Origin: Anaeromyxobacter sp.
Lineage (GTDB): Bacteria; Myxococcota; Myxococcia; Myxococcales; Anaeromyxobacteraceae
Direction: 5' to 3'
Length of the DNA stretch: 64,000 nucleotides
Assembly: GCA_049840735.1 (NCBI GenBank)
Contig: JASGJN010000017.1
Span: 567,291 to 631,290, forward strand
The translations under genes and the position numbers were made by a program. The notes beneath the pieces were generated by a model that was not told the DNA's origin, did not search any database, and saw only the letters and a list, made by a program, of their open reading frames with translations. Of the stretch, positions 1 to 64,000 are shown piece by piece. Every line of letters starts with the position of its first letter. The first letter of the stretch is position 1.

Positions 1-1
1 C

Positions 2-1066
2 GTGCACCACGCCTACCCGGGCGGCCTGCTGGAGCACACCGTCTCCTGCATCAAGCTGGCGCACCGGATCGCCGACCACTACCCGCAGGTCGATCGCGAC
101 CTGCTGGTGGCGGGCGCCTTCTTCCACGACCTGGGCAAGATCCGCGAGCTGTCCGGCGAGCGGAGCACCGAGTACACCGACGAGGGCCGGCTCATCGGCC
201 ACCTGGTGATGACCGCGCAGTGGGTCCACGACAAGGCCCGCCGCGTGGGCGCGTCGAGGGAGCTGGAGCACCACATCGTGCACCTGGTGCTGGCGCACCA
301 CGGGCAGCTCGACTACGGCTCGCCCAAGGTCCCGATGACCCTCGAGGCCCTGATCACGCACGAGATCGACGAGATCGACAGCCGCGTGAACTCCTGGCTC
401 AACCTGATGGGGCGCGAGGGCGGCAACCGCCGCTGGACGGACTCCAACAACGTCTACGAGCAGCAGATCTGGCGGGGCGCCCTGCCCACGGTGCAGGCCG
501 AGAAGAAGGGGCCGGCGCCGGAGCTGATGACGCCGGTCATCTACGTGCCGCGCGAGGGGCAGAAGCGCAAGCCGCAGCCCCAGCAGCAGCAGAACGCGCC
601 GCGCAAGCCGCGCCCCGAGCGTCCGGAGCGCCCGCAGCACGCGGCCCCGGCGGCGGCTGGCGAGGGCAAGCCCGCCGAGGGCGGCGCGCCGGCCGAGGCC
701 CGCGCCGAGCACCAGCGGCCCGAGCGCGCCGAGCGGCCGGACCGCGGCCCGCGCCCGGAGCGCGGCGCCGGCGAGCACCGGGGCGGCGGTGAGCACCGCG
801 GCTTCGGCGGCCCCGGCGGCGATCGCAAGCGCGGCTACACCGGCCCGCGGCTCCCCGGGGACAAGGGCCCGCACCGCCCTGCCGAGAAGAAGTCCCTGAC
901 CCACAACCCCTTCGCCGCGCTGGCGCAGAAGCTGGAGGACGCCGGCAAGGAGGAGAAGCCCGCCGAGGCCGCCGTCGAGGCCGCCCCGGTCGAGCAGGCC
1001 CCCGAGCCCACCCCGCCCGCGGAGGCCCCGGCCCCCGCCGAGGTGGCCGAGAAGCCGGCCGAGTAG
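2..1066 (+). CDS. yhaM: HD-domain 3'-5' exoribonuclease, YhaM/CMP-binding-factor family (5' end cut by window), with long low-complexity C-terminal tail
   Basis: HHAYPGGLLEH, HDLGK, GRLIGH and HHGQLDYGSP motifs typical of YhaM HD domains. Confidence 0.85.
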   Translation: MHHAYPGGLLEHTVSCIKLAHRIADHYPQVDRDLLVAGAFFHDLGKIRELSGERSTEYTDEGRLIGHLVMTAQWVHDKARRVGASRELEHHIVHLVLAHHGQLDYGSPKVPMTLEALITHEIDEIDSRVNSWLNLMGREGGNRRWTDSNNVYEQQIWRGALPTVQAEKKGPAPELMTPVIYVPREGQKRKPQPQQQQNAPRKPRPERPERPQHAAPAAAGEGKPAEGGAPAEARAEHQRPERAERPDRGPRPERGAGEHRGGGEHRGFGGPGGDRKRGYTGPRLPGDKGPHRPAEKKSLTHNPFAALAQKLEDAGKEEKPAEAAVEAAPVEQAPEPTPPAEAPAPAEVAEKPAE

Positions 1067-1113
1067 GCCCGAGCAGGCCTTGTCCTGCTGCGAGGTCAGC
1101 GGCCTGCCGCCTG

Positions 1114-1374
1114 CCCTTCGACTCCGCCCCGCCGCTGGCGGGGCTACGCTCAGGGCGAACGGTCCGATAGGCCGTTCGCTGGCGCGTGCCCTCCGCCCGT
1201 TCGGCCTGAGCATAGGGCCAGCGTAGGGCCGCCGCGACCCGGGATTCAGCGCACCCTGCGCTGTCCCGGGTCGCTACGCTCAGGGCGAACGGTCCGATAG
1301 GCCGTTCGCCGGCGCGTGCCCTCCGCCCGTTCGGCCTGAGCGTAGGGCCGCGCAGCGGCCCGAAGTCGAAGGCC
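1114..1374. repeat. Composite REP/BIME-like mosaic of GTAG-tagged palindromes
   Basis: Terminal inverted CCTTCGACT (1115-1123) / AGTCGAAGG (1364-1372); 77-bp direct repeat 1143-1219 vs 1273-1349 with 2 mismatches; CCTGAGCGTAG plus hairpin units in both orientations. Confidence 0.85.
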
Positions 1375-1432
1375 AGGGACCCGACCGGCCGCTCGCTTTT
1401 GCGCCCGCTGCCCGGCCGCGTACAATCGCGGC

Positions 1433-2155
1433 ATGGTGCCGTTCGGCCGCACGGCCGCCTTCTTCGACGTCGACGACTCGCTCCTGGACGGGAACGCCGG
1501 GACCATCTTCACCTGGTACCTGTACAGCGAGCGCGTGATGAAGCCCGAGGTGCGCTCGCGCATCCCGCGCATCATCTACGAGTACGCCCGCAACCGGCTC
1601 ACCGAGCAGGACATGGTGGAGGCCGGCTCGCGGTGCCAGGAGGGGCTCTACGCGGACGTGGTGAAGGCCCACGCCCACCTCTGCTTCGAGCGCTACCTGC
1701 GCAAGCGGATCACCAGCGGCGCCATCCGGCAGATCCGCAAGCACCTGCTCTCCGGCCACTTCGTGGCCATCGCCTCCGGCTCCTCGCAGTACATCATCGA
1801 CGAGGTGGCGGCCCACCTGCGCGTGCACGCGGCCATCGGCACCCGGGCGCGCATCGTGGACGGCCGGATCACCGGGCAGATCGTGCCGCCGGTGGTGTTC
1901 CGCGACGGGAAGCGGGCCGCGGTAGAGGCGCTGGCGGCCCGCTACGACCTCGACCTCTCGCGCGCCTACCTGTACTCCGACTCGGCCGCCGACGCGCCGC
2001 TCTTCGAGGCGGTCGGCAACCCGGTGGTGGTGAACCCCAAGGCGCCCTTCCGCGCCGTCGCCGACCAGCGCGGCTGGGAGGTGGTGCAGTGGAAGGAGCG
2101 CAACCGCCCCGGCGAGCCGGACATGGCGGATGAGTGGGGGAGCTGGGAGGGCTGA
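1433..2155 (+). CDS. HAD-IB (SerB-like) family hydrolase
   Basis: AAFFDVDDSL motif I, IASGS motif II, YSDSAAD motif IV, VVVNP. Confidence 0.9.
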   Translation: MVPFGRTAAFFDVDDSLLDGNAGTIFTWYLYSERVMKPEVRSRIPRIIYEYARNRLTEQDMVEAGSRCQEGLYADVVKAHAHLCFERYLRKRITSGAIRQIRKHLLSGHFVAIASGSSQYIIDEVAAHLRVHAAIGTRARIVDGRITGQIVPPVVFRDGKRAAVEALAARYDLDLSRAYLYSDSAADAPLFEAVGNPVVVNPKAPFRAVADQRGWEVVQWKERNRPGEPDMADEWGSWEG

Positions 2156-2257
2156 AGCGAGGTCCGCGGCGCTGCAGCGACGGCGCGAGGGTCCGATAAG
2201 CGCAGCCCGCGCTAGGCTGCGAGGAGAGCGACGCCTCATCGTCGCTGCAGGTAGCTC

Positions 2258-2671
2258 ATGCGCAACACCGTCACCTTCCACCACCCAGCGCCTCTGGTCT
2301 TCGTCTCCGAAGAGGACGGCGTCCTCAGCATCGCGGGCGCCGGATGGTTCCTCGAGCTGCTCCGGACGATCAGCGGCCTCGACCTCGATCACGAGGTCAC
2401 GCAGGAGGACTGGGGCGTGGTGGCCCGCGCCAGCCGAGCCGGGTGTCGGTTCTGGATCGGCTTGAGCGGGCTGGGCCAGCACGAGTCGATGGCCCATGTC
2501 CACCACCACTCGCTCGCCTGGCTCCAGCGCCTCAGCCCAGGGGGACGAGCGGCCCTCGCCGCCCTGGTGGGCGAGGTCGATCGCGCGCTCCGCGTGGCGA
2601 AGGCGACAGACGTGAGGTGGTTCGAGGAAAGCAATCGGAACCATCGGGCTCCGGCGGAGTCGCCGACGTAG
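2258..2671 (+). CDS. Hypothetical protein (accessory)
   Basis: 137-aa ORF with protein-like composition, ATG start, fills the intergenic gap. Confidence 0.65.
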   Translation: MRNTVTFHHPAPLVFVSEEDGVLSIAGAGWFLELLRTISGLDLDHEVTQEDWGVVARASRAGCRFWIGLSGLGQHESMAHVHHHSLAWLQRLSPGGRAALAALVGEVDRALRVAKATDVRWFEESNRNHRAPAESPT

Positions 2672-2793
2672 CAGCGCGTCACGACGTCCAGCCGCCTTCC
2701 TGGAGGCCTTCTACGCCGCGCTGCGCGGCCGGCTGGCGCGGCGGCTGCTCCTCGCCAGGCGCCGCGCGTCGAAGGACGACAGGCTGAATCAGC

Positions 2794-3636
2794 TCACTCG
2801 AACACCGCCGCCAGCTCCACCTGGGCGGCGGCGTCGGGTGCGGCCTTCAGCCGGTGGTACACGACGGCGGCCGACACGGGGCCGGCCGCACCGGCGGCGC
2901 CGGTCGCCGGCAGGATCACGCCGAAGAACGCGAAGACGACCTCGCCGGAGGCCCTCGGGGCCGAGAGGGCGCCCACCACCAGCACCCCCGCGATCACGAC
3001 CGCGCCCAGCGCGAGCAGGGCCAGCAGCGCCTGGACCGCGAGCGCGCCGAGGAGCGCCCAGCGGCGGCCGCGGGTCAGCTGGGCGCTGCGCCGCAGGGAG
3101 GAGAGGATCCCCTCCCCCTCGAGCGCGATGAGCGGAAGGGCCAACCACCAGCGCACCGCCAGGACCGGGGCGGCGGCGGCCCCGGCGATGGCCAGGAGGG
3201 GCGGCCAGGAGCTCCACTGGAGGTTTCCGTTCGCGGCCAGCGCGATGATCAGCGCGATACCGGCCACGACGGCGCCTCCCACGGCGCAGCCGGCCATCAC
3301 GGGCAGCACGCGCCGCCAGGCCGGCCCGAGCGCGCGGCGGAGCGGCAGCCGCTCGCCGCGGAGCGCGGCAGCCGCCCCTGCCGTCACGGCCACGAGTCCC
3401 AGCGCGCCGACCAGCAGCCCGACCGCACCGGTGGCGAGGAACATGATCAGCGCCGACGTTCCGGACGGGCCGCCGTCTTCCTGGCCCAGGACGGTGAAGA
3501 ACCAGGCCAGGAACCCGAGCAGCGGCAGTTGCGCCACCGCGCCCATGACGCCGAACCGGTGCAGGTTCCGGAGCCAGATGCCCAGCGCCGGTCGGATCAG
3601 TGGGCCCAGCGGGGCGCGCGGATCTCCCGGCCCCAT
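2794..3636 (-). CDS. Multi-pass integral membrane protein
   Basis: Several hydrophobic helices and an SLRRSAQLTRGRRW motif typical of YciC/GDPD-membrane-domain-like proteins; start chosen at ATG 3636. Confidence 0.7.
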   Translation of the reverse strand: MGPGDPRAPLGPLIRPALGIWLRNLHRFGVMGAVAQLPLLGFLAWFFTVLGQEDGGPSGTSALIMFLATGAVGLLVGALGLVAVTAGAAAALRGERLPLRRALGPAWRRVLPVMAGCAVGGAVVAGIALIIALAANGNLQWSSWPPLLAIAGAAAAPVLAVRWWLALPLIALEGEGILSSLRRSAQLTRGRRWALLGALAVQALLALLALGAVVIAGVLVVGALSAPRASGEVVFAFFGVILPATGAAGAAGPVSAAVVYHRLKAAPDAAAQVELAAVFE

Positions 3637-3807
3637 GCGGTCAACCCAACACCGGCGCCAGGCGGGCCCGCGTGCTCCGAAGCGGCTGCTGCTCCATCTC
3701 GCTCCTCCGCGCCGGAGGGCGCGCGGCGACGAGCCTACGGGACCGCGCGGCGTGCGGGAAGTGCGTTCCTGGGACGCGGTGGGCGGATGGCCTACAGACG
3801 GGAGCGG

Positions 3808-3836
3808 CTCCCTGACCATATGCGCCCAAATCTAGC
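3808..3836 (-). repeat. Degenerate copy of the 29-bp repeated site
   Basis: Minus strand GCTAGATTTGGGCGCATATGGTCAGGGAG, 24/29 identical to the copy at 12340. Confidence 0.75.
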
Positions 3837-3899
3837 TGGGGTCCGTGCATCCGCTCGCGCCGCGCCCGCAGCAGCCGCGCCAGCTCCAGGGTGTCCGGA

Positions 3900-4676
3900 T
3901 TACAGCCGGAAGAACCGCCGCGTGTTCTCGGAGGTGACCCGCGCCACCTCCTCCAGCGTGGTGCCCCAGACCTCGGCCACCTTGCGCGCCGTCTCCACCA
4001 CGTGCGCCGGCTCGTTGCGCTTGCCCCGGTGCGGGATGGGGGCCAGGTACGGGCTGTCGGTCTCCACCAGCAGCCGGTCCCGCGGCACGATGGCCACCGC
4101 GTCGCGGATGGCGCCGGCGGTCTTGAAGGTGACGATCCCCGCCACCGAGATGAGCAGCCCCAGCTCGAGGAAGGCCCGCGCCGCGGCCACGTCGCCGGTG
4201 AAGCAGTGGATGACGGCGCCGGCCGGCGGGACCCCCTCCTCGCGCAGCACCCGCGCGCAGACCTCGTCCGCCTCGCGCACGTGGACCACCAGCGGCTTGC
4301 CCGCCGCGTGGGCCAGGCGGATGGAGCGGCGGAAGGCCTGCTCCTGCACGTCGCGCGGGGACAGATCGTAGTGGAAGTCCAGCCCCGCCTCCCCCACCGC
4401 CACCACCCGCGGGTCGCGGGCCATGACCTCGCAGGCCGCCCAGTCCTCCTCCGGCACCCGGGCGCAGTCGTGCGGGTGGACCCCCACGGTGGCGGCGAAG
4501 AAGCCCGGGTCGCGGGTGGCCAGCGCCAGCGCGTTGCCGAAGTCGCCCGGCTTGCGCCAGAGCCCGACCAGCACCACCCGCGACAGCCCGGCGGCCCGCG
4601 CGCGGTCGATCACCGCCTGCAGGTCGCCCTCGTAGTCCTCGCCGTCGAGGTGGGCGTGGGAGTCGATCAGGGTCAT
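3900..4676 (-). CDS. tatD: TatD family deoxyribonuclease
   Basis: LIDSHAHL, GVHPH, VGEAGLD, HCFTG, ETDSPYLAP motifs; follows metG. Confidence 0.95.
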   Translation of the reverse strand: MTLIDSHAHLDGEDYEGDLQAVIDRARAAGLSRVVLVGLWRKPGDFGNALALATRDPGFFAATVGVHPHDCARVPEEDWAACEVMARDPRVVAVGEAGLDFHYDLSPRDVQEQAFRRSIRLAHAAGKPLVVHVREADEVCARVLREEGVPPAGAVIHCFTGDVAAARAFLELGLLISVAGIVTFKTAGAIRDAVAIVPRDRLLVETDSPYLAPIPHRGKRNEPAHVVETARKVAEVWGTTLEEVARVTSENTRRFFRL

Positions 4677-4684
4677 GCCCGGAC

Positions 4685-6784
4685 CTACTTCACCCGCGTG
4701 CCCGCCGCGATGGAATCGCCCACCGTGACGACCTGGAGGTTGGGCACCTCGCCGGCCGCCAGCAGCATGCCGTGCGAGGTGATGCCGCGCAGCGGGCGCG
4801 GCGCCAGGTTGGCCACCACCACGATGCGCTTGCCCACCAGCGCTTGCGGCTCGGGGTAGGCCTGGGCGATGCCGGCCACGATGGTGCGCGGCTCGGGCTC
4901 GCCCACGTCCACCGCCAGCTTGAGCAGCTTGTCGGCCTTCTCCACCTTCTCCGCCGCCTTCACCACGCCCACGCGCAGCTCCACCTTGGCGAAGTCGTCG
5001 TAGGTGATGACGCCGGGCGGGGGCGGCGGCGCGGCCTTGGCGCTGGCCTTGCTGGCCGTCTCGGCCGGGCTGGCCGCCTTGGCGACCTTGGCCGCCGGCG
5101 CGGGCGCAGGCGCCTCGGCCGGCGCCGCCACGATCAGCTTCTCCACCTGCTTGGCGTCGAGCCGGGCGATCTGCGGCGGCTTGGCGGCCGCGGTCACCGG
5201 CGCGCCGGCGAACGGGTCGAAGTCCTTCTCCCAGACCGCCGGCCGCGCCTGGCCGAACGCGGCCACCAGCGCGTCGCAGAAGCGCGGCAGCACCGGCCAG
5301 AGCAGCGTGGCGAGGCCCCGCAGCGACTTGGCGACCGTGAAGAGCAGCGCGCGGCTCTGCGGGCCCTGCGGGTCCTCCCAGGGCTTGGCCTCCTGCAGCC
5401 GCTTGTTGCAGCGGTCGGCCACCTGGTTGGCCAGCCGCACCACCTCGCGCAGCTCCAGCGCCTGGTAGGCGGCGCGCCCCAGGTGCAGCGCCGAGCGGGT
5501 GGCCTCGACGATGGGCTCCTCGGGCGCCTCGGCCAGCGGCGCCCCGGCGCGGGCCACCAGCGCCGCCACGCGCGAGGCCAGGTTGGCGATGTTGTTGGCC
5601 AGGTCGGCGTTGATGCGGTTGCGGAACTCGTCGATGGAGAGGTCCAGGTCGGCCACGCCCGGCCCCAGGTTGGCGCAGTAGAAGTAGCGCAGCAGCTCGG
5701 GATCCAGGCCGGCGTCCAGGTAGGTCCTGCCGGTGATGAAGGTCCCGCGCGACTTCGACATCTTCTCGCCGTTGACGGTCAGGTGGCCGTGCACCGCCAT
5801 CCGGTCCGGGCGCTTGAAGCCGGCGGCCCAGAGCATGGCCGGCCAGAAGACGGCGTGGAAGCGCAGGATGTCCTTGCCGATGAAGTGCTCGAGCCGCGCC
5901 GCCTGAGGGTTCTGGGCGGAGAGGTACTGCTGCTCGTAGGCGGCCGGCGCGAGCCGTGGCTCGGCCTGGTGCGCGAAGTAGTGCTCGGCGCTGGAGAGGT
6001 AGCCGATGGGCGCGTCCATCCAGACGTAGAGGAACTTGCCCGGGAACTCGGGGTCGTTGACCGGGAAGCCGAAGTAGGGCGCGTCGCGGGTGATGCACCA
6101 GTCCTGCAGGTCGGCCAGCCAGCCCTTCACCTGCTCGCGCACGGCCGGCTCGAGGTGCCCCTCGGCGGCGACCCAGCCGTCGATGATGGCCTTCACCTCC
6201 GGCTCGCGCAGGTTGACGTAGGCGTGGTCGCTGGTCCGGACCACCGGCGCCGAGCGGCAGATGGCGCAGTACGGGCCCTTGAGGTCGCGCGGGTCGTAGG
6301 TGGTGCCGCACTTCTCGCAGACGTCACCGTACTGGTCGGGCGTGCCGCACTTCGGGCAGGTGCCCTTCACGAACCGGTCGGGCAGGAAGCGCTTGTCGGT
6401 CTCGCAGTAGAGCTGCTCGACCGACTTCTTGTAGATGAGCCCCTTCTGCTTGAGCGCATCGTAGATGCGGTACGCCCAGCGCCGGTTCTCCTCCGAGTCG
6501 GTGGTGTAGTAGGTCGAGAACTCCACCCCGAAGCGCTTGAAGTCCTCGTGCTGCTCGGACCGGTAGGCCTCCACGAAGGCCTTGGGGGTGACGCCGGCCT
6601 TGGCGGCGTTCACCTCGATGGGCGTGCCGTGCGAGTCGGCCGCGCAGACGTACGCCACCTGGTCGCCGGTGGAGCGGCGGAACCTGACGTAGACGTCGGT
6701 CTGGATGTACTCGACCAGGTGGCCGAGGTGGATCGAGCCGTTGGCGTACGGCAGTGCGCTGGTGACCAGGATCCGCTGACTCAC
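4685..6784 (-). CDS. metG: Methionine--tRNA ligase
   Basis: LPYANGSIHLGH (HIGH), KMSKS, zinc knuckle, C-terminal tRNA-binding OB domain. Confidence 0.98.
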   Translation of the reverse strand: MSQRILVTSALPYANGSIHLGHLVEYIQTDVYVRFRRSTGDQVAYVCAADSHGTPIEVNAAKAGVTPKAFVEAYRSEQHEDFKRFGVEFSTYYTTDSEENRRWAYRIYDALKQKGLIYKKSVEQLYCETDKRFLPDRFVKGTCPKCGTPDQYGDVCEKCGTTYDPRDLKGPYCAICRSAPVVRTSDHAYVNLREPEVKAIIDGWVAAEGHLEPAVREQVKGWLADLQDWCITRDAPYFGFPVNDPEFPGKFLYVWMDAPIGYLSSAEHYFAHQAEPRLAPAAYEQQYLSAQNPQAARLEHFIGKDILRFHAVFWPAMLWAAGFKRPDRMAVHGHLTVNGEKMSKSRGTFITGRTYLDAGLDPELLRYFYCANLGPGVADLDLSIDEFRNRINADLANNIANLASRVAALVARAGAPLAEAPEEPIVEATRSALHLGRAAYQALELREVVRLANQVADRCNKRLQEAKPWEDPQGPQSRALLFTVAKSLRGLATLLWPVLPRFCDALVAAFGQARPAVWEKDFDPFAGAPVTAAAKPPQIARLDAKQVEKLIVAAPAEAPAPAPAAKVAKAASPAETASKASAKAAPPPPPGVITYDDFAKVELRVGVVKAAEKVEKADKLLKLAVDVGEPEPRTIVAGIAQAYPEPQALVGKRIVVVANLAPRPLRGITSHGMLLAAGEVPNLQVVTVGDSIAAGTRVK

Positions 6785-8184
6785 GACCTGCTCCTTTCAC
6801 GACGGTCTTCGGCGAGGAGGCCCAGCAGCACCCGCTCCAGGCGGAGCCGCCCGTCCTGCCCGCTCTTCATGGCGACGTCGGCCTGGGCCAGGCCGGCGAG
6901 GGCGTCCAGCAGCTCTCCCCTCGAGAACCGCAGCGACGCCTGGTACTTCATCCAGAAGCCGTACGGCTTCTTCGACCCCAGCTCCTCCTCCGGGATGGAG
7001 GGGAGCACCTGGGCCTGCCAGTCGTTGAAGCTGCCGATGCGCCGGTCCCCGGCGGCGCGGCGCGCGCGCTCCCGCTCGGCGATGAGCCGGCGCACCGTGC
7101 CGGCCAGCGACCCCAGCAGCATGAAGGGGCTGCCGCCGTCGGCGATGGACCGGTCCAGCACCGCCAGCGCGCCCGGCAGGTCGCGCGCCTCGACGGCGTT
7201 GCCCAGCGCGAAGAACGGGTCGGAGGCGACGCGCGTGACCACCGCGTCCACGTCGGCCGCGCCGATCACCTTCCGGTCGCCCACGTAGGCAGCCAGCTTC
7301 TGCACCTCGGAGGCGAGCACGCGGGCGTCCTCGCCCACCAGCGCCGCCAGCCGGGCCTCGCCGCCGGCGTCCACCCGCTTGCCGGTGCCGGCCAGCAGCG
7401 CCGAGAGCACCGGCGCCAGCACCAGGCGCTGCGCGTCCCACTGCCCTTCCTTCTCCAGCGCGGTGGTGACCCGCCGCCCGGCCGCGGCCAGCTTCTTCAC
7501 CACCGGCAGCCGGCCGTCCACCTTGCCGGCGGCGATCACCAGCACGTGGCCGCGCGGGAAGCCGCGCGCCAGCGCCAGGTCGAGCGCGGCCGAGTCGTCG
7601 CCCTTGGCGACCTTCAGCTCGCGCTCGATGGCGAAGCGGGCGGCCTGGCCGACGAAGGCCGCGCCTTCACCCAGCGTCACCCCGAGCTCCTTCGCGAAGG
7701 CGTCCAGGTCCGGCGCCGGGTCGGCCTTGGGGTCCAGGTCGGCGGCCGACCAGCCGGCCTTGGCGGCCAGCGCCAGCAGGCGTCGCGCCGCCTCCCGCTG
7801 CCGCCCCTCCGCCCACATGGCCCGGGCGCGGTCGAAGGCGTCCTGCGCGTCCTCCTTGGACGCCAGGAAGGCCGGCTCCTGGACCAGCACCACCTTGCCG
7901 CCGCCGAACAGGCCGCCGGTGGCCACCTCCGCGGCCACCTCGGCCGGCGTGGCCGCCGCGTCCAGCTCCACCAGGTTGAGCGCGCGCGCCGCCTCGGGGA
8001 CCATGGCGTGGGCCAGCGCCCGCGCCGCGCGCAGCGCCAGGAAGGCGTCGCCGTCGAAGAGGTAGACCGGCTGCGGCGAGCCCGCCTGCACGTCGGCCAG
8101 GCAGGTGTCGAGCGTGGCGCCCGCGGCGCCCGCCCGCGCTCCGGCGCCCGCGGCGCCCCTGCCCCCGCTACGCGGCCCGGCCAT
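6781..8184 (-). CDS. holA: DNA polymerase III delta subunit
   Basis: PVYLFDGD, EVQKLAAY, ADVAMKSG...LE; adjacent to holB. Confidence 0.85.
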   Translation of the reverse strand: MAGPRSGGRGAAGAGARAGAAGATLDTCLADVQAGSPQPVYLFDGDAFLALRAARALAHAMVPEAARALNLVELDAAATPAEVAAEVATGGLFGGGKVVLVQEPAFLASKEDAQDAFDRARAMWAEGRQREAARRLLALAAKAGWSAADLDPKADPAPDLDAFAKELGVTLGEGAAFVGQAARFAIERELKVAKGDDSAALDLALARGFPRGHVLVIAAGKVDGRLPVVKKLAAAGRRVTTALEKEGQWDAQRLVLAPVLSALLAGTGKRVDAGGEARLAALVGEDARVLASEVQKLAAYVGDRKVIGAADVDAVVTRVASDPFFALGNAVEARDLPGALAVLDRSIADGGSPFMLLGSLAGTVRRLIAERERARRAAGDRRIGSFNDWQAQVLPSIPEEELGSKKPYGFWMKYQASLRFSRGELLDALAGLAQADVAMKSGQDGRLRLERVLLGLLAEDRRERSRS

Positions 8185-9220
8185 GGAACCACCCGATGAA
8201 GAGCCCCTCCAGCGCCAGCACCGGCGAGGCGTTCTGGCGGAGCCCGGCCGCCGTCTCCTCCACCAGCCCGCGGCGCCGGACCACCTCGGCCGCCGTGAGC
8301 GCCGCGGCGGCCCGGCGGGACTCCGGCGCCAGGTCGGCCAGCGCCAGCGCCGCGCCGCCGGCCTGCAGGGCCAGCACGTCGCGCAGCCAGAGCGCCAGCA
8401 GCGCGCACAGCTCGCCGGCCTGCTCGCGGTCCTCGCCGTGATCCCGGGCGAAGGCCAGCCAGCCGCCGGCGTCGTCCGGATCGAGCGCCACCGCCGCCCG
8501 GACCGCGTCGCGCAGCCCGTCCAGCGCCGCCGGATCGAGCGCCAGCGCCCGCCCCAGCGAGCCGGCGGCGAGCGCCGCGGCCAGCCGCGCCTCCTCTTCG
8601 CTCCGGCCCTTGGCCACCAGCTGCTGCACCACCAGCGCGTCCGGCACCGGGCCGAACGGCACCCGCAGGCAGCGCGAGCGGATGGTGGGGAGCAGCACGT
8701 CGGGGCTCGCGGCCACCAGCACCAGCGTGGTCTCCTCCGGCGGCTCCTCCAGCGTCTTGAGCAGCGCGTTCTGGGCCTGCGGGTTCATGGCGTCGGCCGG
8801 GTCGATGATCACGAACCGGCGCCGCCCCTCGAACCGCTTCATGGCCAGGCGGTGGTCGACCAGGTCGCGCACCTGGTCCACCACCACGTCCTTCGACGGC
8901 GAGCGGCCGCCCTTCGGCTCCCAGGTGCCGGCCTTGGCCATCACCCGCTCCTCGTGGAGCACCATCACGTCCGGGTGGACGCCGCGGGCGATCTTCCGGC
9001 AGGGGCCGCAGGCGCCGCAGGGGTCGTCGCGGTAGCCCGGCGCCGAGGTCGCCTCCCCGCCCTCGCAGTTGGCGGCCTGCGCCAGCAGCTGGGCCGCCCG
9101 GCCCTTGCCCGTCCCCTCCGGGCCGCCGAACAGGTAGGCGTGGTGGAGCGCGCCACGGCGGAGCGCGGCACGGAGCGCGCCGAGCGCGCGATCCTGTGCG
9201 GTGACCTCGGAGAAAGGCAT
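8168..9220 (-). CDS. holB: DNA polymerase III delta-prime subunit
   Basis: HAYLFGGPEGTGK, CGACGPC, HPD, AQNALLKTLEEP, TIRSRC. Confidence 0.95.
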   Translation of the reverse strand: MPFSEVTAQDRALGALRAALRRGALHHAYLFGGPEGTGKGRAAQLLAQAANCEGGEATSAPGYRDDPCGACGPCRKIARGVHPDVMVLHEERVMAKAGTWEPKGGRSPSKDVVVDQVRDLVDHRLAMKRFEGRRRFVIIDPADAMNPQAQNALLKTLEEPPEETTLVLVAASPDVLLPTIRSRCLRVPFGPVPDALVVQQLVAKGRSEEEARLAAALAAGSLGRALALDPAALDGLRDAVRAAVALDPDDAGGWLAFARDHGEDREQAGELCALLALWLRDVLALQAGGAALALADLAPESRRAAAALTAAEVVRRRGLVEETAAGLRQNASPVLALEGLFIGWFHGRAA

Positions 9221-9346
9221 GGCGGGCGCAGGGTTATAGCACGCGGCTCCGACCCCGGCCCCGCTCACCGGACGCTGTGGGGCGATGTGGGATGGCGAAA
9301 TGGACTCCGCCTCGCGTCCCGGTAAGATGGGACACCTGGAGCGGCC

Positions 9347-9859
9347 ATGAACATCACCCCCCTCGACATCACCCAGAAGCATTTCCCGAAGACCTTCCGC
9401 GGCTTGGATCCGGAGGAGGTCGAGGCCTTCCTGTCGCTGGTGGCGGTGGAGTTCGAGGCCCTGGTCAAGGACAACCAGGCCCTGCGCGACGACAACCAGC
9501 GCAAGGCCGAGGAGATCGTCGAGTACCGGGGGCGCGAGCGCGCGCTGCAGGAGACGCTGGTGGCCGCCCAGAAGGCGTCGGAGGAGATCCGCGACTCCGC
9601 CCGCAAGGAGGCGGAGATCACCATCTCCGACGCCGAGCTGCAGGCGGAGAAGATCGTCCAGGGCGCCCACTCCCGCTTCCTGCGGATCGTGGACGACATC
9701 AACGAGCTGAAGCGCCAGCGCGTGCAGTTCGAGGCCAGCGTCCGCACCCTGGTGGAGAGCCACCTCAAGCTGATCGAGGCGTTCCGCGAGCCCGCGCGCG
9801 AGGAGGCCGTGCAGTACGTGCCCGGCGCGCGCAAGAAGCTGGGCGGCGCGGAGGAGTAG
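9347..9859 (+). CDS. divIVA: DivIVA domain protein
   Basis: ITPLDI...FRGLDPEEVEAFL N-terminus followed by coiled coil. Confidence 0.92.
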   Translation: MNITPLDITQKHFPKTFRGLDPEEVEAFLSLVAVEFEALVKDNQALRDDNQRKAEEIVEYRGRERALQETLVAAQKASEEIRDSARKEAEITISDAELQAEKIVQGAHSRFLRIVDDINELKRQRVQFEASVRTLVESHLKLIEAFREPAREEAVQYVPGARKKLGGAEE

Positions 9860-9915
9860 CGGCGCCGCGGTTCACTCGAGGGGACGCCCGCCTCGGCGAG
9901 CGCCCCCTGATCCCG

Positions 9916-9962
9916 GTCATCCTGAGCGTAGCGCCCGCGGAGCGGGCGCGGAGTCGAAGGAC
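9916..9962 (+). repeat. Single GTAG-type REP-like palindrome, same family as 1114-1374
   Basis: CCTGAGCGTAG-CGCCCGC-GGA-GCGGGCG-CGGAGTCGAAGG. Confidence 0.8.
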
Positions 9963-9999
9963 GACCGGGGGCCCGCACCTCAAGGCCAGGTGGTCGCGC

Positions 10000-10923
10000 T
10001 CAGAACGTGTTGGGCGGCGAGAGGGCCACCCGATCGCCGTCCGAGCCGTTCCAGGACAGCGAGGCCTCGTCGTCCAGGCTCGGGTCGAACCGGCAGGGCG
10101 CGTCCGGCGGCTCCACCACCACCTGGCCGTTCGCGACCGCCGGGTGGAAGTAGGCGATGGCGGCCACCTGGCCGTCGGCGTCGATGTCGGACTCGGCGCA
10201 GATCGAGAACGCCTCGTGCTCCCCGTCCTCGGACGTCTGCGTGGCCACCGTGTAGACCCCGTAGGTCGGGCCGAAGACGCGCCAGTCCACCTGCTCCGCC
10301 GCCGCCTGGTCCTCCTCGGAGAGCGCGACGCGCTCGCTGCCCGGCTCGGCCTCCGCCGGGACGGCCAGCTCGACCGTGCCCTGGCCCGCCTCGAGCCGCG
10401 CCAGCTCCGCCTGGTACAGGCCCTGCGCCTCCGTCGTGACCTGCGAGTACTTCGAGCGCAGCTGGTAGCGGATGAAGTTCGGGATGGCGATGGCCGCCAG
10501 GATGCCCAGGATGACGACGAAGAAGAAGGGCGCGATGCAGAGCACCACCACCATGCCGGTGTTGGCCGCCCCCGGGTACTTCCGCTGGAACTCCTCCTCG
10601 CTCATCACCAGCAGCAGGATGAACTCGATGAAGGCGACGATCCCCGGGATCATCGTCCAGAAGAAGAGCATGTAGACGATGCCCCAGCCCCAGCGCCCCA
10701 GGTAGAACTTGTGGGCGCCGAAGCCGCCCAGGAAGAAGGCCAGCAGCGCCGCGACCACCTTGCTCCGCCCGCCCTGCGGCTGCGCCGCGTAGGGCGCCCC
10801 GCCAGCGAAGGAGAGCTGCTGCGCGCCGCAGCGGTCGCAGAAGCCGGCCTGGGCCGGCAGCACGTTCTGGCACTTCATGCACAGCTTCTGGTTCACACCC
10901 AGCTGCGTGACCGGCTCGTTCAT
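10000..10923 (-). CDS. Zinc-ribbon + TM2 (NINE) + type IV pilin-like domain fusion protein
   Basis: CMKC..CDRC; SKVVAALLAFFLGGFGAHKFYLG (TM2); ILGILAAIAIPNFIRYQLRSK (pilin helix). Confidence 0.85.
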   Translation of the reverse strand: MNEPVTQLGVNQKLCMKCQNVLPAQAGFCDRCGAQQLSFAGGAPYAAQPQGGRSKVVAALLAFFLGGFGAHKFYLGRWGWGIVYMLFFWTMIPGIVAFIEFILLLVMSEEEFQRKYPGAANTGMVVVLCIAPFFFVVILGILAAIAIPNFIRYQLRSKYSQVTTEAQGLYQAELARLEAGQGTVELAVPAEAEPGSERVALSEEDQAAAEQVDWRVFGPTYGVYTVATQTSEDGEHEAFSICAESDIDADGQVAAIAYFHPAVANGQVVVEPPDAPCRFDPSLDDEASLSWNGSDGDRVALSPPNTF

Positions 10924-11095
10924 CGAAGGCTCCCGATCGCCCCGCGGCGATCCCCCGGGTTGAGGCCGGCAGGCTACTTGATCCAGGCGCTGACCCAGCG
11001 GCCATTTCGCTTCCCGGTGCGTGCATGTGCGAGGACCGCGGCGGACTGTCGCTGGTGACGGGCGCGAGCAGCGGGGACGCCCGGCCACGGGCCGC

Positions 11096-11124
11096 ACTTG
11101 ATTCGGGCGGATATGGTCACGGCG
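11096..11124 (+). repeat. 29-bp repeated site, copy 1
   Basis: ACTTGATTCGGGCGGATATGGTCACGGCG; exact inverted match to 13935-13963. Confidence 0.95.
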
Positions 11125-11209
11125 GGTGGCAGGACCTTCGAGCCCGCGCCGGACCGCATCCCTCCCCCTGGACCTTGACCCGGAGCCTCGCGCCCGTGAG
11201 ATTCCGGCC

Positions 11210-12121
11210 GTGCGCCACTCGCCTTGCGCCTCGATCTTCGCGCTCCTCATCGCGCTCCCCGCCGCGGGGGCCTCGCCGCCTCCAGCTGCACCGCCCGCAG
11301 CAGCGGCCCTGGCCGCGCTCGAGGCGCGAGCACATGGCCGGCTCGGCGTCGCTGCGCTGGACACCGGCTCCGGGCGCCGGATCGACCACCGCGGGACAGA
11401 GCCCTTTCCCATGTGCAGCACCTTCAAGGTGCTCCTCTGCGCTCGAGTCCTCCAGCGCGTCGACCACGGCGAGGAGCGGCTCGACAGGCCCATCACCTTC
11501 ACCGAGGCCGACCTCCCGGAGTACGCGCCCGTGGTGCGCGCCCACCTCGACGCCGGTGGGCTGTCCGTCGGCGCCCTCTGCGCAGCCACCGTCGAGGTCA
11601 GCGACAACGCCGCCGCGAACCTCCTCTTGAAGTCCATCGGCGGACCCGCGGCCGTGACCGCCTTCGCGCGCTCGCTCGGCGACGAGCGGACCCGCCTCGA
11701 CCGCGTCGAGCCTGACCTCAACTCCGCCCTGCCGGGCGACCCGCGCGACACCACCACGCCGGACGCCATGCTCGAGGACCTTCGCCTGCTGCTCCTGGGT
11801 GGTGGGCTCCCCTCCAGCTCAGCCCGCCAGCTCGAGGCCTGGATGGCCGGCGCCACCACCGGTGCCGGCCGCCTCCGGGCCGGCGTCCCAGCAAGCTGGA
11901 CGGTCGCGCACAAGACCGGGACCGGCGAGCGCGGGACGACGAACGACGTCGCGCTCCTTCGCGCTCCCGGGCGAGCGCCCATCCTGGTGGCCGCCTACCT
12001 CACGGGTTCCGATCTCCCCGCGGCCGAGCGCGAAGCGGTCCTCGCCGAGGCCGCGCGCATCGTCGTGGGGGCGTTCCCTCCAGCTCCGCCACACACCGAG
12101 GATCGAGCACGGGGCCGATAG
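11210..12121 (+). CDS. bla: Class A serine beta-lactamase
   Basis: Signal-peptide-like N-terminus; FPMCSTFK (SxxK), SDN, EPDLN (E166/N170 omega loop), DPRDTTTP, KTG; start chosen at GTG 11210. Confidence 0.95.
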   Translation: MRHSPCASIFALLIALPAAGASPPPAAPPAAAALAALEARAHGRLGVAALDTGSGRRIDHRGTEPFPMCSTFKVLLCARVLQRVDHGEERLDRPITFTEADLPEYAPVVRAHLDAGGLSVGALCAATVEVSDNAAANLLLKSIGGPAAVTAFARSLGDERTRLDRVEPDLNSALPGDPRDTTTPDAMLEDLRLLLLGGGLPSSSARQLEAWMAGATTGAGRLRAGVPASWTVAHKTGTGERGTTNDVALLRAPGRAPILVAAYLTGSDLPAAEREAVLAEAARIVVGAFPPAPPHTEDRARGR

Positions 12122-12339
12122 CGAGCCGTATCGGGAATTCCGTCTGACGCGCTGGTACCTGCGCTCACCCTTCCTGCGGCTTCACCACGAACCTACGCCG
12201 GTGGATCCGCTGGACGCTCCCGGAGTCCAGCCCGACGACCAGCTTCACCCGGGGGACTTCCACGACCAGATCGATGGCGATCTGTCCCGCTTCCTGCGCC
12301 GTCGGTGAAGCCTCCCTTAGCTGAAGCCTGGGCTGCCTC

Positions 12340-12368
12340 ACTTGATTCGGGCGGATATGGTCAGGGCG
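12340..12368 (+). repeat. 29-bp repeated site, copy 2
   Basis: ACTTGATTCGGGCGGATATGGTCAGGGCG, 28/29 identical to copy 1. Confidence 0.95.
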
Positions 12369-12490
12369 CTGAGGCGAGGGTCGCTCGCCTCCGCCAAGGA
12401 GGCTCTCGGTGTGGGCGCGGGTGACGCTCCCGTGCGCCCGCGCCGCCTCGCGCAGCCGATGTGGCGCCGCGTTCGTGGTCTCATCGCGTC

Positions 12491-12931
12491 ATGGCGACAC
12501 CGGATTGGAAGAGGTTGATATCGTCGCTCGAAGCGGAGGCGGCGTTCCATCCGGCCGCGGCCGCCGAGCAGGTCCGGCAGACAGAAGCCGCGCTGGGCGT
12601 CGCCCTCACGGTCGAACTGCGGTCGCTCGTGCAGCAGAGCGATGGCGTGACCGGCGCATCCGGGGCTGGGCTCGTATGGCCGGTCCAGCCGATCCGTAAG
12701 CAGAACCGGCACTTCCGGACCTTGGCCGACCTCCGCAAGATCTACATGCCGTTTGACCCGCTGCTTCGCGGACGCCGGCAACGGCGACCAGTTCGCATTC
12801 AGGATCTGCGGCGACCAGGTCGCAGGGAACGACGTCTTCGTGTGGGAGCACGAGACCGCCAGCAGGACCTGGTAGCGCCAAGCCTCGAGCGCTACCTCGA
12901 GTGGATCCTGAGCGGGAAGATCCAGACCTGA
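12491..12931 (+). CDS. SMI1/KNR4 (SUKH) family protein with two compensating frameshifts
   Basis: PAAAAEQVRQTEAALGVALTVELR N-terminus; FADAGNGDQFAF...VFVWEHE in a shifted frame (about 12766-12872); VAPSLERYLEW C-terminus. Confidence 0.8.
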   Translation: MATPDWKRLISSLEAEAAFHPAAAAEQVRQTEAALGVALTVELRSLVQQSDGVTGASGAGLVWPVQPIRKQNRHFRTLADLRKIYMPFDPLLRGRRQRRPVRIQDLRRPGRRERRLRVGARDRQQDLVAPSLERYLEWILSGKIQT

Positions 12932-13222
12932 GCCCGGCGCGGCCCTTCCGGGCGCCGACCACCGCATGGCCAGCCGACGCTCGTCCCGTGCGCCTGAGAA
13001 GGCGGACTTTCCACGAAGCGTGTCGTCACTCCGCGTGATCTACTCCACAAGACTCGGGACTTGACCGCGGCGGCGAAGCCCGACTCACCCACCGCCGTCA
13101 GCCGGGCCCCGAGCAGCGCCTGACCCGATGCCGTGACCCCGCGCTTCGGCTACGACCGCCATCGCGAGCTCAGGGACTTCCGGCGCGACGACGCCCCAGG
13201 CCAGGTCAGCCTCAGCAAGGCA

Positions 13223-13861
13223 TCACCCCTTACCCTGAACGCGCTTGGCTCGGCCCATCAGCCACGTCCTCGGCTCCGCGGTCACCGCAACAGGCCAGAG
13301 TCCGAGCTGTCCCACCCGCGGCTCCCGGACCGCCGCGGAAGAGTATGGGTCCACGAACGCCGCGCTCACCTGCTCCCCTCGCCGGGAAGCATGGCTCGCG
13401 AAGTTCCCGCGCACGTACCTGAGCGCGTTCCGAGCCTCGGCCTGCGTCCGCAGCGGGTGCGCGTGGTAGCGCCCCTCGAACACCGGGCCGCGCAGCCCCA
13501 TCATCCGGTTGAGCCGGTGGGTGAGCTTGATGGTCAAGGATCGCATCCCTCGAGCCAGGCCCGCGTTTCCCTCTGCCTCGACCAGCAGGTGCACATGGTT
13601 GCCCTGCACGGCGTACTCGACGACCTGCAGCTCCGCCTTCGCGCGCTGTTCCTCGAGCACCCTGTGCACGACACGGAAGCACCGCTCGCTGCGGAGATTC
13701 CAGACGTGCTCGCGGACGCGCAACGTTACGTGCACCGGTTCCGACCGGTAGACGACCTCGCGAAGACGGTGTGCGACCGGACGGCGGCCGGGCGCCGCCT
13801 TCCGGCCGGCGCCAGCCCGCGCGCCGCCCCAGGGTTTGAACGTGAAGGTCTGCTGCGACAT
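13223..13861 (-). CDS. Y1/HUH tyrosine transposase (IS200/RAYT-like)
   Basis: PVHVTLR, QGNHVHLLVE (HUH), VFEGRYHAHPL, ALRYVRGN (catalytic Tyr), DPYSS. Confidence 0.9.
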   Translation of the reverse strand: MSQQTFTFKPWGGARAGAGRKAAPGRRPVAHRLREVVYRSEPVHVTLRVREHVWNLRSERCFRVVHRVLEEQRAKAELQVVEYAVQGNHVHLLVEAEGNAGLARGMRSLTIKLTHRLNRMMGLRGPVFEGRYHAHPLRTQAEARNALRYVRGNFASHASRRGEQVSAAFVDPYSSAAVREPRVGQLGLWPVAVTAEPRTWLMGRAKRVQGKG

Positions 13862-13934
13862 GGACGAACAGTACGATAGCGCTCTGACACCCAGCGTGCA
13901 CAGGCGCGGCATCGACTCACGCGTGGACGCTTCG

Positions 13935-13963
13935 CGCCGTGACCATATCCGCCCGAATCAAGT
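13935..13963 (-). repeat. 29-bp repeated site, copy 3 (inverted)
   Basis: CGCCGTGACCATATCCGCCCGAATCAAGT is the reverse complement of copy 1. Confidence 0.95.
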
Positions 13964-14157
13964 TCGGGCCACGGGCCCTCGCGCCATGCAGCCTACTCTC
14001 TCACCTCCGCCACGCCCCCACCCGCCGCCGGCGGCGCCCAGGGGTGTCCTGTTTATCTCCTCCACCTCATGGGGCGTACCCGTGCTCGACGCGGTCCAGC
14101 GAGACGTTGAGGTGCACTGCCCTGTCATGCGCTTCGCCTCCTTCCGCCGGCGTCACG

Positions 14158-14186
14158 CGCCGTTGCCATTTCCGCCCAATTCAAGC
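14158..14186 (-). repeat. Degenerate 29-bp repeated site, copy 4
   Basis: CGCCGTTGCCATTTCCGCCCAATTCAAGC, 23/29 identical to copy 3, 24 nt past the polA stop. Confidence 0.75.
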
Positions 14187-14210
14187 TGAGGCCCGGGCTC
14201 CGCCGCCCCC

Positions 14211-16911
14211 TCAGTGCGCCTCCGCCCAGCTCCGCCCCTGCCCCACCTCCACGTCCAGCGGGACCTTGAGCTGCGCGGCGGCCGACATCTCTCGGGCGAC
14301 CAGCGCGCTGGCGGCCTCCACGGCGCCCTCGGCCACCTCCAGCACCAGCTCGTCGTGGACCTGGAGCAGCAGGAGCGCGTCCAGCTGCTCGCGCTGCAGC
14401 GCCTCCTGCACGCGCAGCATGGCCAGCTTCACGATGTCGGCGGCGGTGCCCTGGATGGGCGTGTTGATGGCGGTGCGCTCGGCGGCCATGCGCAGCGCGG
14501 GGTTGCGCGAGGTGATCTCGGGCATGGCCCGCACGCGGCCGTAGAGCGTTCGGCTCTCGCCGGTGCGCTTGGCGTCGGCGACGGCCTGGTCGATGTAGGC
14601 GCGCACGCCGGCGTAGCGGGCGAAGTACCGGTCGATGATCTTCTGCGCCTCGCCGGCCGGCAGCTCCAGCCGCTGCGAGAGGCCGAACGCGGAGAGGCCG
14701 TAGGCGATGCCGAAGTTGAGCATCTTGGCCACCCGGCGCATGTCCGGGGTGACGCCGTCCGGCGCCACGCCGAAGGTCTCGGCGGCGGTGCGGGTGTGCA
14801 CGTCCTCGCGGTTGCGGAAGGCCTCCAGCAGCGCCGGGTCGTCCGAGTAGTGGGCCAGGATGCGCAGCTCGATCTGCGAGTAGTCGGCGGAGACCAGCCG
14901 CCGCCCGGGCGGCGCCACGAAGGCGGCCCGGATACGCCGCGACAGCTCGGTGCGGACGGGGATGTTCTGGAGGTTGGGGTCGGTGGACGAGAGCCGCCCG
15001 GTGGCGGCGCCGGCCTGGTGGAAGGTGGTGTGGAGGCGGCCGTCCTGCGGATCGACCAGCTGCGGGAGCGCGTCCACGTACGTGCCCTTGAGCTTCGCGA
15101 GGCCGCGGTGCTCCAGCACCAGCGCGGGCAGCGCGTGCTGCTCGGCCAGCTTCTCCAGCACCTCCTGGTCGGTGGAGGGGCCGGTCTTGAGCCGCTTCAC
15201 CACCGGCAACCCCAGCTCCTCGAACAGCACCTGCGCCAGCTCGCGGGTGGAGGCGATGTTGAAGGGGCGGCCGGCGGCGGCGTGGATGCGCGCCTCCAGG
15301 TCCACCATGGCCTTGCCGAACTCGGCGCTCATGTCCGCCATGGCCCCGCGGTCCACGGCGATGCCGGTCCGCTCCATCACGAACAGCACCGGCACCAGCG
15401 GCCGCTCCACCTCGCGGTAGAGCGGCGTGAGCCGCTCCTCCTCCAGCGCTGCCACCAGCGCCTTGGCCAGATCGGGCAGCGCGGCGGCCGCCGCCCCGCA
15501 CCACTCCGCCACCCGCTCGACCTCGATCCCCTCCAGGTCCACCCGCTCCGAGCGGCGGGCCCCGTCGCCGCCGCTGGGGTCGCGCGGCAGCTCGCAGGCG
15601 ATCCGCTCCCGCGCCACGTCGGCCAGCGCGTGCTCGCGCCGGGTGGGCAGGAGCAGCCGGCTGGCCAGCTCGGTGTCCACCCCCGGCCCGCGCCAGCGGA
15701 GCCCCAGCGCCGCGGCGGCGTGGTGCGCCGCCTTGAGCTCGTGGGCGTGCTTCTCCACCTCGCCCTCCAGCAGCGGCCGCAGCGCCTCGCGGACGCCGTC
15801 GCGCGGCAGCGCGGGGGGCGCGCCCAGGTAGCGGTGGCCGATGGGCAGGTAGAAGGCCCGCCCGCCGCCGGCCAGCCCCAGCCCGACCACCGGGGCGGCC
15901 CGCGGCGGCCCCTCGCCCAGCACCGGGCGAACCCCCACCGCCCCGGCCTGCAGCAGGTGCGCGACCGCCGCCTCCAGGCTGGCCAGGTCGCGCAGCAGCT
16001 CCGGCTTCTCGGCGCGCGCGGTGGGTGGCGGCGCCGGCAGGTCCTTGAGCAGCCGGGAGAACTCCAGCTCGGAGAAGAGCGCCCGGGCGCGGGCGTCGTC
16101 GGGCGGCTGGCGCTCGAAGCTCTCAGGCTGGAACGGCAGCGCCAGGTCACAGCGGAGCGACACCAGCTGGCGGTTGAGGCGGATCCGCTCCGCGGCGCCG
16201 GTGATCTTCTCGCGCAGCTTCTCGCCGCCGCGCGAGAACCGCCTGGGGGATCTCCTCCGGGCGGCGCAGCAGCTCCTCGACCGTGCCGAAGTGCTTGATG
16301 AGCGCGGTGGCGGTCACCTCGCCCACGCCCGGGATGCCCGGCACGTCGTCGATCTTGTCGCCCAGGATGGCCATGTACTCGACCACCTGGTCCGGGCGGA
16401 TGCCCAGCTTCTTCTCCACCTCGGCCGGCCCGGTCCACCCGCCCCGCCCGCTGGCCTCGGCCATCGGGTCGTAGAGCGTCACCTGCCCGTCCACCAGCTG
16501 GGCGAAGTCCTTGTCGCCGGTGACCACCACCACCTGCCAGCCGTGCTCACGGGCGCGGCAGGCCAGCGTGCCGATCACGTCGTCGGCCTCGACGTGGGCC
16601 TCCTCGATGAGCGGCACCCGCAGGGCCCGCGCCACGTCGCGCACCAGCGGAAACTGCGCCTTGAGGTCGTCGGGGGTCTCCGGCCGGCTCGACTTGTAGC
16701 CGGGGTCGAGGTCGTGGCGGAAGGTGGTGCGGGCCGCGTCCAGCACCAGCGCCACGTGCGTGGGCGCCCGCTCCCGCAGCGCCTTGAGCAGCATGGTCGT
16801 GAAGCCGTAGACCGCGTTGGTCGGCTGGCCCTTCGTGGTGGTGAGCGGCGGGAGCGCGTGGAACGCCCGGTAGACGAACCCGGAACCGTCGATCAGGGTC
16901 AGCGTCGGCAT
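14211..16911 (-). CDS. polA: DNA polymerase I (frameshift near 16238, probable sequencing error)
   Basis: 5'-3' exonuclease LIDGS..YRAFHALP, EADD, GDKD; polymerase TGRLSSTDPNLQNIP, ADYSQIELR, QVHDELV. Confidence 0.97.
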
Positions 16912-16975
16912 GGCCCGCACGATAGCCGCGCGGGCGCCTGCGGGCACCGCGAAAAGTTGGGCTCCCGGTTGGCGC

Positions 16976-17559
16976 TCAGGCCGGCCCGATCCTGCAGCGC
17001 AGCCGCTCGGCGCAGATGAAGAACTCGTCCCCGTCCTGGACCGGGTGGCGCTGGATGCGCGCGCGCTGGTGCCAGGTGCCGTTGGCCGAGCCCAGGTCCT
17101 CGAAGAACCAGGCGTCCCCCTCGTGCACCACCGCGGCGTGCTCGCGCGAGACCTTGGTGCTCTCCACCACCAGGTCGCAGTGGCGGCCCCGCCCGATCAG
17201 GAAGCGGTCGCGGGTGACCGGGAGCTCGGTGCCGTCGTCGCGGATCAGCACCAGCGCACGGGGCGCGCCCGGCGGCACCGCCAGCGGGGGCGGCAGCCGC
17301 GGCGGCTCGGTGTCGCGCTCGTGGATGGCCTGCTCCAGGCGCGCTGCCGTCTCGAGCACCTTCTGGGCGGCGGCCCGGCGCTCCGGGGGCTCCTTGCGCG
17401 GGCCGGCGCCCGGCGCGGGGGCAGGTAACCGTGCAGGCGGGCCAGGCCATGCAGCGCCTGGTTCACCAGGGCCTCGCGATCAGTCCCCATCTCCTCGGCC
17501 ATGCGGCCCAGGAGCTCCCAGAGGTGATCGGCGATCACGACGGTGCGGGCGGTCTTCAC
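16976..17559 (-). CDS. FHA domain protein with short N-terminal RHH-like segment (frameshift near 17420)
   Basis: FLIGRGRHCD..VSREHA..EDLGSANGTW FHA motifs; N-terminus from the overlapping ORF. Confidence 0.8.
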
Positions 17560-17619
17560 CCGCAGCACGGTAGCAGAGCCGTCCGGGGCGCACCACGTCC
17601 GGCGCGCCGGCCGGCCAGG

Positions 17620-20209
17620 TCAGCGGATGACCTTGCTGCTCCCGAAGTAGAGCGCCGGGCTGAAATCCAGCACGAAGCCGTCCACGTAGGGCACGTAGAA
17701 CCGGTAGGCCTCCGTGCGCTGCCCCTCGTACTTGCTGCGGTCGAAGGGCACCGCCGGGAAGGGCTGGCCCAGCGAGCCGCCCGAGCCCGAGGGTGCGGCG
17801 CGGTAGGAGGCCGTGAACCCGGCGCGGGTGCCGACCTCGGCGGCCATGTCCCGCCACGGCTTGCCGGTCGTCTCGCCCACCGCCGGCACGAAGCCGACCT
17901 TGAAGGTCAGCGCCGGGCCGTCGGCCAGCGGGAACGGGAACTGCGCCACCGGCCAGCGCGTGACGCAGGCGCCCGAAGAGGCCTGGTCCAGGCACTCGTC
18001 CGAGAGGTGGTAGATGCGCCGGGCCTTGCGCGCGATGGCCAGCTTCTCGCAGCGGGCGCGGCAGACGTCGTCGCAGTCCACCACTGCCGGGCTGGCGGGG
18101 AACGGGTCCGGCCACGGCCAGGGCGAGAGCGGGCAGAGCGCCGCCAGCTGCCACTCGGTCAGCAGGGTGCCGGGCGCGCCCGGATCTGCCTGGAGGTACG
18201 AGAGCGAGTACGCGTCGCCGCTGGAGCTGGTGGCGATCCTGGCGCGGCCCACGTACCCCAGGCCGGCGCTGACCACCACCACCTCGGGCGCGTCCTCGGT
18301 GCCGCCGCCGGCGCGGAGGCTGGCGGGCACGCGCTTCCCCTGGCGCAGCGTCGGGGCGCAGGCGGTCCACTCCGCCGCCGCGGTGCAGTCGGTCTCGCCC
18401 GTCGAGTCGGTCGTGCAGCCCGGCTCGGTGAGCACCAGCGCTCCGCCCGGATAGGCCGCGGTGGGCGGGAGCAGGGCCGAGATGCGGGCCTCGACGGCGG
18501 TGGTCTCGTTGTCGTCGGTGCCGTCCGGGCAGTTGTCCAGCCCCTCGGCGGTGCTGAGCAGGACGATGTCGCCCACGTGGACGCCCAGCGCCGGATCGTA
18601 GACCTGCACCACCTGCGTGCGGCGGGTGCCCCCTGCCCCGTCGGACTCGCTGGTCTGCAGCGCCACCGCCACCGCGTCGCCGTAGGCGAAGGTCTCGGCG
18701 CTGCGCAGCTCGAAGCCGGGCAGGCCGCCCTCGTAGGTGACGCGGAAGGTGTCGCTGGGCGTGTAGCCGGGCGTCACGCCGAAGGCCAGGTTGGCGTAGG
18801 CGTAGATGACGCCGACCTTCTGGTCGTGCTCCGAGTTCTCGTACCAGAAGCCCAGGCGAGGGCTGAGCGGATCACCGGTGTCCAGCGAGGCGATGGCGGT
18901 GCGGGTGGAGGTGCTGTTGAGGATCGAGGTGTCGGACGGGACGGCCCAGCGCGACAGGTCCACGTAGTAGACCCGGCCGTCGCCGCTGGGCACCGCCAGC
19001 AACCCGGTGGTGGTGCGCACGCCGGTGCTGGGCGCGATCTTGAGGTACGGGGCGGCGTACTCGTCGTCCGTGGCCGCCACGGCCGGGGCGATGGCAACGG
19101 TCAGGCCGGTGGGCCGGACCGGCAGCCGGATGGGCGCCAGGTACGGGGCCGCGCCGGAGACGTCCGCCCGGAGCGTGCCGGTGACCGGGTCGATCACCGC
19201 GATGCCGCAGTTGATGATCTGCGACGGCCCGCAGTAGCCCTCGGAGAGGACCGCGTAGACCCGGTCCACCAGCTTCATGCTCCCATCCTCGTTGATCTCG
19301 AAGGGATCGAGATCCGGGTGGTCCGGGTTGGGGTTGTTGGCCACCGAGCCCGGCTTGCGCTCCGAGAGCCGCGTGGCGGCCACCAGGCGCGTGGGGACGA
19401 GCGTGTCGAGCCCGCGCCAGGTCCAGGCGCCCGGGGTGCCGGTCACGTCGAAGTCGGCCACGCCCAGCACGTCCCCGGAGGCGGTGGGGATGGGGTCCTC
19501 GGTGGCCGCGTAGAGGTGCGTGACGTCGAAGGTGTTCACGGCCAGCGAGAGCGCCTGGAACGACTCGCCGTCGAGCGTCAGCGGCTGCACCGTCGCGGTC
19601 TGCGGAGACCGGCACGATGGAGCCGTCCCCGACCCGCTGGTACTCGGCCACCGCCAGCTTCTGCCCGGCCAGGGACGCGATCACCCGCACGCGACCGGTG
19701 GCCGCGCGCCAGCCGCCCGCGCCGTCGGACTCGGGGACCGGCGCCGCCACCGCCGCCACCAGCGGCGCGCCCAGCTCCACGTCGTGGCTCTCGTCGGCCA
19801 CCACGTTGTACGGCGCACCCTCGGCCGTGAGCCAGGTCTGCACCAGCTGCATCCGGGTGGACCCGGCGCCGACCACCACCAGGAGGTCGGCCAGGGGGGC
19901 CTCGTCGGTCGAGTCGCCCAGCGACGCGCCGATCACCTTGGCCGGGTACGGATCGCCGACCGGCACGGACTGCGGGCGGACCAGCACCGGCGCCAGCACC
20001 GCCTTGTCGTCCAGCGCGTCGATCAGGACCAGCTCGTCCTTGCCGCTGCTGGCCACCGCCACGTAGGGGTGGAGCGCCGCGTTCTTGGTGGTGAAGCCCT
20101 CGAAGATCGCCACCGAGGTCGGCTCGTTCAGGCCGACGCCGATGGAGGTGGTGTAGTTCTGGCAGGCGGTGAGCGCCAGCGCCAGGGCGGCGAGCGGCAG
20201 GGCCTTCAC
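17620..20209 (-). CDS. Large lipoprotein of unknown function (frameshift near 19605)
   Basis: Lipobox ALTAC after GTG 20209; two ORF segments with host-like codon pattern join end to end. Confidence 0.75.
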
Positions 20210-21503
20210 TGGGCTTTGCTCCCGATGCGCAGGGGTTTGGACGGATCGGCCTCGTCGTGCACCACGTCGGCCGAGGCCGGGTCGGCCAGGGGCACATCCA
20301 CCGGCGTGACGAAGGCGTCCTCGAAGGAATCCCACGAAGATCCGGGCGACGTCGCCGCGGTCCTGGACCGCCAGCCCGAACGGCAGGTGGCCCAGCACGG
20401 GCCCGCCGGTGGTGGGGTCGCGGCCGAAGACCTTCACCATCGCGCCGGACTCGTCGTCGTAGATCCAGAGCAGGCCGTCCTCGGTGGCGGCGACCGCCAC
20501 CAGGTCGCGCATCCCGTCGCGCGCCGGCAGCACGGCCAGCTCGGAGGCGCCCAGGCCGATGTCGATGGTCCGGACCACCACCGGCCGCGGCTCGCCGAAC
20601 GCGCCCTCGCGCAGCTCCAGCACGACCAGCAGGCCGCCGATGTCGTAGGTGGGGCGGGTGCCGATGGCGGAGGCCACGTCGGCGTCGTAGAGGCGCAGCG
20701 CCACGTACATCCGGCGCACCTCGCCCTCGCGAGGCGTGGAGAGGGCGATGCCGGCCGGCTCCGAATCCGCGGAACAGGCCGTAGAGGTCGAAGGAGCGCA
20801 GCGGGCACCCGCCGGAGAGCTCCGGGTCCCCCACCTTGCAGCCACCGGCCAGCTCCAGCCAGCGGATCAGCGCGGCCGCGCCGCCGTTGGCGGTGCTCCA
20901 GTAGAGCCGGTTGCGCGCGGCGTCAAAGGCGAAGCTGCGCACCGTGCCGACGCCGGTGTCGATGGTGACGCGAGCGCCGGTCTCGAGGTTGAGCGAGCCC
21001 AGGTAGCCCCTGGACCCGAGCGCGCGCAGGTAGCCGACCCAGGCGCGCGAGGTGACCCCGACGCCGCAGGTGAGCGTCACCGCGTACGGGTCCGCCCCGC
21101 CCGCCACGCCCAGGTCCGTCCGGCAGCCGTCGCAGGTGAGCGGACCGCCGTCGAGCGCCACGCGCCAGAGCGCGTTCTCGGTGCGCGAGGTCACGAACGC
21201 CTGCGGCGTCGCGAACGCCGCCCCGCACTCCGGCCCCGCCACGGCCAGCTGCCCGCCGAAGTTGCCGATCCGGATGCCGCTCGGCCCGGCGGCCACGTCG
21301 GCCAGGTCCACCTTTGTCAGCGAGCCGTTGTCGTAGAGCAGGTCGAAGTTGGAGGAGACGACCAGCAGGTCGTCGCCCGACAGGGCGAGGCCGGTCGGGA
21401 ACGCGAAGGCGTCGAGCGGGATGTCCGCCGGCGGCTTGCTCAGCTGGCAAGCCGGCAGGAGCACCGCAGCGAGGAGGGCCAGCCGAGGGAGGAGGGCGCG
21501 CAC
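20206..21503 (-). CDS. Lipoprotein, probable beta-propeller (frameshifts near 20765 and 20330)
   Basis: Lipobox LLPAC; FAFPTGLAL..LLVVSSNFDLLYDNG; repeated beta-strand blades. Confidence 0.7.
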
Positions 21504-21561
21504 GGGGAGGCGCGAACCGTAATCCCCGGTGCGGCGGATGGTCAAGCGCATGAGCCGCCCG

Positions 21562-23658
21562 TCAGGCCTTGGCCGGCAGCTCGGCCTGGATCTTCCGGAA
21601 GTCGGCCACGTCCTGGAAGAGCGACCCCACCCGGCGCAGCAGCCCGAGCCGGTTGGCGCGGACGGCCGGATCCTCGGCCATCACCAGGACGTCGTCGAAG
21701 AAGCCCGCCACCGCCGGCTCCAGCGCGGCCACGCGCTGCAGGACGGCGGCGTAGTCGCGCGCGGTGCGCCGTTCACCCACCTCCGCCTCCACGCGGAGCA
21801 GCTCGTCGTGCAGCCGGCGCTCGGCGCCGTCCTGCAGCAGCCCCGGGTCCACCGCCGACGAGGCCTCGCCCTTGGCCTTCTCTTGGATGTTGGCCACCCG
21901 CTTGAACGCCACCGCCAGCGGGGTGAAGTCCGGGCGCGCCTTGATGGCGGCCAGGGCCTGCAGCCGCTGGTGCGCGTCCACCACGTCGTCGAAGCCGGCC
22001 GCCAGCACCGCCTCGACCAGGTCGCCGTCGTGCGCCTCGGACCAGAGCGCCTTCACGCGGCCGCGGAGGAAGTCGAGCACCTGCGCGGCGACGGCCTTGC
22101 GGTCGGCCGCCAGCTTCACGCCGCCCAGCGTGTCGAGCGCCTTCTCGACCGCCTGCGAGAGCGAGAGGTGGTACCCGCGGGCCAGCAGCAGCCGGAGGAT
22201 GCCGATGGCGGCGCGGCGCAGGCCGAAGGGATCGGCCGCGCCGGTGGCCTTCTCACCCACGCCGATGATGCCCACCAGCTGGTGCAGCCGGTCGCCGAGG
22301 CCCACCAGGGCGCCCAGGTCGTTGCGCGGCAGCTCCTCGCCGGCGCCGATGGGGCGGTAGTGGTCCTCGATGGCGTCGGCCAGCTCGGGGGCCAGCCCCT
22401 CCAGCCGCGCGTAGTGGGCGCCCATGATGCCCTGCAGCTCGGGGAACTCGCCCACCATGCCGGTGTTGAGGTCAACCTTGGCCAGCCGGGCCACCTCGGC
22501 CACGCCGGCCACCAGCTCCTCGCGCCCGAGGGCGCGCGCCAGGGCCTCGGCCACCGCGCCGATGCGCCCGGCGCGATCCAGCTCGGAGCCGAGCTTGGCC
22601 TGGTAGGTGCGCCGGCCCAGGTCGGCCACGCGGTCCGCCAGGGGACGCTTGCGGTCCTCCTCGAAGAAGAAGCGGGCGTCGGCCAGGCGGGCGCGCAGCA
22701 CGCGCTCGTAGCCGTGGCGCGCGACCTTGGGGTCCTTCACCCGGGTGGCCGAGATGGCCACGAAGCGGTTCTTGAGGGTCCCCTTCCCGTCCACCACCGC
22801 GAAGTAGCGCTGGTGGTTGCGCATCTCGGAGATCACCACCTCGGCCGGCAGCTCGAGGTTGGACTTCTCGAACTCGCCGGCGATGCCGGTGGGCGCCTCG
22901 ACCAGGTAGAGCACCTGCTCGACCAGCGACGGATCCGGGCGGGCCACGCCGCCCGCCGCCTTGGCGGCCCGGGCCAGCTCGGCCTCGAGGGCGGCGCGCC
23001 GCTCGGCCGGATCGGCCAGCACGCCGGCCTTGCGCAGCCTGGCCAGGTAGTCCTCGGGCGTGCCCTTGAGCGGGATGGCCTGCGGGGCCAGGAAGCGGTG
23101 GCCGTGGGTGACCTTGCCCGAGACCACCGAGCCGTAGCGCACCTTGAGCGGCTTGCCGCCGTAGAGCGCCACCAGCCAGCGCACCGGCCGCGCGAAGGTG
23201 ACCTCGTCCCAGCGCGAGCGCATGGCCTTGCGGAAGCGCAGCCCGGCCGCGAGCTTCTCCAGCAGCTCCGGCAGCACCTGCGCGGCGCGCCTGCCCTGCT
23301 CCACCTTGGTGACCGCCAGCCGCTCGCCCTTGGGCGTCTGCGCCCGGGTCAGCGCCGACACCTCCACGCCCTGGCTCTTCGCGAAGCCGAGCGCGGCCGG
23401 GGTGGGCTTGCCCTCGGCGTCGAAGGCCTGCGCCACCGGCGGGCCGAAGGCCTCGGTGCGCGCGTCGGCCTGCCTGGCCGCCACGTCCCGGGCCCAGACC
23501 GCGAGCCGCCGCGGCGTGCCCACCGCCTTCACCTCGCCGTGGGAGAGGCGCGCGCCGTCGAGGGCCTTGGCCAGGTCCTCCTCCAGCTGCTTGAGCGCCG
23601 GGGGGACGAAGCCCGCCGGGATCTCCTCGGCACCGATCTCGAAAAGAAGGTCCGCCAT
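21562..23658 (-). CDS. glyS: Glycine--tRNA ligase beta subunit
   Basis: LLFEIGAEEIPA, TPRRL, FARPVRW, EFPELQG, DPFGLRR. Confidence 0.97.
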   Translation of the reverse strand: MADLLFEIGAEEIPAGFVPPALKQLEEDLAKALDGARLSHGEVKAVGTPRRLAVWARDVAARQADARTEAFGPPVAQAFDAEGKPTPAALGFAKSQGVEVSALTRAQTPKGERLAVTKVEQGRRAAQVLPELLEKLAAGLRFRKAMRSRWDEVTFARPVRWLVALYGGKPLKVRYGSVVSGKVTHGHRFLAPQAIPLKGTPEDYLARLRKAGVLADPAERRAALEAELARAAKAAGGVARPDPSLVEQVLYLVEAPTGIAGEFEKSNLELPAEVVISEMRNHQRYFAVVDGKGTLKNRFVAISATRVKDPKVARHGYERVLRARLADARFFFEEDRKRPLADRVADLGRRTYQAKLGSELDRAGRIGAVAEALARALGREELVAGVAEVARLAKVDLNTGMVGEFPELQGIMGAHYARLEGLAPELADAIEDHYRPIGAGEELPRNDLGALVGLGDRLHQLVGIIGVGEKATGAADPFGLRRAAIGILRLLLARGYHLSLSQAVEKALDTLGGVKLAADRKAVAAQVLDFLRGRVKALWSEAHDGDLVEAVLAAGFDDVVDAHQRLQALAAIKARPDFTPLAVAFKRVANIQEKAKGEASSAVDPGLLQDGAERRLHDELLRVEAEVGERRTARDYAAVLQRVAALEPAVAGFFDDVLVMAEDPAVRANRLGLLRRVGSLFQDVADFRKIQAELPAKA

Positions 23659-23690
23659 GTCGTGTCTCTCGTGGTGTGGGGAGGCGCGGC

Positions 23691-24641
<951 letters not shown>

Positions 24642-24713
24642 GCGCGTCGCCTCCGTCACACCGACCCGCGGGGCACGCCAGCGGGCGGCCCCCCGGCTGC
24701 GGGCAAGAGCGGC

Positions 24714-24742
24714 ACCGTAGGGCCCTAAGCTCGCGGTGTCAA
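24714..24742 (-). promoter_or_regulatory. Sigma70-type promoter of glyQS
   Basis: TTGACA-17 nt-TACGGT on the minus strand. Confidence 0.7.
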
Positions 24743-24812
24743 AGGAAATTTTTCACGGGCAGCGGCGGCCGCGGCCCCGCTCCGCCCCAGGGTGAACCGG
24801 GCCCCCGGCCCT

Positions 24813-25583
24813 TCATTCCCCGAGCAGCGGGCCGACCTCGTCGAGGAAGCGCCGCGCCGCCAGCCGGCGGCCGAGCTGGAACTCCACGAAGGCCCCCAGG
24901 GCCTCCCGGGCCTCGCGCCCGGCCGGCGGGGCCAGCGGCTCGCCGGCGGCGGCCGCGAGCCCACCCTCCTGCAGCCGCCGCAGCGCCGCCAGCGTGGCGG
25001 GCGCCAGCCCGGGGCAGCCCGGGGAGGCCGCCGGCGTGCAGGCCAGGCAGAGCGCCCCGCCGTGGCCCGGGTCGAAGCGCAGCCGCGGCGCCTCGTCCAG
25101 CGGCTCGCCGCAGCGGGCGCAGGCGTCCAGCCGCGGCATCAGGCCGGCGGCGCGGAGCGCCCACAGCTCGAAGGCGCGCAGGGCGGCCGGCCGCGCCGGG
25201 GCGCCGTCGAGCAGCGCCAGGTACCCGCCCAGCAGGTCGAAGAGCTCCGGGTGCGGCTCGTGATCCCGCAGCAGCTCGCGGGCCAGCTCGGCGGCGTAGC
25301 CGGCGCAGGCGATGCGGGCCAGGTCGGCCCGGATGCCGCCGAACCCCCGCTCGACCGAGACGCTGTCCAGCCCCAGCAGGTCGGAACCGCCGCGCGACCG
25401 CGCCTCGGCGGTGAGCAGCGTGAAGGGCTCGAGCGCGCCGCCGAAGCGCTTGCGGGAGGCGCGGGCGCCGCGGGCGAACGCCGAGACCTTCCCCTGCTCG
25501 CGCGTGAGCAGCGTGATCACGCGGTCCGACTCGCCGTAGTCGACGGCGCGCAGCACGAACCCGGTGAGCTTGAGGTGGTCCAC
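24813..25583 (-). CDS. recO: DNA repair protein RecO
   Basis: VLRAVDYGESDRVITLLT..GKV..ARGAR; CxxC...CxxC zinc motif; upstream of glyQ. Confidence 0.95.
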   Translation of the reverse strand: MDHLKLTGFVLRAVDYGESDRVITLLTREQGKVSAFARGARASRKRFGGALEPFTLLTAEARSRGGSDLLGLDSVSVERGFGGIRADLARIACAGYAAELARELLRDHEPHPELFDLLGGYLALLDGAPARPAALRAFELWALRAAGLMPRLDACARCGEPLDEAPRLRFDPGHGGALCLACTPAASPGCPGLAPATLAALRRLQEGGLAAAAGEPLAPPAGREAREALGAFVEFQLGRRLAARRFLDEVGPLLGE

Positions 25584-25621
25584 GGCGAGCCTTGTACCGC
25601 GGCGCGGCGGGCGGTGCAGCG

Positions 25622-26227
25622 CTACGGCGCCCAGGAGGCGCGGTAGCGGACGTAGCCCAGGCCGGCCTCCTCGACCTCGACGATGGGCGCGTGGGCGCGC
25701 GACAGCTCCAGGGCCGCGGCGAAGGACTGGCCGAAGGCCCGCATCAGCAGGCGATCGTAGAGCCCCAGCGGGAAGCGGATGCCGATGCGGACGCCGTCGT
25801 CGGCAATCCCCTCCAGCTCCAGCTGCGACCCTCGGTGGAAGTTGGCCCAGCGTGCGCTCGACATGCGGAGCAGCCGCTCCGGCGTGGCCGCCGCCAGCAT
25901 GATCCGGTAGGCGGGGCTCTGGAACATGGCGGTGTCGCGCTGGCGCGACTGGGCCACGGCGGTCTCGTCGGACAGGTTGCGCAGGTCGGCCGCCGCCAGG
26001 AACAGGGCCGCGAAGTGGACCTCCGGGATCCACTCCGGGGCCATGGGCGGATCGCGCACCAGGTCGAGCAGCGGCCCCGCCGGCAGCGCCTCCAGCGCGC
26101 GGCGGTTGGACTCCTCGTCCAGCAGGGCGCGCACGAGCACACCCTTCGCGCGGCACTCCGGATAGGCGTCGAGCCCGCCCGGGAGCATCAGCAAGTATCG
26201 TTCGAGCCGGCGCGCGCCGCCGATCAT
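25622..26227 (-). CDS. Hypothetical protein, resembling myxobacterial DUF2378-like family
   Basis: 201-aa ORF with LPGGLDAYPEC and WANFHRGS; family assignment tentative. Confidence 0.6.
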   Translation of the reverse strand: MIGGARRLERYLLMLPGGLDAYPECRAKGVLVRALLDEESNRRALEALPAGPLLDLVRDPPMAPEWIPEVHFAALFLAAADLRNLSDETAVAQSRQRDTAMFQSPAYRIMLAAATPERLLRMSSARWANFHRGSQLELEGIADDGVRIGIRFPLGLYDRLLMRAFGQSFAAALELSRAHAPIVEVEEAGLGYVRYRASWAP

Positions 26228-26304
26228 GATGCCCGTCCCTGCCCCAGTGCCACTGGCTGCGGCACTCTACGACGTGACACCGACCGTGCGCACGGGGTCG
26301 CGTG

Positions 26305-26688
26305 CTACCCGCGCAGGATACCCCAGGCCAGCGCGGCCAGCGCGGCCAGCGCCGCAGCGGCGGCCAGCAGCACGGCCGGCCGAGGCTGGAAGCGCCGCCC
26401 CTCTCCGCCGGACGCCTTGGCCGGGCCGGCGGCCTCCTCGTAGCGGAGCACCACCTCATCCGGGTCGAGGCCGATCGCCCCGGCGTAGGAGCGAAGGTAT
26501 CCCACCAGGTAAGCGCGGGGCGGCATGCGCTCGGCCTCGCCGGACTCCAGGGCCTCCACCACCCCGGGGGCGAGCTTGGTGGCGCGCGCCACCTCCGCGC
26601 GCCCCAGCCCGCGCAGCTCGCGCTCGCGGGCCAGCCAGCGGCCGAAGGAGGGCAGGCCTTCGCCCGGCGGCGCGTCGGTGCTCGTCAT
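26305..26688 (-). CDS. RodZ-like XRE/HTH membrane protein
   Basis: FGRWLARERELRG..EALESG..YLVGYLRSYA plus C-terminal TM helix. Confidence 0.85.
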   Translation of the reverse strand: MTSTDAPPGEGLPSFGRWLARERELRGLGRAEVARATKLAPGVVEALESGEAERMPPRAYLVGYLRSYAGAIGLDPDEVVLRYEEAAGPAKASGGEGRRFQPRPAVLLAAAAALAALAALAWGILRG

Positions 26689-26690
26689 CG

Positions 26691-27437
26691 TCACTCCAGG
26701 GCCGAGAGCGTCTTGCGGCAGGACTCGCCCTCGGGCGTGGTGGGCCCCAGCTCCACGCAGCGCCGGAACGCCTCCAGCGCGCCGGGTGTGTCGCCCGCCT
26801 TCATGCGCGCCATGCCCAGCGCCCAGTGGGCGTCGGCCCGCTTGTCACAATTGGCCACGTAGGCGTTCAGAGCGTCGAGCGACTCGCGCGTGCGGCCGTC
26901 CTGGTTGAGCAGGCGCGCCAGCTCGCGGTGGCCGTCGCAGTAGCGCGGCGCGATAGCCAGGCACGAGCGCAGCTCGGCGTAGCCTTGCTCCTTGCGCCCC
27001 ATCCGCCACAGCGCCTGCCCCTTGTTGCAGCGGGCCACGTACGGCTCCCGGTACATCAGGTCGGCCAGCGCGGCGTCGAAGGCGGCCAGCGCCTCGTCGT
27101 AGCGCCCGGCCTTGGCCAGCAGCTGGCCCAGGTTGTTCTGGGCCTCGGGGTAGTCCGGCTGCAGCGCCAGGGCCTTCCGGTACTCCTGCTCCGCGTCCTC
27201 CAGCTTGGCGAAGCCGAACTCCAGCGCCAGCCCGCGGCCCAGGTGCGCCTGGGCGAACTTCGGGTCGAACTGCAGCGCGGTGTCGAACTCCTTCAGCGCC
27301 TCCTGGGCGCGGCCGTTGCGCAGCGCCTCCACGCCGAGGTCGTGGTGGATCTCGGCCGCCTTGAGATCCTTCGGGGAGGGGCCGTGGGCGCAGGCCAGGA
27401 GCGCAGCCAGGGCGGCGAGGGCGACGGAGCGGGTCAT
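26691..27437 (-). CDS. tgl: TPR lipoprotein Tgl (type IV pilus secretin pilotin, PilF/PilW-like)
   Basis: Lipobox LLAC, tandem TPRs (EAQNNLG), Cys pairs, location beside RodZ-like gene. Confidence 0.8.
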   Translation of the reverse strand: MTRSVALAALAALLACAHGPSPKDLKAAEIHHDLGVEALRNGRAQEALKEFDTALQFDPKFAQAHLGRGLALEFGFAKLEDAEQEYRKALALQPDYPEAQNNLGQLLAKAGRYDEALAAFDAALADLMYREPYVARCNKGQALWRMGRKEQGYAELRSCLAIAPRYCDGHRELARLLNQDGRTRESLDALNAYVANCDKRADAHWALGMARMKAGDTPGALEAFRRCVELGPTTPEGESCRKTLSALE

Positions 27438-27441
27438 GGGA

Positions 27442-27897
27442 TCAGAACGAGACGAGCAGGCGCCCGATGCGGACCGTGTCCGGCGCGGCCGGCACGGGCG
27501 TCGCGGCGGGGCGCGCCGGCGGGTGGAAGAGCGGGATGCGCTTCATGGTCTGCTCCTGCACCTCCGGCGACAGGTTCCGGAAGTTCAGGTTGTCGAGCAT
27601 GAAGCCCATGGACTCGAGGAAGTGCAGCCCCTCGATCTCGACGGGGCGGTAGTCCTCCAGCGAGAGCTGGCGCTGGGGATGGACGTAGACCACGTTCTCG
27701 CCGCTGCGCGGCAGGTGGAGGCCCACGTAGATGCTGAAGGTGGAGTTGCCGTTCCGCACGCCCACCAGGTGCCCGTAGACCGTCTGGATGGGCCGGCCCG
27801 GGATGGAGACCTGGGGCTGGTTGATGCTCTCGATGACGGCCACCACCTGCTCGCGCAGGGCGGGCACGTGCGTCAGGCTGGGCTCGACCTCGAACAC
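27442..27897 (-). CDS. Conserved myxobacterial protein encoded upstream of tgl
   Basis: REQVVAVIESINQP...EGLHFLESMGFMLDNLNFR; directly abuts tgl. Confidence 0.75.
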   Translation of the reverse strand: MFEVEPSLTHVPALREQVVAVIESINQPQVSIPGRPIQTVYGHLVGVRNGNSTFSIYVGLHLPRSGENVVYVHPQRQLSLEDYRPVEIEGLHFLESMGFMLDNLNFRNLSPEVQEQTMKRIPLFHPPARPAATPVPAAPDTVRIGRLLVSF

Positions 27898-27994
27898 GGT
27901 GTGTGCCTCCGGAGGACAGCTAAACGCCCGCTTCGAGCCGCAGTCAAGATATCGGGGAGCGCGCCGGAAGGGCTCAGGCCCCGCCACCCGAGGC

Positions 27995-28631
27995 TCAGAC
28001 CCCCTTCGTCTCCGGCCCCCAGATCACCTTGTGGATCTGGAGCGAGAGGCGCGAGCGCCCCAGGCCCGCCTCGAGCATCCAGCGCGCCAGGTCCCGGGGA
28101 TCGACGCTCCCCCCACGCCGGGGAGAAGAGCACCTCGACGCGCCCCTCCAGCCCGTGGCGGCGGACCACGTCCAGCGACCAGCGGAAGTCGGCCTCGGAG
28201 CAGACCACGAACTTCACCTCGTCGTGCGGCGCGAGGCGGTCCAGGTAGCCGAAGTCGGTGGTCACCTCGCCGGAGCCGGGCGTCTTCACGTCCACGATCC
28301 GGATCACCTCGCGCGGCAGCCCGTCGAGCGGCCGCTGCCCGTGCGTCTCGATCGTCACCTCGTGGCCTCGCGCCAGCAGCGCCGCGGCCAGCGCCGGCAG
28401 CTCGCGCTGCAGCATGGGCTCGCCGCCGGTCAGGCAGACCAGCCGCGTCGGGTGGCGGGCCACCTCCTCGAGGATGGCCTCCTGGCCCAGCTCGCGGCCG
28501 CCGTGGAAGGCGTAGGCGGTGTCGCAGTAGCCGCAGCGCAGGTCGCAGCCGGTGAAGCGGACGAACACGCAGGGCCGGCCGGCCCGCGAGCCCTCGCCCT
28601 GGAGGCTGAAGAAGATCTCGGTGACGCGCAT
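27995..28631 (-). CDS. queE: 7-carboxy-7-deazaguanine synthase, radical SAM (frameshift in a G-run near 28110)
   Basis: EIFFSLQGEG, FVRFTGCDLRCGYCDT, TGGEP, LQIHKVIW in the shifted frame. Confidence 0.9.
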
Positions 28632-28681
28632 GGTGGATGAGCCCGGAGCAGCCCGGGCCCGCCGCCCGAATCTAACCCGGC

Positions 28682-29371
28682 TCAGTTGCCCGCGGCCACC
28701 GTCCGCACCGCCGCCAGGGCGGGCGCGGCCAGCTCCGGGCGGACCAGCGTCCGCTGCATGCGGCGCCGGGCCGCGGCCACGCTGGTCGGGTAGACCGTGA
28801 ACTGGTCGGGGATTTGCCCCTCCCTGAGGTAGCCCAGGATCCGGTTCGGGCCCGCGTTGTACGCCATCATCGCCACGTCCTCGCGGCCGAAGGCGTCCAG
28901 CAGCCGGCGGTAGTAGCGCACGCCGGCCTGGACGTTGCGCACCGGATCGCGCGGGTCGGCGTCCTGGATGCCGTGGCGCGCCAGCTCGCGGTGGAAGGTG
29001 GGCGTCATGAGCTGCATCAGCCCCACCGCCCCGGCCCCGGACTGCGCCGCGGGGTCGAAGCCGGACTCCACCTCGATGAGCGCCAGGACCGTCTGCGGGT
29101 CGATGCGGGCGCGGGCGGCCTCGTCCACGATGGTGAGCGCGAGCTCCTGCCGCAGATCGCGGTCCAGCGCCGGCATCCGGTACTCGAGGTGGCGCACCAC
29201 CTTCCCGACCACCTCCGCGTTGGCCGGCGGCAGCGCCGGGCCGATGCCGACCTCGGGGCCGGCGTGGAGCGCGGGGTCGCGCGCAAGGGACGTGGGGAAT
29301 CCGACGACCGCAGCCCACACGGCCGCGGACAGACCTATCCCCATGCCGGCTCTCGCGCGCGACATCCTCAT
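28682..29371 (-). CDS. Lytic transglycosylase (SLT domain)
   Basis: ALIEVESGF, GAVGLMQL, AYNAGP motifs. Confidence 0.92.
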   Translation of the reverse strand: MRMSRARAGMGIGLSAAVWAAVVGFPTSLARDPALHAGPEVGIGPALPPANAEVVGKVVRHLEYRMPALDRDLRQELALTIVDEAARARIDPQTVLALIEVESGFDPAAQSGAGAVGLMQLMTPTFHRELARHGIQDADPRDPVRNVQAGVRYYRRLLDAFGREDVAMMAYNAGPNRILGYLREGQIPDQFTVYPTSVAAARRRMQRTLVRPELAAPALAAVRTVAAGN

Positions 29372-29703
29372 GCCTGGGTGCTCTCCTTCTGCTTGGCCAG
29401 CGCGTCCACGCGCTCGGCCACGGCATCGAGCCGCTTCTGCAGCGTCTCGATGTCCTCCCGGGTCGGAATCCGGAAGCGGTTGGCGGCCTTGCGGACCGCG
29501 TCGTCGATGGCCCGCTCGACCTCGCGGCGCTGGGTGGTCAGCCGGTCCCCGAACTCGCGGGCGTGTCGGCGGACGTCCTCCGGCGAGAAGCCGGCCGCGT
29601 CGGCGATGCGGTTGAGGACCTTCTCGGCCTCGGCCTCCGCCGCGTTCACGCCGGCGAGGGCGTTCGACCAGGCTTCCTTGAACATCGTCTGGATGTCGGT
29701 CAT
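29368..29703 (-). CDS. Phasin-like granule-associated protein
   Basis: IPTREDIETLQKRLD C-terminal motif, amphipathic helices. Confidence 0.7.
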   Translation of the reverse strand: MTDIQTMFKEAWSNALAGVNAAEAEAEKVLNRIADAAGFSPEDVRRHAREFGDRLTTQRREVERAIDDAVRKAANRFRIPTREDIETLQKRLDAVAERVDALAKQKESTQA

Positions 29704-29708
29704 GGCGT

Positions 29709-30185
29709 TCAGACCTCGGCGGACGGCTTCGAGCCCTTCTTGGCGGACCGGCGAGCCTTCTCGCTCTTCTCGATCCGCTTCGCGAGTCGCTCCAGCTCCT
29801 TCGAGAGTTCCTCCACCTGTTCGCGGCTGGCGACACCCAGGAACGCCACCGCCCTGTTCTGGAGCTCGACCATCTTCTCGAGCGCCTCGGCCCGGATCGT
29901 GTCGGCCCGGTCCTTCAGCTCCGCTGCCCTCTCCGCCCCCTGCTCCCGGAGCTGCTCGATCCGGTGCTTCACGTCGGGGAACGTCCAGTCCTGGCGTGAG
30001 AGGCGGTGGAGGATCTGTTCGATATCCTTCCGACTAGCACGTCCCTTGATCATGAGATCGTGGATGACGCGCTGCGCCTCCTCCTCGAACTGCTCCAGAC
30101 GGGCCTGCGCGGCTTCGAGCTGCGCCTTGAGGAAATCCGGAACCTTGATCGCGCCCTTGCCATTCATCTTGTGGACCTCGGCCAT
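29709..30185 (-). CDS. Phasin-like (PhaF/PhaI-type) protein
   Basis: LGVASREQVEELSKELERL motif, basic tail. Confidence 0.65.
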   Translation of the reverse strand: MAEVHKMNGKGAIKVPDFLKAQLEAAQARLEQFEEEAQRVIHDLMIKGRASRKDIEQILHRLSRQDWTFPDVKHRIEQLREQGAERAAELKDRADTIRAEALEKMVELQNRAVAFLGVASREQVEELSKELERLAKRIEKSEKARRSAKKGSKPSAEV

Positions 30186-30240
30186 CTTGTCCTCCCGCGG
30201 TCATGGTACGGGCGAAGACCACCCGCACCCACCGAAACCG

Positions 30241-30269
30241 AGGCTAACGCGACGCGTCAACGAGGTCAA
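30241..30269 (-). promoter_or_regulatory. Sigma70-type promoter of the phasin-like genes
   Basis: TTGACC-17 nt-TAGCCT on the minus strand. Confidence 0.65.
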
Positions 30270-30408
30270 ACGCCCAACGCGGTGCGTCACCCGGAGGGCC
30301 CATGTATGGGGGCGAAGGCCCGAGCGTGAACCTGCCTGAGCGGGGTGAGGGCCTGAATGGGAGGGGGCCTCAGGCCGCAGGTCCTGAGGCCTGACCGCGC
30401 GCGGTGCG

Positions 30409-31480
30409 CTACCGGTGGTCCGCGCCGACCGCCTCGGCCAGGGACGAAAAGCCGTCCCGCGCCAGCAGCTTGGCCACGCCAGCGTTCACCTGCTTCACGA
30501 AGGTGGGGCCGCCGAAGATGAAGCCGGTGTAGGCCTGCACCAGCGACGCGCCGGCGCGGATCTTGGCGTACGCGTCCTCGGCGCTCATCACGCCGCCGCA
30601 GCCGATGATGACCAGCTTGCCGCCGGTCCGGGCGTAGCACCGCCGGACCGCCTCGGTGGAGACCTTCTCCAGCGGCGCGCCGGAGAGCCCGCCGGCCTCC
30701 TTGGCCTTGGGGTTCTGCTCGACGCCGGCGCGCGAGAGCGTGGTGTTGGTGGCGATGATGCCGGCCACGCCGGCGGCCATGGCGGTGTCGATGGCCTCGT
30801 CCAGCGCCTCCGCCGACAGGTCCGGCGCCAGCTTCACCAGGAGCGGCTTTCCGGGCGCCACCTGGGCCAGCCGTGCGGCGCAGGCGCGCAGCAGCCGGTC
30901 CAGCGACTCCTTCTCCTGGAGCTGCCTGAGGCCGGGGGTGTTGGGCGACGAGATGTTCACGACCAGGTAGTCGGCGAAGGGGTGGAGCCGGTCGATGCAG
31001 GCCAGGTAGTCGGCCTCGGCCTGCTCGTTGGGCGTCACCTTGTTCTTGCCGACGTTGATGCCGACGGGGCCCATCCGCGCGCCGGCCGCCAGCGCCGCGA
31101 GCCGCTCGGCGCAGACGTCCATGCCCTCGTTGTTGAACCCCCATCCTGTTGATGATGGCCCGCTGCTCGGGGAGCCGGAACAGGCGCGGGGCCGGGTTGC
31201 CCGGCTGCGGGCGCGGCGTGATGGTGCCGATCTCGACGTGCGAGAACCCCAGCGCGAACAGGCCGGCCACCGCCGCCTGCCCCTTGTCGAACCCGGCGGC
31301 CAGCCCGAGCGGACCGTCGAACTCCAGGCCCAGGCACTTGATGGCCACCTGGGCGGGCGGGCTGGTCCGCTGCAGGTGCGCCATCCCGGGCGTCACCCGC
31401 TTCAAGGCGAAGTGGGCCAGGTGGTGGATGTGCTCCGGGTCGAAGCGGAACAGGACGGAGCGGAGCGCAGGCCAGAGCAT
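30409..31480 (-). CDS. pyrD: Quinone-dependent dihydroorotate dehydrogenase (frameshift near 31140)
   Basis: GLAAGFDK, QPGNPAPRLFRL, NISSPNTPGLR, TNTT, GGLSG. Confidence 0.95.
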
Positions 31481-31547
31481 GGGGCGGCTGTCTATCACAG
31501 CCGTCCGGCCCTGGGACCCGGGCAGGACGCTGCAGCGCCCAGACGCC

Positions 31548-32037
31548 CTACAAATCCAGGATCATCACAATCGCGTCCTCACGCTCCTCGGCGTAGTAGT
31601 TGGGACGCACACCTACCTGTCGGTACCCCAGGGACTGGTACAGGGCCAGGGCCGGCAGATTGGAGCGCCGCACCTCCAGCGTGGAGATGGCGGCCGACTT
31701 GCGACGGCCGGCCTCGTGGGCCTCCAGCATCAGCGCCCGCCCGATGCCGCGGCGTCTCGCCTCACGGGCGCTGGCCACGTTGAGGATGTGGACCTCGTCG
31801 TGCACCAGCCAGAAGACGATGAAGCCCAGCACCTGCTCGCCCATCGACGCCGGTCGCGGTGGCCAGCAGCATGGTGGACCAGGCGTGACCCAGCTCCCGC
31901 TGGAGCAGGTCGCGCGACCAGGGGTGGCGGAAGCCGTCCCGCTCGATCTCCACCACGCGGTCAAGGTCCTCGGCCTGGCCGCGCCGGAAGAAGAGCGGTC
32001 CGTCGGGGATGGGCGGCGGCTCGATCGGTCGGCGCAT
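31548..32037 (-). CDS. rimI: Ribosomal-protein N-acetyltransferase (frameshift near 31845)
   Basis: HPWS, DEVHILNVA, RRRGIG, LEVRRSN, RPNYY..EDAIVM. Confidence 0.9.
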
Positions 32038-32723
32038 CACCCCTCCCCTGCGCCGGGCGCCAGCGCGGGATCGAGGATGCGCACGTCCGCCCGGCCGCGC
32101 ACCTCCGCCACCAGCGCCTGCACCTGGGCGGCCACCCGCTCCTCCAGCAGGCGCGAGCGGACGGCCTCCCGGGCGGCGCGGGTCTGCACCGACAGGCCGT
32201 GCGAAGCGGCGTAGGCGTCCACGTCGGCGTCGGCGACGGCCGGTCCGCGCCCCACGCGGATGGCCAGGTAGCGATCCACGCGCAGCCCCCGCGCCAGCAC
32301 GCTCGCGACCTCCTCCTCGGTCAGCTCCGCGCCGGCCAGGAACCGCTCGTAGGCGGTCCGGTCGGCGAAGCGGGCCTCGAAGCGGCGCGTGGCCAGGAGC
32401 ACCTCCTCACGGCTCACCTCGTCCACCCGCAGCCGCGCCGCCTCGTCGGCCAGCAGCAGCTGGTCGATGACCCAGCCCAGCGTGGCCCGGAGCGTCGGGC
32501 GGTCAATCGGCCGAAGGGCGGCCTCCACGGCGCCCTTCGACGCGAGCACGATCCGCGCCTCCTCCTCGAGCCGCGTCAGCGTCAACACGCGCGGGGCCGC
32601 GCCGGCCGGGCTCCGGAGCACGGCCACGGTCTCCTCGACCACCACCGCGCCGGGGTCGCCGAGGGGCGCGGCGGCCTGTGCGGCGCCCGCGGCGAGCAGG
32701 AGGGAGAGCAGCATGAGCCCCAT
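32037..32723 (-). CDS. Secreted SurA N-terminal-like protein
   Basis: Signal peptide; IDQLLLADEA and EVRGRADVRIL pattern of the SurA/PrsA helical domain. Confidence 0.6.
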   Translation of the reverse strand: MGLMLLSLLLAAGAAQAAAPLGDPGAVVVEETVAVLRSPAGAAPRVLTLTRLEEEARIVLASKGAVEAALRPIDRPTLRATLGWVIDQLLLADEAARLRVDEVSREEVLLATRRFEARFADRTAYERFLAGAELTEEEVASVLARGLRVDRYLAIRVGRGPAVADADVDAYAASHGLSVQTRAAREAVRSRLLEERVAAQVQALVAEVRGRADVRILDPALAPGAGEG

Positions 32724-32805
32724 TGTAGTCATGAACCAGGCCGGCTGGGGGGCTGGCGGCGGGTCCGCGATTTGACGCGCGCCCCCGGGCGTTACGTTCC
32801 AGCGC

Positions 32806-33777
32806 GTGGCCGAGCACGATCTCTACGACATCCTGGGCGTCTCCCGAACCGCCACGCCGGACGAGGTGAAGCGCGCCTACCGGAAGCTGGCCCGGAAGTA
32901 CCACCCGGACGTGAACCCCGGGAACAAGGCCGCGGAGGAGAAGTTCAAGGAGGTCACCGCGGCCTTCGAGGTGCTCTCCGACGAGAAGCGCCGCAAGCTC
33001 TACGACGAGTTCGGCCCGGACGCGCTCCGGTCCGGCTTCGACGAGAAGCGCGCCGAGGAGTACCGCCGCTGGAAGCGGCGCCCCGGCGGCGCCGGCGGCG
33101 AGGTGCCGTTCGACCTGGGCGGCTTCTCCACCGTGGACGTGGGCCAGTACGGCAGCTTCGACTTCGGCTCCATCTTCGACAGCCTCTTCGGCGGCGGGGC
33201 GGCGCGCGGCGCCCGCCACGGCCGCGCGCACGGCCCGGCGGCCGCGCAGGGCGCCCACGCCGAGGCGGAGGTCTCCATCGACCTCAAGGACGCGGTGCTG
33301 GGCGCCGAGCGCGACCTGCGCTACGACGGCCGTACGCTGCGCGTGAAGATCCCCGCCGGCGTCACCGACGGCGCGCAAATCCGGCTGGCCGGCCAGGGCG
33401 CCCCGGGCGGCCACGGCGGGCGCGCCGGCGACCTCTACCTGACGGTGAAGCTGCGCGAGCACCCCCAGGTCAGGCGCGAGGGCAGGGATCTCTACCTCGA
33501 CCTGCCGCTGACCGTGCCCGAGGCGGTCGCGGGGGCCGAGGTCCAGCTGCCCACGTTCGAAGGCCCGGTGCGGCTGCGCGTGCCGGCGGGTGCGCGCAGC
33601 GGCACGCGGCTGCGACTCCGCGGCAAGGGGATGCCGGACCTCAAGGGTGGGAGCCGCGGCGACCTGTACGCGGTGGTCCAGCTGGTCCTCCCCGAGTCGA
33701 GCGACGCGCTGAAGGATGCGGTGAAAGCGCTGGAGGGGCTGTACAAGGGGGATCCGCGCGCCAGCATCTCGTTGTAG
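32806..33777 (+). CDS. DnaJ-class co-chaperone without zinc finger (CbpA-like)
   Basis: J-domain with HPD, G/F region, DnaJ C-terminal domain. Confidence 0.93.
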
Positions 33778-33843
33778 AACGTCGGCCCACGACTCCGCGG
33801 CGCTCCGCGGCCGGTGCGGGGTGAGACCCCGTGGAGAACACAA

Positions 33844-34593
33844 TGGGACTGTTCGAATCTGTTCGGGTCGAAGGAGGAGCGCGAGAAGAGCACGCTCCGC
33901 AAGCTCGGCCGCAAGCTGACCGAGAAGTACGGCCCGCCGGAGAGCCGGCAGAAGGTGATCGACCAGCTCGGCGACATGGGGACGGCCGCCGCCCTCTCCA
34001 CGCTCTGCCTGCGCTTCACCGCCAACACCGAGCCCAGCATCACCGACGCCGAGGAGAAGGAGTCGGCGCGCCGCATCCTGGTCGAGGCCGGCCAGGCCGC
34101 GATCGGGCCGCTGGAGGCCTTCGTCCACGCCCAGGAGTCCGGCATCGCCTGGGGCCTGCGGGCGCTGTCCGGCGTGACCACGTCGGCGCGACTGCTGGAG
34201 GTGACGCTGGGTGAGCTGGCCCACCTCGGCCGCGTCTACTCCCGCGATCCGGAGAAGAAGCTGGTCCTGCTGACCTGGCTGGCCGAGCACGGGGAGGGCG
34301 CGCCGCCGGCCGAGGTCGAGAAGGCCCTGCTGCCGCTGCTGGAGGACTTCTCCGACGACGTGCGCATCGGCGCGGCCCGCGGGCTGGCCGCGCGGGCGCC
34401 GGGCGAGGCCACGCGCGAGGGGCTCATCCAGCTGCTGCTCCGGGACCGGGACAACGCCCGCGTGCGCGGCGAGGTCCTCGACGCGCTGGCGCAGCTGGGC
34501 GCCGACGTGAAGGGCTACCGGCCCAGCGTCGAGGCGCTGCTGGTGGAGCCCTTCTTCCTCGACCGCGAAGGCCAGGTGAAGAAGCGCGGCTGA
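33844..34593 (+). CDS. HEAT-repeat protein (frameshift near 33857)
   Basis: MGLF[D]LFGSK start after GGAG; LLEDFSDDVRIGAARGL HEAT-like repeats. Confidence 0.75.
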   Translation, partial: WDCSNLFGSKEEREKSTLRKLGRKLTEKYGPPESRQKVIDQLGDMGTAAALSTLCLRFTANTEPSITDAEEKESARRILVEAGQAAIGPLEAFVHAQESGIAWGLRALSGVTTSARLLEVTLGELAHLGRVYSRDPEKKLVLLTWLAEHGEGAPPAEVEKALLPLLEDFSDDVRIGAARGLAARAPGEATREGLIQLLLRDRDNARVRGEVLDALAQLGADVKGYRPSVEALLVEPFFLDREGQVKKRG

Positions 34594-34708
34594 GCCCAGC
34601 CGCGGCCGCCGGGGGGGCGGCCGCGAGAATCCCCAGGCTCCGCAGCTTGCTCCGGCCTCGGCTGCGAGCCAGTGTCAGGACACCTCATCCGGGGTACACT
34701 CCGCCGCC

Positions 34709-37308
34709 GTGACCGGCCCCTCCCCCTCCACCACCCCGAACGGCCACGCCGCCTCCGCCGAAGGCGGCGGGGTGCTCGGGCCGTGGTTCGAGCCGGTCAA
34801 GGTGCCCCGCGACGCGGGCCCCACCCTGCACGACCTGGCCTCGCGCGGCAGCCTGGTCTTCGTGATGCGGTCGCCCGGGCTGCTCAACTTCCTCTACCTG
34901 CGCTGGGTGCTGCGGCGCATGGGGCTGCCGCCGCTGCGGGCGGCGCAGGGGTTCCCCGGCTTCTTCGGCTGGCTGGCCCGGGTGCGCCGGAGCCGGCGCG
35001 CCTTCGACGAGGCGGTGCGCTCCGGCGCCTCCAGCCTGGTGTTCCTGGGCCGGCACCGCCCGGCCCGGGATCCCTTCGTGGCCCTGGCCCGGCGGCAGCG
35101 CGAGCTGTTCCAGCCGGTGTTCCTGGTGCCGGTGCTGCTGGTCTGGACGCGCCGGGCGCCCAAGCTGGAGGGGTCGATCTGGGACGTGCTCTACGGCTCG
35201 CCGGAGGCCCCCACCGCCTTCGCCAACGCCGTGGCCTTCCTGCGCAACTTCCGCCGGGCGGTCTTCGACGTGGGCAAGGCGCTGGACCTCAAGGCCCTGC
35301 AGGCGGGCCGGGCCGACCAGGGCGACGCCGAGCTGGGGCTGCGGGTGAGGGGCATCCTGCACCAGCACCTGGCCCGCGCCTTCCGCACCGCGGTGGGCCC
35401 GCCGCTCAAGGCGCCCTCGCGCGTCCGCGAGAAGGTGCTGCGCGACCGCTCGCTGCGGGCCGCGGTGGAGGCCATCGCCCGGGAGACCGGCCGCTCGGTG
35501 GAGTCGGTCAACGCCGAGGCGGCGCGCGACCTGAAGGAGCTGGCCAGCCGGTACGACCCGATGTTCGTCCGGCTCATGCGCCCGGTGCTGGCCTGGGTCT
35601 TCAAGCGGCTCTACACCAGCGTCGAGGTGGACGAGGAGGGGCTGGAGCGGCTCAAGCGCGCCGCGGCCGAGGCGCCCATCGTCCTCTGCCCCAGCCACAA
35701 GAGCCACGTGGACTACCTGGTCCTCTCCTGGCTGCTCTACGAGAACGGCATGACCGCGCCGCACATCGCGGCCGGCATCAACCTCTCCTTCTGGCCCTTC
35801 GGGCCCATCGCCCGGCGGGGCGGCGCCTTCTTCATCCGGCGCAAGGTGCGCGGCGACAGGATCTACACGGCGGTGCTGCGCGCCTACGTGAAGCACCTGC
35901 TGCGCGATCGCTTCCCGCAGGAGTTCTACGTCGAGGGCGGCCGCAGCCGGACCGGCAAGCTGCTCTTCCCCAAGGTCGGCCTGGTCTCGATGGAGGTGGA
36001 CGCCTGGCTGGAGGGCGCCGCCGACGACGTGCTCTTCGGTCCATCGCCATCGACTACGAGAAGGTGATCGAGGCCTCCAGCTACGCCGAGGAGCTGGCCG
36101 GCGGCGAGAAGCGCAAGGAGAGCCTGCGCGGGCTCTTGGGGGCCGCCACGGTCCTCTTCCGCAGCTACGAGCGGCTCTACGTGCAGTTCGAGGAGCCCAT
36201 CTCCCTGCGCGCGCTGGCCCTGCGCCGGCTGGGCGAGCGGACGGCCTCGCTCACCATCGACGAGGCCTGGGAGGGCGAGGCGGCGCGCTCCTCCACCACC
36301 ATCCTGGCCCCCGGCGCCAGGGACGCGCCCGCCGGCGCCAAGCGCCAGCTGGTGCAGGCGGTGGGCAACTGGATCGCGTACGGCATCAGCCGCGCCGTCA
36401 CCATCACGCCGGTGGGGCTGGTCTCGGCGGCGCTGCTCTCGCACGCCCGGCGCGGCATGTCCGCCCGCGAGGTGGAGGAGCGGGTCGAGCTCCTGCGCTA
36501 CATCGCCGCCGAGGGCGGCGCCCGCTTCGCGCGCGACCTGGCCGGCGCCCCCTCCGATCCGCGCCAGCCCGGCCCCATCGGCGACGCGGTCCGGCGCCTC
36601 TCGCTGCAGGGGCTGGTCCGCGTCGAGCTGGCCGCCGGCGACACCATCTACCAGGTGGTGGACGACAAGCGGATGCTGCTCGACTACCACCGCAACGCGG
36701 TCATCCACCGCTACGTGGCCCCTGCGCTGGTGGCGCTGGCGGCCTGCTCCGCCCGGGCCGACGAGCCGCTCGAGGCCACCCGGGCGCGGGCGCTGGGCGT
36801 GTCGCGCCTCTTCAAGCTGGAGTTCATGTACCGGGTGGGCGCCACCTTCGACCTGATCTTCGACCAGAACGTGGCCTTCCTGGAGCGGGTGGGGGCGCTG
36901 GCCCGCACGCCCGAGGGTGGCCTGCGCGCCGGCCCCCAGGCCGAGCGGCTCACCTTCCTGGCCGAGTTCATGCGCCCGTACCTGGAGGCCTACCGCCTCA
37001 CGCTCGGAACCGCGCTGGCGGCCTGCGACGCCCACACCGCCGTGGACCGCAAGGCGCTGGTGCGCGAGGCGCAGGAGCGCGGCCGCGCCGCCTTCCTCTC
37101 CGGCCAGATCGCGGCGCGGGAGGCGCTCAACAAGGCCACCATCGGCAACGCCGTCGAGTGGCTGCTCGATCAGCAGCTGCTGGTCGAGGCCGACGACGAC
37201 GGCAAGGTCCGCCTCGGCCGCGGCGGCCCGGACGCCCTGCGCCAGGTGCTCGGGGGTCAAGCCCTTCTAGATTACCCTTTCGTCCCGGGCGGGCCGCCGG
37301 GCGGGTAG
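34709..37308 (+). CDS. plsB: Glycerol-3-phosphate acyltransferase, PlsB-like (frameshift near 36040)
   Basis: HKSHVD (HxxxxD), GAFFIRR, EGGRSRTGK, IAIDYEK. Confidence 0.88.
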
Positions 37309-38340
37309 ACTGGACGCCTGCGCGCGCTCACCGCTGCTCGAGCTCGGCCAGCCAGTCGTGCAGCGGCGGTCCGGGGTGGTGGCGCAAGGCCCACAGCACC
37401 TTCGCCACCTGGCCGGTGCTCATGCCCAGGACCCGCGCGATCTCGTCGTGCGGGTAGGCCTGCGCGCGGCTGAGCGCGTAGACCGCCAGCCTCCGCCCCG
37501 GGTTGGCGCCGCGTCCCATGGCCGGGCGCTTGAGCTCGGCCATGCTGCAGCCGGCGATGCGCGCCACCTCACGCAGCACCTGATCGACGCTGGCGGGGCG
37601 AACCTGCTCCGCCCGGCGGGGCCGGCGCAAGGGACGCTCCTCCGGCTCGTCCCCGCGGCGGAACCAGCCGGTCTCGAGGTCGAGCAGCGGCGGGAAGAGC
37701 TCGACCTGCTTGCGCCGCGCCCGGACGAACGCCTCCACCTTGGCTGGACCGCCCAGCCGCTCGCGGAAGACGTCCAGGGTGAGCCAGCGCGCCGGGTGGC
37801 GCTCCCGGCCCAGGTACGCGCGCAGGCTCGACCAGCAGTCGTCGTCGAGCCGGGTGGCCAGCCCCGCCTTGAAGGGGTTCAGGTGGATGTAGGCGAAGAG
37901 CGCGTCGAGGTGGGCCTCGTCCTCCACCGGCTGGCTGCGGAAGCGGCCGCGGAAGACCGGCCCGTCCCAGCCATGGAGGCGGTTGAGCCGCTGCGTGTAG
38001 GTGCCGTTGAGGTGGCGCATGGCGCGCGAGAGGTTGCCCAGCGGGGAGCGCGCCAGCAGGTGGTAGTGGTTGGGCATGAGGGCGTAGACGTGCACCTCCA
38101 GCCCGTGGTGCAGCGCCGCCTCGTCCAGGCACTCGAGGAACAGCTCGCAGTGGGCGTTGCGACGGAAGATGGGCTCGCGCCGCGCCCCGCGGTGCATCAC
38201 GTGGTGCCATGCGCCGGGGTGGTCGGTCCGGAGGAGTCGCGCCATGGGCCCACGCTAGCGCACCGGGGCGGGCAAGTGGAAGGAACCGGCCCCCCGCCCC
38301 GCGCGGGCCGCAAAGGGTAATGTCGGATGGATTGACCCCC
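37252..38340. mobile_element. Y1/HUH transposase element bounded by imperfect 29-bp terminal inverted repeats
   Basis: GGGGGTCAA-N10-ATTACCCTTT at 37252-37280 and its inverse at 38312-38340; no target duplication seen. Confidence 0.8.
37328..38245 (-). CDS. RAYT-like Y1 tyrosine transposase with C-terminal DnaA-C-like HTH
   Basis: HHVMHRG, LMPNHYHLL (HUH), FRGRFRS, YIHLNP, WSS; helical HTH tail. Confidence 0.93.
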   Translation of the reverse strand: MARLLRTDHPGAWHHVMHRGARREPIFRRNAHCELFLECLDEAALHHGLEVHVYALMPNHYHLLARSPLGNLSRAMRHLNGTYTQRLNRLHGWDGPVFRGRFRSQPVEDEAHLDALFAYIHLNPFKAGLATRLDDDCWSSLRAYLGRERHPARWLTLDVFRERLGGPAKVEAFVRARRKQVELFPPLLDLETGWFRRGDEPEERPLRRPRRAEQVRPASVDQVLREVARIAGCSMAELKRPAMGRGANPGRRLAVYALSRAQAYPHDEIARVLGMSTGQVAKVLWALRHHPGPPLHDWLAELEQR

Positions 38341-38428
38341 CTTCTTCGATCGGACACCTGTCCGTCATGGCGGAGGCTGCGACCTTTCGGCGGGCGCGGG
38401 GGGCGGCGGGCGGGTTAAGGTCGCCCGC

Positions 38429-39220
38429 ATGGCCGACCTGGATCTGGCGAAGGCGATGGAGACGGCGCGGCGGGCGGTGGAGGCGGCCAGCGCGGCCACC
38501 CTGGCCCACTTCAACCGCGGCGTCCGGGTGGAGGTGAAGCCGGACCGCACGCCGGTCACGCAGGCGGACCGGGACTCGGAGGCGGCCATCCTGGCGGTGG
38601 TGCAGGCGGCCTTCCCCGGCCACGGCTTCCTGGGCGAGGAGACCGGCGCCCACGCCGGCGCCGCCGCCACCCGCTGGATCTGCGATCCGCTGGACGGGAC
38701 CAAGGGGTTCACCCGCGGGCGCGGCTTCTGGGGCCCGCTGGTCGGCTGCGAGCACGAGGGGCGGATCGTGGCCGGCGCGATGGCGCTCCCGGCGCTGGGC
38801 GAGGTCTACTGGGCCGCCCGCGGCCTGGGCTGCTGGCTCTCCACCGCCGGCGCCCCGCCGGTCCGGCTGCAGGTCTCCGGGATCTCGAGCTGGGCGGACG
38901 CCAGCCTCTCGCTGGGCGAGCCGCACGTGCTGTTCAAGCCGCCCATGCTGGAGCGGGCGGCGGCGCTGGCCACCTCCGCCGCGGCGGCCCGCTGCTACGG
39001 CGACCTGGCCGGCTGCGCGCTGGTGCTCAAGGGCCAGGCCGAGGCCTGGGTCGAGGCGGGCGTGCAGATTCGGGACCTGGCCCCGCTGCCCATCCTGGTG
39101 GAGGAGGCGGGCGGCCGCTTCACCGACCTCGAGGGCCGGCCCACCCACACCAGCGGCAGCTGCGTGGCCTCCAACGGCCACGTCCACGACCACGTGCTGG
39201 CCGCGCTCTCGTCCGGCTGA
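38429..39220 (+). CDS. Inositol monophosphatase family protein (HisN-like)
   Basis: PVTQAD, LGEE, WICDPLDGTKGF, EEAGGRFTD. Confidence 0.9.
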   Translation: MADLDLAKAMETARRAVEAASAATLAHFNRGVRVEVKPDRTPVTQADRDSEAAILAVVQAAFPGHGFLGEETGAHAGAAATRWICDPLDGTKGFTRGRGFWGPLVGCEHEGRIVAGAMALPALGEVYWAARGLGCWLSTAGAPPVRLQVSGISSWADASLSLGEPHVLFKPPMLERAAALATSAAAARCYGDLAGCALVLKGQAEAWVEAGVQIRDLAPLPILVEEAGGRFTDLEGRPTHTSGSCVASNGHVHDHVLAALSSG

Positions 39221-39320
39221 GCACGGCGGCGCGGGCGGCGGCCGACCCAGGGTCCGCGGCGAAGGCCATGGCGTCGCAGGGCGGCCCGTCCTGGCGGCGG
39301 CTGCGGTAGGCTCCGCGCCC

Positions 39321-39830
39321 ATGGTCACCAGCAAGCGATTCGTGGACGGCAAGTGGCGCTGGGTGCGCCCCGACGGCTCCGTCGGCCGCGTCTGCCCACC
39401 CCCCAACGCCTCCGAGCGCCGCAACCTCGAGGCCGCCGAGAAGCCCCGCGCCGCGGCCCCTGCGCCCGCCAAGGCCTTCGTGGAGGGCCGGTGGCACTGG
39501 CTCGAGCCGGACGGCGCGGTGGGCCGCCCCTGCCCCAAGCCCAACGCCGCCGAGCGGCGGGACCTGGAGGCCGGCAAGGAGCGCGCGCCGGTGGTGACGG
39601 CCTGGACGCCGCCCGCCCTGGCGGCCGCGCCGGCGGCCGGTCCGGCCCGCTACAAGGTCCTCTCCCAGCGCGACGCCGCCTCCGGCGGCAAGTTCGACCC
39701 GGCCCGGCTAGAGGCCGCGCTCAACGCCCGGGCGGCCGAAGGCTGGCGGGTGGTGGGCGTGTCCAGCGCCGACGCCGGCGGCCGCGCCGGCGGCCGGCAG
39801 GAGCTGGTGATCGTGCTGGAGCGGGCCTGA
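39321..39830 (+). CDS. Protein with duplicated N-terminal motif and DUF4177-like C-terminus
   Basis: Two K.FV.G.W.W..PDG.VGR.CP.PNA.ERR.LEA repeats; YKVL..LEAALNARAAEGWRVV. Confidence 0.75.
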   Translation: MVTSKRFVDGKWRWVRPDGSVGRVCPPPNASERRNLEAAEKPRAAAPAPAKAFVEGRWHWLEPDGAVGRPCPKPNAAERRDLEAGKERAPVVTAWTPPALAAAPAAGPARYKVLSQRDAASGGKFDPARLEAALNARAAEGWRVVGVSSADAGGRAGGRQELVIVLERA

Positions 39831-39837
39831 GCCTGCC

Positions 39838-40782
39838 TCAGACCGCCAGCACCGCGATCACCGCCGTCGCGGTCAGCACCACGCTCAGGGCCAGCATGTA
39901 GGCCACCCCGACCGCGGCCAGCTTGGCGGTGGTCCGGAGCGCGCCCTCGCGGTGGAGCCGGCGCAGCGCCAGCCAGGTCCAGCAGGCCGCCGCCAGCACG
40001 CCCGCGAGCGTGAGCGGCGGCCACCACAGGCCTGGCAGGAGCAGCAGGAAGCCGACCGTCTGGGCGTGCAGCGCCAGCAGCAGGTGCTCGGCGTAGAAGC
40101 GGCGCCGGTGGGCCAGCTTGAGCAGCGCCGCCAGGATGGGCACCAGCACGAACACCGCCGCCGGGGCGTGGTCGTGGAACGCCGACTGGAACCGGCGCTG
40201 CACCTCGCTCCGCGGCAGGCCCTTCAGCCGGTCCACGCGCGTCGCGACCCAGGCCCCCAGCGCGCCGGAGCGGCTCAGCTCCGCAGTCCCCTCGGCCGTC
40301 ACCGCCTGGTCCGCCTGGTCCGCCTTCGCCGCCTCGCCGCCCTCCGCCCTCGGCGCGGGCGCCTGCTCCGCCGGCGCCTCCTCGCGCCCGCCCAGCCGGA
40401 TCACCAGGTGGGGTTCGTCCTCCTGCCCGAGATCCACCTTCATGTCGGTGGCCTGCTCGGGCGCGACCGCCGTGGCCAGGAAGAAGAGCAGGCTCGCGAG
40501 CAGGTAGAGCCGCACCGGCGAGCTGTAGCGGGCGCGCCGGCCGCCGATCATCTCGGCCGCCACGTGCCCAGGGCGGAGCAGCAGCGGCCCGAGGGTGTGC
40601 GCGAAGCGCGAGTCGAGCGAGACCGCCTCCTCCAGCACCTCGCCCAGGAAGCGGCGCAGCGGCCGGCGCAGGTCGTGGGCCTGGTCCTGGCCGCAGGCGG
40701 CGCACCAGCGGCCGGCCAGCGGCGCGTCGCAGTTGGGGCAGCGGGCCTCCGCCGCCTGGGCCGCCTCGGACGGTTCGATCAC
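39838..40782 (-). CDS. DUF3667-like membrane protein
   Basis: CPNC..CAACGQ, LLLRPG, RARYSSPVRLYL, YAEHLLLALH. Confidence 0.85.
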   Translation of the reverse strand: MIEPSEAAQAAEARCPNCDAPLAGRWCAACGQDQAHDLRRPLRRFLGEVLEEAVSLDSRFAHTLGPLLLRPGHVAAEMIGGRRARYSSPVRLYLLASLLFFLATAVAPEQATDMKVDLGQEDEPHLVIRLGGREEAPAEQAPAPRAEGGEAAKADQADQAVTAEGTAELSRSGALGAWVATRVDRLKGLPRSEVQRRFQSAFHDHAPAAVFVLVPILAALLKLAHRRRFYAEHLLLALHAQTVGFLLLLPGLWWPPLTLAGVLAAACWTWLALRRLHREGALRTTAKLAAVGVAYMLALSVVLTATAVIAVLAV

Positions 40783-40786
40783 GGCC

Positions 40787-42268
40787 TCACCCCTGCGCCC
40801 GGCGGAAGAGGTCCACGATGGCGCCGGAGCGGCCGGCCACCCGCGCGCGCCCGCGGGCCCACTCGCGCAGCGCCTTGATCTGCTCCTCGTAGGTGCGGAA
40901 GAGCGGCACCAGGTCCTGCGCCAGCCGGCGGAGGTCCGCCGTCTCCAGCTCGCGCTTCTGGGCGAAGGCGCGGTGCAGCGCGCCCACCACCACCTGCTCC
41001 AGCTCCGCGCCGGAGTAGTCGGCGCACAGCTCGGCGATGGCGCCCACGTCCAGCGCCGCCGGGTCGCGGCCGCGCTTGCGCAGGTGCAGCTCGAGGATCT
41101 CCCGCCGCGCGTCCAGGTCGGGCAGGTCCACGAAGAAGAGCTCGTCGAAGCGGCCGCGCCGCAGCAGCTCGGGCGGCAGCCGCGAGACGTCGTTGGCGGT
41201 GGCCACCACGAAGACCGGCCCCTTCCGCTCCTGCAGCCAGGTGGAGAACGCGCCCAGCAGCCGGGCCGCGCGCGGATCGCCGCCCTGCCCGCTCCCGGCG
41301 AACCCCTTCTCGATCTCGTCGACCCAGAGCGCCACCGGCGCCAGCGCCTCGGTGGCCTCCAGCGCGCGGGCCAGGCTCTCCTCCGCCCCGCCCTGCGCTC
41401 CCAGCACGCGCGGCAGGTCCAGCCGCAGGATGGGCACCCGCAGCTCGGCCGCCGCGGCCTTGGCGCCCAGCGACTTGCCGCAGCCCTGCACGCCCACCAG
41501 CAGCACGCCGCGCGGCGGCGGCAGGCCGTACTGCGAGGCGTCGGCGTCGAAGGCCAGCGCCCGCTCGGCGATCCAGGCCTTGAAGGTGGCCAGGCCGCCC
41601 AGGTCGTCGGCGCGCTCCGGCGTCCCCACCAGCTCCAGCCCCAGGTCGCGCTCCAAAAGCCGCGTCTTCTCCTCGGCGATGGCGGCGATGGCGTCCGGCC
41701 CCAGCGCCGCGTCGCGGCGGGCGGCGCGCGTGAAGGCGCGCCGCGCCTGCGACTCGGTCAGGCCGCGGGCCGCCGCCACCGCCCGGTGGCGCCGGTCGGC
41801 GGTGAGGGGCGTCGCGTCGGCGGGGTGGGCCGCCTCGAGCAGCGTGCCCAGCTCCTCGTCCCCGGGCAGCGGCAGCCGCAGCACCGCCACGTCCGAGGAC
41901 AGCCCCTCCGGCAGCGCCACCCGCGGCGCGACCACCGCCAGGCACCGCCCCTCCGCCGCCAGGCGCGGGAGCAGGTCGCGCAGCTTGCGCGCCACCGCCG
42001 GCGTGGCCAGCGCCTGGTGGTAGTCGAGCGCCACCAGCAGGCAGGGCGCCGGCAGCTTCAGCAGCGCGTCCAGCACCGTGGCCGGGTCCTTGAGCGTGGG
42101 GGCCTGCGGCTCCAGCCCGCGGTTGGCCGACCAGACGCCCACCCGCGCCTGGAAGCCCTCCGCGGCCGCGCGGCAGAGCGCCACCGCGCGATCCTCCTCG
42201 GCGGTGACCAGGTAGACGACCGGCGCGCCGGCCGACCAGAGCTCGGCGATCTCGGACGAGATGCTCAC
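40787..42268 (-). CDS. AAA ATPase, Ycf46-like
   Basis: GVQGCGKS, LWVDEIEKG, ATAND, PPELLRRGRFDELFFVDLP. Confidence 0.92.
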   Translation of the reverse strand: MSISSEIAELWSAGAPVVYLVTAEEDRAVALCRAAAEGFQARVGVWSANRGLEPQAPTLKDPATVLDALLKLPAPCLLVALDYHQALATPAVARKLRDLLPRLAAEGRCLAVVAPRVALPEGLSSDVAVLRLPLPGDEELGTLLEAAHPADATPLTADRRHRAVAAARGLTESQARRAFTRAARRDAALGPDAIAAIAEEKTRLLERDLGLELVGTPERADDLGGLATFKAWIAERALAFDADASQYGLPPPRGVLLVGVQGCGKSLGAKAAAAELRVPILRLDLPRVLGAQGGAEESLARALEATEALAPVALWVDEIEKGFAGSGQGGDPRAARLLGAFSTWLQERKGPVFVVATANDVSRLPPELLRRGRFDELFFVDLPDLDARREILELHLRKRGRDPAALDVGAIAELCADYSGAELEQVVVGALHRAFAQKRELETADLRRLAQDLVPLFRTYEEQIKALREWARGRARVAGRSGAIVDLFRRAQG

Positions 42269-44097
42269 GGCGTGGCCTCCGCGTCGGCGGTGGCGCGCAT
42301 CGCCTCCTCGAACGAGGTCACCCCCGACGCCACCTTGCGGATGGCGTGCTCGCGCAGGGGGCGGAGCCCGTCCTGGCGGGCGGTCCGGAGCAGCACCTCG
42401 GGCGTGGCGCCCTCGGCGATGAGGTGGCGCAGGCGCGCGTTGACGCCCAGGATCTCGAAGATGCCGCTCCGGCCGTAGTGGCCGGTGAGCCGGCACTTGG
42501 CGCAGCCGGTGCCGCGGCGGGCCAGCAGCTTGCCGGCGTGGTCCTCGGGGTGGGCAACCCCCAGCTGCTGCACCTCGTCCGCGGTGAGCGGCACGTCCTC
42601 GGCGCAGGAGGGGCAGACCTGCCGGACCAGCCGCTGCGCCACCACGCCGGTGAGCGTGGCCGCCACCAGGAAGCTGGGCACGCCCAGGTCGCGCAGGCGG
42701 GCCACCGCGCTCACGGTGTCGTTGGTGTGGAGCGTGGTCAGCACCAGGTGGCCGGTGAGCGCGGCCTGGACCGCCTGCGAGGCGGTCTCCGCGTCGCGCA
42801 CCTCGCCGACCATGATCACGTCCGGATCCTGCCGCAGCACGTGGCGGAGCGCCTCTGCGAAGCTGGTCCCGGTCTTGGGGTTGGCGGCGATTTGGTTGAA
42901 CTCCTCGTGGACCATCTCGATGGGGTCCTCGATGGTCACCACGTTCACCTCGGGGGAGGTGAGCGCCTGGAGCGCCGAGTAGAGCGTGGTGGTCTTGCCG
43001 CTGCCGGTGGGGCCGGTGACGATCACCAGCCCGTGGGGGCGCTCCAGCCAGCGCTCGAACACGTCCCGCTCGTCGGAGAGGAAGCCCAGCTCGGAGAGGT
43101 CGCGCACCAGGACGTTGGGATCGAGGACGCGGACCACCACCTTGTCGCCGAAGGTGGTGGGGATGGTGGAGACGCGCAGCTCCATCTCGGCGTCGCCCCG
43201 CGCGGTGCGGATGCGGCCGTCCTGCGGGCGCTTGAGCGCGATGTCGAGCCGGCTCATGATCTTGAACCGGTTGGCGATGGCGCCGTGCACGGCCTTGGGG
43301 ATGCGGTGGATGGGGGTGCAGCACCCCGTCGATGCGCATCCGGATCACCGCCTCCTCGCGGCGCGGCTCGATGTGGATGTCGCTGGCGCGCTGCTCGAAG
43401 GCGTAGTGGAGCAGGTACTCGACCGCGGCCACCACCGGCTCCGAGGAGGCCTCCAGCGCGTCGATCCCGGAGAGGTTGACGAACTGCTCCAGGTTGCCGA
43501 CGTCCGGCGCGGTGGGTCCGTCCTCGATGGCCACCTTGGCCTGGGCGATTCTGCTGCCGGAAGCCGTAGATCTCGGCGATGGCCCGGTGGATGTCGGCCG
43601 GGGCGGAGAGGACCGGCTGCACCTCCGAGCCGGTCAGGCCGCGCAGGTTCTCGAACAGGTCGCGGTCGAACGGGTTGGTGGTGGCGATCACCAGCTGCCC
43701 GTTCTTCCGCTCCAGCGGGAGCACGCCGTGCTTGCGCGCGAACGGGCGGGAGAGCGTGCGGGTGATGAGCTGGGCGTCCAGCCGGAGCGGGTCGATCTTG
43801 CGGTACGGCAGGCCGACCGCCTCGGCCACCGCCCGGGTGACCTTGTCCTCGTCGAGGACCTCGTCCGGCTGGCGCGCGTCGCGGAAGCCGAAGACGCCAG
43901 CACCTCGACCGGCGAGATCTCGCGCGGCGCAGCGCCCGGCCGCCGCGGGCGGCCTCGTCGCGGAGCAGGCGCGTTCGCTGCACGCCCTCCCGCGCAGCGG
44001 CGGTGCGGCGGGCGTCGTCGGTCAGGATCCCCTGCCTGGTCAGGAGCTCCGCGACCAGGTCCAGGGTGTAGTCGGTCGCTCGGTAGGTGCGGGCCAC
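42265..44097 (-). CDS. GspE/PilB family secretion ATPase (several frameshifts, about 43315-43925)
   Basis: ASDIHIEP, PQDGR, GPTGSGKTTTLY, LRQDPD, TLHTN, tetracysteine motif. Confidence 0.92.
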
Positions 44098-44274
44098 TGC
44101 CGCGGAGTGTACCCGACCCGGCCCCGGGTCAGAAGGTTCCGGAAAGTTCGGCCCGGGTGTAGGCGGACGGCGCCGGACGGCGCCCGGCCGGTCGGGCGCC
44201 ATCGATCACGCGGGGGGGGGCCGCGCCCCTCCCCCTCCCCCGGCCACGTGCCGGGGCCCCACCCCGAACTCCTG

Positions 44275-44917
44275 CTACCGCTTGCGGGCCGGCACCTTGC
44301 GGCCGCGGGCCGGCGCAGCGGCGCGGCGGCTGCGCTCGGGGGCCGGCGGCGGCGGGGGCTCGCCACCGGAGACCTGCATGAGGCGGCCGCGCTCGCGGTT
44401 GTAGAGGCGCGAGGCGTCGCGCAGCACCTGCAGCGCCTCCGAGCGCCCCTGCGGCTCCGAGACCAGCACCTTCTTGTTCTCCAGGGCCTTGTAGTCCTGG
44501 AAGAAGCGCTGCAGCTCGCGCAGGCGGTGGGGCGGCAGCTCGGAGACGTCGGTGTAGTCCGAGTAGTTGGGGTCGTCGGCGTGGACGGCGATGATCTTGT
44601 CGTCCTCCCCCTTGTCGTCCCGCATCTTCATCACGCCGATGACCTTGGCCTGCATGATGGCGAGCGGCTGCGATCACCTCCTGGCAGAGCACCAGGATGT
44701 CGAGCGGATTGCCGTCGTCGCAGAAGGTCCGCGGGACGAAGCCGTAGTTGGCCGGGTAGTGCACGGAGGAGAAGAGGATCCGGTCCACCAGCAGCAGCCC
44801 CGACTTCTTGTCCAGCTCGTACTTCACCTTGGAGCCGGTGGGGATCTCGATGATGGCCGGGATCCGGTCCTCGAGGTAGAGCGGCAGCTCCACGTCGTGC
44901 CAGGGGTGATAAGCCAC
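44275..44917 (-). CDS. ppa: Inorganic pyrophosphatase (frameshift near 44670)
   Basis: [32 protein letters not shown]. Confidence 0.93.
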
Positions 44918-44943
44918 GTGAACCTCCGGAAGCGTTGCAGCGC

Positions 44944-45871
44944 CTAGATCCCTGCGCCGTGGGAGAACTTGAGCTCGCGGGCCTCGGCCTGGGTGACGCG
45001 GCTGCCGGCGGGCACGCTGGAGGTGAGCCAGACGTTGCCGCCGATTGACGAGCCGGCGCCGATGGTGACGCGGCCGAGGATGGTCGCGCCGGCGTATATC
45101 ACGACGTCGTCCTCGACGATGGGGCCGATCGACCCCCTTGATCGGGGTTCCGTGCTCGTCGAGCGGGAAGCTCTTCGCGCCCAGGGTCACCCCCTGGTAG
45201 ATGCGGACCCCGCGCCCGATCACCGAGGTCTCGCCGATCACCACCCCGGTCCCGTGGTCGATGAAGAAGCGCTCGCCGATGCGGGCGCCCGGGTGGATGT
45301 CGATGCCGGTGAGCGTGTGGGCGTGCTCGGTGATGATGCGCGGGATGAGCGGCACCTGGAGCCGCTGCAGCGCGTGGGCGATCCGCTGGTTGGTGACGGC
45401 CAGCATGCCCGGGTAGGCGAAGATGGCCTCGTCGCGGGTCTTGAGGGCCGGGTCGCCCTCGTAGGCGGCCTCGACGTCGGAGGCCACCAGCCTGCGGATC
45501 TCCGGCAGCTGGGCCAGCAGCCCCTTGGTGGCCGCCTGGGCGGTCTCGAAGCAATGGCCGCAGGCGTCCACGTCGTGCCGCTCGGTGAAGGCGATGCCGC
45601 GCCGGAGCTGCTCCTCCAGCGTCCGCATGGCCCCGGCCAGCGTGGCGCCGATGAAGTAGTGCAGGCTCTCGTCGTGGAGGTCGCTGGTGCCGAAGTAGCC
45701 CGGGAAAAGGACCGAGCGCAGGTCCTCCACCACCCGGATCACGGCCTCGCGCGACGGCAGCGTCACCTTCCCGCCGGAGGCGATGGCCGCGGTCGCGGCC
45801 TGGCACAGCGCCTCCACCACCGGCGCGAGCGCCACCTGGTCCACCGCCGGCCCCTTCTTCGGATCGTCCAC
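44944..45871 (-). CDS. cysE: Serine O-acetyltransferase (frameshift near 45125)
   Basis: [34 protein letters not shown]. Confidence 0.92.
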
Positions 45872-45976
45872 GGTCCCACGCTCCTCCCCGCGCTCCGGCG
45901 GGCCGTCCAGGCTACCAGAACCCCAGCCGTGGAGGCGCGCCGCGGCGATGCCCCCGCGTGAGGCCTGGCCATCCCC

Positions 45977-48097
45977 TCACCCCTCCCCCTCCAGCGCCGC
46001 GTCGATCTCGGCCTCGCTGGCGTCCAGCGCGGGCGGCGCGGGGACGGCGGCCCCCTCGCTGGGCAGCGCCTCCGCCGCCTCGGCGGCCTCGACGGCCTGC
46101 TCCCCCTCCTCCACCCGCGCCGCCACCTCCGGCCGGTGGAAGAAGGCGTGGACCGCCCCCGCCTGCCTGGGCCCGAACCCCTCGACCTGGGCGATCTCGG
46201 CCTCGGAGGCCTCGCGGACCCGCTTGAGCGACCCGAAGTGGCGGAGCAGCGCCTTCTTGCGCCCCTCGCCGATGCCGGGGATCTCCTCCAGCACGCTGCG
46301 GAAGTTCCGCTCCCGCCGCAGCTTGCGGTGGAAGGTGATGGCGAACCGGTGGGCCTCGTCGCGCAGCCGCGCCAGCAGGAACAGCTCCGACGAGTTCTGC
46401 CGCAGCACCACCGGATCCTTGCGCCCGGGCAGGAACACCCGCTCCGGGCTGCGGGCCAGCTCGGAGACGAACCCCTTCTCGGCGCGCTCGGCCGCGTCGG
46501 CCAGCGCCGCCTCGCCGTCCCGCCGCCGCCCGCGCCGCCCCACCACGCGCGTGGTCCCCAGCGCCGGCCCGTCCGCCAGCCTGCTCTTGGCCAGCCCCAC
46601 CAGCTCGACGAACGGCGCCCCCTCGTTGCCGGGCGACGGCTTCACCGGCACGCCCAGGTCGCGCGCGGCGGCCAGCGCCGCGTTGAGCTGCCCCTTGCCG
46701 CCGTCGATGACGATCAGGTCGGGCAGCTGCCCCTCCGAGAGCGCCCGCCGCAGCCGGCGGGTGATCACCTCGTGGAGCATGGCGAAGTCGTCCTGCCCGG
46801 CCACCGCCTTCACCTTGTACCGGCGGTAGTTGGCCTTGTCCGGCTCCCCGTCCTTCATGGACACGCCGGAGCCGACCGCCAGCGCGCCCTGGAAGGTGGA
46901 GATGTCGTAGCACTCCATCCAGCGCGGCGCGCGCGAGAGGTGGAGCGCGCGGGTCAGCGCGGCGAGCGACTGCTCGCGCCGCTCGTCCTTCTCGTGCCAG
47001 GAGCGGAAGCCCTGCTCGGCGTTGCGCGAGGCCACCTCCAGCAGGTCGGCCTTGGCGCCCCGCTGCGGGGTGAGCAGGCGGGTGCGGCGCCCGCGCCGGT
47101 CGGAGAGCACCTCGGCCAGCGCCTCGGCCTCGACCGGCTCCAGCGGCACCAGCACCTCGTCCGGCACCGGGTTCTGCTCGTAGTAGAGCGAGAGGAAGGA
47201 GGAGAGGATCTCCTCGCCGGGGAACTCCTGGCCGCGGAAGGGGTAGGCGCGCGAGTCCACCAGCTTCCCGCCGCGCATGGCCAGCACCTGCACCACCAGG
47301 TCCGGTCCCTCGCGGTAGAGGCCGACCACGTCGCGGTCGGCGCGGTCGGACATCAGCACCCGCTGCTTCTCCAGGCTCCGCTCCACCGCCTGCAGCTGGT
47401 CGCGCAGCGCCGCGGCGTCCTCGAAGCGGAGCGCCTCGGCCGCCTCGCGCATGCGCGCGTGCAGGCGCTCCACCAGCTCGGTCTCGCGCCCCTCCAGGAA
47501 CTCGACCGCGTCCTCGACCGACTGCCGGTACAGCTCGGCGGGCACCTCGTAGACGCAGGGGGCCGGGCAGCGCTTGATCTGGTAGAGGATGCAGGGGCGC
47601 CGGCGGTGGTCGAAGACGTGATCGCTGCAGGTGCGCAGCTGGAAGTACCGGTTCACCACCCGCAGCGTCTCGCGGATGGACGAGGCCGAGGAGTAGGGCC
47701 CGAAGTAGCGCGCCCCCTCCTGCCGCGCCTCGCGCGCCCGCCGCACCTCCAGGCGCGGGTACGGGTGGCGCTCGTCCAGGCGCAGGACGATGAAGTCCTT
47801 GTCGTCGCGCAGCCGGACGTTGAAGCGCGGCTTGTGGCGCTTGATGAGCTCGTTCTCGAGGAGCACCGCCTCCTTCTCGGAGCGGGTGACGATCACCTCG
47901 ATGTCCGCCAGCAGGTCCTCGAGCAGCGGCACGAAGATCCGGTCGTCGCCGCGCCCGGCGTCGAAGTAGGACCGGACGCGGCTGCGCAGGCTGGAGGCCT
48001 TGCCGACGTAGACCACCTCGCCGGCCCGGTCCTTCATGAGGTAGCAGCCCGGGGCGTCCGGGAGGGTGTCCAGGGTCTGGCGGAGCTTCTCTTCCAT
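45977..48097 (-). CDS. uvrC: Excinuclease ABC subunit C
   Basis: GIY-YIG (YVGKA), [27 protein letters not shown], HhH. Confidence 0.97.
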
Positions 48098-48129
48098 GCC
48101 GGGGGAGGACTTAGCGCGGGACCGCCCCG

Positions 48130-49692
48130 TCACGCCAGCGACCCGGGGAGCCAGGGGAAGAGCCCCTCCAGCGCCGGGGCCGCGGCCCGCAGCGCGGCCA
48201 GCACCGGCGGCCCGGCGGCGGCCCTGAGCAGCCCGGCCGCCTCGCGCAGGGACCGCTCGGCCTCGTCCGGCTCGAGCTCCAGCTCCAGCGCGGAGTCCTT
48301 CCCCTCGCACAGATCGCAGAGCAGCGCCACCAGCCCGGCCTCGGGCGCCTCGGGCAGGAGCGCCAGGGCCAGCGCCCGCGCCCCCGCCACGTCGCCGGCC
48401 GCGAGCCGGGCCAGGGCCAGCAGCCGGGCAGCGGCGCCGTGGGGCGGGGTCCCCGCGGCCTGGGCAAGGGGGGCCAGGGCGCCGGCGGCGTCGCCGGCCC
48501 GCAGCCGCTCCTCGCCCACCGCGGCCGAGAGCTCGGTCGAGGTGCCGTGCCGGGCCCCGTGCGCCGCCGCGAAGGCCGCCGCCGCCACCGCGCCGCCGCC
48601 GGCCCGGTGGAGCGCCAGCGCGGCCAGGAGCGCCTCGGGATCGCGCGGGGCCTGGCCCAGCGCCTGCTCGACCCGCCCCAGCGCCTCCGGCAGCCGCCCC
48701 GCGGCCAGCGCCAGCCGGGCCAGCCCCAGCAGCGGCCGCACCGTGGCCAGCTGGCGATGGGGGGTGTGATGGGCCAGCCCCAGGCAGCGCTCGAAGTCGG
48801 CCCGCGCCCGCTCCTCCTGCCCCACCCGCTCCAGCAGCTCGCCCCGGCGCAGCAGCAGCGGCGCGGACGGGACCGCCTGCGCCCCGTACCGCTCCAGCAG
48901 GGCCAGCGCCTCGCCCGGCTGGCGCGCCAGCCCGTCGGCCATCAGCGCCACCAGCTCGCCGCCGTGCGGGCTCTGCGCGAGCGCGCGGGGAGCCCGATCC
49001 AGCGCCCGCCGGGCGTCCGCCGCCGCGCGCGCCCAGAGCGCCCGGTCGCCCCAGAAGCGCGCCTGCTCCAGCCGCTTCAGGTGGGCGTAGAGGTCCAGCG
49101 GATCCCGCGCCAGGCAGGCCTCGAGGATGGTGACGTCGCGGGCCTTCTTGTCCCGCGCCGCGGCGCGGCTGCGGACGTAGCCCAGGTGATCGATCGCCCC
49201 CTCGAGGTGGACCAGCCGCCGGCCGGTGCGCGCCAGGTGGGCCAGCACCGCCTCGCTCACGTCCTCGTGGATGGCGTGGCGGAAGCGGACCGCGGGGTCG
49301 CTGCGGAAGAGGCGCAGCAGCCGGGCGTCGCGCACGTGGCCGTGCGGGAGCCGGTTGACCATGCGGACGGTGGCGGCGCCGGCCTGCGGGTCCTGCAGCA
49401 GCGCGCGGACCTCGGCCACCAGCTCGGGCGAGACCAGCTCGTCCGGATCGAGCACGGCGATCCAGTCGCCGGTGGCGGCGTCCAGGCCGTGGTTCCGCGC
49501 GGCGGCGAAGTCGCCGGTCCAGGGGCGGTGGAGCAGCCGCGCGCCCGCCTCGGCCAGCAGCCGAGGGGTGTCGTCGGAGGAGCCGGTGTCGACCGCCACC
49601 AGCTCGTCCCAGAGGCCGCGGGCCTGCTCCAGGAAGCGGGGCAGGAGCTCCGCCTCGTCCTTCACGATCAGGCAGAGCGAGAGCCGGAGCAC
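48130..49692 (-). CDS. Glycosyltransferase family 2 with TPR-like C-terminus
   Basis: [37 protein letters not shown]. Confidence 0.88.
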
Positions 49693-49783
49693 GCGCGGAT
49701 GAAACCACGCCGCCCCGGCCCCTGTCGAGGCGGCCGCGCGGTCGGGCGCGGCGCCCTAGCTTGCACCGGCAGGAGGGAAGCCC

Positions 49784-51199
49784 ATGCGCGCCATCACGGC
49801 CGCCCTGCTGCTCGTCGCCGGCTGCGGAGCCGACCCGCCCCAGGGCTCGTCCGCCGGTGCGCCCCTGGCCACGCCGCTGCCTCGAACCGTGCTGGGCCAG
49901 CGGCTCAGCGTGGCGGCCGCGCCCGGGGCCGAGCGGGCCAGGGCCGTCTGGACCGAGGACGGAGCGGAGCGGCGCTCGGCGGACGTGGCCGTCTCGGGCA
50001 GCGAGGCGGCGGTGGCGCTGCTGGGGCTCCGTCCCGGGGCGACCTACCAGGCGGTCGTCGAGCAGGAGGGGCCGGGCGGGGTCTCCCGCTCGGCGCCGGT
50101 GGACTTCGCCACCGCCGCGCTCCCGCCGGCCGTGGCCGGCCTCACGCTGGAGGTGAGCGGCGCCCCGCCGGAAGGGCTGGTCCTGGTGAACAATCTCGCG
50201 GCCGTGAGCCCCGGCGTGCTGGCCGCCTTCGACGGCCAGGGGCAGCTGCGCTGGTACCGGCTCTTCGACGGCCCGCTCCCGGTGGTGGAGGCCAAGCAGC
50301 TCCCGTCCGGCAACCTCGTGGCCTTCCTCGGCACCACCACCGGCTGGCTCCCCGTGGTGGGCGGCTACGTGGAGGTGGCGCCCACCGGCGAGCAGCTGCG
50401 CACGCTGCAGGCGGCGCCGCCGCTCTTCACCGACAACCACGAGCTGCTCATCACCGGCGAGGGGACGCCGGAGGAGCGGATCCACCTTTTCGGCTACGAC
50501 GCGCGCCCGGTCGACCTCGGCCCCATCGGCCACCCCGGCACGGCCGACATGGTGGCGCACCACGTCCAGCGGCAGCTGCCGAGCGGAGCGGTGGAGTTCG
50601 CCTGGAGCGCCTGGGACCACCTCGAGGTGACCGACGCCATCAACCTGCCCTTTCCCGCCGAGCCGGCCGGCCAGGATCTCGATCACCCCAACTCGCTGCA
50701 GGTCACGCCGGAGGGCGACTACCTCGTCTCCTTTCGCAACCTGGACGCGGTCTGGCGGCTGGACGGCCTCACCGGCGAGGTGCAGTGGCGGCTGGGCGGG
50801 GTCCGCAGCGACTTCACCTTCCTCGACGACCCGCAGGGCGGCTTCTCCGGCCAGCACACCGCCTCGCTCCTGCCGGACGGGCACCTGCTGGTCTTCGACA
50901 ACGGCACGCACCACGAGCCGCCTGCCTCGCGCGCCGCCGAGTACGCGCTCGACCTGGAAGCGCACACCGCGCGCCTGGTCTGGTCGTTCACCCCGCCCGG
51001 CGGCGGGTTCAACCAGTTCACCGGCTCCGCCTACCGCGACGCCGCCGGCACGACCTGGGTCGGCATGTCCGAGCGCGGCGAGATCTACCGGGTGGCGGCG
51101 GACGGGAGCGTGCTCTGGAGCGCGCGCCTGCTGCGCGACGGGCAGCCGGTGCGGTTCTACCGGGCGGTGCCGATCGCGGGGCTCCAGCCGGCGCCGTGA
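49784..51199 (+). CDS. Arylsulfotransferase-family (ASST-like) lipoprotein
   Basis: Lipobox VAGC; NHE, HPNSL, YLVSFRN, GQH, LVFDNG. Confidence 0.85.
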
Positions 51200-51243
51200 C
51201 GGCGGGTGGGTGTGAGCGAGGGCCGGGCGTGGCCCGCGGGCCT

Positions 51244-51292
51244 CGCTGCCCCGCCCCTGGCCGCCCGCTGCCCCGCCCCTGGCCGCCCGCTG
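51244..51292. repeat. 22-bp tandem repeat, about 2.2 copies
   Basis: CGCTGCCCCGCCCCTGGCCGCC twice plus CGCTG. Confidence 0.8.
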
Positions 51293-51436
51293 GCCGGCCG
51301 CCTGTCCCGGCGCCACTGGCCGGCGAAGGGGCGGAGCCTTGCAGGACGGCGCCGCCATGCCGATGTCTCGGCCCGACCATCCACCGCCCTGGCCCGCTCG
51401 CGGAGGCTCCGCTCCTCCCGGCGAGGAGGAGCCTCC

Positions 51437-54241
51437 ATGATCCGCGCTTCCCGGTTGCCCCTGGCCGCCCTCACGCTGGCCTGCCTGGTGTTCGCGCCGC
51501 CGGCGGCTGGCGCCCCGCTCCCCGGGAAGAAGCCGCCGGCCGCCGCGCCCGACGCGCTCGGCCCCGCGCGGCGCCTGTCCGAGGTCCGGGACCGGGCGCT
51601 GCTGGCGCGGGAGGCCCAGCGGCTGGGCCTGTCCGGCCGCGCCGCGCCCCGCGCCCTGCCGGCGGGCGCGGCGGCGCAGCTCGCCGACCTGGCCCGGGGG
51701 AATGGCGGCGGCCTGCGGGTGGCCTGGGACGACGCCAGCGGGATCCCGCGCTTCCTGGCCGGACCCGATCTCCGCGCGGGCGCGCCGGGCGCCGGGGATC
51801 CCGTCTCGACCGCCAGCGCGTTCCTGGCCGGGCACGGCGCGCTGCTCCGCAGCACGGCTCCGGCGGAGGAGCTCCAGCCCTTCGCCGTCGTGCGCGACCG
51901 GGCCGGGCGCACGGCGGTCCGCTTCCGCCAGACCTACCGCGGCCTGCCCATCCTCGGCCAGGACGCGGTGGTCCGGCTGGATGCAGCGGGGCGGGTCGAC
52001 GGGTTCAGCGGCCGCCTGCGCCCGACCCCGGCGGGCGTGCCCACCGTGGCGACGATCCCGGCCGGTCGCGCCGCCCAGGTGGCGGAGCGCACCCTCTCCA
52101 CTCGCGACCTCGTGCCGGCGCGGGCGCAGGAGCCCGAGCTCCTGCTCGATCCCTCCGGCCCCGGGCTGCGGCTCGCCTGGCGTGTGTTGGTCGAGGCCGG
52201 GCTCGGGTACCGGCGGGAGGCCTTCGTGGACGCCGCCACCGCCGAGCTCCTGCGCGACGAGAGCCTGGTCCGCGAGGACGGGGCGGCCACCGGCGAGGAC
52301 CCGGACCTGTCCGGCCAGGCGCGGACCCTGGGGTCGTGGCAGCTCGGCGACGCCTTCTACCTCATCGACTCGCGCAAGCCCATGTTCGACGAGGCCGCCA
52401 GCCAGCTCCCGAACGCGCCGGCCGGGGCCATCGTAGTGCTGGACGCGCGCAACGGCAGCACCGAGCTGTTCCACGTCACCGCCCAGGCCCCGGACGGCTT
52501 CTCGGCCGCGAACGCGGTCAGCGCCGCCTACCACGGGGCGCTGGTCTACGACTACTACGCCGAGCGGCACGGGCGGGACTCGCTGGACGGCGAGGGCGGG
52601 ACCATGTGGCTGGTGGTGAACTACCAGGAGTCCCTGAACAACGCGCAGTGGAACGGGCGGTTCATGCTCTTCGGCAACGGCGACGGCCAGGCGTTCTCGG
52701 ACCTGGCCGGCGCGCTGGACGTGACGGCCCACGAGATGTCCCACGGGGTCATCGAGCACACCGCCAACCTGGCCTACCAGGGCCAGTCCGGCGCCCTGAA
52801 CGAGCACTTCGCCGACGCCTTCGGGGCGGCGGCCGAAGCCTGGGTCGAGGGCGAGGCCGCCAACTGGCTGATGGGGGAGGACGTGACCACCCCCGGCGTG
52901 GAAGGTGACGCCGTGCGCAACATGCTGGATCCCGCCGCGAACGTGGCCTTCGGCGGCCAGCCCGGCCACATGGACGACTACCAGGACCTGCCCGACGACC
53001 AGGACCACGGCGGCGTCCACGTCAACAGCGGCATCCCCAACCGCGCCTTCGCGCTGGCGGCCGAGGCGATCGGGGCCGAGGAGGCCGAGCAGATCTGGTA
53101 CCGCGCCCTGACCCAGTACCTGGTGCGCGGCTCGCAGTTCGTCGACTTCCGGCTCGCGACGCTGGGGAGCGCGGCCGACCTGTTCGGCGAGGGCTCGGCG
53201 GAGCAGGAGGCGGTCCGCGCGGCCCTGGACGAGGTCGGGATCGTGGAGGGGGCCGGGACCGGGACGGTCCCTCCGCTGCCGGACAACGTGGGCCTGGACT
53301 ACGTCGCCTTCGTCGACGCCGGGAACGGGCGGCCCTACCGCGTCGAGCCGGACTGGGATCCGGCGGCCGCGCCCATCGGCTCGCGGGCCGTGGGCCCCGG
53401 CGGCCGTCCCTCGTTCTCCGACGACGGCAGCCTGGTGGCCTGGGTCGCCGACGACGGCAACGTCCGGCTGGCCCTCTCCGACGGCACGGAGGAGCTGGCG
53501 CTGAGCGACCAGGGCGGCTGGTGGAGCGTGGCCCTGAACGCCGCCGGGACGCTGGTGGCCGCCACCACCACGCTGGAGGACGGGCGGATCTACGTCTTCG
53601 ACCTGCTCGATCCGGACGCCAGCCGCTTCTACGACCTCACCACCCAGACCTCCACCGACGGCGAGGCGCCGGACGTGGTGGTCTTCGCCGACGTGCTGGA
53701 GTTCGCGGTCTCCGCCGACCTGCTCCTCTACGACGCCAAGAACCGGGCCACGCTGGACGGCGCGCCCTACGAGTACTGGGACGTGAACCTCCTGCGCCTC
53801 ACCGACGGCGTGACCTTCCGGGCGCTGCCGCCCCTCCCCCAGGGAGAGAGCGTGGGCAACCCGACCCTGGCGCAGAACCACGACCTGAAGATCGCCTTCG
53901 ACCACGTGGATCTGGACGGGCACGTGCACGTGATGGCGGCCGACCTGCAGGCCCAGACGCTGGCGCTGGTGACCGACAACTTCGACACGCCCGGCCGGCC
54001 CACCTTCTCCGGGGACGACGGCCGCATCTACTACGAGTACCCGACCGACCAGGGGCCCGGGATCTGGGTGGTGTCGCTGGGCGAGGACGGCCTGACCGGC
54101 CAGGGCGACGACGCGCCCTGGGCCACCGGCGGCCGCTGGCCGGTGTGGTTCACCGTGGGTGACCGACCGGCTCCTGCGCCGCCGCCGCCGGCCGCGGCCG
54201 CGCCGGCGTGGCGCAGCGCCGCCTTCCCGGCCCCGCGCTGA
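51437..54241 (+). CDS. M4 (thermolysin-family) metallopeptidase with C-terminal TolB-like beta-propeller
   Basis: SD GGAGGAG, signal peptide, FTP/PepSY propeptide, [23 protein letters not shown]. Confidence 0.92.
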
Positions 54242-54244
54242 CGC

Positions 54245-56344
<2,100 letters not shown>

Positions 56345-56438
56345 CGGTCGAGTCTAACCGGCGGACTGACGTCGATCAGCCCCGGCGCTCCCCGAAGGTC
56401 CGCGCCTTTCACGCCCCGGATCGGGGTAGCATCCGCGC

Positions 56439-57680
56439 ATGGCCCGTCCAGCAGGCGCACGCTCCGTCCTGGTCCTCGCCCTCACCACCGCCTGGCTGGC
56501 CGCCGGCGCCGCCTGCAGCTGCGGCGGCAGCGAGGACACACCGCCGGTCACCTGCCCCGACGGGCAGACGAACTGCGGCGGGCGCTGCCGCGATCTCCAG
56601 ACCGACCCCGGCGCCTGCGGCCAGTGCGGGCGCGCCTGCCCGGCCACCGCGCAGTGCCTGGCCGGCGAGTGCGTCTGCCCAGGGAGCCAGGCCGCCTGCG
56701 GCGGCGCCTGCGTGGACACCAGCGCCGACGACGCGAACTGCGGCGGCTGCGAGCAGCCCTGCGGCCTGGGCACCTGCGCCGGCGGCGCGTGCAGCTGCAC
56801 CGGGGACGCCACGGCCTGTCCCGGCTTCCCGGCCTGCGTGGACACCACGTCGGATCCCGACCACTGCGGGACCTGTGACATCGCCTGCGCGCGGCCCGGC
56901 GAGACCTGCCAGCAGGGCGCCTGCGGCTGCGCCGCCCCGCTCAGCGACTGCGGGACGCTCTGCGCCAACCTCGACGCCGACCCGGCCCACTGCGGCGCCT
57001 GCGACGTGGCCTGCGGCCAGACCAACGCGGTGTGCAGCGGCGGCGACTGTTCCTGCCCGGCCGCCCTGCCCGACGTCTGCGGCAGCCTGTGCGTGGATCG
57101 CGACCAGGACCCGGCGCACTGCGGGTCCTGCAGCACCGCCTGCGCCACCGGCGCCTCCTGCAGCGGCGGCCGGTGCGCCTGCCCGGGGAGCCAGCAGGTC
57201 TGCGGCGGCGCCTGCGTGGACACCACGACCGACGAGGCCAACTGCGGCAGCTGCGGCCACGCCTGCGGCGCGGGCCAGACCTGCAGCGCCGGCGTCTGCT
57301 GCAGCGGCGTGGTGTGCGGGGGCGCCTGCTGCGCCGGGACGACCTGCTGCGGCGAAGGCACCGGGGCCACCTGCCCGGTGGCGCACGACAACGGCCTGGG
57401 CGGGACCTTCCACGACTGCGTGGCGCTCGACACCCACACCCTGGAGCAGGCGACCAAGGCGGCCCGCGCCTGGGCGGCGGACGGGTTCCTGGACGTCCCC
57501 AGCAACTGTCCGTACGCCTGCCTGTGCAGCCTGGACGGACCCTCGCTGGGCACCGCCACCGCCGCGGCGGTCTGGTGCTATGACCCCAGCGTCTCGACCG
57601 GGTTCGTGCGCCGGTTCGACTCGCCGAACTGCCAGGCGGCCTGGTGTCCGACCCCCGGAGTGGATGCCCCCTGGCGGTAG
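56439..57680 (+). CDS. Myxococcales-type cysteine-rich repeat lipoprotein
   Basis: Signal peptide ending in Cys; six C.D...D...CG.C...C repeats. Confidence 0.85.
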   Translation: MARPAGARSVLVLALTTAWLAAGAACSCGGSEDTPPVTCPDGQTNCGGRCRDLQTDPGACGQCGRACPATAQCLAGECVCPGSQAACGGACVDTSADDANCGGCEQPCGLGTCAGGACSCTGDATACPGFPACVDTTSDPDHCGTCDIACARPGETCQQGACGCAAPLSDCGTLCANLDADPAHCGACDVACGQTNAVCSGGDCSCPAALPDVCGSLCVDRDQDPAHCGSCSTACATGASCSGGRCACPGSQQVCGGACVDTTTDEANCGSCGHACGAGQTCSAGVCCSGVVCGGACCAGTTCCGEGTGATCPVAHDNGLGGTFHDCVALDTHTLEQATKAARAWAADGFLDVPSNCPYACLCSLDGPSLGTATAAAVWCYDPSVSTGFVRRFDSPNCQAAWCPTPGVDAPWR

Positions 57681-57697
57681 GGAAGCCGGGTTATCGC

Positions 57698-57726
57698 TCG
57701 ACTTTTCCGCCTGCGGAGACTAGTTT
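57698..57726 (+). promoter_or_regulatory. Probable sigma70-type promoter of the cold-shock gene
   Basis: TCGACT-17 nt-TAGTTT, giving a 5' UTR of about 70 nt. Confidence 0.5.
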
Positions 57727-57804
57727 CCTCGCGTCCCACACCAGTGGATGGTCGCTGGGTCCGACGGGAAGTGTATCTCGCCGAACGAAGAAAGAAGTGT
57801 GCAG

Positions 57805-58008
57805 ATGTCCAGTGGCACCGTGAAGTGGTTCAACGACGCGAAGGGCTTCGGCTTCATCTCCCAGGACGGCGGCGGCGAGGACGTGTTCGTCCACCACACC
57901 GCGATCCAGTCCGAGGGCTTCCGCAGCCTCCAGGAAGGCCAGCGGGTGGAGTTCGAGGTCAAGAAGGGGCCCAAGGGTCTCCAGGCTGCGAACGTCCGGC
58001 CCGTGTAG
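57805..58008 (+). CDS. cspA: Cold-shock protein
   Basis: [31 protein letters not shown]. Confidence 0.97.
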
Positions 58009-58033
58009 CTCGACCGCGTCGTCGACGAACGGG

Positions 58034-58064
58034 GGCCCGGCCGGAAGGCCGGGCCTTCGCGTTT
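58034..58064 (+). terminator. Probable intrinsic terminator after csp
   Basis: GGCCCGGCC-GGAA-GGCCGGGCC followed by TTCGCGTTT. Confidence 0.65.
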
Positions 58065-58092
58065 GCTTCACCCCACCGAGAGGAGCTCTCCG

Positions 58093-58284
58093 ATGCCGTT
58101 CAATCCCGGAGCCACCAAGCGTCAGAAGGAAGCAGCGCGCCGCGATCACCAGCGCAACAAGGAAGAGAAGCGGGAGCAGCGCAAGCGCGAGAAGGCCGAG
58201 CGCTCGCAGAACCCGCTGTCGCCGGGCGAGGACCCGGACATCGCCGGGATCATCCCCGGCCCGCAGCCCAAGCTCGACGAGTAG
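58093..58284 (+). CDS. Small basic hypothetical protein
   Basis: AGGAG SD; KRQKEAAR..EDPDIAGIIPGPQP, 63 aa. Confidence 0.75.
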   Translation: MPFNPGATKRQKEAARRDHQRNKEEKREQRKREKAERSQNPLSPGEDPDIAGIIPGPQPKLDE

Positions 58285-58353
58285 CCGGCGGCTCACCCGT
58301 TCGCGGTGAGCCTGCCGGACCGCGAATGAAGTGACCGCCCCGGACGGTCGCCG

Positions 58354-59802
58354 CTACTCCACCGCCCAGGTGGTGCCCTGCGGCCCGTCCATGAGCGCCA
58401 CCCCCTGCGCCAGCAGCGCGTCGCGGATGGCGTCCCCGCGCGCGAAGTCCTTCGCTGCCCGGGCCGCCGCGCGCTCGGCGATGCGCGCCTCCACCTCCGC
58501 CGGGAGGAATCCCCGCCGGGCCGCCGCCTTCTCGCGGATGGCGCGCAGGGCCTCGTCCGGCCGGCGCTGCAGCACGCCGAGCACCTGCCCCACCGCCCGC
58601 ACGTCCCGGGCGAAGGCGGCCAGCTCGGCGCGGTCCTCCGGCGTCTTCTTCCCCTTCCGGTCGGCGATGGCGTTGGCGGCGGTGAAGGCCTCCGCGAGCA
58701 GCGCCAGCACCTGCGGCGCGTTGAAGTCGTCGTCCAGCGTGGCCAGCGCCCGCTCCACCAGCGTCCCGCCCCGTCCCTCCCCCGGGACCCCGGCCGCCAG
58801 CCGATCGGCCTTGTCGAGCGTCTCGTAGAGCGCGCGCAGCCGCCGCTCCGCCTCGGCCAGCACCACGTCGGAGAAGTTGAAGTCGCGGCGGTAGTGGGTG
58901 CCGAGCAGGAACCAGCGCAGCCCCTCGGGGTCGAACTTGCCCACCACGTCACGAACGGTGAAGAAGTTGCCCAGCGACTTGGACATCTTCTGGTCGTCGA
59001 TCTGGACGAAGCCGTTGTGCATCCAGTACCGGGCGAAGTCCTCGGCGTGGAGCCCGTCGCCGCAGGCGGCCACCGACTGGGCGATCTCGTTGGTGTGGTG
59101 GGGGAAGACCAGGTCCTTCCCGCCGGCGTGCAGGTCGAAGCGGGGCCCCAGGTGCTTGCGGGTCATGGCGGAGCACTCGATGTGCCAGCCCGGCCGCCCC
59201 TTGCCCCAGGGCGAGTCCCAGGACGGCTCGCCCGGCTTGGCGCCCTTCCAGAGCGCGAAGTCGAGCGGGTCGCGCTTGGCCTCGCCGGGCTCGACGCGGG
59301 CGCCGGCCTGCAGGTCGTCCAGGTTGCGGCGCGAGAGCCGGCCGTACTCCGGGAACTTCCGCACCGCGTAGTAGACGTCGCCGTTGCCGGGGGCGTAGGC
59401 GAACCCCTTCTCCACCAGCTCGGCGATGAGCGCCACGATCTCCGGGATGTGCTCGGACACCTTGGGCGCCACGTCCGGGCGCAGGTTGCCGAGCGCGTCC
59501 ATGTCCTCCAGGAACAGGTCGGCGTAGCGCGCCGCCAGGGCCACCGGATCCTCGCCGCGCTGGTTGGCGCGCTGGATGATCTTGTCGTCCACGTCGGTGA
59601 AGTTGCGGACGTACTTCACGTCCAGGCCGCGGGCCCGCAGGTGGCGCACCACCACGTCCCAGGCCACGTAGCAGCGGGCGTGGCCGAGGTGGGTGTGGTC
59701 GTAGACGGTCGGGCCGCAGACGTAGACGCCCAGCTTCCCGGGCTCGAGCGGCTCCAGGTCGCGCTTCTTTCCTGCCAGGGTGTCGTGGAGCTGGATGGTC
59801 AT
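58354..59802 (-). CDS. cysS: Cysteine--tRNA ligase
   Basis: [27 protein letters not shown]. Confidence 0.98.
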
Positions 59803-60428
59803 GGTGTGTGCTCTGGGCGGAAGATAGCCAGGACGAGCGCGCGGAGATTGATGAGGGCCACCCCCAGCAGGAGCGCGAAACCCGCCACGGGGCCCCAGGC
59901 GCCCCGCGGGCGCTCCCCGTCTCGGAGCACCTGCCAGCGGTCGGGGACGATCGCCCCGTCGGCCCGCATGCGCTCGATGGCCGGGGCGTAGTCGTCGCGG
60001 CGGGCGGCGGGCAGCAGGCGGCCCTCGAAGTGGCCCGACCCCGCCGCCAGGGTCGTGCCGGGGCGATCGACGACGAGCGCAGTGCCCGGGAGGAGACCGA
60101 TGGCGCGCGGGGCACCACCCCGGTCCGTCGCGCCCTGCTCGTGCAGGAGCCGCCCCTCGACCTGCGCGAGCCGGTTGACCCTGACCTGGTCGAGCGCGTA
60201 CGCCCCGGGGCGCCCGAGCTTGATCAGGTCCTGCGGGGAGAAGTGGTAGGCCACGTCGGGCCAGAGCGACGTGAGCAGCCAGCCGCAGATGGCCAGCGTC
60301 AGCACCGCGAAGGCCGGCGACCGGCGGAGGAGCGGCGAGGACCGCCGCCGCGCGGCCTCGGGCGCCGGCGCGGCCGCCCCCTGACCTTCGAAGAACCCGT
60401 CCTCGACCTTCCCGCGCTCGTCGCTCAC
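59799..60428 (-). CDS. Hypothetical membrane protein (two TM helices)
   Basis: GTGA/ATGA overlaps with ispDF and cysS; N- and C-terminal hydrophobic helices. Confidence 0.7.
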
Positions 60429-61586
60429 CGCACGCTCCGGAACAGCACCGCCACCGCGTGGGCGGCGATCCCTTCGCCGCGGCCCACGAACCCCATCCCC
60501 TCGCCGGTGGTCCCCTTGACGTTGACCTGCGCCGGCGCGACGCCCAGCGCCTCGGCCAGCCGCGCGCGCATCTCCTCGCGGCGCGGCGCGATCTTGGGCC
60601 GCCGGGCCGCCAGCGTCACGTCGGCGTTCCCCACCCGCCAGCCGCGCTCGCCGGCCAGCCGCACGATTCTCGCGCAGCAGCTCCAGCGACGAGACGCCCT
60701 TCCAGCGCGCGTCGGTGTCCGGGAAGTGGCGGCCCAGGTCGCCCAGGCCGGCCGCGCCCAGGATGGCGTCGCCGATGGCGTGGGCACAGGCGTCGGCGTC
60801 GGAGTGGCCCATGAGGCCGTCGCCCTCGAACTCGACGCCGCCCAGGACCAGCTTCCGGCCCGGCGCGAAGCGGTGGGTGTCGTAGCCGATGCCGCTGGCC
60901 ACCGGCGCCTCGGTCAGCGCGCGCGCCCGGGCCAGGTCGTCCGGCGTGGTCAGCTTGAAGTTGCCCGGCTCCCCCGGCACCAGCGTCACCGGCTCGCCCA
61001 GCGCCTCGACCAGCGCGCACTCGTCGGTGGCGGCGGCGGCGTCCGGGCCGGCGGCGCGGTAGGCCCGCTGCAGCAGCTCGCGCCGGAAGCCCTGCGGCGT
61101 CTGGGCCAGCCAGAGCGCGCGGCGGTCGAGCGTGGCCTCCACGCGCGGCGGCTCGCCGCCGGCGGCGCGCTTGACCGTGTCGGTCACCGGGAGCGCCGCC
61201 AGGGCCGCGCCGTCGCGCAGCGCGGCGTCGATGACCCGCTCGACCAGGGCTGGCGTGGCGAACGGCCGGGCCGCGTCGTGCACCAGGACCACCGCGGCCT
61301 CGCCGGCGGCGGCCAGGCCGTTGCGGACCGAGTCGGCGCGCGCAGCACCGCCCGCCACCGCCCGGACCGGCTTGCCCAGCCCCGCGGCCTCGGCCTCGCC
61401 GCGCGCCTCCTCGCCGGGGGGCACCACCAGCACCAGCGCCTCCACCCGCGCGGAGGCGGCCATGGCCCGCGCCGACCGGCGCAGGACCGACTCGCCGCCC
61501 AGCTGGAGCCACTGCTTGGCCGCGCCGGCCCGCTGCCCCGAGCCGCCCGCCGCGATGATGGCCACCACCCGCTCGCCCTGCGTCAT
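60425..61586 (-). CDS. ispDF: Bifunctional IspD/IspF (frameshift near 60668)
   Basis: [51 protein letters not shown]. Confidence 0.93.
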
Positions 61587-61784
61587 CGACCGACTCTCCC
61601 GGCCCGCCTCGGCGGACCGCCCTGGCACCGGCCGTGCAACCGGCCCCCTGTCATGCACCGCAGGGCCGCCCTGGCGACGAACTGCCCCCCGACGTGCGAC
61701 CGCCGCGCGGACCTGGGTCCGTGCGGCGGCCCATCCACCTCGGGCCCGCCACCCCGCAGCCGCGGAGCGGACCGGGCCTGGGGG

Positions 61785-62300
61785 TCAACAGTTGAAGATC
61801 TTCTTGAGGTCTTCCTCGACGTCCTGCTCGTCGCAGGCCTTGGCGATCGCCAGCTCCTTGATGAGGAGCGAGCGGGCCGTGTCGAGCATCTTGCGCTCGC
61901 CGAAGGAGAGGTCCTTGTCGGAGCGGAGCAGGTAGAGGTCGCGCAGCACCTCGGCGATCTCGAACACGCTGCCGGTCTTGATCTTGTCCATGTACTCCCG
62001 GTAGCGGCGGTTCCAGGTCGTCGAGTCGACCGAGACCTCCTTCTCGCGGAGGATCCCGTAGACCTTGCGGACCTCCTTCTCACCGATGATCTCGCGCAGG
62101 CCGACCGAGCCCACCTTGTTCATCGGGATCATGATCTTCATCCCGTTCTCGAGGATGCGGAGCACGTAGAAGGACTGGCGCTGGCCGGCGACCTCCTTGT
62201 GCTCGATGCCCATCACCTCGCCGACGCCCTGACCCGGATAGACCGCCTTGTCCCCGACCTTGAAGTTCGGGGCGCCCTGGGTAACCTGTGTTCCCGACAT
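61785..62300 (-). CDS. cdnL: CarD/CdnL family RNA polymerase-binding factor
   Basis: FKVGDKAVYPGQGVG, TWNRRYRE, LSFGERKML; upstream of ispDF-cysS. Confidence 0.92.
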   Translation of the reverse strand: MSGTQVTQGAPNFKVGDKAVYPGQGVGEVMGIEHKEVAGQRQSFYVLRILENGMKIMIPMNKVGSVGLREIIGEKEVRKVYGILREKEVSVDSTTWNRRYREYMDKIKTGSVFEIAEVLRDLYLLRSDKDLSFGERKMLDTARSLLIKELAIAKACDEQDVEEDLKKIFNC

Positions 62301-62375
62301 TCCTACCTCCGCTCCGCCACCGTGACTTCGCCGCCCAAGGGCGCGTCCAGAACGGGTCGGGAGCTTAGTCGCGGG

Positions 62376-62404
62376 AGACTATCACAACTCCCGCGTTTCC
62401 TCAA
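62376..62404 (-). promoter_or_regulatory. Sigma70-type promoter of cdnL
   Basis: TTGAGG-17 nt-TAGTCT with extended TG. Confidence 0.65.
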
Positions 62405-62461
62405 TGGGCCGCGAATTGGCGGGGGATTTCACACCGGCATCCCCGGGCGGAGGAGCGCCCG

Positions 62462-63950
62462 GTGAGCCGCTCGCCGCTCCTCGCCCCTGCGCTCGGGCTC
62501 TTGGCCGGGTGCGCCGCCGGCCTCTGCGGGCTCGCCGCCCATCCCCTCCTCCTGGCCCTGCTCCCGCTGGCGCTGGCGCGCCGCACCGCCCCGCTGGCCT
62601 TCGCCGCGGCCGGCTGGCTGGCCGCGACCGAGGCGCGGACGTCCCCGCTCCCGGCGCCGCCGGGCGAGGTGCTCCTGCGCGGCCGGATCACCTCCGCCCC
62701 GGACCTCCTCGGCGGCCGCCTGCGCTTCCAGCTGTCGCTGGACGGGGACGGGGCGGCCGAGGTCTGGGGAACCCCGCCGCCGGACCCGCTGGCCCTGGGG
62801 GACGCCGTGGCGCTGCGGGCGCGCCTGCGCGCGCCGCCCGCGGCGCTCAACCCCGGCGCCCGCGATCGGCCTTCCGGCTCGCGGCCGGCGGGGTGGCCTG
62901 GCAGGCGACGGCCACCGGCCCCATCGTGCGCACCGCCCCGCCCGCCCCCACCGCCGCGCTGGAGCGGGCCCGCGCGCGCCTGGCCTCCGCCGCCACCCGC
63001 TGGCTGCCGGCCCGCGAGGCGGCGCTGGTGCGGGCCATCGGGGCCGGCGATCGCGGCGCGCTGGACGAGGCCACCAGCCGGTCCTTCGCGCGGAGCGGGC
63101 TGGCCCACGTGCTGGCCGTCTCCGGCATGCACCTGGTGGTGGTGATCGCCGGGCTGCAGCGGCTCCTGCTGGCCCTGCTGCTGCGCTGGGGGTGGCTGGC
63201 CGAGCGGATCGAGCCGCGGCGGGCCGCGGCGGTGCTGCTCCTGCCCTGCGTGGCGATCTACGCCCTGGCCACCGGCGCCGGCCCGCCGGTGGTCCGCGCG
63301 GCCCTGGCCGCCGCCGCCGGGCTGGGCGGGGTGCTGCTCGATTGCGAGGGCACGGCGCTGAACGGACTGGCGCTGGCGGCGCTGGCCCTGCTGGCGGTCG
63401 CGCCGGGGGCGGCGCTGGACGCCTCCTTCCAGCTCTCCTTCGCCGCGGTGGGCGGGCTGGCGCTGTGGGCCGGGCGGCTCCGGCGCGCCCTCCCCGTGGC
63501 GCGCCCGCGGCCGGGGACCTGGCGCGCGCGGCTGCTGGAGCCGGCGCTGGAGGGCGGCTGCGCCACCGTGGCGGCGACGCTGGCCACCGCGCCGGTGCTG
63601 GTCTTCCACTTCCGGCAGCTGCCGCTGCTGGGGCTCGCGGCCAACCTGGCGGCCATCCCCATCGGCGCGGGGCTGACCGCGGCGGCGGCGCTGGCGGCGG
63701 TGGTCGCAGCGGCCTCCCCGGTGGCGGCGGCGCCGTTCCTGCTCGCCTGCTGGCCCCTGGCCTGGGCGCTGCGGGCCCTCTCCGACGCGGCCGCCGCGCC
63801 GGACTGGGCGGTGCTGGGGCTGGCCTCGCCGGGGCCGGCGCTGGCCCTGGCCAGCGGAGCGCTGCTGGTGGCCGCCGGCCAGGTCCGCCGCTGGCGCTGG
63901 CGCGCGCCGCTGGCCGCCGCCGCGCTGGCCTGCCTGCTGCTGCCCGGACC
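62462..63950 (+). CDS. comEC: ComEC/Rec2 competence protein (frameshift near 62875; truncated at read end)
   Basis: GLAHVLAVSGMH, PPVVRA, SFQLSF, ANLAAIP. Confidence 0.9.
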
Positions 63951-64000
63951 AGGTGCTGTTCGGATTCTATCGTGTTTCCCCTATTAACCTTAGCAATACA
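63951..64000 (+). other. Non-biological: Oxford Nanopore native barcode flank, barcode and adapter remnant
   Basis: AGGTGCTG + TTCGGATTCTATCGTGTTTCCCCTA (barcode 04 with one extra C) + TTAACCTT + AGCAATAC; abrupt AT-rich break in the comEC frame. Confidence 0.93.

Follow-up and report, generated by a model that had tools for sequence, protein, structure and literature searches.

The insert between divIVA and polA

The window, the whole stretch of 64,000 nucleotides that was analysed, belongs to a genome termed G000; related genomes carry other G-numbers. Two core genes, divIVA (9347..9859, + strand, PF05103) and the 3' part of polA (14211..16163, - strand, PF00476), anchor the left and right side of a 4.4-kb insert. 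Its left part holds an abundant REP-like palindromic repeat with many matches in the genome (9909..9971), which is unrelated to the site described below, and a gene for a TM2/zinc-ribbon membrane protein (10000..10923, - strand; Pfam) in a G000-specific interval outside the outermost site pair, host-like in composition (GC3 0.99).

A preliminary description of this DNA had reported a 29-nt repeat with four copies, three of them near-perfect and one degenerate. All four were recovered by pattern search: an outer left arm at 11096..11124 (+), also found with the matrix described below, an inner left arm at 12340..12368 (+), an inner right arm upstream of the Y1 gene at 13935..13963 (-) and a degenerate outer right arm at 14158..14186 (-) with 6 mismatches (23/29), 25 nt behind the polA stop. 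Matches were counted against shuffles, and none of 100 shuffles contained three. The near-perfect copies stand 85, 122 and 73 nt before the co-oriented starts of a beta-lactamase gene (bla, GTG 11210), an SMI1/KNR4 gene (ATG 12491) and the Y1 gene (ATG 13861), in agreement with the previously noted spacing of about 70-125 nt. The set is nested, + + - -, and holds these three genes. Other details required correction. The repeat is real, with a conserved core of about 26 nt (positions -1 to +26 of the logo) rather than 29. A fifth copy in the window had been overlooked, a solo site at 3808..3836 (-) located by matrix scan and synteny about 55-65 nt behind tatD and facing a 1.75-kb G000-specific insert, together with 15 further copies in the rest of the genome. 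The flanks do have a short stretch in common, as repeat comparison revealed an 11-bp direct repeat at 11083..11093 and 13967..13977, a possible duplication that is not general in the family. The supposed gene scraps between the modules were not confirmed: three peptides gave no Pfam match, a comparison with the fetched loci yielded nothing but self matches, and the 300 nt before position 12340 were not repeated elsewhere in G000.

The gene identities proposed earlier held. The class A beta-lactamase, a cargo gene (11210..12121, + strand, GC3 0.87), scored above the cut-off of NF033103 and was found in none of the 36 other genus genomes at E ≤ 1e-40. The second cargo gene, of the SMI1/KNR4 (SUKH) immunity type (12491..12931, + strand, GC3 0.76), gave a weak Pfam match below cut-off (E 0.065), despite which the assignment stands with an Atlas feature score of 0.95 and with ten of the ten best family-assigned Atlas matches in the same family; its middle third is possibly out of frame. 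The third gene (13223..13861, - strand) encodes a Y1/HUH enzyme of 212 aa. Y1_Tnp (PF01797, E 2e-7, above cut-off) was the only Pfam match, a C-terminal HTH was not matched, and the top structural match by Foldseek was E. coli TnpA-REP (4er8, E 7e-6). The alignment identified N-H-V-H (88-91), Y149 and N153 in the signature YVRGNF; H89, H91 and Y149 were invariant in 32 of 32 aligned homologues, which places the protein in the TnpA-Y1 (HUH) superfamily. It further carries an N-terminal WGG-R-GAGRK and two clamp-like QxxLF motifs, which occur in 113/118 and 105/119 homologues, where shuffles predict 2.5 and 0.8. Scores for NF047646 (37, cut-off 80), used for the comparison with REPtrons, and NF033573 (17, cut-off 55), used for that with IS200/IS605, stayed below threshold. 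A TGTCAG box is conserved upstream of many Y1 homologues, and by comparison with these upstream sequences the box and a -10-like hexamer that precedes the ATG by 6 nt probably form the Y1 promoter (13868..13889, - strand). A second Y1 in G000 (37328-38245) is of the classical subclass 2.1; it has separate terminal repeats, GGGGGTCAA, and the 26-nt site does not occur in its vicinity.

The site in the genome and at related Y1 loci

A matrix scan of G000 yielded 20 copies, four in the divIVA-polA insert and 16 others, with scores of 31-50 bits; the next match scored 17, and no match in the reversed-genome control exceeded 15.5. As with TIRtrons/TIRYTs, the copies form a dispersed repeat family. 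The logo presents spaced conserved blocks and a weak TGA...TCA dyad, and the spacer differs by 1 nt between genomes. No hairpin was found in the site on either strand (mean folding z -0.2 to -0.4), which rules out a hairpin or REP structure; the GT[AG]G foot and hairpin of REPtron/RAYT repeats were absent by logo and folding, and the GGGGWSAS motif of the majority of TIRs was absent from the logo. A reading as ECF promoter was rejected because conservation lies in the spacer and not in the -35 flank, and one as replichore orientation signal because both strands are used within 3 kb. Site copies often adjoin other REP-like repeats.

The matrix, trained on the G000 copies alone, was run on 80 related Y1 loci and their reversed versions. 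It gave 53 matches compared with 3 in the reversed loci, and most matches at Y1 loci fell within 160 nt of the Y1 start. The clade counts rest on a quick tree, in which the own clade of the window's Y1 had a forward upstream site in 18 of 20 and a downstream inverted site in 12 of 20 members. The TIRtron/TIRYT arrangement, with non-REP inverted repeats on both sides of a Y1 gene, is thus present in the window pairs and in these 12. Throughout Myxococcota, the site goes with the WGG clade. The link between site and transposase clade suggested at the outset is thereby supported and, judged by co-occurrence, the site is the cis-site cognate to a RAYT-like Y1/HUH clade of Myxococcota. The strict site pattern also occurred in 7 of 16 genomes without a Y1 match, among them G043 (89 % complete) with 7 copies. 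In metagenomes, an exact 23-mer had no match and a short-form pattern eight; a Y1 was nearby in only 1 of 8 site-first loci, and locus L253, within a gene in DNA of 46 % GC, was excluded from later site sets. Occurrence in phages was dismissed: 73 viral pattern matches, none with Y1 and mostly on contigs near 50 % GC, were treated as chance.

Synteny breaks, paired units and competing readings

In 19 of the 28 relatives in which polA was found, divIVA and polA lie ≤ 200 nt apart, i.e., the junction is empty. Inserts were present in nine relatives, and since seven of these lack the site, the junction has to be seen as a general hotspot. The only two relatives with sites there also have a Y1 there. 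A base-exact empty allele was not seen among the relatives compared. The synteny check took in 12 solo sites of G000 and left out C20:190389, C26:476197, C10:5220 and C20:807875. Eight of the 12 sit at a synteny break or at that edge of an insert which faces the core, two had no cargo gene and two were uninformative. Solo copies in G000 are found mostly behind a co-oriented gene, facing foreign DNA, and for 16 sites there was no inverted partner within 6 kb. Host-likeness was lower inward of the sites (0.22 versus 0.43, p=0.007, 17 independent sites in G000), a bias that other genomes repeat (0.15 inward, 0.42 outward). The sites therefore mark presence/absence breakpoints at divIVA-polA and elsewhere, as the preliminary description had expected.

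Its second suggestion, that an inverted pair delimits a mobile unit with cargo, fits the related genomes as well. Outside G000, inward-facing pairs bound 19 units of 0.4–8.4 kb with Y1 and/or cargo, 13 of them with Y1 and 6 Y1-less or remnant; the Y1-less units span 0.4-6 kb. Arms matched at 20.9 of 25 positions within pairs and at 17.6 between pairs (0 of 20,000 permutations), and two G011 loci presented the same pattern (22 and 21 versus 17 and 16); G045 is an exception, with an identity within the pair not above the cross-pair value. Two units of G048 share 197 nt at 96 % identity, a duplication of cargo and Y1 DNA that stops 3 nt outside TCAA at a site and, on the other side, extends to about 170 nt beyond the left site. 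In G044, two cargo genes have homologues with no site within about 2 kb. A general target-site duplication was not observed: among 17 pair combinations, only one, that with the 11-bp repeat of the window, rose above the null.

The genome comparison shows a hairpin-free site tied to the Y1 clade, inward pairs and foreign DNA inward of the site, with one duplication ending at the outer edge. The sequence of about 26 nt is probably the recognition or end site of the RAYT-like Y1 HUH clade and part of a TIRtron-like, cargo-carrying element read inward at both ends. With the same degree of confidence, inward reading from both unit ends would apply to an Anaeromyxobacteraceae subclade, the contents being Y1, Y1 plus genes, or genes alone.

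Four other explanations were weighed. The site could be a REP-like solo repeat that Y1 spreads alone to intergenic hotspots, while foreign genes come otherwise and pairs result when both sides are hit. The seven site-free inserts at the junction, solo sites without cargo or partner and the neighbouring REP-like repeats speak for it, and single-copy TIR families are described in the available part of PMC3733652. We nevertheless regard it as unlikely, as the arms are more alike within pairs, the G011 loci included, sites face foreign DNA even beside a divergent outward neighbour (12 of 38 cases), and the G048 duplication, which stops at a site, includes cargo as well as Y1 DNA.

Integrons combine a short site beside unrelated accessory genes with occasional direct stacking. 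The preliminary description had proposed an HUH-driven process of this logic, with direct copies as recombination points at which circles of site and gene are released and inserted. The site does belong to a Y1 family, the cargo is unrelated and foreign, and direct copies occur in the window (11096/12340; 13963/14186), in G031 and in tandem at some Y1 starts (around two Y1 genes). These stacks are few, however, and are outnumbered by the 19 inverted pairs and the solo ends; arrays beyond two modules were absent among 133 distinct sites, an attC-like hairpin is lacking, and IntI above the TIGR02249 cut-off was found in 0 of 37 genus genomes. With inverted pairs and solo ends as the prevailing forms, stacking in the strict integron-like sense has partial support only and is quite improbable as the full explanation.

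A further reading takes the site as a double-stranded binding site for Y1 (autoregulation) or for a host regulator instead of a cut site. At 38 of the 91 Y1 loci the site lies in reverse orientation across the -10/start region, which looks operator-like, and the hairpin-free, spaced conserved blocks would suit a bound protein. On the other hand, the distance to the downstream start is variable, several copies face 3' ends or empty DNA, and the sites mark synteny breaks. Since the corresponding core genes of relatives have no site except where a Y1 is present, a host operator, the shared regulatory motif that had been named as the alternative, is unlikely, and we give the operator reading as a whole very little credence. 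Autoregulation by Y1 may coexist with the preferred reading as an end site. Use of the site by another enzyme, either a tyrosine recombinase or the second Y1, both encoded in G000, would agree with the weak dyad, but it is hardly credible in view of the 1-nt spacer variation between genomes, the separate GGGGGTCAA repeats of the second Y1 far from any site and the association with the WGG clade.

Known systems and a proposed mechanism

In the available parts of the cited papers, TIRtrons/TIRYTs are described as a Y1 gene with non-REP inverted repeats, a modest dispersed family and a low gene copy number (Di Nocera 2013, PMC3733652), with enzymes mostly of TnpA-Y1 subclass 2.1 (Quentin 2018, PMC6006769). 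The window element is alike in its Y1 gene between dispersed non-REP inverted repeats, which sometimes overlap gene ends. In contrast, it lacks GGGGWSAS and the C-terminal HTH, and its enzyme, compared with subclass 2.1 by signature and not by subclass HMMs, has Y---NF/H/Y instead of Y---NP plus the N-terminal WGG-R-GAGRK and the two clamp-like motifs. Units of the window type contain kilobases of cargo or have no Y1, and solo copies stand at the edges of accessory DNA, whereas cargo is not described for TIRtrons in the available sections of PMC3733652 and PMC6006769. REPtrons share the best structural match (4er8) and a cognate dispersed intergenic repeat; TnpA-REP is reported to cleave at C|T in single-stranded DNA, also at a great distance from the REP (PMC3333891, in part available). 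The GTAG/GTGG foot and the hairpin of REPtrons are missing from the site, which has about 20 copies rather than hundreds. The Y1 fold is common to IS200/IS605 elements such as IS608 and ISDra2, and TTGAT, which is the target of ISDra2, occurs in the outer block, with TCAA, the right cleavage site of IS608, on the other strand (PMC5934647, in part available). That family is characterized by subterminal hairpins at asymmetric ends, Y---Q and multiple copies; the window element has symmetric ends without such hairpins, no tnpB and a single copy. With IS91/ISCR (available parts of PMC13393415 and PMC5714925) it would share the HUH-driven movement of adjacent genes, resistance genes included, from one defined end, and the outer block is similar to ATCTTGAT, part of the pC194-derived origin given in PMC7072734. 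The enzyme belongs, however, to the small TnpA-Y1 family and not to the IS91-type transposases, and the ends are identical and inverted instead of distinct oriIS and terIS. Our literature search, with few subscription papers within reach, found nothing on the window's Y1 clade or site and no paper that combines Anaeromyxobacter with 'tyrosine transposase'.

In the mechanism we propose, Y1 would be held at the replication fork by its clamp-binding motifs, bind the site on single-stranded DNA and cut at the outer (A)(A/T)CTTGA block or close to it. The DNA inward of the site would be pasted into intergenic DNA, usually behind a gene 3' end. A second, inverted site as far end would give a two-armed unit; otherwise the far end would be ragged and a solo site left at the border of the insert. 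Several rounds at one junction could produce nested stacks such as the + + - - of the window, where an inner unit (12340-13963) with SMI1 and Y1 may have received outer additions with bla. The best reading of these arrangements is that the element would often move DNA one-endedly. A wider and more tentative reading, which we consider possible but doubtful, is a gene-capture system in which a TnpA-Y1/RAYT-family enzyme reads an unstructured directional site, with a precise start at the site and an end at a second site or ragged, pasting behind host genes and nested stacks of beta-lactamase, restriction-modification, immunity and toxin-antitoxin cargo.

The in vivo role of RAYT/TIRYT-type Y1 enzymes is open, and several subclasses are without known substrate according to the available part of PMC6006769. 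The Y1 clade offers a candidate 26-nt substrate with polarity, enzyme-matched natural variants and Y1-less units, so that the cleavage position and cargo transfer are directly testable. If the reading is true, a 212-aa enzyme family regarded as confined to short repeats would exhibit ISCR- or integron-like behaviour, and the enzyme would be a very small, hairpin-independent single-strand integrase. The findings suggest an unstudied route of gene acquisition, which would add to those of soil Myxococcota and would include the capture of an environmental class A beta-lactamase.

The repeated site in the genome

The copies of the 29-mer described earlier at 11096(+), 12340(+) and 13935-13963(-) were borne out, three matches being present in none of 100 shuffles, as was a degenerate fourth copy at 14158-14186(-) with 6 mismatches. 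An additional window copy was located at 3808(-), behind tatD. The proposed genome-wide scan, performed with a position matrix, yielded 20 copies in the source genome (G000) at 31-50 bits; the next-best match had 17.4 bits, the reversed genome a maximum of 15.5. Conservation extends from position -1 to about +26, with the blocks A-W-C-TTGA, GGC-GA and T-GTCA. Both strands folded no better than shuffled sequences (mean z -0.2 to -0.4), and the 'gene scraps' proposed between modules were not confirmed. On sequence grounds, the site is real and linked to the Y1 enzyme.

Several other features were observed near sites. Three of the 20 sites have, a short distance outward, a rare 26-nt terminator-like hairpin with 5 copies in G000 (contig positions C20:592488, C20:807940 and C25:75119). 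A REP-like palindrome family with hundreds of matches genome-wide often occurred just outward of Y1 sites (window copy 9909-9971). Sites lay shortly before tRNA-like genes at G000 C20:190389 (tRNA-Sec-like, by eye) and in the fetched loci L269 and L280, and in two unrelated loci the stop codon of a type III restriction-like ORF fell within the site (L076:9180-9205; L254:1519-1543).

The Y1 enzyme and its linkage to the site

The neighbouring genes had been correctly named as a class A beta-lactamase, an SMI1/KNR4 gene (weak in profile search, feature score 0.95) and the Y1 protein (13223-13861(-)). The latter has 1,669 relatives at E<=1e-10, and N88, H89, H91, Y149 and N153 are invariant in 32 aligned sequences. 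The names of the nearest of these relatives suggest that the source is probably an Anaeromyxobacter. E. coli TnpA-REP was the top match to the predicted structure of the Y1 protein (mean pLDDT 76), followed by the TnpA of ISDra2 and of IS608, and the protein remained below the NCBIfam cut-offs (RAYT 37 of 80, IS200 17 of 55). TnpA-Y1 subclass 2.1 is characterized in excerpts of PMC6006769 by Y---NP and a C-terminal HTH, whereas our protein has neither. Of 118 homologues, 113 carry Q..[LF].[FL] ahead of the WGG motif (2.5 in shuffles), and of 119, 105 carry Q..[LF][FW] after the core (0.8 in shuffles). Both resemble the beta-clamp motif Q-L-S-L-F/L (PMC3971601, in part) and may bind the clamp. 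Many Y1 promoters carry, independent of the site, a TGTCAG box (window 13884-13889) 10 nt before a -10-like hexamer, possibly a regulator box.

Y1 relatives were present in 21 of 37 genus genomes, and a site variant one base shorter sits directly upstream of many of them. The suggested co-occurrence of site and transposase clade was borne out: across 80 GTDB loci, a matrix trained solely on G000 gave 53 matches versus 3 on reversed loci. A pan-matrix gave 95 matches versus 2 in the control for 91 Y1 loci, a partly circular result because the matrix was partly trained on these loci. With this matrix, 19 loci had the site forward near the Y1 start and 5 had it forward at a greater upstream distance. 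In 38 loci it was reversed at the start, 1 had both orientations and 28 had no site. In a quick tree, the clade with the window Y1 (20 members, SH-aLRT 92) had a forward site in 18/20 and a downstream inverted site in 12/20; in the rest of the Myxococcota a reversed site covering promoter and start codon predominates. A strict site pattern occurred in 16/21 Y1-positive versus 7/16 Y1-negative genus genomes, some of them incomplete and kin not being independent, and a stricter pattern matched 10 of 65 genomes from the same family and none of 135 from other families. In loci L108 and L120, two head-to-head copies form a hairpin just before the Y1 start codon, like an empty unit.

Breakpoints, solo sites and paired units

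The comparison of the divIVA-polA interval comprised 31 relatives fetched at divIVA, with polA located in 28. The gap was below 200 nt in 19 of these and 4.36 kb in G000. Nine relatives had an insert; in G044 and G009 it contained Y1 between inverted sites in the orientation opposite to G000, and the site was absent from the other seven. The window beta-lactamase was found in 0/36 other genus genomes. Core-gene 3' ends were reused as anchors across genomes with differing cargo: polA (G000, G009, G044), a gltD-like gene (G041, G045) and anchors shared by L078/L259/L290 and by L272/L282/L074. Two ORFs, 16147-16947 and 14211-16163, make up the window polA, a split (around ~16150-16240) probably caused by an assembly indel. 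Frameshifts also seem to affect other genes at 18800-21550, thus apparent breaks, including in SMI1, may be errors.

G000 has 16 solo sites, none with an inverted partner inside 6 kb, and twelve of them were checked against five relatives. Eight agreed with the expectation that sites mark presence/absence breakpoints, lying at the margin of an insert or break that faces the core, a count without formal base rate: typA (insert 1.2 kb), tatD (1.75 kb), C10 (2.1 kb), C13:476763, C23, C25, C20:175075 (some 500 nt away from its core gene) and C20:592536 (a single informative relative). Two had no cargo gene and two were uninformative. The nearest outward gene was co-oriented at 17 of 19 G000 sites versus about 43% expected from gap classes, as judged with a crude codon-based gene caller. 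Host-likeness of the 1.2 kb inward was 0.19 versus 0.43 for 1,784 control gaps (0.22, p=0.007, with the window cluster counted once). For 42 sites of other genomes it was 0.15 inward versus 0.42 outward, the outward value being higher at 18 and lower at 6 of 34 measurable sites; the outward gene was co-oriented at 26/38.

Outside G000, 13 inward-facing pairs enclose Y1 (G009, G011 (two), G013, G016, G040, G041, G042, G044, G045 (two), G048 and L091). Those measured span 0.7-8.4 kb, and the left arm of one is weak. Six further pairs lack an intact Y1. One spans 6.2 kb in G042 and carries methylase and type III restriction genes; another, L250/L257, is 484 bp long and has a single ORF; the others are in G016, G040, G041 and G048, with remnants of Y1 in the latter two. 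Arms of 12 pairs were more alike within (20.9/25) than between pairs (17.6; 0/20,000 permutations). In G011 the values were 21-22 versus 16-17; G045 showed no such difference. An 11-bp flanking repeat was found solely at the window pair 11096-13963, where the null reaches 9; target duplication at pairs is not general.

Two units on different contigs of G048 have 197 nt in common at 96%. Shared identity ends on the right 3 nt beyond the TCAA of the site; on the left the units share cargo DNA and about 170 nt beyond the site, a stretch with just two occurrences in that genome. As read from this single case, the right end is precise and the left end runs past its site. The junction would lie at or within the outermost ~7 nt, because the shared DNA includes the outer block, unless this block is matched through target choice.

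Related systems and possible gene capture

Identities as REPtron, IS200/605, ISCR or integron were ruled out by protein scores, the lack of a hairpin and the lack of an IntI above cut-off in the 37 genus genomes. The closest known system is the TIRtron/TIRYT, whose basic definition in excerpts of PMC3733652 covers the Y1/site element, but protein clade, site, cargo, Y1-less units and polarised solo ends differ. The window holds a second, classical TIRtron at 37252-38340 with 29-nt inverted repeats starting GGGGGTCAA; its Y1 has 305 aa, NHYH, YIHLNP, a C-terminal HTH-like region and a GC3 of 0.96. TnpA-REP has been reported to be associated with specific host genes, a relation that the authors left unresolved in the first part of bioRxiv 2020.03.09.984088. 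Our literature search found no paper on this Y1 clade.

The sequence patterns support a site that the Y1 enzyme uses as a directional end or handle. According to parts of the respective papers, TTGAT is the target of ISDra2 and TCAA the right end of IS608 (PMC5934647), TnpA-REP cuts at C|T (PMC3333891), and ATCTTGAT occurs inside a pC194-derived origin (PMC7072734). The outer block resembles these HUH sites, likenesses that may serve as leads. The enzyme may perform a fork-associated single-strand cut at a site; DNA inward of the cut would be transferred, and transfer would stop either at an inverted site or with a ragged end. In the simplest history of the window, the inner unit 12340-13963 (SMI1 and Y1) would have come first, the order being tentative, and its enlargement or re-targeting would have given the bla module as well as the older, degenerate arm that lies behind polA. 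Being host-like and located outside the arms, the TM2 gene may be a separate gain. Gene capture by the Y1/site system is a plausible, if rather doubtful, reading and is directly testable.
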